A stretch of 24,019 bases of DNA from a virus (taxonomy: Duplodnaviria; Caudoviricetes): positions 1 to 24,019 of IMG/VR virus record IMGVR_UViG_3300044300_001022; one strand, written 5' to 3'. The stretch's first letter is position 1. Each line of letters begins with the position of its first letter. Positions 1 to 24,019 of this stretch are shown here, piece by piece. The position numbers and the translations under genes are program-made. Under the pieces are notes generated by a model. The model was not told the DNA's origin and did not search any database. It worked only from the letters and a program-made list of their open reading frames with translations.

Positions 1-2
1 CT

Positions 3-944
3 ACTCCTACGAGTACACCCGAACCTACACCGTCGCCTACACCCGAACCTACACCTGTACCTACTCTTCAACCTGATCCCACTCCTGTAGAGGTTCCTGA
101 AGCAACCCCAGAAGAACCAGAACTACCAGAAGTCCCAGAATTACCAGAGGAACAGCCCACACCAGAAGAACTGCGACCAGTAGAGGTATTTGAACCCCCA
201 GTAGAAGAAGAGTGGCAACCACCACCATTGATATTAGAGTTAGAGGAAGAAGAAGAATACCCATATGATGATGGTATCATATTTGATGATATAGATTGGG
301 AAGAATTTGATTTTGACGAAGAACTCTTTATTTTAGAGGAATTTGAGGAGTTCGATGAGGGACAAGAAGAGCTATTAGTAGAGGAAGAAATTTTTGATTT
401 TGACGAGGAATTGGTGGATGAACCTATACCAGAAGAAGCTGCGACAGAAACGGAAGAAGAAGTTGCTTTTGTTGATGAGGGAGAACAAGAGGAACCTTTC
501 GTACTCGAAGCAGATGTGGAATTAGATGAGCAAGATTTTGAAGATTTGGAGGTGGAAGATTTAGATGATGAAATTATTGCTGAAATACTACAAGAGCAAG
601 ATGCTGCTGAAGAATTTTTTCAAGAAGTCATAGAAGATAATCCTGATTTCTTTGAGGAAAGCAGCACAGAGGAATTAGAAGAGGTTTTTGAGGCAGCTCC
701 TGAGCTGTTTAATGAAGCACCTGATGAGGTGAAGGAAGAATTTGAGGAGGAAGTGAATATATTTGCTGGGGGATTTGAGGATTACCAGGCTGAGGATAGC
801 ACGATTACTGTGCAGGAACGGCGTGTTGTTGTGACTGCTTCTACTGTTAGTGCTGTTGCTGCGGCTAGGCCAACTGTTCGTGTTGCGCCTTCTCCGTCTG
901 TTGGTGGTCCATCTGTTCCTCAAGGGGGTAGAAGAAGACGATGA
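3..944 (+). CDS. 5'-truncated protein: Pro/Thr-rich linker, long Glu/Asp-rich region, C-terminal hydrophobic stretch and RRRR tail
   Basis: The frame of ORF 228..944 is open back to base 3 (TPTSTPEPTPSPTPEPTPVP...), so the true start lies upstream of the window. The stop TGA overlaps the next ATG (ATGA 941-944). Confidence 0.8.
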   Translation, partial: TPTSTPEPTPSPTPEPTPVPTLQPDPTPVEVPEATPEEPELPEVPELPEEQPTPEELRPVEVFEPPVEEEWQPPPLILELEEEEEYPYDDGIIFDDIDWEEFDFDEELFILEEFEEFDEGQEELLVEEEIFDFDEELVDEPIPEEAATETEEEVAFVDEGEQEEPFVLEADVELDEQDFEDLEVEDLDDEIIAEILQEQDAAEEFFQEVIEDNPDFFEESSTEELEEVFEAAPELFNEAPDEVKEEFEEEVNIFAGGFEDYQAEDSTITVQERRVVVTASTVSAVAAARPTVRVAPSPSVGGPSVPQGGRRRR

Positions 945-1114
945 AATTTTGGAAAAAAGTATTTTTTGAAACCAGTGCATTAAGCTGGACAATCGGTGGA
1001 ACTGGAATTGTTTTGATAACTCTTTCAGGAGAAACTAGAGAAATGGGAATTTGGATTTCTGTTGCTAGTTTTGTCTTTCATATGATTGGTGTTTTGTTAG
1101 ACAAGGAGTCATAA
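941..1114 (+). CDS. Small membrane protein, 57 aa, two hydrophobic segments (not in ORF track)
   Basis: Hand translation: MKFWKKVFFETSALSWTIGGTGIVLITLSGETREMGIWISVASFVFHMIGVLLDKES*. ATGA overlap upstream and TAATG overlap (1112-1116) downstream. Confidence 0.75.
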   Translation: MKFWKKVFFETSALSWTIGGTGIVLITLSGETREMGIWISVASFVFHMIGVLLDKES

Positions 1115-1374
1115 TGACAGATAATTTAAGCGTATTTTTTAATACTTGTTTGCGTATCCTGAGTGTGTTTGGCATTCAGTGTATGGCGATTATTGGGGGA
1201 GCGAGTATGATTGGGGATATACCTGTGTACAAGGCTGCGATACTTAGCGGTGTTGCTGCTGTGGCTCAGGTATTGCAGAAATTAGCTATTGCTTTTGCAG
1301 ATGATGGGAAATTGACGCAAGCTGAGTTAGACGCAGCGTTTGCTAATGTTTCTAGCGGATCGGAGGACCGTTAA
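1114..1374 (+). CDS. Small membrane protein, possibly holin-like
   Basis: AAGGAG ribosome-binding site upstream, two hydrophobic stretches, acidic DDGKLTQAELDAAF tail. Confidence 0.7.
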   Translation: MTDNLSVFFNTCLRILSVFGIQCMAIIGGASMIGDIPVYKAAILSGVAAVAQVLQKLAIAFADDGKLTQAELDAAFANVSSGSEDR

Positions 1375-1972
1375 CCCACATTACTGCTGATTTTCTGATT
1401 CCTTCAGTGACAGGTGTTATCCTATGATGTATGAAACTTGGAAAAATAACGGCAGATCCTTTTGGCGCTCGTTCAATGAACGTGTGGTGTTGGTTATGGA
1501 ACAGGAGTTCTAGTGTTCCACCTTCGTAATCTTCTGGGGAGCTTAGATTCACGGTCACTGATAACTTCCGCACTAACCCTGCTAGCAATGGGTTTGTTGT
1601 TTGGTTTAGTGGCATTGGGTCTGTGGCTGTTCCGACCAGATGTTTTGCGGCGTATCGGTCTTGGTGGCCGTCAGTGTGCCAGTTATACTCGTCGCCTTCT
1701 TCGTAAACCGTGTACTGTACGGCTTCTGGGCGAACCAGGTCTAGTACCCATCCAGCGTCAACATTTGCGGAAAAGGCAAGATCTTCGACCATTTGGAGAG
1801 CGCCGTGGTCGTGTATCCAGCTTATTTGTGAAGAACGTTTTGATGGATCTTCACCAAAGTGAAAGCCGTCTTTAGCGTGGGCCTCGAACGATTTCTCGCC
1901 TTTGTCTTTCAAATAATCGCATTCGCTTTCCGTAAATGCGTTAGGGATGTACCAGTAGTGGTTAGTAAGCAT
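1352..1972 (-). CDS. 2OG-Fe(II) oxygenase (PKHD/prolyl-4-hydroxylase-like)
   Basis: Motifs YNWHTD (HxD), RKLSVTVNLS, YEGGTL, AVIFPSFIHHRITPVTEGIRKSAVMW (distal His and 2OG-binding Arg). It is the only credible minus-strand gene. Confidence 0.9.
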   Translation of the reverse strand: MLTNHYWYIPNAFTESECDYLKDKGEKSFEAHAKDGFHFGEDPSKRSSQISWIHDHGALQMVEDLAFSANVDAGWVLDLVRPEAVQYTVYEEGDEYNWHTDGHQDRYAAKHLVGTATDPMPLNQTTNPLLAGLVRKLSVTVNLSSPEDYEGGTLELLFHNQHHTFIERAPKGSAVIFPSFIHHRITPVTEGIRKSAVMWVNGPPIR

Positions 1973-2861
1973 GGCTTATAGCTTATCAGAGTTGCGGCAG
2001 GAAGCCGAGTGGAGAAAGTGCAAAAAAGATGAATCTTATTTTTTGCGTAATTACTGGCATATAGCGCATCCTGCACATGGGCGTATCTTGTTTGATTTAC
2101 GCAAAGCGCAATCAACAGCGTTAGAGCATTGGGAAGAACATAGGTATTCATTAACGTTAAAAGCTCGGCAGATTGGGTGGTCTACACTTGTAGCAGCCCA
2201 CCAATTTTGGTTAGCGTTTTTTCATTCAGATCAGAACATTATTGATTTGTCCAGGACTGAACGTGAAGCGGTGTTATTGCTGCGTAAGACTAAATATGGG
2301 TTTAAGCATTTACCTGAGTGGATGACTGAACGTGGGCCTAAATCGATAATGGAACATCAACAAAGAATGGGGTTTGACAATGGGTCACAAATTACATCAA
2401 TGCCATCAGCTTCTGACCCAGCTCGTGGCGAATCAGCGTCGCTTATTGTCGTGGATGAATGGGCTTTTCTCCCTAATCCTGAAGAAGCTTGGGCTTCTAT
2501 CGAGCCTGTTGCTGATATTGGTGGTCGCATTATTGGTCTTTCCACTGCGAATGGTAGTGGGAATTTCTATCATCAGCTTTGGGTTGGTGCTACTGCTGGC
2601 GCAAATAAGTTTGCGCCTATGTTTTTCCCGTGGTCAGCGACTGAAGATAGAGGTGAAGCGTGGTACCAGGAAAAAATAGAAAGCATGCTGCCTTGGCAGC
2701 TAGCGCAAGAATACCCAACTACTCCTGAGGAAGCGTTTGTGAAGTCAGGTAACCCTGTGTTTGATTTGGATATTTTGCAAGAAATGGATAGGCGCACGAC
2801 ACGTGGAGAAATGGGGTATATGTGGCGGCAAGGAAACGCTGTGGAGTTTAGACATCAATGA
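1971..2861 (+). CDS. terL: Terminase large subunit, N-terminal ATPase domain as a stand-alone gene
   Basis: Walker A-like LKARQIGWST, Walker B LIVVDE preceded by ARG, coupling motif GLSTANG, and QEYP...AF..SG.PVF. The ORF stops before the nuclease domain. Confidence 0.93.
   Translation: MAYSLSELRQEAEWRKCKKDESYFLRNYWHIAHPAHGRILFDLRKAQSTALEHWEEHRYSLTLKARQIGWSTLVAAHQFWLAFFHSDQNIIDLSRTEREAVLLLRKTKYGFKHLPEWMTERGPKSIMEHQQRMGFDNGSQITSMPSASDPARGESASLIVVDEWAFLPNPEEAWASIEPVADIGGRIIGLSTANGSGNFYHQLWVGATAGANKFAPMFFPWSATEDRGEAWYQEKIESMLPWQLAQEYPTTPEEAFVKSGNPVFDLDILQEMDRRTTRGEMGYMWRQGNAVEFRHQ
1980..1988 (-). promoter_or_regulatory. Candidate extended -10 promoter for a leaderless oxygenase mRNA
   Basis: The minus strand reads TGATAAGCT (TGn-TANNNT), then 7 nt (ATAAGCC), then the ATG. 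No Shine-Dalgarno sequence is present. Confidence 0.45.
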
Positions 2862-3691
2862 ACGAAGATAGAAACATAAGGATTCTTTCTCTCGGCGCAG
2901 GCGTGCAAAGCTCTGCGCTGTTGTTACTCGCCATTGAAGGCCAGATAGAACCTATTGAGCACTGTATTTTTGCTGATACTGGTTGGGAACCTAAAACTGT
3001 CTATCGGCATGTAGAGTATTTAATTCCCTTTATGAAAAAAGCCAATATACAGTTTCATAGAGTTTCTTGTGTGCGGCCAGAGTCAACAGGAAACATTAAA
3101 GAAGACATGTTGAGGGAAGATAAACCGTATTTATCTATTCCATTTTTTATTAAAAATGATGAAGGTAAATCAACTATAAGTAGAAGGCAATGTACTCAAG
3201 AGTATAAAATATCACCTGTTTTGCGAAAGACAAGAGAAATAATGGGTTTGAAATATAATCAAAGATATGCCAAAAAATATGGTATAGCCACAAACCTAAT
3301 GGGTATTAGCACTGATGAAATCCAAAGAATGCGAACGCATAAAAAACCCTACATATTCAATAGCTACCCTTTGATTGATCTCGGAATGTCGAGGCAAGAT
3401 TGTTTAGATTGGATAGACGAGAGAGGATATAAAAAGCCTAGCAGGAGTGCTTGTATCGGTTGTCCTTATCACAGCAACGCTGAATGGTTAGCACTCAAAG
3501 AAAATAGTTTTGAAGAGTTTATGGATGCAGTTAATTTTGAAAGAGAAATAAACAAAGTTGAAACTAGCTATGGGAAAAAACTTTTTTTACATAAAGATTT
3601 GATACCTTTAGATGAAGTAGACTTTAAGCGTGGCGGTGAACCCCAATTAAATTTATTTGATATGGAGTGCCAAGGGATGTGTGGAGTGTGA
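2858..3691 (+). CDS. PP-loop (adenine nucleotide alpha-hydrolase) / PAPS-reductase-like protein with Cys clusters
   Basis: ILSLGAGVQS PP-loop-like motif, IFADTGWE, RQCTQEYKI.P, MGISTDE, YPL, SACIGCPY, and C-terminal ECQGMCGV. Confidence 0.85.
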   Translation: MNEDRNIRILSLGAGVQSSALLLLAIEGQIEPIEHCIFADTGWEPKTVYRHVEYLIPFMKKANIQFHRVSCVRPESTGNIKEDMLREDKPYLSIPFFIKNDEGKSTISRRQCTQEYKISPVLRKTREIMGLKYNQRYAKKYGIATNLMGISTDEIQRMRTHKKPYIFNSYPLIDLGMSRQDCLDWIDERGYKKPSRSACIGCPYHSNAEWLALKENSFEEFMDAVNFEREINKVETSYGKKLFLHKDLIPLDEVDFKRGGEPQLNLFDMECQGMCGV

Positions 3692-4359
3692 GTTTAGAAG
3701 TTTGGGATAGGCCTGATCCGATGAGCGCTTACGTTATGGGAGTAGACACAGCGGAAGGTTTAGGGCATGGAGACTACTCTTGTATCCAGGTTCTTTCTGT
3801 TGGCACTGGAGAGCAGGTAGCTATTTGGCATGGCCATATTGCACCTGATCTATTAGCTGAAGAAGTTCATGCTCTAGGATTATGGTATCGAGATGCCTTG
3901 TGTTGCGTAGAATCAAACAATCATGGGCTCACAACTATCACTGAGTTGCGGCATTTGGGGTATCCTAACTTGTTTAGGCGTAGACAACTTAATAATGTAA
4001 ATAATAGAATAGGCCAAGAGTACGGTTGGAAAACTACACGAACGTCTAAGCCGTTAATGATCGACGATTTAAGTTCTGCACTGCGTAATTGGGAGTTGCA
4101 GATTAATGATAGGCACACAGTTGCTGAGTTGCGTACATTTACTAGAAACGAGAGGGGCTCTATGTCAGGGTCTCCTTATGATGACCGAGTGATGGCTCTT
4201 GCTTTAGCTAACCAGATGAGGAAATTTGCTTATGAACCAGAATATGCACCGCAAGTGGACGATTATTGGACTGTTGATTGGTTTGCTCGTTTGGGTGATG
4301 ATTCGCCGCAAGTTGATCCTTTTCAAATAGGTGCAAACAATGTGCGTGGGACACTGTAA
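3688..4359 (+). CDS. terL: Terminase large subunit, C-terminal RNase H-like nuclease domain as a stand-alone gene
   Basis: YVMGVDTAEG, DYS, VESNNHG, GWKTT..SKP, DDRVMALALA. The start is placed at GTG 3688, which overlaps the upstream TGA; the ORF track uses 3667. Confidence 0.9.
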   Translation: MSLEVWDRPDPMSAYVMGVDTAEGLGHGDYSCIQVLSVGTGEQVAIWHGHIAPDLLAEEVHALGLWYRDALCCVESNNHGLTTITELRHLGYPNLFRRRQLNNVNNRIGQEYGWKTTRTSKPLMIDDLSSALRNWELQINDRHTVAELRTFTRNERGSMSGSPYDDRVMALALANQMRKFAYEPEYAPQVDDYWTVDWFARLGDDSPQVDPFQIGANNVRGTL

Positions 4360-4370
4360 ACTCTTAATAG
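4347..4370 (+). promoter_or_regulatory. TGGGACA-N13-ATAG motif, copy 1 (putative late promoter)
   Basis: TGGGACA CTGTAAACTCTTA ATAG, upstream of the small-gene/portal module. Confidence 0.7.
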
Positions 4371-4398
4371 AGCATATGTATACATGGAAGGTGCTTTA

Positions 4399-4686
4399 AT
4401 GGCAAGTAAATTTGTATCGCACACAAGTGCGTCAGAAACAGTAGACGGTAAGTCAGGTCAAAACAACAAAATGGAACGTGGTTCCAGCGTTGTTGCTAAT
4501 CCGATTTGGCAACCAGGTGGACCTCAAAGCCCTACACAAAGGTTTGTTGATGGAAAGATTAACAACCAAACAAGTGATGAAGGTGCAATTAGTGTTCGTC
4601 AAACTCCTGAAAACCAGCATGGTCTAACAGGTAACGTTGAACCTGCTCCGTATCAGCCAAATTTCTCTGGTTCAGACGCTGGTTAA
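4399..4686 (+). CDS. Hypothetical polar protein
   Basis: ORF 4384..4686. ATG 4399 is preferred because GGAAGG precedes it. TAATG overlap with the next gene. Confidence 0.7.
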   Translation: MASKFVSHTSASETVDGKSGQNNKMERGSSVVANPIWQPGGPQSPTQRFVDGKINNQTSDEGAISVRQTPENQHGLTGNVEPAPYQPNFSGSDAG

Positions 4687-4943
4687 TGGCTATCTTGCCT
4701 AGAGGGGCAAGCTACGAAGAATTTGTAGAGTACGTCATTGATTTGCGTGGCGAAGTCCCTGAAGAAGAACTGAAGGAACTGTACGAACGCCGATTAAAGC
4801 TTCATGGCATTACTTTTGACATGAAGCGTGGCTGGAAAGCGGTTGCTCTTGCTCCTGACGAGCAGGATTTAACGAACAATGAGCGTGAGCAGAAGATAGT
4901 TGCTGAGGCTAAAGCTCAGGGCAGAAACATAGCAAGGGTTTAG
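4686..4943 (+). CDS. Hypothetical protein, 85 aa
   Basis: Coupled ORF filling the space before the portal gene; charged, helical-looking sequence. Confidence 0.75.
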   Translation: MAILPRGASYEEFVEYVIDLRGEVPEEELKELYERRLKLHGITFDMKRGWKAVALAPDEQDLTNNEREQKIVAEAKAQGRNIARV

Positions 4944-4944
4944 T

Positions 4945-6831
4945 ATGGCTAAAAAAACACGTTTCGAGCTACTTACTGATTACCAAGAAAAAGTGGAAAA
5001 ATGTCATGAATGGCGTGAATCTGAAAATTTAGATCGTACTTGGCGTAGGCTTAATGACCTTTATAGGGGGAAACATTGGCCTTCAACTACTTTGAATAAC
5101 CAGGATCTGATAGCTGTCAATTTAGCTTTTTCAACTATTAATGTCATAGCACCTTCCGTAGCAGTTAACTATCCAAAGATAGTTGTCCAAGCTAATAATG
5201 TTGAAGATAGAGATAGGGCTATTTTTGTAGAGGCTATTATCAACCATCTATGGAGGCATCACGATTTTAGAACGCCTTTTAGACGAGCTGTAAAAGATTT
5301 CCTTATTTATGGTCATGGTTGGGTTAAAGTCGGTTGGAAATTTGTAGAGCAAGAACAAAGCGTTACTGAAAATGAACGTGAAATACTGTTAGATCAAGCT
5401 TTTTCTGAAGCTGATTTATTTGCTCAAGAAGCGCCTTTGATGGCTGGTGACATCGCTTCAGATCAAGATATTGTTTCTAATATCCCTGAAACAGTTATGC
5501 GAATTGTTGAGGATCAACCATTTGTTGAGCGTGTAAGCCCATTTGATGTGTACGTGGATCCTGAAGCTACTTGTATCGAAGATGCTAAATGGATAGCTCA
5601 AAAAATTGTTAGGCCGTTATCTGTAGCGCAAAAAGACAAGCGGTATAAACCTTCTGCACGTAAACGTTTAAGTGCTTCTGCTAGGTACAATTTATACGAT
5701 TCAAGTAGTTACTCAGAAGAAAAAGGTGAATACGTTGATGAACGTGTTATCGTCTGGGAATTTTACAACATGATGGATAATACCATCGCAGTATATGCTG
5801 ACAGCGCTAACGAATTTCTTATAGATCCGTTAGCTATGCCGTATGCGTATGGGCAACCGTTTGTTATGTTACGAAACTATGACGTTCCAGATCACTTTTA
5901 CCCTATAGGCGATTTAGAAGCTATTGAGCCCTTGCAACTGGAGTTAGACAAGACGAGAAGCCAGTTGATGAACGATAGGAAGCGTTATGCGAGAAAATAC
6001 CTTTACCACGAACGTTCCTTTGGGCCTGAAGGCCGTGAGGCGTTGGAATCAGATGAAGATGGTCGCCTTGTACCTGTTGTGGACGAGAATAAACCGCTTT
6101 CTGAAATAGTCATGCCGATGCCGCAGGTTCCGTTATCACCTGAAATATACAACTACTCAAACATAATCGAAGAAGATATTAATACGGTTTCTGGCATATC
6201 TGAATATGCACGTGGCGCTATGCCTGAGATACGGCGTACAGCTACAGAAGCTTCTATTGTCGCTGATGCACAAAACGCTAGATCTGCTGACAAGCTAGCT
6301 ATCGTCGAACTGTCTATCTCTAAAGTAGCTAGACGAGTTATCCAATTAATGCAGCAATTCATGACTGGAGAACATGTCGCAAGGCTTAATGTTAAGGGTG
6401 GAGAAACGATGTGGATTCCATATTCTCGGCAAGAAATTGTAGGGGAATATGATTACAGCGTCCAAGCTGGTTCAACACAACCTATGAACGAAACAATTAG
6501 AAAGCAACAAGCTATTTCTTTAATGAACGCTGTTGCTCCTTTAATAGGAAGTGTCATAGACCCTACGGCTATAGCGTTGCACGTTTTAGAAGCTGGATTT
6601 GGCATTAAGGATCCAGAGAAGTTTTTAGCGCAACAGGCTCCACCGCCTCCTCCTGAGATGGCAGCGGAACAAGGACAAATGCCTACTACTGGTGGGCCGC
6701 CTCCTGGAATGGGCAATGCTCTACCGCCTCCTTCGCCTGAAGCAGGGGCTTTTGCGCCTACTGGAGGTGTCCCTCCAGAGTTGCTGGCACAGTTACAAGC
6801 ACAAATGGGTATGGAATTGCCTTCCCTTTAA
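4945..6831 (+). CDS. Portal protein
   Basis: 628 aa between terminase and scaffold/capsid. Portal-like segments LIYGHGWVKVGW, ERVSPFDVYVDP, SGISEYARG..RRTATEA, and a Pro/Gln/Met-rich C-terminal tail. Confidence 0.88.
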   Translation: MAKKTRFELLTDYQEKVEKCHEWRESENLDRTWRRLNDLYRGKHWPSTTLNNQDLIAVNLAFSTINVIAPSVAVNYPKIVVQANNVEDRDRAIFVEAIINHLWRHHDFRTPFRRAVKDFLIYGHGWVKVGWKFVEQEQSVTENEREILLDQAFSEADLFAQEAPLMAGDIASDQDIVSNIPETVMRIVEDQPFVERVSPFDVYVDPEATCIEDAKWIAQKIVRPLSVAQKDKRYKPSARKRLSASARYNLYDSSSYSEEKGEYVDERVIVWEFYNMMDNTIAVYADSANEFLIDPLAMPYAYGQPFVMLRNYDVPDHFYPIGDLEAIEPLQLELDKTRSQLMNDRKRYARKYLYHERSFGPEGREALESDEDGRLVPVVDENKPLSEIVMPMPQVPLSPEIYNYSNIIEEDINTVSGISEYARGAMPEIRRTATEASIVADAQNARSADKLAIVELSISKVARRVIQLMQQFMTGEHVARLNVKGGETMWIPYSRQEIVGEYDYSVQAGSTQPMNETIRKQQAISLMNAVAPLIGSVIDPTAIALHVLEAGFGIKDPEKFLAQQAPPPPPEMAAEQGQMPTTGGPPPGMGNALPPPSPEAGAFAPTGGVPPELLAQLQAQMGMELPSL

Positions 6832-6855
6832 TGGGACACTGTGCTTAACTTATAG
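6832..6855 (+). promoter_or_regulatory. TGGGACA-N13-ATAG motif, copy 2
   Basis: TGGGACA CTGTGCTTAACTT ATAG, directly after the portal stop and upstream of scaffold and capsid. Confidence 0.72.
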
Positions 6856-6891
6856 GAACACCTTATTTATTAAGACTCCAAGGAGGGCATT

Positions 6892-7605
6892 GTGCCTGAA
6901 GAAACAGAAGCCATAGAATCCACTGAAGCAGCGGACAACCTAGAAACTTCAACAGAAGTACCAGAGGAACCTGGATATGTCGTCAAAATTGACGGCGAGG
7001 AACAACAGGTCAGTCTCGAAGAACTTCAAAACGGTTATCAACGGCAAGCGGATTACACTCGTAAGACGCAGGAGATAGCTGCTGAACGTGAGCGTTTGCT
7101 CCAAGCGGAAGCGATTGTGTCTGCGCTGGAAAAAGATCCAGCAGGGACATTGGATACTTTAGCTCGTTCATTTAATGTTAATCCTTCAGCTAATACTCAA
7201 AATGATAATCTTGAGTATGAGCAGGATCCGACAGAACGTAAACTAGTTGAATTAGAAAACAAAATCGCTGCACAGGAGCAAGTGCAAAGGGTTCAAAAAA
7301 TAGAGCGTGAAGTTAACACTTTGCAAGAAAAATATGGAGAGTTTGACAGACAAGAACTGCTAAATCATGCGTTAAAGAACGGTATACCCAACCTTGAGGC
7401 TGCGTATACTCATATGAGATTTAACGAGGTTAAGACCACAGCGGATAAACTTTCGCAGGAACAGGAAATAACCAACAAAAAACGTGAAGCAGCGGTAGTC
7501 ACTCCTGGTGGTTCCACACAAACTGGAACTGCTCCTGAACCAACTCCTGAGGTTTCAAGTCTTAGAGAAGCTTTCGCTTTAGCCAAAAAACAGTTAAACA
7601 ATTAA
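6892..7605 (+). CDS. Capsid scaffolding protein
   Basis: AAGGAGG RBS and GTG start, acidic N-terminus, VKIDGEEQQVSLEELQNGYQRQADYTRKTQE motif typical of phage scaffolds, coiled-coil character, located before the capsid gene. Confidence 0.85.
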   Translation: MPEETEAIESTEAADNLETSTEVPEEPGYVVKIDGEEQQVSLEELQNGYQRQADYTRKTQEIAAERERLLQAEAIVSALEKDPAGTLDTLARSFNVNPSANTQNDNLEYEQDPTERKLVELENKIAAQEQVQRVQKIEREVNTLQEKYGEFDRQELLNHALKNGIPNLEAAYTHMRFNEVKTTADKLSQEQEITNKKREAAVVTPGGSTQTGTAPEPTPEVSSLREAFALAKKQLNN

Positions 7606-7624
7606 CCTCTAAGGAGACAAGAAT

Positions 7625-8590
7625 ATGGCTGCTGGAAACAGTAACTTTGACGAGATTCTTACTACTACCTTAAAAAACTATGTACCAAAATTAACTGACA
7701 ACATTTTCACAGCTAGGCCTCTGTTCTATGCTTTGACAAATGGTCAAACAATTCGGCGCATTTCAGGTGGTGCTAAGATAGTCGTTCCTGTAATTTATGG
7801 AACAAACTCTACCGCTGGTTCTTACTCTGGTTCAGATACTATATCTACGACTGCTCAAACAGGCATTACTGCCGCTGAGTACGACTGGAAACAGTACGCT
7901 GCCACAGTAACAATCTCTGGTATTGAAGAAGCCAAAAACAACGGTGAAGCACAAATCATCGACCTGCTGGAAGGTAAAATCTTCCAAACGCAAGAAACCA
8001 TCATTGAAAACCTTAACACGATGCTATTCGGTAACTCGACTGGTAACAGTGGAAAAGACTGGAATGGGCTTTCAGCCCTAATCGGTTTGGGTAACGATGA
8101 CGGTTCTTCTGCGCTTGCAGGAATCGATGCTACTGATTCAGATAACTCATGGTGGAGATCATCAGTTACGAATCAGGGTGGCGCTCTCACTGTTGCTGCA
8201 ATGGCTACTTTGTATAACAACGTGTCAGTTGGTAACGATCAACCAACAGTAATTATTACTGGTCAAGCTCAATATGAAGCTTATGAAGCTTTGCTTGACG
8301 GTCAAATTCGGTACACAGATACCGATATGGCTGACGGTGGGTTCCAGAACCTAATGTTCAAAGGTTGCCCAATAACCTTTGATGGCACACTTGCTGGTGA
8401 AGGAAAAATGTACTTCCTTAACACCAAGTACCTACAACTTGTTGCACATAGCGATGTTTGGTTCAAGCCAACACCGTTTGTACGACCAACTAACCAAGAC
8501 TCCGTGTTCTCACAGATTCTTTGTTACGGTAACCTTACAACGAGCAACCGAGCTCGCCAAGGTTACATGTACGGTATCACACCAGCTTAG
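7625..8590 (+). CDS. Major capsid protein
   Basis: AAGGAG RBS, 321 aa, follows scaffold. Segments such as LTDNIF..PLF, AEYDWKQY, GFQNLMFKG and YFLNTKYL are typical of HK97-fold capsids of this phage type. Confidence 0.88.
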   Translation: MAAGNSNFDEILTTTLKNYVPKLTDNIFTARPLFYALTNGQTIRRISGGAKIVVPVIYGTNSTAGSYSGSDTISTTAQTGITAAEYDWKQYAATVTISGIEEAKNNGEAQIIDLLEGKIFQTQETIIENLNTMLFGNSTGNSGKDWNGLSALIGLGNDDGSSALAGIDATDSDNSWWRSSVTNQGGALTVAAMATLYNNVSVGNDQPTVIITGQAQYEAYEALLDGQIRYTDTDMADGGFQNLMFKGCPITFDGTLAGEGKMYFLNTKYLQLVAHSDVWFKPTPFVRPTNQDSVFSQILCYGNLTTSNRARQGYMYGITPA

Positions 8591-8597
8591 GCGCTTG

Positions 8598-8861
8598 ATG
8601 GGTAGAGGTTTCGCAAACGCATATAAAGCAGGTTCTAGACCGTATGGTCAGCCAGGTAGCGGTAAGTCATTTCGTGAGAGTACTCCACGCCCTGAGGGTG
8701 TAGGGTCAAAACGAAATGTTCACCAAGTAGCTCCTACGCCTGTAGCGAAAGTGGAATCATCCCCTGAAACACCTAGATGCAGTTCGCTAACTCGAAGTGG
8801 GGACCCCTGTAAGGGGCGACCTGCTTCGGGTAGCGACCTGTGTAACTTTCACAGGAAGTAG
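8598..8861 (+). CDS. Small basic protein with C-terminal CCCH Zn-finger-like motif
   Basis: ATG 8598 lies 7 nt after the capsid stop, in the frame of ORF 8379..8861. The motif is CSSLTRSGDPCKGRPASGSDLCNFH. Confidence 0.7.
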   Translation: MGRGFANAYKAGSRPYGQPGSGKSFRESTPRPEGVGSKRNVHQVAPTPVAKVESSPETPRCSSLTRSGDPCKGRPASGSDLCNFHRK

Positions 8862-8863
8862 CA

Positions 8864-9577
8864 ATGCAGATTCAAGACATGAGAACCTACATTCGTGGGT
8901 TGCTCGACATCGACTCTTCAGACATATCTGATGATATTCTTAACCGCTTTATTGGTGAAGGCTATGACCAGGTTGTCTACTCTGAAAAGCGTTGGCCTTT
9001 CTATGAAGCAGAAGATACATTCCCGACTGTAGGGGGTACTTCTGACTATGATTTGAAATCTGCTGCTACGACCTTGGTAACTAACACTAGCGGCCTTAGG
9101 GACATAGCTGCTTTACGAACAGACGATCATGTCATAACGTATATAGGGCGTGATGACGGCGATGTTGTTTACCCTTTGGATTCCAATTCGTCAGGTGACT
9201 CTTATTACTGGTCTGATTGGGCAGAGAAAGTGCGGCTATATCCTACGCCATCTTCAGCTCAAACTATTTATGTTAGAGGGTATAAAAAGCCTACGGCGTT
9301 TGGTGTTGGTTCGGTAGATGGCACAGAACCAAGTGATTTCCCAGAACCTTTCCACATTCTATTTGCTACTTATGGAGCTGCTAGGGCATATGAACAACAA
9401 GAAGATCCGCAAATGGCTCAACAGTATTATGGGATTTTTACTAGGGAGCTCGACAACCTCAGAGCGAGACATATCGACGTTCCTACGCCTCAGCCGCTTG
9501 TCTTGAATAATCGTAACGTTTCACGGTGGCGATCACAAACTTATATGCCTAACCGTTTGCGTTACAGTTGGGAGTAG
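8864..9577 (+). CDS. Head-tail adaptor / tail tubular protein A-like
   Basis: Position after capsid, N-terminal helices followed by WPF, and RLYPTP...YVRGY...FPEPFHILF segments typical of adaptors. Confidence 0.7.
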   Translation: MQIQDMRTYIRGLLDIDSSDISDDILNRFIGEGYDQVVYSEKRWPFYEAEDTFPTVGGTSDYDLKSAATTLVTNTSGLRDIAALRTDDHVITYIGRDDGDVVYPLDSNSSGDSYYWSDWAEKVRLYPTPSSAQTIYVRGYKKPTAFGVGSVDGTEPSDFPEPFHILFATYGAARAYEQQEDPQMAQQYYGIFTRELDNLRARHIDVPTPQPLVLNNRNVSRWRSQTYMPNRLRYSWE

Positions 9578-9580
9578 CGC

Positions 9581-11182
9581 ATGGCCAAGCAAGGCTACAA
9601 AACGGAAGTTCTTGAAAGTTTCTCAGGAGGCTTAAACTTCCGCACTGACCAATTTAATTTAGAGCCAAATGAATCACCTGATTTGTTAAACGTCGATGTT
9701 GACCCACGTGGTGGAGTCAAATTACGTAACGGCGTTACAGCTATTAATGGAACTGCTTTAGGCGCTAATGTGGAAGGTATCGCTTCGTTTTTTACGGATG
9801 GCGGAACTTCTCAGATTATCGCTAATCATGGTACTGCTGTTGTGCATAGCACAGGTGGGAACTTTACTGCTATGACAGGTCAGACAGCGAGAACTGCTGG
9901 TTCTCGCATGTACGGCGTAACAATGAACAACGTGTTCTATGGTGTGTCAGGAGACAAAGTTTCATTTAAGTGGACTGGTACTGGCAGCGGCAGTGATCTA
10001 GGTACGGACATCGATGGAACTGCTGGTAATTTCCCTATAGCCCAGTATGTTACTTTTTGGAATAACTTTGCTTGGGTAGGAAAAACAAGAGAACCTACTA
10101 CCTATCATAATTCTAGGGTTCGTTGGTCAAACGCTAATCAAGCTGAGAAATGGACTAACACAGACTATGTAGATGTAGATATAGGGGAACGTGGAGATGT
10201 TATTACAGGCATGGTTCCTCTTGCTGACCGTTTACTAATTTTTAAGAACAACAGTGTTCATGCTATTTATGGTTTCGATTCTGAATCATTCCAGTTAACT
10301 GCGTTATCAAGAGATGTGGGATCTGTCGAAAAATCTACTCCTGTTTCGACACCGTATGGTGTGTTCTTCTGGCATGGGCGCGAAGGCGTGTACTTGTATA
10401 ACGGACAAGGATTTATTAACGTATTTGAAAAACTACGCCCAGCTATAGACAACGCAAGGATTAGTTTCACTACTCCTCCTCAGTTGGCTTGGTATGAGAA
10501 TCGTTTGTATGTTTCTGTAGATATGTTGCAGTATTATAAATCTGGGACGCAGGCAACGAAACGCCATGTGTTTATTTATGATCCCAGTATTCAATCTTGG
10601 AGTTTGACAGACATAGATGCTGCAACTTTGCATGTGCATGCCCCTCCAGGGGGTACGCCGTTGCTGTTGGGTGCTTGTGATTCTACTTCAAGTCCTGACC
10701 ATACTGGACGTGTTATTAAGTTAGAGCAGTCTACGTCTACTGATGCGTATGATGGTTCTACTGCTGCTCGTATTGAATCGCATTTTACGACTCCGTGGTT
10801 GTCTGGCAGAAATCCTATTACGAAGAAGCGTTGGGGTAGGCCGCAGGTGGTTATGGATGCTGCTGCTGCTTTAACAATGCAGGTCGAGGTTTACACGGAT
10901 TATGACAAGGCTTCTTCTCGCAAAACAGTAGATATTAATATCGAGGGCCGTGAGTCGTCGTCTGTGTGGGATACTGCTACTTGGGGGTCTGCTGAGGGTA
11001 CTGGCGATTCTAATTTAGGGGTTTGGGGTGCTGAATCAGCTAACAAGATAACTGATGTTGTTCGTGTACAGAGCCTTGGCAACGCCAAGTCTGTTGCGTT
11101 AAAAATTAATGGCCCTAGCCAATCAAGTAGCTGGGAAATTAATGGAATTATGTTTACCTACAAACCAAGGAGATTACGGTAA
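9581..11182 (+). CDS. Tail nozzle / tubular protein B-like (beta-propeller)
   Basis: FSGGLN...NESPDLLNVD N-terminus, VRWS, LLIFKNNSVH; beta-rich sequence; follows the adaptor. Confidence 0.7.
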   Translation: MAKQGYKTEVLESFSGGLNFRTDQFNLEPNESPDLLNVDVDPRGGVKLRNGVTAINGTALGANVEGIASFFTDGGTSQIIANHGTAVVHSTGGNFTAMTGQTARTAGSRMYGVTMNNVFYGVSGDKVSFKWTGTGSGSDLGTDIDGTAGNFPIAQYVTFWNNFAWVGKTREPTTYHNSRVRWSNANQAEKWTNTDYVDVDIGERGDVITGMVPLADRLLIFKNNSVHAIYGFDSESFQLTALSRDVGSVEKSTPVSTPYGVFFWHGREGVYLYNGQGFINVFEKLRPAIDNARISFTTPPQLAWYENRLYVSVDMLQYYKSGTQATKRHVFIYDPSIQSWSLTDIDAATLHVHAPPGGTPLLLGACDSTSSPDHTGRVIKLEQSTSTDAYDGSTAARIESHFTTPWLSGRNPITKKRWGRPQVVMDAAAALTMQVEVYTDYDKASSRKTVDINIEGRESSSVWDTATWGSAEGTGDSNLGVWGAESANKITDVVRVQSLGNAKSVALKINGPSQSSSWEINGIMFTYKPRRLR

Positions 11183-12210
11183 TGACTCTTTCAGTCAATG
11201 ACTTTACGGCAGGAACGGTTATTACTGCTTCTGCGATGAATACTAATTTTGCAACTATTGAGAACTATGTTAATAGTTCGCCTGGTATGGCTGGGCTTAC
11301 TGGCGCTACGTTCACTGGTGCGGTGACGATAAATGCTGCTTTAGCTGTTTCTGGGGCTACAACGTATACCAGCACAGTTACTGTAGGTGTGTCAGGTACT
11401 GGCCATGATGTAATTTTACACGGCGATACCGCTGGAGATTATATGGCTTGGGATGCTGACACTAACAAGTTGCTTATTGTTGGTACAGCAGGTTCAACAG
11501 CGCTTGAGGTGCAGGAAGGTCACGTTGTTATCGACGATAACCTTACTGTTACTACTGGAACTACAGCTCTTAAAGTTACAAATATCGTTGGAGCGCTCAC
11601 AGTAGGCGTTAGCGATACAGGCCATAACGTCTATTTCTACGGCGCTACGGCTAATAAGTATCTTAAATGGGACCAAGCTAACGACAGGTTGCAGCTTGGG
11701 GACTCAGGTGGTTCCAAAGGTTGCGACATCCTTGCTTACGGCGCTACTGACACAAAGCTCATGCAATGGGATGAAAGTGAAGATACTTTCAAAGTTGTAG
11801 GTGCTGTCGAAATTACAGGCGCTCTTTCAAAAAGCTCTGGATCTTTCGACATCGCCCACCCGACAAAGGGTGGAGATTGGCGCTTACGTCACTCATTCAT
11901 TGAAGGCCCAACAGCCGACAATATCTACAGGGGAACAGTCACCATATCTGGTGATTCCGTAAGTGTCGATCTTGACGCTGTTTCTGAGATGACTGACGGA
12001 ACTTGGGAGGCGCTAAACACTAACCCTTGGTCTATGGTTTCCAGTTCTGGCAATGCTGTTACTTGGTCTTTGTCTGGCAAAACATTGACGATAACTGGCC
12101 CTGATGGGGCCGTTTGTTCGTGGATGGTCATAGGCGAACGCAACGACAATGAAATGAAAGATAGCACTATTACTGACGATAACGGTAAATTAATTGTCGA
12201 ATATGAATAA
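11182..12210 (+). CDS. Tail fibre/spike-like protein
   Basis: N-terminal [16 protein letters not shown] attachment-like segment, Gly/Thr beta repeats, C-terminal [11 protein letters not shown]...LRHSFIEGP domain. Confidence 0.65.
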
Positions 12211-12221
12211 ACGGATATGTA

Positions 12222-14003
12222 ATGCCTAAAGATATTCAATACACCAAACTTCTAGGACCACAAGTCGAAATAACCATGACTAACGGCCCTGATTATGAGG
12301 GTACGTATGCTTCTGGCACTACTTACGCTGCTGGAGATGTCGTAACGTATAACAACTCTTCATATATCGCTAGACAAGCGACGACAGGCAACACTCCTGG
12401 CGATACTGCTTATTGGCAGACGTTAGCTTCGCAAGGTTCATCTGGTGGTACAGGCCCAACAGGGCCAACTGGACCTACAGGCCCAACAGGACCAAACGGC
12501 CCCACAGGACCAACAGGTCCAAGTGGGCCAACAGGAAGCGCAGGGCCACCTGGTCCGACTGGACCTACAGGTCCATCTGGCCCGACAGGTCCGACAGGTA
12601 GTACTGGTCCGACAGGTCCAGCAGGTTCTGATGGTAAGACGGTATTGAATGGTTCTGGTGATCCTTCTGGGCCTACTGGAGCTGATGGCGATTTTTATAT
12701 TCAAACAAGCGACAATGAGATCTTTGGTCCCAAGTCGAGTGGTTCTTGGGGTTCAGGAACTTCTCTAGTTGGTCCCACTGGTCCCACAGGGCCGACAGGC
12801 CCGACTGGGCCGAACGGCCCCACAGGTCCGACTGGTCCCACAGGACCAACTGGGCCTGGCGGTACTGGACCTACTGGCCCCACTGGGCCTACTGGCCCTA
12901 CAGGTAGCGCTGGTCCTCCTGGGCCTGACGGCCCTACTGGACCTACTGGTCCTAGTGGGCCTACTGGTGGCACTGGACCTACAGGTCCGACTGGCCCGAC
13001 TGGGCCTACAGGCGCACAGATTCTTAATGGTAGTGGTGACCCTTCTGGTCCCACAGGTTCTAACGGTGACTTTTATATAGATACTGGGGATAACGAAATC
13101 TTTGGCCCTAAGTCAGGTTCTGGCTGGGGTTCTGGTACTTCGTTGGTAGGGCCGACTGGACCAAGCGGTCCGACTGGTCCTACAGGGCCGAGCGGACCTA
13201 GTGGTGGGACTGGTCCTACTGGGCCAACAGGCCCAACTGGACCTGATGGTCCTAATGGTCCTACTGGTCCTGCTGGCCCTCCTGGTCCGTCTGGTGGTAC
13301 TGGTCCTTCTGGTCCAACTGGTCCTACAGGACCAACTGGACCTACTGGGCCGACTGGTCCTTCTGGTACTCCTGCTGGTTCAGATCATCAGGTGCAATGG
13401 AACGACGGTGGTAGCTTTGGGGCTGACGCTAATCTTACTTATGATGGCTCAACGTTAACCGCTAAGGCAGCGTTGACTGTTGGTGTTAATGACACTGGGC
13501 ATGATGTAATTTTCTACGGAGCGACAGCCGACACTAGTTACTTTTGGTGGGATGAAAGCGACGACAGAATGGTGGTCAGTGGAAAGGTAGAATTTGTTGG
13601 CGACGGCGCTTGGAAAACGTGGACTCCAACATGGGGCAACGTGTCAATCGGAAATGCTACGGTGACTGCACAATATGTCCAACTTGACGAATGGGTATTC
13701 GTCAAATTAAAAGCCACGGCAGGTAGTTCGACTAGCTATTCATCAGGGTCTATGACGATTTCATTGCCAGTGGCAACGAATGGTGATACTGGCTACCAAT
13801 GGTTAACCTGTGCGCTAGCCCCAGCAGGAGGAACGCTTTATGAAGGGCCAGTTCTGACTTCAGGGTCTACAGCGTACCCTTGCACAGAGGTTGCAAGTGG
13901 CACTTACGCTTCTTTGACGAATGCCAACGGTGGTACAAGTGTTCCAGCAGGATGGGGTACAAGTGCAATCATTTATATGAACGGATGGTATCGGGCAGCA
14001 TGA
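12222..14003 (+). CDS. Collagen-like fibre protein with N-terminal CBM5/12-like module
   Basis: Three long (Gly-Pro-Thr)n tracts. N-terminal [22 protein letters not shown]...PG...YW module. C-terminal WTPTW...Y.QL...VFV fibre-tip-like domain. Confidence 0.85.
12453..13370 (+). repeat. GGN-CCN-ACN 9-bp collagen repeats, interrupted by two copies of a ~43-aa spacer domain
   Basis: Visible in DNA and protein. Spacers [42 protein letters not shown] at ~12642-12770 and ~13020-13149. Confidence 0.95.
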
Positions 14004-14290
14004 TGATCCAAATAGGTTTAGAACCAGCACATGGAGTTTACAATTCTGGGACCGAACAGTGGGATGATGGTACTGACGGTCCAGTGAGTGATGCTCAATG
14101 GGCGGTAATGCTCAGACGAGAAAGAGATCGACGGCTTGGAACTTCTGACTGGACTCAAGCAGCGGATAGTCCTTTAACAGATTCTAAGAAAGCTGAATGG
14201 GCTGCGTATAGAACGGCGTTGAGGGACCTACCTGCATCTGCTATTTTGGGTATGGTTGTAGATTTCCCTGATCCACCTGAAGGAGCGTAA
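14000..14290 (+). CDS. Tail fibre assembly chaperone-like protein
   Basis: [22 protein letters not shown]...[12 protein letters not shown]...FPDPP signature. The start overlaps the fibre stop (ATGA 14000-14003). Confidence 0.85.
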
Positions 14291-14457
14291 TGGAAGAACA
14301 AATACCGCAAGAAACAATACTGAAAGAAATACAAGCACGTTACCCACAGGAGTTCCTTATTTCTGTGCAAGCGGTGCGTATAGCTGCGTTGCTTAACCAC
14401 ATGAAAGAGTGTGAATGTGAGCATTGTAGGGCGCACGCTGGGACAATAGAGGCTTAA
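14290..14457 (+). CDS. 55-aa protein with His/Cys cluster (not in ORF track)
   Basis: AGGAG RBS and TAATG overlap. Translation: [55 protein letters not shown]. Confidence 0.7.
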   Translation: MEEQIPQETILKEIQARYPQEFLISVQAVRIAALLNHMKECECEHCRAHAGTIEA

Positions 14458-14462
14458 TATAG
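14439..14462 (+). promoter_or_regulatory. TGGGACA-N13-ATAG motif, copy 3
   Basis: TGGGACA ATAGAGGCTTAAT ATAG, upstream of the putative ejection-protein module; it runs into the AGGAG RBS. Confidence 0.7.
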
Positions 14463-14470
14463 GAGACATT

Positions 14471-14920
14471 ATGGCAATAAACTACCAAGATATAGCTTCT
14501 GCGGCTATGGGGGGTACTGCTAGTCAAACAGCACCAACATTCCAACAGGCTAGTTGGAACACGATGAAAAACCTTGGCTGGAACGAGTATAACCGTAACC
14601 AAGAAAGAAGAAATTGGGCAAGGACCGAATCTGATTTTAACCGTGGGTTTGAAGATTTAGCGAAGGCGCTGCCTGGCCAGTACAACAGGAAAGGGATGCT
14701 AGACAGTGGTGTCTATCAAGCTGGTGCTAATAGGGCTGTGACGGATCACTTGCGGAATTATGACAGATCTTTTCAGGACTATAACCAGAGGATGGATCGT
14801 TCTCGCTTGATGGATGACATTATGTTGGGTGATTTATCTAATTTGCGTAACCAGCTTAATACTCAAGATTACCAGTCTTTGGTGGCCTCAATGGTTAAAA
14901 ATTCAGGAGGTGTAGCCTAA
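14471..14920 (+). CDS. Probable internal virion/ejection protein (small)
   Basis: AGGAG RBS. Helical Gln/Asn/Arg-rich sequence with an RKGMLDSG motif. First of three coupled genes of increasing size. Confidence 0.55.
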   Translation: MAINYQDIASAAMGGTASQTAPTFQQASWNTMKNLGWNEYNRNQERRNWARTESDFNRGFEDLAKALPGQYNRKGMLDSGVYQAGANRAVTDHLRNYDRSFQDYNQRMDRSRLMDDIMLGDLSNLRNQLNTQDYQSLVASMVKNSGGVA

Positions 14921-16434
14921 TGAGTAAAGGTGGAAGATACGGTTCAGCACGTGAGGAGCGAAAGCTAACTCCTGAAGAAAGGGAAGCTGCTAGAGAAGTC
15001 GAAGCAGAAAAAGCTAGGGAAAAAACTGCTAACGAAATAATATACCAGCAGGCATTAGATCGAGGAGAAGTTCCTACATATACCCCTCACCGAACTACAA
15101 ACGAAAGAGCTATTTCTAGAGACGCTTGGAATCAGCGAAATGCGATGGAGCAAGTAGCTCGTGACCAAGCTATGATGGGCGGAGCTGTCAATCCTGGAAA
15201 TTATGGACAAATATATTACAACGATCCAGGAGCGCAGTTTGAAGGAATGGCCCTTTACCCTGGTGGTAAAGTTGCTCCTGGGACAATGGCTAGTGAGCTT
15301 GCTACGACTAAGAGCGCTACAGATCCGTTTGATTTGAGCGAGGCTGGTGTAGCTACTGGTATGACTCCTGAAGATCTTGAGTACTATGAAAGCATTGGTG
15401 CTTTTGCTGGGATGTTTGATGGGGCTCCATCTGCTGGTGGGACTCCTTACACTGAAGGTTACACTGAAGGCAGTCAAACTGATCCTTTCCAGTATGGCGA
15501 ATCTGCTTTAACTAGCTTACAGAATCAACGTGCGGCGATGTACGCTGATTATTTCGCTAATCAAGAGGGCTTTGCTCAAGATAGATATAATTCGATAACT
15601 TCTTATTTGAACGAACTTCAACTTGGTGCTGACGCACAGTACCAGCAAGACATGGCAGACATGTCGCAGCAGTACGATGCGATGCAGACTTCAAGGGATG
15701 AACGTTTTGAAGAAGCTTTTGCTATGGGCGGTGATCGTAGCGGTTTGGCTATGGACACTTTGGCGAGTTTGGGTATTACTCCAGATACCACTACGTTTGA
15801 TTCTGTTACTGGCGAGACAGACAATATGTTGTTCTCTCAGCAGCAAAGCGGAGCTGACATGCTTAACACGATGCGGTTCATAAGCAATCAGATGCTTAAT
15901 TTTGGGAAATCTGCTTCTTCTCGAAGTATTAGTGCAGGTTTGCAGCAGTCTGAAATGGCTTTGGCGCAAGAGATGGCTAATATCCAGTTGGCTAAAGATT
16001 CCTTTGGGATAAGCGAGATAGAAGCTGCAATAGCTCAAGAGAAAGCTACTGCCGAAGCGAACGCTGCTCTAGCAAGAGCTAGTGAAGCTGAAGAGAAGAT
16101 GAACGCTTACTTTATTACTGCTGGGCGTGTGTACGCTCCTGAAGCTACTGACGCTGAGTTGGTGGCTATGGGTAATACTGGGCTGTTAGATCCACTTATT
16201 CAAGCTGCTATGCAACCAGGGCTTCCTGAACCTACAACCATTCCGTGGGGTGCGACTCCTGAAACAGGTTCTCCCATGACTCAAGAACAACTACAAATGA
16301 TGGCGACGATGCATGCAATGACTAATCAGGGCCAAGCGCCGCAGTACTATCAAGACCCAGCAACAGGTTTGACAGTTCCTGTGGAATCTGCTTCTGATTT
16401 GTTGAACGTCATGCAAGCGCAGGCACAAAGTTAA
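14920..16434 (+). CDS. Probable internal virion/ejection protein (medium)
   Basis: 504 aa, Ala/Gln/Met-rich and helical, TAATG-coupled; function assigned by position only. Confidence 0.55.
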   Translation: MSKGGRYGSAREERKLTPEEREAAREVEAEKAREKTANEIIYQQALDRGEVPTYTPHRTTNERAISRDAWNQRNAMEQVARDQAMMGGAVNPGNYGQIYYNDPGAQFEGMALYPGGKVAPGTMASELATTKSATDPFDLSEAGVATGMTPEDLEYYESIGAFAGMFDGAPSAGGTPYTEGYTEGSQTDPFQYGESALTSLQNQRAAMYADYFANQEGFAQDRYNSITSYLNELQLGADAQYQQDMADMSQQYDAMQTSRDERFEEAFAMGGDRSGLAMDTLASLGITPDTTTFDSVTGETDNMLFSQQQSGADMLNTMRFISNQMLNFGKSASSRSISAGLQQSEMALAQEMANIQLAKDSFGISEIEAAIAQEKATAEANAALARASEAEEKMNAYFITAGRVYAPEATDAELVAMGNTGLLDPLIQAAMQPGLPEPTTIPWGATPETGSPMTQEQLQMMATMHAMTNQGQAPQYYQDPATGLTVPVESASDLLNVMQAQAQS

Positions 16435-16435
16435 C

Positions 16436-19400
16436 GTGTCGGAAGATCCACGAACTGCTGCTTTCAAATCGTTGTCTAGCAAGGACAAGCCAAAGCAACA
16501 TAGGATTAAGACGAGGGAAGAAATACTCGCAGATATGGGTATTGCTTCTGCTACTCCTGTTATTAAACCTGTCCAATGGAAAGTTGCACGCCCGATTGAG
16601 CCGTATGTGTATACTCCACCTCCTCCTGAGAAGGGCGGCGGTGGATTCTTAGGTTTCTTGGGTGACGTAATTGGCGTTATTGACACTCCACGTGCTGCCA
16701 TTGTTTCCACTATCAAAGAAACAGGCGATTTGTTTCGGGGTGAAGGGTTTAGTGCTTCTGATTGGTGGAAGCAAACTGGTGACAATATGATGATGGGTGA
16801 AGTGCTACGTGATTGGGGTGTTGACCTTCCTGGTCCTTTGGACTTTGTGGTTGGTCTTGGCCTTGATATAGCTCTTGATCCATTGACGTATTTGGCTGCT
16901 GGTACTTTGTCTGCTAGGTTCGCTAATCCTAATAAGGTTGCTGATGCGTTGTCTTCTGCGTCTAAGACGTATAGGGCTGCTGGTAAGCTTGATGAGGCTG
17001 AGATGTTGTTGAAAGCTGCTGGTAATGTTACTTCAAAGCGCTCTGTTCTTTCTGCTGGAGATGAAGCTCTTAGTCATATAGGTATGGGTGTTGGTTTACG
17101 TATGACAGTGCCTGGAACTGGTCGTATTGGTCGTAACATTATTGAAAAGCCTTTAAGGGCTATCTCTAAGAAAGCTGGGGCCGCTCTTGATGCTAGGCGT
17201 GTGCGTCAGTTGCCTGAAGCGAATCTTCCTGATCTTTTGAAAGGCGCAAATAATCCTTGGGCCAAGCAAGGTAAAAAGTCTTATGATTTTTCTAAGCCTG
17301 CGAATCGGGAAAAGCTGGTGCAGAAGATGAATACGATACGTAAGAATAAGTTGGCTCCTAGGACTGCTTTTACTGATCCTGCTAGACAAGCGATGAGAAT
17401 GCCTGTTGAGATGGTTAGGATACCTATTCCTGGCAATCAGGCATTTCTTAAACTTTCAGCAGGTCTTGCTGGGACTGCGTTTGCGGCTTCTGCCAGTACG
17501 AAGTTTGGTCGTTCGATGGGTAATTTGTTTGGGACTCAGGGTGAGTATAACAGAGCTATTCGTAAAATTGGTAAGGGGATGGCTCAGGGCGATCAGAATG
17601 CTTTGAACATGTATGATTATTTGCGTGTGGCTAAAGGTGCTGCTGATACGGCTAATGTTCGTGTTGGTACTTGGCAGCATTCTACTCTTGAAGAACTTAG
17701 AGATGTTCATACTATGGCTGATGGTCTTGGTGTTAATTACGATGATTTGATGTGGCGTGCTGCTGAGGAACCTTGGCAGCTTGTAGATGACGCTGGTAAT
17801 TCTTTTTTTAATCCTCGTTTGGCAGATATTGGTTTAACTGAATCTGATGAAGTTATGGCGTTGCACGCTAGGGCTCAAAAGTTCTGGGAAAACGCTGGGC
17901 AACGCCTCCAAAGAGAGCTGGAGCCATTTGGTGTTCGTGTTGATCTCATGGACTTTAGGGACGAGTTTTATGTTCCTCGTTTCCTTGATGAGGTGGAAGC
18001 TGAAGGGGTAGTTAAAGGCGTTCGGGCAGATACTGGTAGCAGGGTAACTATCAATACTGCTATTGGGAAGTCAAATGCTTCTGGTCTGGTAGGTAACGCT
18101 TTTTTAAGATCACGCCAGTACATTACTCCTAAAACCATGAGGAACAACTTTCGAGCAGACAAGTCAGATGTTGCAGGTCGAATGGGTATTGGACCTAAGA
18201 ACGCTGACATGATTACTGATGAAATGGTTCATAAGGCTGCTGTTGCTCAAAAGCTTGATGGGGCAAAGAAAGGCACTTTCAAAGTTGGCATGTACACTCC
18301 TGAGCAGCTTGATGCGTTATTTGACGATTTGTTACTTAGCCCAACTGGTGTTTCGTTTGAATATGCGAATGGTTCTAAAGTGTCTAACAGCTACCTTGGA
18401 AGGCAACTGGATGATGTCGAAAGAGCTGGCGGCGTTAGAAGCCAAATGGAAAAAATAGGCGCAGAAGAACTAGGGGCAGACTACAAGAAAATATACACTG
18501 AAGACTTCGATCAGGCTATGGAACGTTATGTTAATCAAGCTTCCCATAGGCTGCGTGAAAATATGTATATGTCGGCTTTGGATAACGCTGGTATAACAAT
18601 CAGGGTCCAGGATCTTGACGGAGCAACAATGTGGTGGGGCCAAGAAAGTAGAAGGATTAGTTCTCAATTAAATGGTTTCCTTAATGACATTGGTAAGGGT
18701 TTAGATGACGCTGATGCTAGGTTGGCTCGTGAAGAACCTTTACTAGATCAAGCTGCTAAACGCAAAACTGCGTATGAAGAAGCTACTGGCGGTGAAGGCA
18801 TTGATGTCGCAAGCGCACGAAAATTTGACCGAGCAAACGAAGAGGTAACTGAAGCTACTCGTCAAATTGGGGAAATTAAAAATATCATAGCTGCTATCAA
18901 TGACCCGAACATTAAGAATTTGCCCGAAGGTATCAGCGTTGACGTTTTTGAGTTGCTTCGACCACCTACGAACAATCCAAGTAGGGGATCAAAGATATTC
19001 AATAAAGCCCTCGTAGACCATGCTGGCTATTTAGACGACGCTGAACAAGCTGTTCTAGTCGTTAACGATATGGCTGAAACAATTAATGACATTACTCAGA
19101 TGAGGGTTAGCATTCAGCAAACGTTAGACGCTATGTCTGGCGCTAGCCCTGCAACAAAGCAACAATTTAAGAACTTACTTGATGAGTTGGACGAAGCTAT
19201 TGAATCAGGGACTCTTGGGGTTCAAGAATTGAACTTGAACTATATGGATAACATTTTGAAAAACGATCCTGGTGTAAGCTTTCTCCACCATTATGATGAG
19301 TTGGGCGAAATTGTTACAAAGGATACGACGTATAAGATAACAAGGAATGGTCGTAAACTTTCTTCCAAAACGTTTACGACACCTGTTGAAAGGGAGTTGC

Positions 19401-21700
19401 GTAACTTTGTGAAACGTATGACTACTGCCGCTAAGAACGCTAAGGATCCTGTCGTTAAGGCCAACATACTTGCAGATGCTAAACGTGTTGAACAGTGGCT
19501 TGACCGTGTGGCTTCTGCTAAGAAGTTATCTTCTCAGTTGGGTGAGCAGCGTATCTATTCTGGTGTGCTTAATTTAATTAAATCTGTTGATGAAGGTGTT
19601 GTTAAGATTGACGAGATAGCTGGAATCAACGTTATCCAAAATCAGATCGACGAAGTAGATCAGTTAATATCGAGTAGCTCTGGTATTAACAACCTTGATC
19701 CTAAGTCGCAAGCTTTGAGAGATACGTTAGAGTCTGAGCTGCGGTATTTGGAGGATGTTAACGAAGCTAATAAAGCTGCTCTTATCGATATACAAACAGA
19801 GTGGGAGCAGAAAGCTGCGTATTGGAATGACTTGTATCAAAAGCGGCAAATAACTGTTGAGGAGCTCACGGCAAGGATAGAATCTTTGAATGATGCTAGA
19901 CAGGTTATGTTGGATCGGGTCCAGTTGGAGATAATTCCAAGGGGGCAGGTCGCAGGGACTCTTTCAGATAGGTTAGCTAATTTAGGTCGTGTAGATTTAC
20001 AATATGCGGATGTGGGCCGTCAGGGAGAGATACCTGTTGGTGCTAAATTTGCTGCTGGGGACGCTCAACGCAAAGCGATAAGTATGATTCGTACCGCTAG
20101 GGGCCAGCACCAGCTTTTTGATGCGTATGGCGGCGCTTTGAACGAGTACATGTTGAAGCATACTTCTATGCAGTTTAAGAATGGGACGATGGTTCCACGC
20201 ACAATAGGGCCAGGTGGTAAGCAAACCTATGGGCGAGCTGAGAGGGCTTTTGCTGGCAGGAGCGTTGTTGGTGAATTTACTGATGATGAGATGGAATTGT
20301 TATTGAATGGGATGGCCACCCTTGGGAAGATGCAGGATCCGCAGCAGCTAGGTGAATTTTGGAAGCGCTACGATAAGTTTCTTAATTGGTGGAAGGCTCA
20401 GGCTGTTACTAGCCCTGGTTTCTTTATGCGAAACCAGATGGGTGGAATGTGGATAAATAATCAGTTGAACGATGTCCCTATGCACACTCATGCACGTGTT
20501 CGACAAATTAGGCAACTTGCGGTGCAAGAAGGAGACGGTAATGCTCTTGTAGGTTTGGAGCGGTTGATTGCCAAAGGAAAGCATGTTGATTTGGGCGGCT
20601 TGTATGGCAGGTTAATTTCTGGCGGTACAGGTATGCGGACTGTAAGTATCGACGAGTTGCGGACTTTCAAGAATTGGTTTGAAACTGGGATGGCTGGTCA
20701 AGGTCAGGTGACGATGGAATTACCTACAGCGTTTGCTGGGGTAAGAGGTGGCGCTTGGAAACAAGGATCTTTGAAACCTTGGCACGTCGATTGGAAGCCT
20801 ATGAACTGGGTTCGTGCTAGAAACGCTGATTCAGAGTTTATGCTTCGTGGTGCTTTAGCGCACCATAATATGATGACAGGCGCTACCGTTGAGGACGCAT
20901 GGAACTCCGTTAGGAAGTTTCATTTTGATTACGGCGATTTAAGCATGGGTGAACGTCGAATAAAGAAAGTTATCCCTTTCTATGTCTGGCAGAGAAATAT
21001 CCTTCCTGTGCTTGTGGAGTCTATAGGTAAGAATCCTAAAGCTTGGGGAAGGTTGCAGCAGGTTAAGGGTGAGCTGGAATTGTATTCAGACCAAGAGGGG
21101 ATGGTCCCACATTGGTTTGGTGAGAACATGGGAATAAGGTTACCTTTCACTAGAGGCGGTAATCGAGTTTATGTGATGCCTGATCTTCCTTTCCGTGATT
21201 TGAATAAAATTACGAAAGAAATGGAAAGCGGTATAGATCTTAAAGGTTTGGGCGAGGGAGTGTTTAGGCTTGGGATGGAATCTGCCTTACCTCCTGTAAA
21301 GCTCCCAATAGAGCTCATGATGGGTAAGCAAATGTTTCAAGGTATCCCCTTTAGCGGAAGATACCAACAAGCTCCTTTCTGGGCGCAAATTCCTGGAGTT
21401 AGCCAAGCTTTGATTACGACAGGTTTAGCCAAACGAGCGAAAAATGGTCGTTTGGTTATGAGAGATAACGATATTTATAGCTTTGACCAGTGGTCACCGT
21501 TGATAGGGAGAATGCGAAGGTTGTTACCTAACGAAAGATCTAAGGAAGAAGCCGCCTTTACTACGTGGATGAATACTATGCTGGGTACTGGCATTAGGGT
21601 TAATACTCCTAGGATGAAATATAGTGAGTTTATACGTCGCCAAAAAGAATTTGAACAAACTTGGAGAGACAATATAGATATTGAAATGAGGGTCAGATGA
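16436..21700 (+). CDS. Large probable internal virion/ejection protein, 1754 aa
   Basis: GLGLDIALDPLTYL N-terminal motif. C-terminal SPGFFMRN and VRKFHFDYGDLS..ER...VIPFYVW segments resemble large podovirus injection proteins. Confidence 0.7.
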   Translation: MSEDPRTAAFKSLSSKDKPKQHRIKTREEILADMGIASATPVIKPVQWKVARPIEPYVYTPPPPEKGGGGFLGFLGDVIGVIDTPRAAIVSTIKETGDLFRGEGFSASDWWKQTGDNMMMGEVLRDWGVDLPGPLDFVVGLGLDIALDPLTYLAAGTLSARFANPNKVADALSSASKTYRAAGKLDEAEMLLKAAGNVTSKRSVLSAGDEALSHIGMGVGLRMTVPGTGRIGRNIIEKPLRAISKKAGAALDARRVRQLPEANLPDLLKGANNPWAKQGKKSYDFSKPANREKLVQKMNTIRKNKLAPRTAFTDPARQAMRMPVEMVRIPIPGNQAFLKLSAGLAGTAFAASASTKFGRSMGNLFGTQGEYNRAIRKIGKGMAQGDQNALNMYDYLRVAKGAADTANVRVGTWQHSTLEELRDVHTMADGLGVNYDDLMWRAAEEPWQLVDDAGNSFFNPRLADIGLTESDEVMALHARAQKFWENAGQRLQRELEPFGVRVDLMDFRDEFYVPRFLDEVEAEGVVKGVRADTGSRVTINTAIGKSNASGLVGNAFLRSRQYITPKTMRNNFRADKSDVAGRMGIGPKNADMITDEMVHKAAVAQKLDGAKKGTFKVGMYTPEQLDALFDDLLLSPTGVSFEYANGSKVSNSYLGRQLDDVERAGGVRSQMEKIGAEELGADYKKIYTEDFDQAMERYVNQASHRLRENMYMSALDNAGITIRVQDLDGATMWWGQESRRISSQLNGFLNDIGKGLDDADARLAREEPLLDQAAKRKTAYEEATGGEGIDVASARKFDRANEEVTEATRQIGEIKNIIAAINDPNIKNLPEGISVDVFELLRPPTNNPSRGSKIFNKALVDHAGYLDDAEQAVLVVNDMAETINDITQMRVSIQQTLDAMSGASPATKQQFKNLLDELDEAIESGTLGVQELNLNYMDNILKNDPGVSFLHHYDELGEIVTKDTTYKITRNGRKLSSKTFTTPVERELRNFVKRMTTAAKNAKDPVVKANILADAKRVEQWLDRVASAKKLSSQLGEQRIYSGVLNLIKSVDEGVVKIDEIAGINVIQNQIDEVDQLISSSSGINNLDPKSQALRDTLESELRYLEDVNEANKAALIDIQTEWEQKAAYWNDLYQKRQITVEELTARIESLNDARQVMLDRVQLEIIPRGQVAGTLSDRLANLGRVDLQYADVGRQGEIPVGAKFAAGDAQRKAISMIRTARGQHQLFDAYGGALNEYMLKHTSMQFKNGTMVPRTIGPGGKQTYGRAERAFAGRSVVGEFTDDEMELLLNGMATLGKMQDPQQLGEFWKRYDKFLNWWKAQAVTSPGFFMRNQMGGMWINNQLNDVPMHTHARVRQIRQLAVQEGDGNALVGLERLIAKGKHVDLGGLYGRLISGGTGMRTVSIDELRTFKNWFETGMAGQGQVTMELPTAFAGVRGGAWKQGSLKPWHVDWKPMNWVRARNADSEFMLRGALAHHNMMTGATVEDAWNSVRKFHFDYGDLSMGERRIKKVIPFYVWQRNILPVLVESIGKNPKAWGRLQQVKGELELYSDQEGMVPHWFGENMGIRLPFTRGGNRVYVMPDLPFRDLNKITKEMESGIDLKGLGEGVFRLGMESALPPVKLPIELMMGKQMFQGIPFSGRYQQAPFWAQIPGVSQALITTGLAKRAKNGRLVMRDNDIYSFDQWSPLIGRMRRLLPNERSKEEAAFTTWMNTMLGTGIRVNTPRMKYSEFIRRQKEFEQTWRDNIDIEMRVR

Positions 21701-22464
21701 GTAAAACAATTATTAGTAGAAAAGGTTGGGGTTCAAGAGGGCCACGAAAACCTTTTAGCTGGTTAAATAAGCGGCGTGTGCAAGGTATTGCTTTGCATCA
21801 TTCTGGTGTGAAGAATGGCCCGAAGGGTGTGGCTGCTGTTAAAGCGTTTGAGCGTCATCATATGGATGCTAATGGTTGGAACGCTATTGCGTATAACTGG
21901 TTGGTTGATGAAGAGGGTGTTATTTATGAGGGGCGTGGCGCTGGCGTTATTTCGGCTGCGACACGACCATATAATAGTAGGACTGAATCTATTTGTTATA
22001 CAGGGGATGGCGATAAGGTTGTTCCTGAGAAGTCGTTGGAGTCTATTCGTTGGCTTATTGGCGATATTCAGGAGCGTTACGGTCAGAAGTTGTGGGTTAA
22101 GGGCCATCGTGATCTTGCATCTACGTCTTGTCCAGGGACTTGGTTGTATAATTGGTTGCAGAGCGGTATGGGGATTACTCGTATGCCTGAACCTCAAGAG
22201 TGGGATGGTATTAAAGCCCAAATAGAGCGTCTTGGAGCTATTGTGGCTAGGAAGCCACTGTCTAGGCGGCGTAGAAGCCGTGGAGAGGCTGTGAGGGTCG
22301 CTCAGGAGCGTCTGAAGGCAATAGGGATAGACCCTGGCCCTGTAGATGGCGTGTTTGGAGGTCGTACACGTATAGCGGTATTGAATTTCCAACGGAAATA
22401 TAAAGACGTGTTGTCAGTCGATGGAGTCATTGGCCGCAACACTTGGAAAGTGTTGTTCTCGTAG
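21697..22464 (+). CDS. Endolysin: PGRP-like N-acetylmuramoyl-L-alanine amidase with C-terminal peptidoglycan-binding domain
   Basis: IISRKGWG, LHHS, GWNAIAYNWLV...IYEGRG, GHRD, TSCPG (His/His/Cys Zn ligands). C-terminal VDGVFG..T..AV..FQ...VDGVIG..TW. Confidence 0.93.
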   Translation: MSKTIISRKGWGSRGPRKPFSWLNKRRVQGIALHHSGVKNGPKGVAAVKAFERHHMDANGWNAIAYNWLVDEEGVIYEGRGAGVISAATRPYNSRTESICYTGDGDKVVPEKSLESIRWLIGDIQERYGQKLWVKGHRDLASTSCPGTWLYNWLQSGMGITRMPEPQEWDGIKAQIERLGAIVARKPLSRRRRSRGEAVRVAQERLKAIGIDPGPVDGVFGGRTRIAVLNFQRKYKDVLSVDGVIGRNTWKVLFS

Positions 22465-22488
22465 TGGGACAGACTTTACATTAAATAG
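22465..22488 (+). promoter_or_regulatory. TGGGACA-N13-ATAG motif, copy 4
   Basis: TGGGACA GACTTTACATTAA ATAG, immediately after the endolysin stop; it runs into the AGGAGG RBS. Confidence 0.72.
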
Positions 22489-22497
22489 GAGGCTATT

Positions 22498-22683
22498 ATG
22501 CCAGAAGGAAAAGGTTACGGAAGTTTCGAGGATACGTTTGGTTCCCAGAACGAACAACCCTATGATTCTACGTCAATTATGAACAAAGCAGACGTAAGTG
22601 AAGCTGCTAAAGCGAATGCAGCGTACTTACGGTCTACTGGATTAGGGAATGCCACCAGTAATGGTCGGCCATTCGGAAAGTAA
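22498..22683 (+). CDS. Hypothetical 61-aa protein (MPEGKGYG N-terminus)
   Basis: Strong AGGAGG RBS, directly downstream of motif copy 4. Confidence 0.75.
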   Translation: MPEGKGYGSFEDTFGSQNEQPYDSTSIMNKADVSEAAKANAAYLRSTGLGNATSNGRPFGK

Positions 22684-22689
22684 AGAATC

Positions 22690-23580
22690 ATGCCAAAGAA
22701 AAAATCCCCAAGCTACCGTGGGCGAGGTAACGTGGACCCTAGGACAGGAAGGCCGTCTAAGCCTAAGCCTAAAGCTCAACCTATAGGGCCAAGGAAACCT
22801 GGTTCAAAGTCTAAAGCTAAACCTATAGGGCCAAGGAAACCTGGTGGGAAGCCTAAAAAACCAGTACCCTATGCAGGAAAGACTGCGGCTAAAAAAAGAG
22901 GTGGCGCAGCAGCTAAGAAACGAGGCACAGCTAATCCAGCTACAGATAGACCAACGATGCGAGGTGGTACAGTAGCCAAGAGAGGCACTACTCCTAAAAA
23001 AGGTCCAGCTAAACCTCGTGTAGAACATAAAGCCAGAAAACCTAAAGTCTCTAAAGGAGCTTCTAAGGGTCGTGTAGAGCATAAGGCAAAGGGGCCAAAA
23101 AGAGGTAAGGCAGATCCACGGACAGCTAGGCCAGGCATGAAGGGTGGAACAGTAGCCAAGAGGGGTAAAACTCCTAAAAAGGGTCCGACTAAATCCAAGC
23201 CTCGTATAGAGCACACCGCTAGAAAACCTAAAGTCTCTAAAGGGGCTTCTAAGGGTCGCATAGAGCATAAGGCGAAAGGCCCGAAAAGAGGCAAGGCAGA
23301 CCCTAGAACTGATAGGCCTACTATGAGAGGTGGCACAGTAGCGGCTCGGAAAAACTACCCATCAAGGGGCAACGTAGATCCTAGAACAGGAACTCCTAAG
23401 CCACGACCTAAACCTTCACGCAATGTGGCGACAGGTGGTGGGCATCACAATCTATTTGATGACTACAACAAATGGAACACAAAGTTCCATGCTGGCGTTA
23501 GAAAAGCAGCAGCTAGAAAAGGTGGCATGGGGACAGGGTTTGTTCCTGGTGTTGCACCAACTAAGAAACGAAAGAAATAG
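22690..23580 (+). CDS. Highly basic Lys/Arg/Pro/Gly repeat protein, histone-H1/protamine-like in composition
   Basis: 296 aa with very few acidic residues. Internal repeats vary mainly at synonymous positions, which supports this frame. Confidence 0.8.
   Translation: MPKKKSPSYRGRGNVDPRTGRPSKPKPKAQPIGPRKPGSKSKAKPIGPRKPGGKPKKPVPYAGKTAAKKRGGAAAKKRGTANPATDRPTMRGGTVAKRGTTPKKGPAKPRVEHKARKPKVSKGASKGRVEHKAKGPKRGKADPRTARPGMKGGTVAKRGKTPKKGPTKSKPRIEHTARKPKVSKGASKGRIEHKAKGPKRGKADPRTDRPTMRGGTVAARKNYPSRGNVDPRTGTPKPRPKPSRNVATGGGHHNLFDDYNKWNTKFHAGVRKAAARKGGMGTGFVPGVAPTKKRKK
22921..23345 (+). repeat. Degenerate tandem repeat, period 180/186 bp (~2.3 copies); a separate 42-bp-period pair lies upstream at ~22770-22845
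   Basis: AGTAGC anchor at 22971, 23151 and 23337. AACCTATAGGGCCAAGGAAACCTGGT occurs twice, 42 bp apart. Confidence 0.9.
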
Positions 23581-23586
23581 GCAGCG

Positions 23587-23772
23587 ATGACAGAGTTAGC
23601 CAAATTCAGTTTAGCTAACTGGCTTGAACGCACCTTATGGACAGCGGCTCAATCTTTTCTAGCCATATTTGTAATAACTGATCTATCTACCTTGACGGCA
23701 GCAGCTACTGCTGGTGGAGCAGCGCTGCTATCTGCTGTTAAAACTTTAGCCCAAGAACGACTTAAATCGTAG
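23587..23772 (+). CDS. Holin, r1t-like
   Basis: WLERTLWTAAQSFLA matches the ERAxxTxAQ pattern. Two hydrophobic helices; ends ALLSAVKTLA; near the endolysin. Confidence 0.75.
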   Translation: MTELAKFSLANWLERTLWTAAQSFLAIFVITDLSTLTAAATAGGAALLSAVKTLAQERLKS

Positions 23773-23777
23773 CCCTC

Positions 23778-24019
23778 ATGTCATATGAGGAATACTATGT
23801 CGGTCCATCAGATGAGTTTGAAGACCGTTGGGCTGACTTCATGGCTATTGAGGGGTTAGACATAGAGGTAGAAGTCGCTGAAGAAATACGATCTAATTTA
23901 ACCAAGTTAGATATTATGGATGGCACTCACGGTCAATGGCATGACGGGCGACTAGGTGTGCTCATTGTCTTTGACAATGAAGAAGCACGAAACATTGTTA
24001 AACATTGGAAAGAGTCCTT
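23778..24019 (+). CDS. Hypothetical acidic protein, 3'-truncated
   Basis: Open from ATG 23778 to the window end: MSYEEYYVGPSDEFEDRWADFMAIEGLD... Confidence 0.65.
   Translation, partial: MSYEEYYVGPSDEFEDRWADFMAIEGLDIEVEVAEEIRSNLTKLDIMDGTHGQWHDGRLGVLIVFDNEEARNIVKHWKES

What the first reader, a model, noticed from the sequence alone, without database searches (positions are those of the whole stretch)
1971..4359. Terminase large subunit split into ATPase and nuclease genes, with a PP-loop/PAPS-reductase-like gene between them
Seen: the ATPase ORF ends at ...GNAVEFRHQ* and the nuclease ORF begins VSLEVWDRP in a different frame. The whole gap is one 277-aa ORF joined by 4-nt overlaps on both sides (ATGA 2858-2861, GTGA 3688-3691). 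Both halves keep their catalytic motifs and show no decay. Known: TerL is normally one polypeptide, and familiar interruptions are introns, inteins or homing endonucleases. Inference: this is a two-subunit packaging motor/nuclease, and the three-gene coupling ties nuclease translation to the inserted enzyme. Deleting 2858-3687 gives CAT CAG TGA with GTG overlapping the stop, so the split may predate the insertion.
Basis: partly seen in the sequence, partly recalled or inferred. Interest (0 to 1): 0.85.

Follow-up and report, generated by a model that had tools for sequence, protein, structure and literature searches.

The report
Two-chain phage terminase with cargo slot
A whole clade of uncultured marine phages encodes its DNA-packaging enzyme as two separate, conserved genes, cut inside the nuclease domain so that the motor half is predicted to clasp the nuclease half, and the gene between them in this genome is an optional passenger, likely a DNA-modifying anti-defence enzyme.

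Summary
Of 173 non-redundant related loci, 156 are split and 17 fused. The split forms are one clade nested among fused relatives (SH-aLRT 98), both halves are under purifying selection (median dN/dS 0.086 and 0.066), and four complete relatives have no other TerL. Junctions occur in frames -1, 0 and +1, which excludes a conserved frameshift. The cut lies about 35 residues inside the nuclease domain; the tail left on the ATPase chain forms the whole predicted interface (score 0.82, best control 0.29; possibly by likeness to solved one-chain terminases). Only 5 of 156 split loci carry cargo: four a PP-loop gene resembling SspD, one an unrelated 44-residue gene. Near-identical phages lack it. 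Two-gene TerL is already annotated in unrelated Arthrobacter cluster AY phages (PMC11920828), and this scan noted the same kind in T7- and P22-type terminases on other DNA. This is an independent fission in a T4 gp17-like family: a new variant of a known kind.

The parts
1971..2861 (+). TerL ATPase chain (296 aa): T4 gp17-like ATPase domain, hinge, and the first ~35 residues of the nuclease domain
   Evidence: Walker A KARQIGW (64-70) and Walker B VVDEW (160-164) invariant in 90 of 90 pairs; domain boundary
2748..2858 (+). C-terminal tail, residues 260-296 (GNPVFD helix, G279-x-x-G282 and VEFR beta-hairpin); predicted clasp for the nuclease chain
   Evidence: G279 and G282 in 61 of 61, E292/F293/R294 in 60 of 61 split proteins; strands 280-288 and 291-296 in the fused model; whole predicted interface
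2843..2846 (+). GGAG, Shine-Dalgarno-like, 11 nt before the next start, inside the V-E codons
   Evidence: an SD-like word in 60 of 103 distinct junctions; function inferred
2858..2861 (+). ATGA stop/start overlap; the ancestral ATPase/nuclease junction and cargo insertion point
2858..3691 (+). Optional cargo gene (277 aa), PP-loop protein of phrog_424, closest profile SspD; G+C 36.5% against 44-45% in the flanking genes
3688..3691 (+). GTGA stop/start overlap between cargo and nuclease
3688..4359 (+). TerL nuclease chain (223 aa), RNase H fold; D20, E75 and D165/D166 align with the T4 gp17 D401, E458 and D542 motifs
   Evidence: triad from PMC3012670
1352..1972 (-). Context: 2OG-Fe(II) oxygenase in the variable region upstream of TerL
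4945..8590 (+). Context: intact portal (4945-6831) and major capsid (7625-8590) genes, SU10/P22-like profiles

Best explanation
This phage clade encodes its large terminase as two separate genes cut inside the nuclease domain; the two chains likely reassemble through the tail left on the ATPase chain, and the gene between them is an optional passenger that likely modifies DNA. Shown: one fission in a one-chain T4 gp17-like ancestor, in the loop between a beta-hairpin and the first strand of the RNase H core, about 35 residues past the ATPase/nuclease boundary; both genes are conserved and adjacent or overlapping. Predicted: residues 260-293 of the ATPase chain pack on nuclease residues 1-8, 58-66 and 125-159, so the hinge stays covalently on the motor and the nuclease core docks non-covalently, restoring a near-normal TerL monomer. 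Inferred: the stop/start overlap couples translation so that both chains are made in proportion; because the junction is now intergenic it tolerates passengers, provided they rebuild an overlap on each side. Inferred: the SspD-like gene entered once in one subclade and is since gained and lost by homologous recombination through the conserved TerL flanks; it probably acts as an iron-sulfur PP-loop enzyme in phosphorothioate-type DNA modification or its evasion, and not as a part of the motor.
For: 156 split against 17 fused among 173 non-redundant loci, with no fused form above about 76% identity; 120 of the 120 listed long homologues are fused, 55-77%; split clade SH-aLRT 98, 35 split and 60 fused rows; dN/dS 0.086 (23 of 89 pairs usable) and 0.066 (46 of 89) and invariant catalytic motifs; only one, two-piece TerL in 4 of 4 complete relatives; junction frames -1 (130), +1 (19), 0 (1); fused model residues 263-492 align with the RB49 nuclease domain (Z 23.9, rmsd 2.0, 187 aligned) and 7-261 with the T4 ATPase domain (Z 27.0, rmsd 2.2, 246 aligned), cut at loop 297-307; complex score 0.82 against best control 0.29, a mark reached by 116 of 157 solved and 2 of 215 mismatched pairs, runs agreeing in at least 95% of contacts, partner pLDDT at least 78; each cargo-bearing locus has an empty-site locus as near neighbour (96-99% over 600 nt of the ATPase gene for the four PP-loop carriers); 65 of 65 cargo relatives match PADLOC SspD; a phage PAPS-domain/Dam fusion was tied to Dnd escape (10.1101/2021.05.05.442762).
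Against: No protein, transcript or packaging data: no member is cultured (best GenBank phage hit 53%). The complex pass may come from likeness to solved one-chain terminases such as 3cpe. The split set was gathered by similarity to the window and the fused proteins partly by a length filter, so monophyly is partly favoured by sampling; the tree was a quick search without bootstrap. T4 gp17 cut at its linker loses translocation (PMC3012670), so a two-chain motor is not guaranteed to work like T4's. One origin of the cargo is not shown (p-AU 0.078). No cysteine desulfurase in 4 of 4 complete relatives, and the Dnd-escape precedent is a fusion protein, not this family.
Confidence: 0.8

Rival explanations
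1. The two chains are made separately but do not form a stable pair: the ATPase ring translocates alone and the nuclease is a transient, separately recruited cutter.
For: [quoted passage not shown] The interface is only predicted and could be weak.
Against: The nuclease chain lacks a part of its own domain, which stays on the ATPase chain; the tail residues G279, G282 and EFR are near-invariant; the predicted interface has about 100 contacts.
Confidence: 0.12
2. A programmed frameshift, readthrough or splice restores one polypeptide in vivo.
For: 130 of 150 direct junctions with a clean reading are in the -1 frame; 4 of 103 distinct junctions have a slippery-like heptamer.
Against: 19 junctions are +1 and one is in frame with a stop; the -1 frame is closed by a stop within three codons of the next start in 65 of 103 junctions and 99 of 103 lack a slippery heptamer; in cargo-bearing alleles a -1 shift would enter the cargo, not the nuclease; every nuclease ORF keeps a start codon at the same place; in empty alleles there is nothing to splice. 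One 236-nt contig of an RNA library is colinear across the first junction (weak, may be DNA).
Confidence: 0.03
3. The cargo is a functional partner of the motor, for example modifying DNA as it is packaged or regulating the nuclease.
For: Three divergent alleles (54-63% identity) hold the same site with both overlaps; the gene is under purifying selection (dN 0.017, dS 0.32, L005 against L012); related PP-loop genes lie just upstream of TerL in other clade members (L072, L340).
Against: Absent in 151 of 156 split loci and from a complete near-identical genome; replaced by an unrelated ORF in L287; the family lies in very varied contexts elsewhere (186 neighbour clusters for 71 loci), several next to DNA methylases. 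Binding of cargo to either half was not modelled.
Confidence: 0.04
4. Assembly error or decaying prophage.
For: The window is a metagenomic fragment; two of the spanning runs may belong to one campaign.
Against: no tyrosine integrase in 4 of 4 complete relatives, two with direct terminal repeats.
Confidence: 0.01

Closest known systems
T4/RB49 gp17 one-chain large terminase (PDB 3cpe, 2o0j, 3c6a)
   Same: Best sequence and fold matches; same ATPase motifs, nuclease triad and domain order.
   Different: Two genes; the cut is past the hinge, inside the nuclease domain (about T4 residues 379-382 by profile alignment; T4 nuclease construct is 360-577, PMC3074133). T4 gp17 cut at the linker lost translocation (PMC3012670).
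Two-gene TerL of Arthrobacter cluster AY phages (BillyTP, PP978841; PMC11920828)
   Same: ATPase and nuclease in consecutive, overlapping genes in a majority of a cluster, so the same kind of arrangement.
   Different: No significant BLASTP alignment between the BillyTP ATPase and a fused member of this family (best E 1.7); 17-nt overlap, no cargo; siphovirus-type gene set. An independent fission, described as annotation only.
SspD / DndC / BrxP phosphorothioation PP-loop enzymes, and phage PAPS-reductase-like genes (phrog_424; PDB 21fy 'PptA')
   Same: PP-loop motif, conserved cysteines C112, C182, C199, C202; SspD profile in 65 of 65, BrxP in 15 of 65; 21fy is the best solved match (E 0.0015).
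   Different: Stand-alone, no desulfurase in the phage; no NCBIfam DndC or CysH hit; extra C-terminal C-x-G-x-C-G motif; no Dam fusion. I found no paper on PptA.
Introns, inteins and homing endonucleases in terL
   Same: Foreign DNA inside a terL locus with empty-site alleles in close kin.
   Different: The empty allele is still split; the insert is one ORF with no nuclease profile and no terminal repeats or target duplication.

Membership tests
T4 gp17-like large terminase | N-terminal ASCE ATPase with Walker A and B | tested here: met
T4 gp17-like large terminase | RNase H-fold nuclease with acidic triad | tested here: met
   D20, E75, D165/D166 invariant in 90 of 90; aligned with T4 motifs; fold tested on fused relative P0020
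T4 gp17-like large terminase | Both domains on one polypeptide | tested here: not met
T4 gp17-like large terminase | ATP-driven packaging and DNA cutting | not testable with these tools
   no cultured member
Cluster AY-type two-gene TerL | ATPase and nuclease in separate consecutive genes | tested here: met
   151 of 156 split loci are consecutive
Cluster AY-type two-gene TerL | Same TerL lineage and same fission event | tested here: not met
   (one BillyTP protein against one fused relative); nearest kin are fused
Programmed frameshift fusion | Conserved frame relation, slippery site and open shifted frame | tested here: not met
Intron / intein / homing endonuclease insertion | Removal restores one reading frame | tested here: not met
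   empty-site alleles are split
Intron / intein / homing endonuclease insertion | Catalytic intron RNA fold | not tested
   Rfam was not searched; the cargo ORF fills the gap end to end
CysH / PAPS reductase (assimilatory) | Pfam PF01507 above cut-off or an NCBIfam CysH model | tested here: not met
   20.6 bits against 22.5, residues 10-68 only; no NCBIfam hit
SspD / DndC phosphorothioation enzyme | PP-loop domain with Fe-S-type cysteines and profile match | tested here: met
   SspD E 1.3e-14 over residues 9-234; 65 of 65 members; invariant cysteines
SspD / DndC phosphorothioation enzyme | Linked desulfurase gene | tested here: not met
   PF00266 absent in 4 of 4 complete relatives, one of which carries the cargo; host IscS can substitute in Dnd systems (PMC10853773)
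SspD / DndC phosphorothioation enzyme | Linked SspB/SspC or DndD/DndE partners | not tested
   no genome-wide search for them was run
SspD / DndC phosphorothioation enzyme | Sulfur transfer into the DNA backbone | not testable with these tools
   needs virion DNA or enzyme assay

The most novel reading that the evidence does not exclude
A T4-like packaging motor with a detachable nuclease: the ATPase ring keeps the hinge and a beta-hairpin clasp, and the nuclease core is loaded or released as a separate subunit, at a stoichiometry below five, which would switch the motor between translocating and cutting. The natural cut point would then show where a gp17-type motor can be divided without losing translocation, and the junction would be a protected late-expressed slot for a phage-encoded phosphorothioation-type anti-defence enzyme.
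Probability: 0.2. Interest if true: 0.8.

Novelty: new variant of a known kind. Interest (0 to 1): 0.52.

Why it matters
Whether the nuclease domain must be tied to the ATPase for translocation is unsettled: T4 gp17 cut at its linker loses translocation (PMC3012670), while the P74-26 work places DNA gripping in the ATPase and has the nuclease flexibly tethered (10.1101/080440). This clade is a natural experiment in the T4-like family, with a cut placed about 35 residues past the hinge, close one-chain relatives at 70-77% identity as controls, and a defined predicted interface. Each chain can be expressed, titrated and removed separately. It also matters for annotation: TerL length filters and TerL trees will treat hundreds of these marine phages as truncated. 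The cargo adds a case of a PAPS-reductase-labelled gene that is better read as SspD-like than as a sulfur-metabolism gene.

Tried and rejected
Frameshift, readthrough and splicing: rejected. Mobile-element ends around the cargo: only 8-9-nt matches (2840/3680, 2844/3690), no terminal inverted repeats. Promoter scan: 4 sites against 6.0 expected; 7 terminator-like sites against 2.2, none at a junction; not used. GenBank phages: no close or cultured member. GTDB genomes: 2 close hits in MAG contigs with conflicting host labels (Acidimicrobiaceae, Methanobacteriota), likely binned phage contigs; not used as host evidence on their own. 50%-cluster search: a few distant proteins of 286-316 aa (P0135, P0149, P0164) could be further splits or contig-end fragments; no context, not counted. 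First tree did not finish the careful search; its quick tree gave support 89 for the same grouping. RNA run X22 held one short contig only. Rows dropped: 8 of 310 locus rows lacked an evaluable nuclease gene, and duplicates were merged to 173; L061 was first classed oddly because of an N gap in its nuclease gene and has an ATGA junction. Literature searches for split TerL: (0 papers for 'split terminase'); for the cargo. Only PMC11920828 described a natural two-gene TerL; subscription journals are not covered.
Full report
Observation. Profiles give TerL ATPase, phrog_424 and TerL nuclease. The window is the head and tail-gene part of a phage: portal, scaffold-like gene, major capsid and adaptor follow. 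The cargo is 36.5% G+C against 44.9% and 44.4% for the halves. Single contigs of three of four laid runs span both junctions, one with 58 differences; two of these runs are of the same year and habitat as the possible source and may not be independent.

The split is clade-wide. Of 80 viral loci found with the ATPase half, 79 had an evaluable nuclease gene and none was fused: 72 four-base overlaps, 3 one-base overlaps, 4 with cargo. Of 80 metagenome loci, 75 were evaluable and none fused (many repeat the viral ones). After dropping 8 of 310 rows without nuclease and merging duplicates, 173 loci remained: 17 fused (55 to about 76% identity to the window's ATPase) and 156 split (75-100%). All 120 listed long homologues, of 1292 hits, carry both halves in about 530 residues. 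On a tree of the ATPase domain alone the 35 split rows form one branch (SH-aLRT 98) inside 60 fused rows (quick search, midpoint root, sampling favours the grouping). One fission from a one-chain ancestor is the simplest reading.

Both halves are selected. In 90 non-redundant pairs the Walker A, Walker B and nuclease acidic residues are invariant; median dN/dS against the window is 0.086 for the ATPase (23 of 89 pairs usable) and 0.066 for the nuclease (46 of 89). Four relatives rated complete (two with direct terminal repeats) have this two-piece TerL and no other, a conserved TerS-like gene, and no tyrosine integrase. All four encode WhiB, and an Fer4_15-type ferredoxin is common upstream, which points to an actinobacterial host (inference; that WhiB marks actinobacterial phages is recalled).

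No recoding. The 156 split junctions are: 4-nt overlap 111, 7-nt 11, 1-nt 5, 2-nt gap 3 (all frame -1); 20-nt 18 and 32-nt 1 (frame +1); stop abutting ATG in frame 1; L061 (ATGA, assembly gap downstream); cargo 5. A stop closes the -1 frame within three codons of the next start in 65 of 103 distinct junctions and 99 of 103 have no slippery heptamer.

Where the cut lies. In fused relatives the junction is the turn in EFR-xxxx-G-x-L-x-V-W. A model of fused P0020 (pLDDT 92) has strands 280-288 and 291-296, a loop 297-307 and strand 308-310. Residues 7-261 superpose on the T4 ATPase domain (Z 27.0, rmsd 2.2, 246 aligned) and 263-492 on the RB49 nuclease domain (Z 23.9, rmsd 2.0, 187 aligned). By profile alignment the cut is near T4 residues 379-382. 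That tail keeps G279 and G282 in 61 of 61 and E-F-R in 60 of 61 split proteins. A complex prediction of nuclease 1-200 with the ATPase chain scored 0.82 against a best control of 0.29 (mark reached by 116 of 157 solved complexes and 2 of 215 mismatched pairs; counts hold only roughly with own alignments; runs agree in at least 95% of contacts; partner pLDDT at least 78); all confident contacts on the ATPase chain lie in residues 260-293. Halves of a split gene tend to pass by likeness to solved one-chain structures, so this shows geometry, not binding in the cell. It fits with the report that T4 gp17 cut at the linker keeps ATPase and nuclease activity but loses translocation (PMC3012670, passages): here the cut spares the linker.

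The cargo. Five of 156 split loci carry an insert. Four hold the PP-loop gene in three alleles of 54-63% identity, all at the same base with overlaps on both sides. L287 holds an unrelated 44-aa C-x-x-C...C-x-x-C ORF, again with GTGA at both ends. Each PP-loop carrier has an empty-site locus at 96-99% identity over the last 600 nt of the ATPase gene, while different alleles' carriers are 84-87% alike. L002 is 99.0% identical to window 1-2854 and 93.5% to 3689-8267, which suggests a crossover at the junction, and its complete genome lacks the cargo family. Empty alleles also appear in runs X20 and X19. In the cargo tree the three junction alleles are parted from 61 other rows by a 98/90 branch, with one long branch among them; one clade is neither rejected nor shown (p-AU 0.078). 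Elsewhere the family sits in varied contexts; among 61 neighbours scanned, six are DNA methylases. All 65 aligned members match SspD, the best solved match is PDB 21fy 'PptA', and the classical PAPS-reductase profile is under its cut-off. Phage PAPS-like genes are proposed as anti-defence DNA-modification genes (PMC13551039, passages; PMC11437467, passages), and a PAPS-Dam fusion was tied to escape from Dnd (10.1101/2021.05.05.442762, passages). DndC is described as a PP-loop 4Fe-4S protein, with host IscS able to replace DndA (PMC10853773, passages). The cargo's activity is therefore inferred, at about 60% for a phosphorothioation-related or other DNA-modifying role.

Comparison with what is known. 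A natural two-gene TerL is in print for most cluster AY Arthrobacter phages (PMC11920828, passages); the BillyTP ATPase shows no significant similarity to this family. That the SEA-PHAGES function list extends this to further clusters is recalled, not checked. Searches found no paper on this clade or on the biochemistry of a natural two-chain TerL; subscription journals are outside the library, and no supplementary files were read. Other papers seen as passages only: PMC3074133, 10.1101/080440, PMC7617512, PMC12839542, PMC7824862 and PMC8008677; the last two held nothing on split TerL. Earlier notes of this scan describe the same kind in T7-type and P22-type terminases on other DNA; I did not test them.

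Verdict. Real, selected, clade-wide two-gene terminase with an optional cargo slot. New variant of a known kind: independent fission in the T4 gp17-like family, cut inside the nuclease domain. Interest 0.52.

Noticed in passing
L287:4882-5016 (and L291): A 44-aa zinc-finger-like ORF fills the same ATPase/nuclease junction with GTGA overlaps at both ends; only a weak DUF2180 match.
   Followed up: partly
window 1-1972 and upstream of TerL in 154 split loci: The region between the TerS-like gene and TerL is a variable block: 2OG-Fe(II) oxygenase (60 loci), ferredoxin (24), other PP-loop genes (L340, L230), GP88-like gene.
   Followed up: partly
L230:821-1621: A second PP-loop family upstream of TerL matches PDB 21fy 'PptA' well (E 8.7e-12); no paper on PptA was found.
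   Followed up: partly
L072:1556-2353: A distant relative of the cargo (36%) lies directly before the ATPase gene instead of in the junction.
   Followed up: partly
window 3-944: Very acidic, E/D-rich protein (494 aa in L002) with a PTPEPT-type repeat and a C-terminal Arg run, followed by two small membrane-like ORFs; no Pfam hit.
   Followed up: no
window 22690-23580: 296-aa Lys/Arg/Pro-rich protein with internal repeats (histone-like in composition), after the amidase; no Pfam hit.
   Followed up: no
window 12222-14003: Tail-fibre-like protein with CBM5/12 and long Gly-Pro-Thr collagen repeats.
   Followed up: no
P0135, P0149, P0164: Distant TerL relatives of 286-316 aa that end near the same hairpin; further independent splits or contig-end fragments.
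   Followed up: no
L241, L242: Members of this phage clade lie in MAG contigs labelled Acidimicrobiaceae and Methanobacteriota; probably binned phage contigs.
   Followed up: partly
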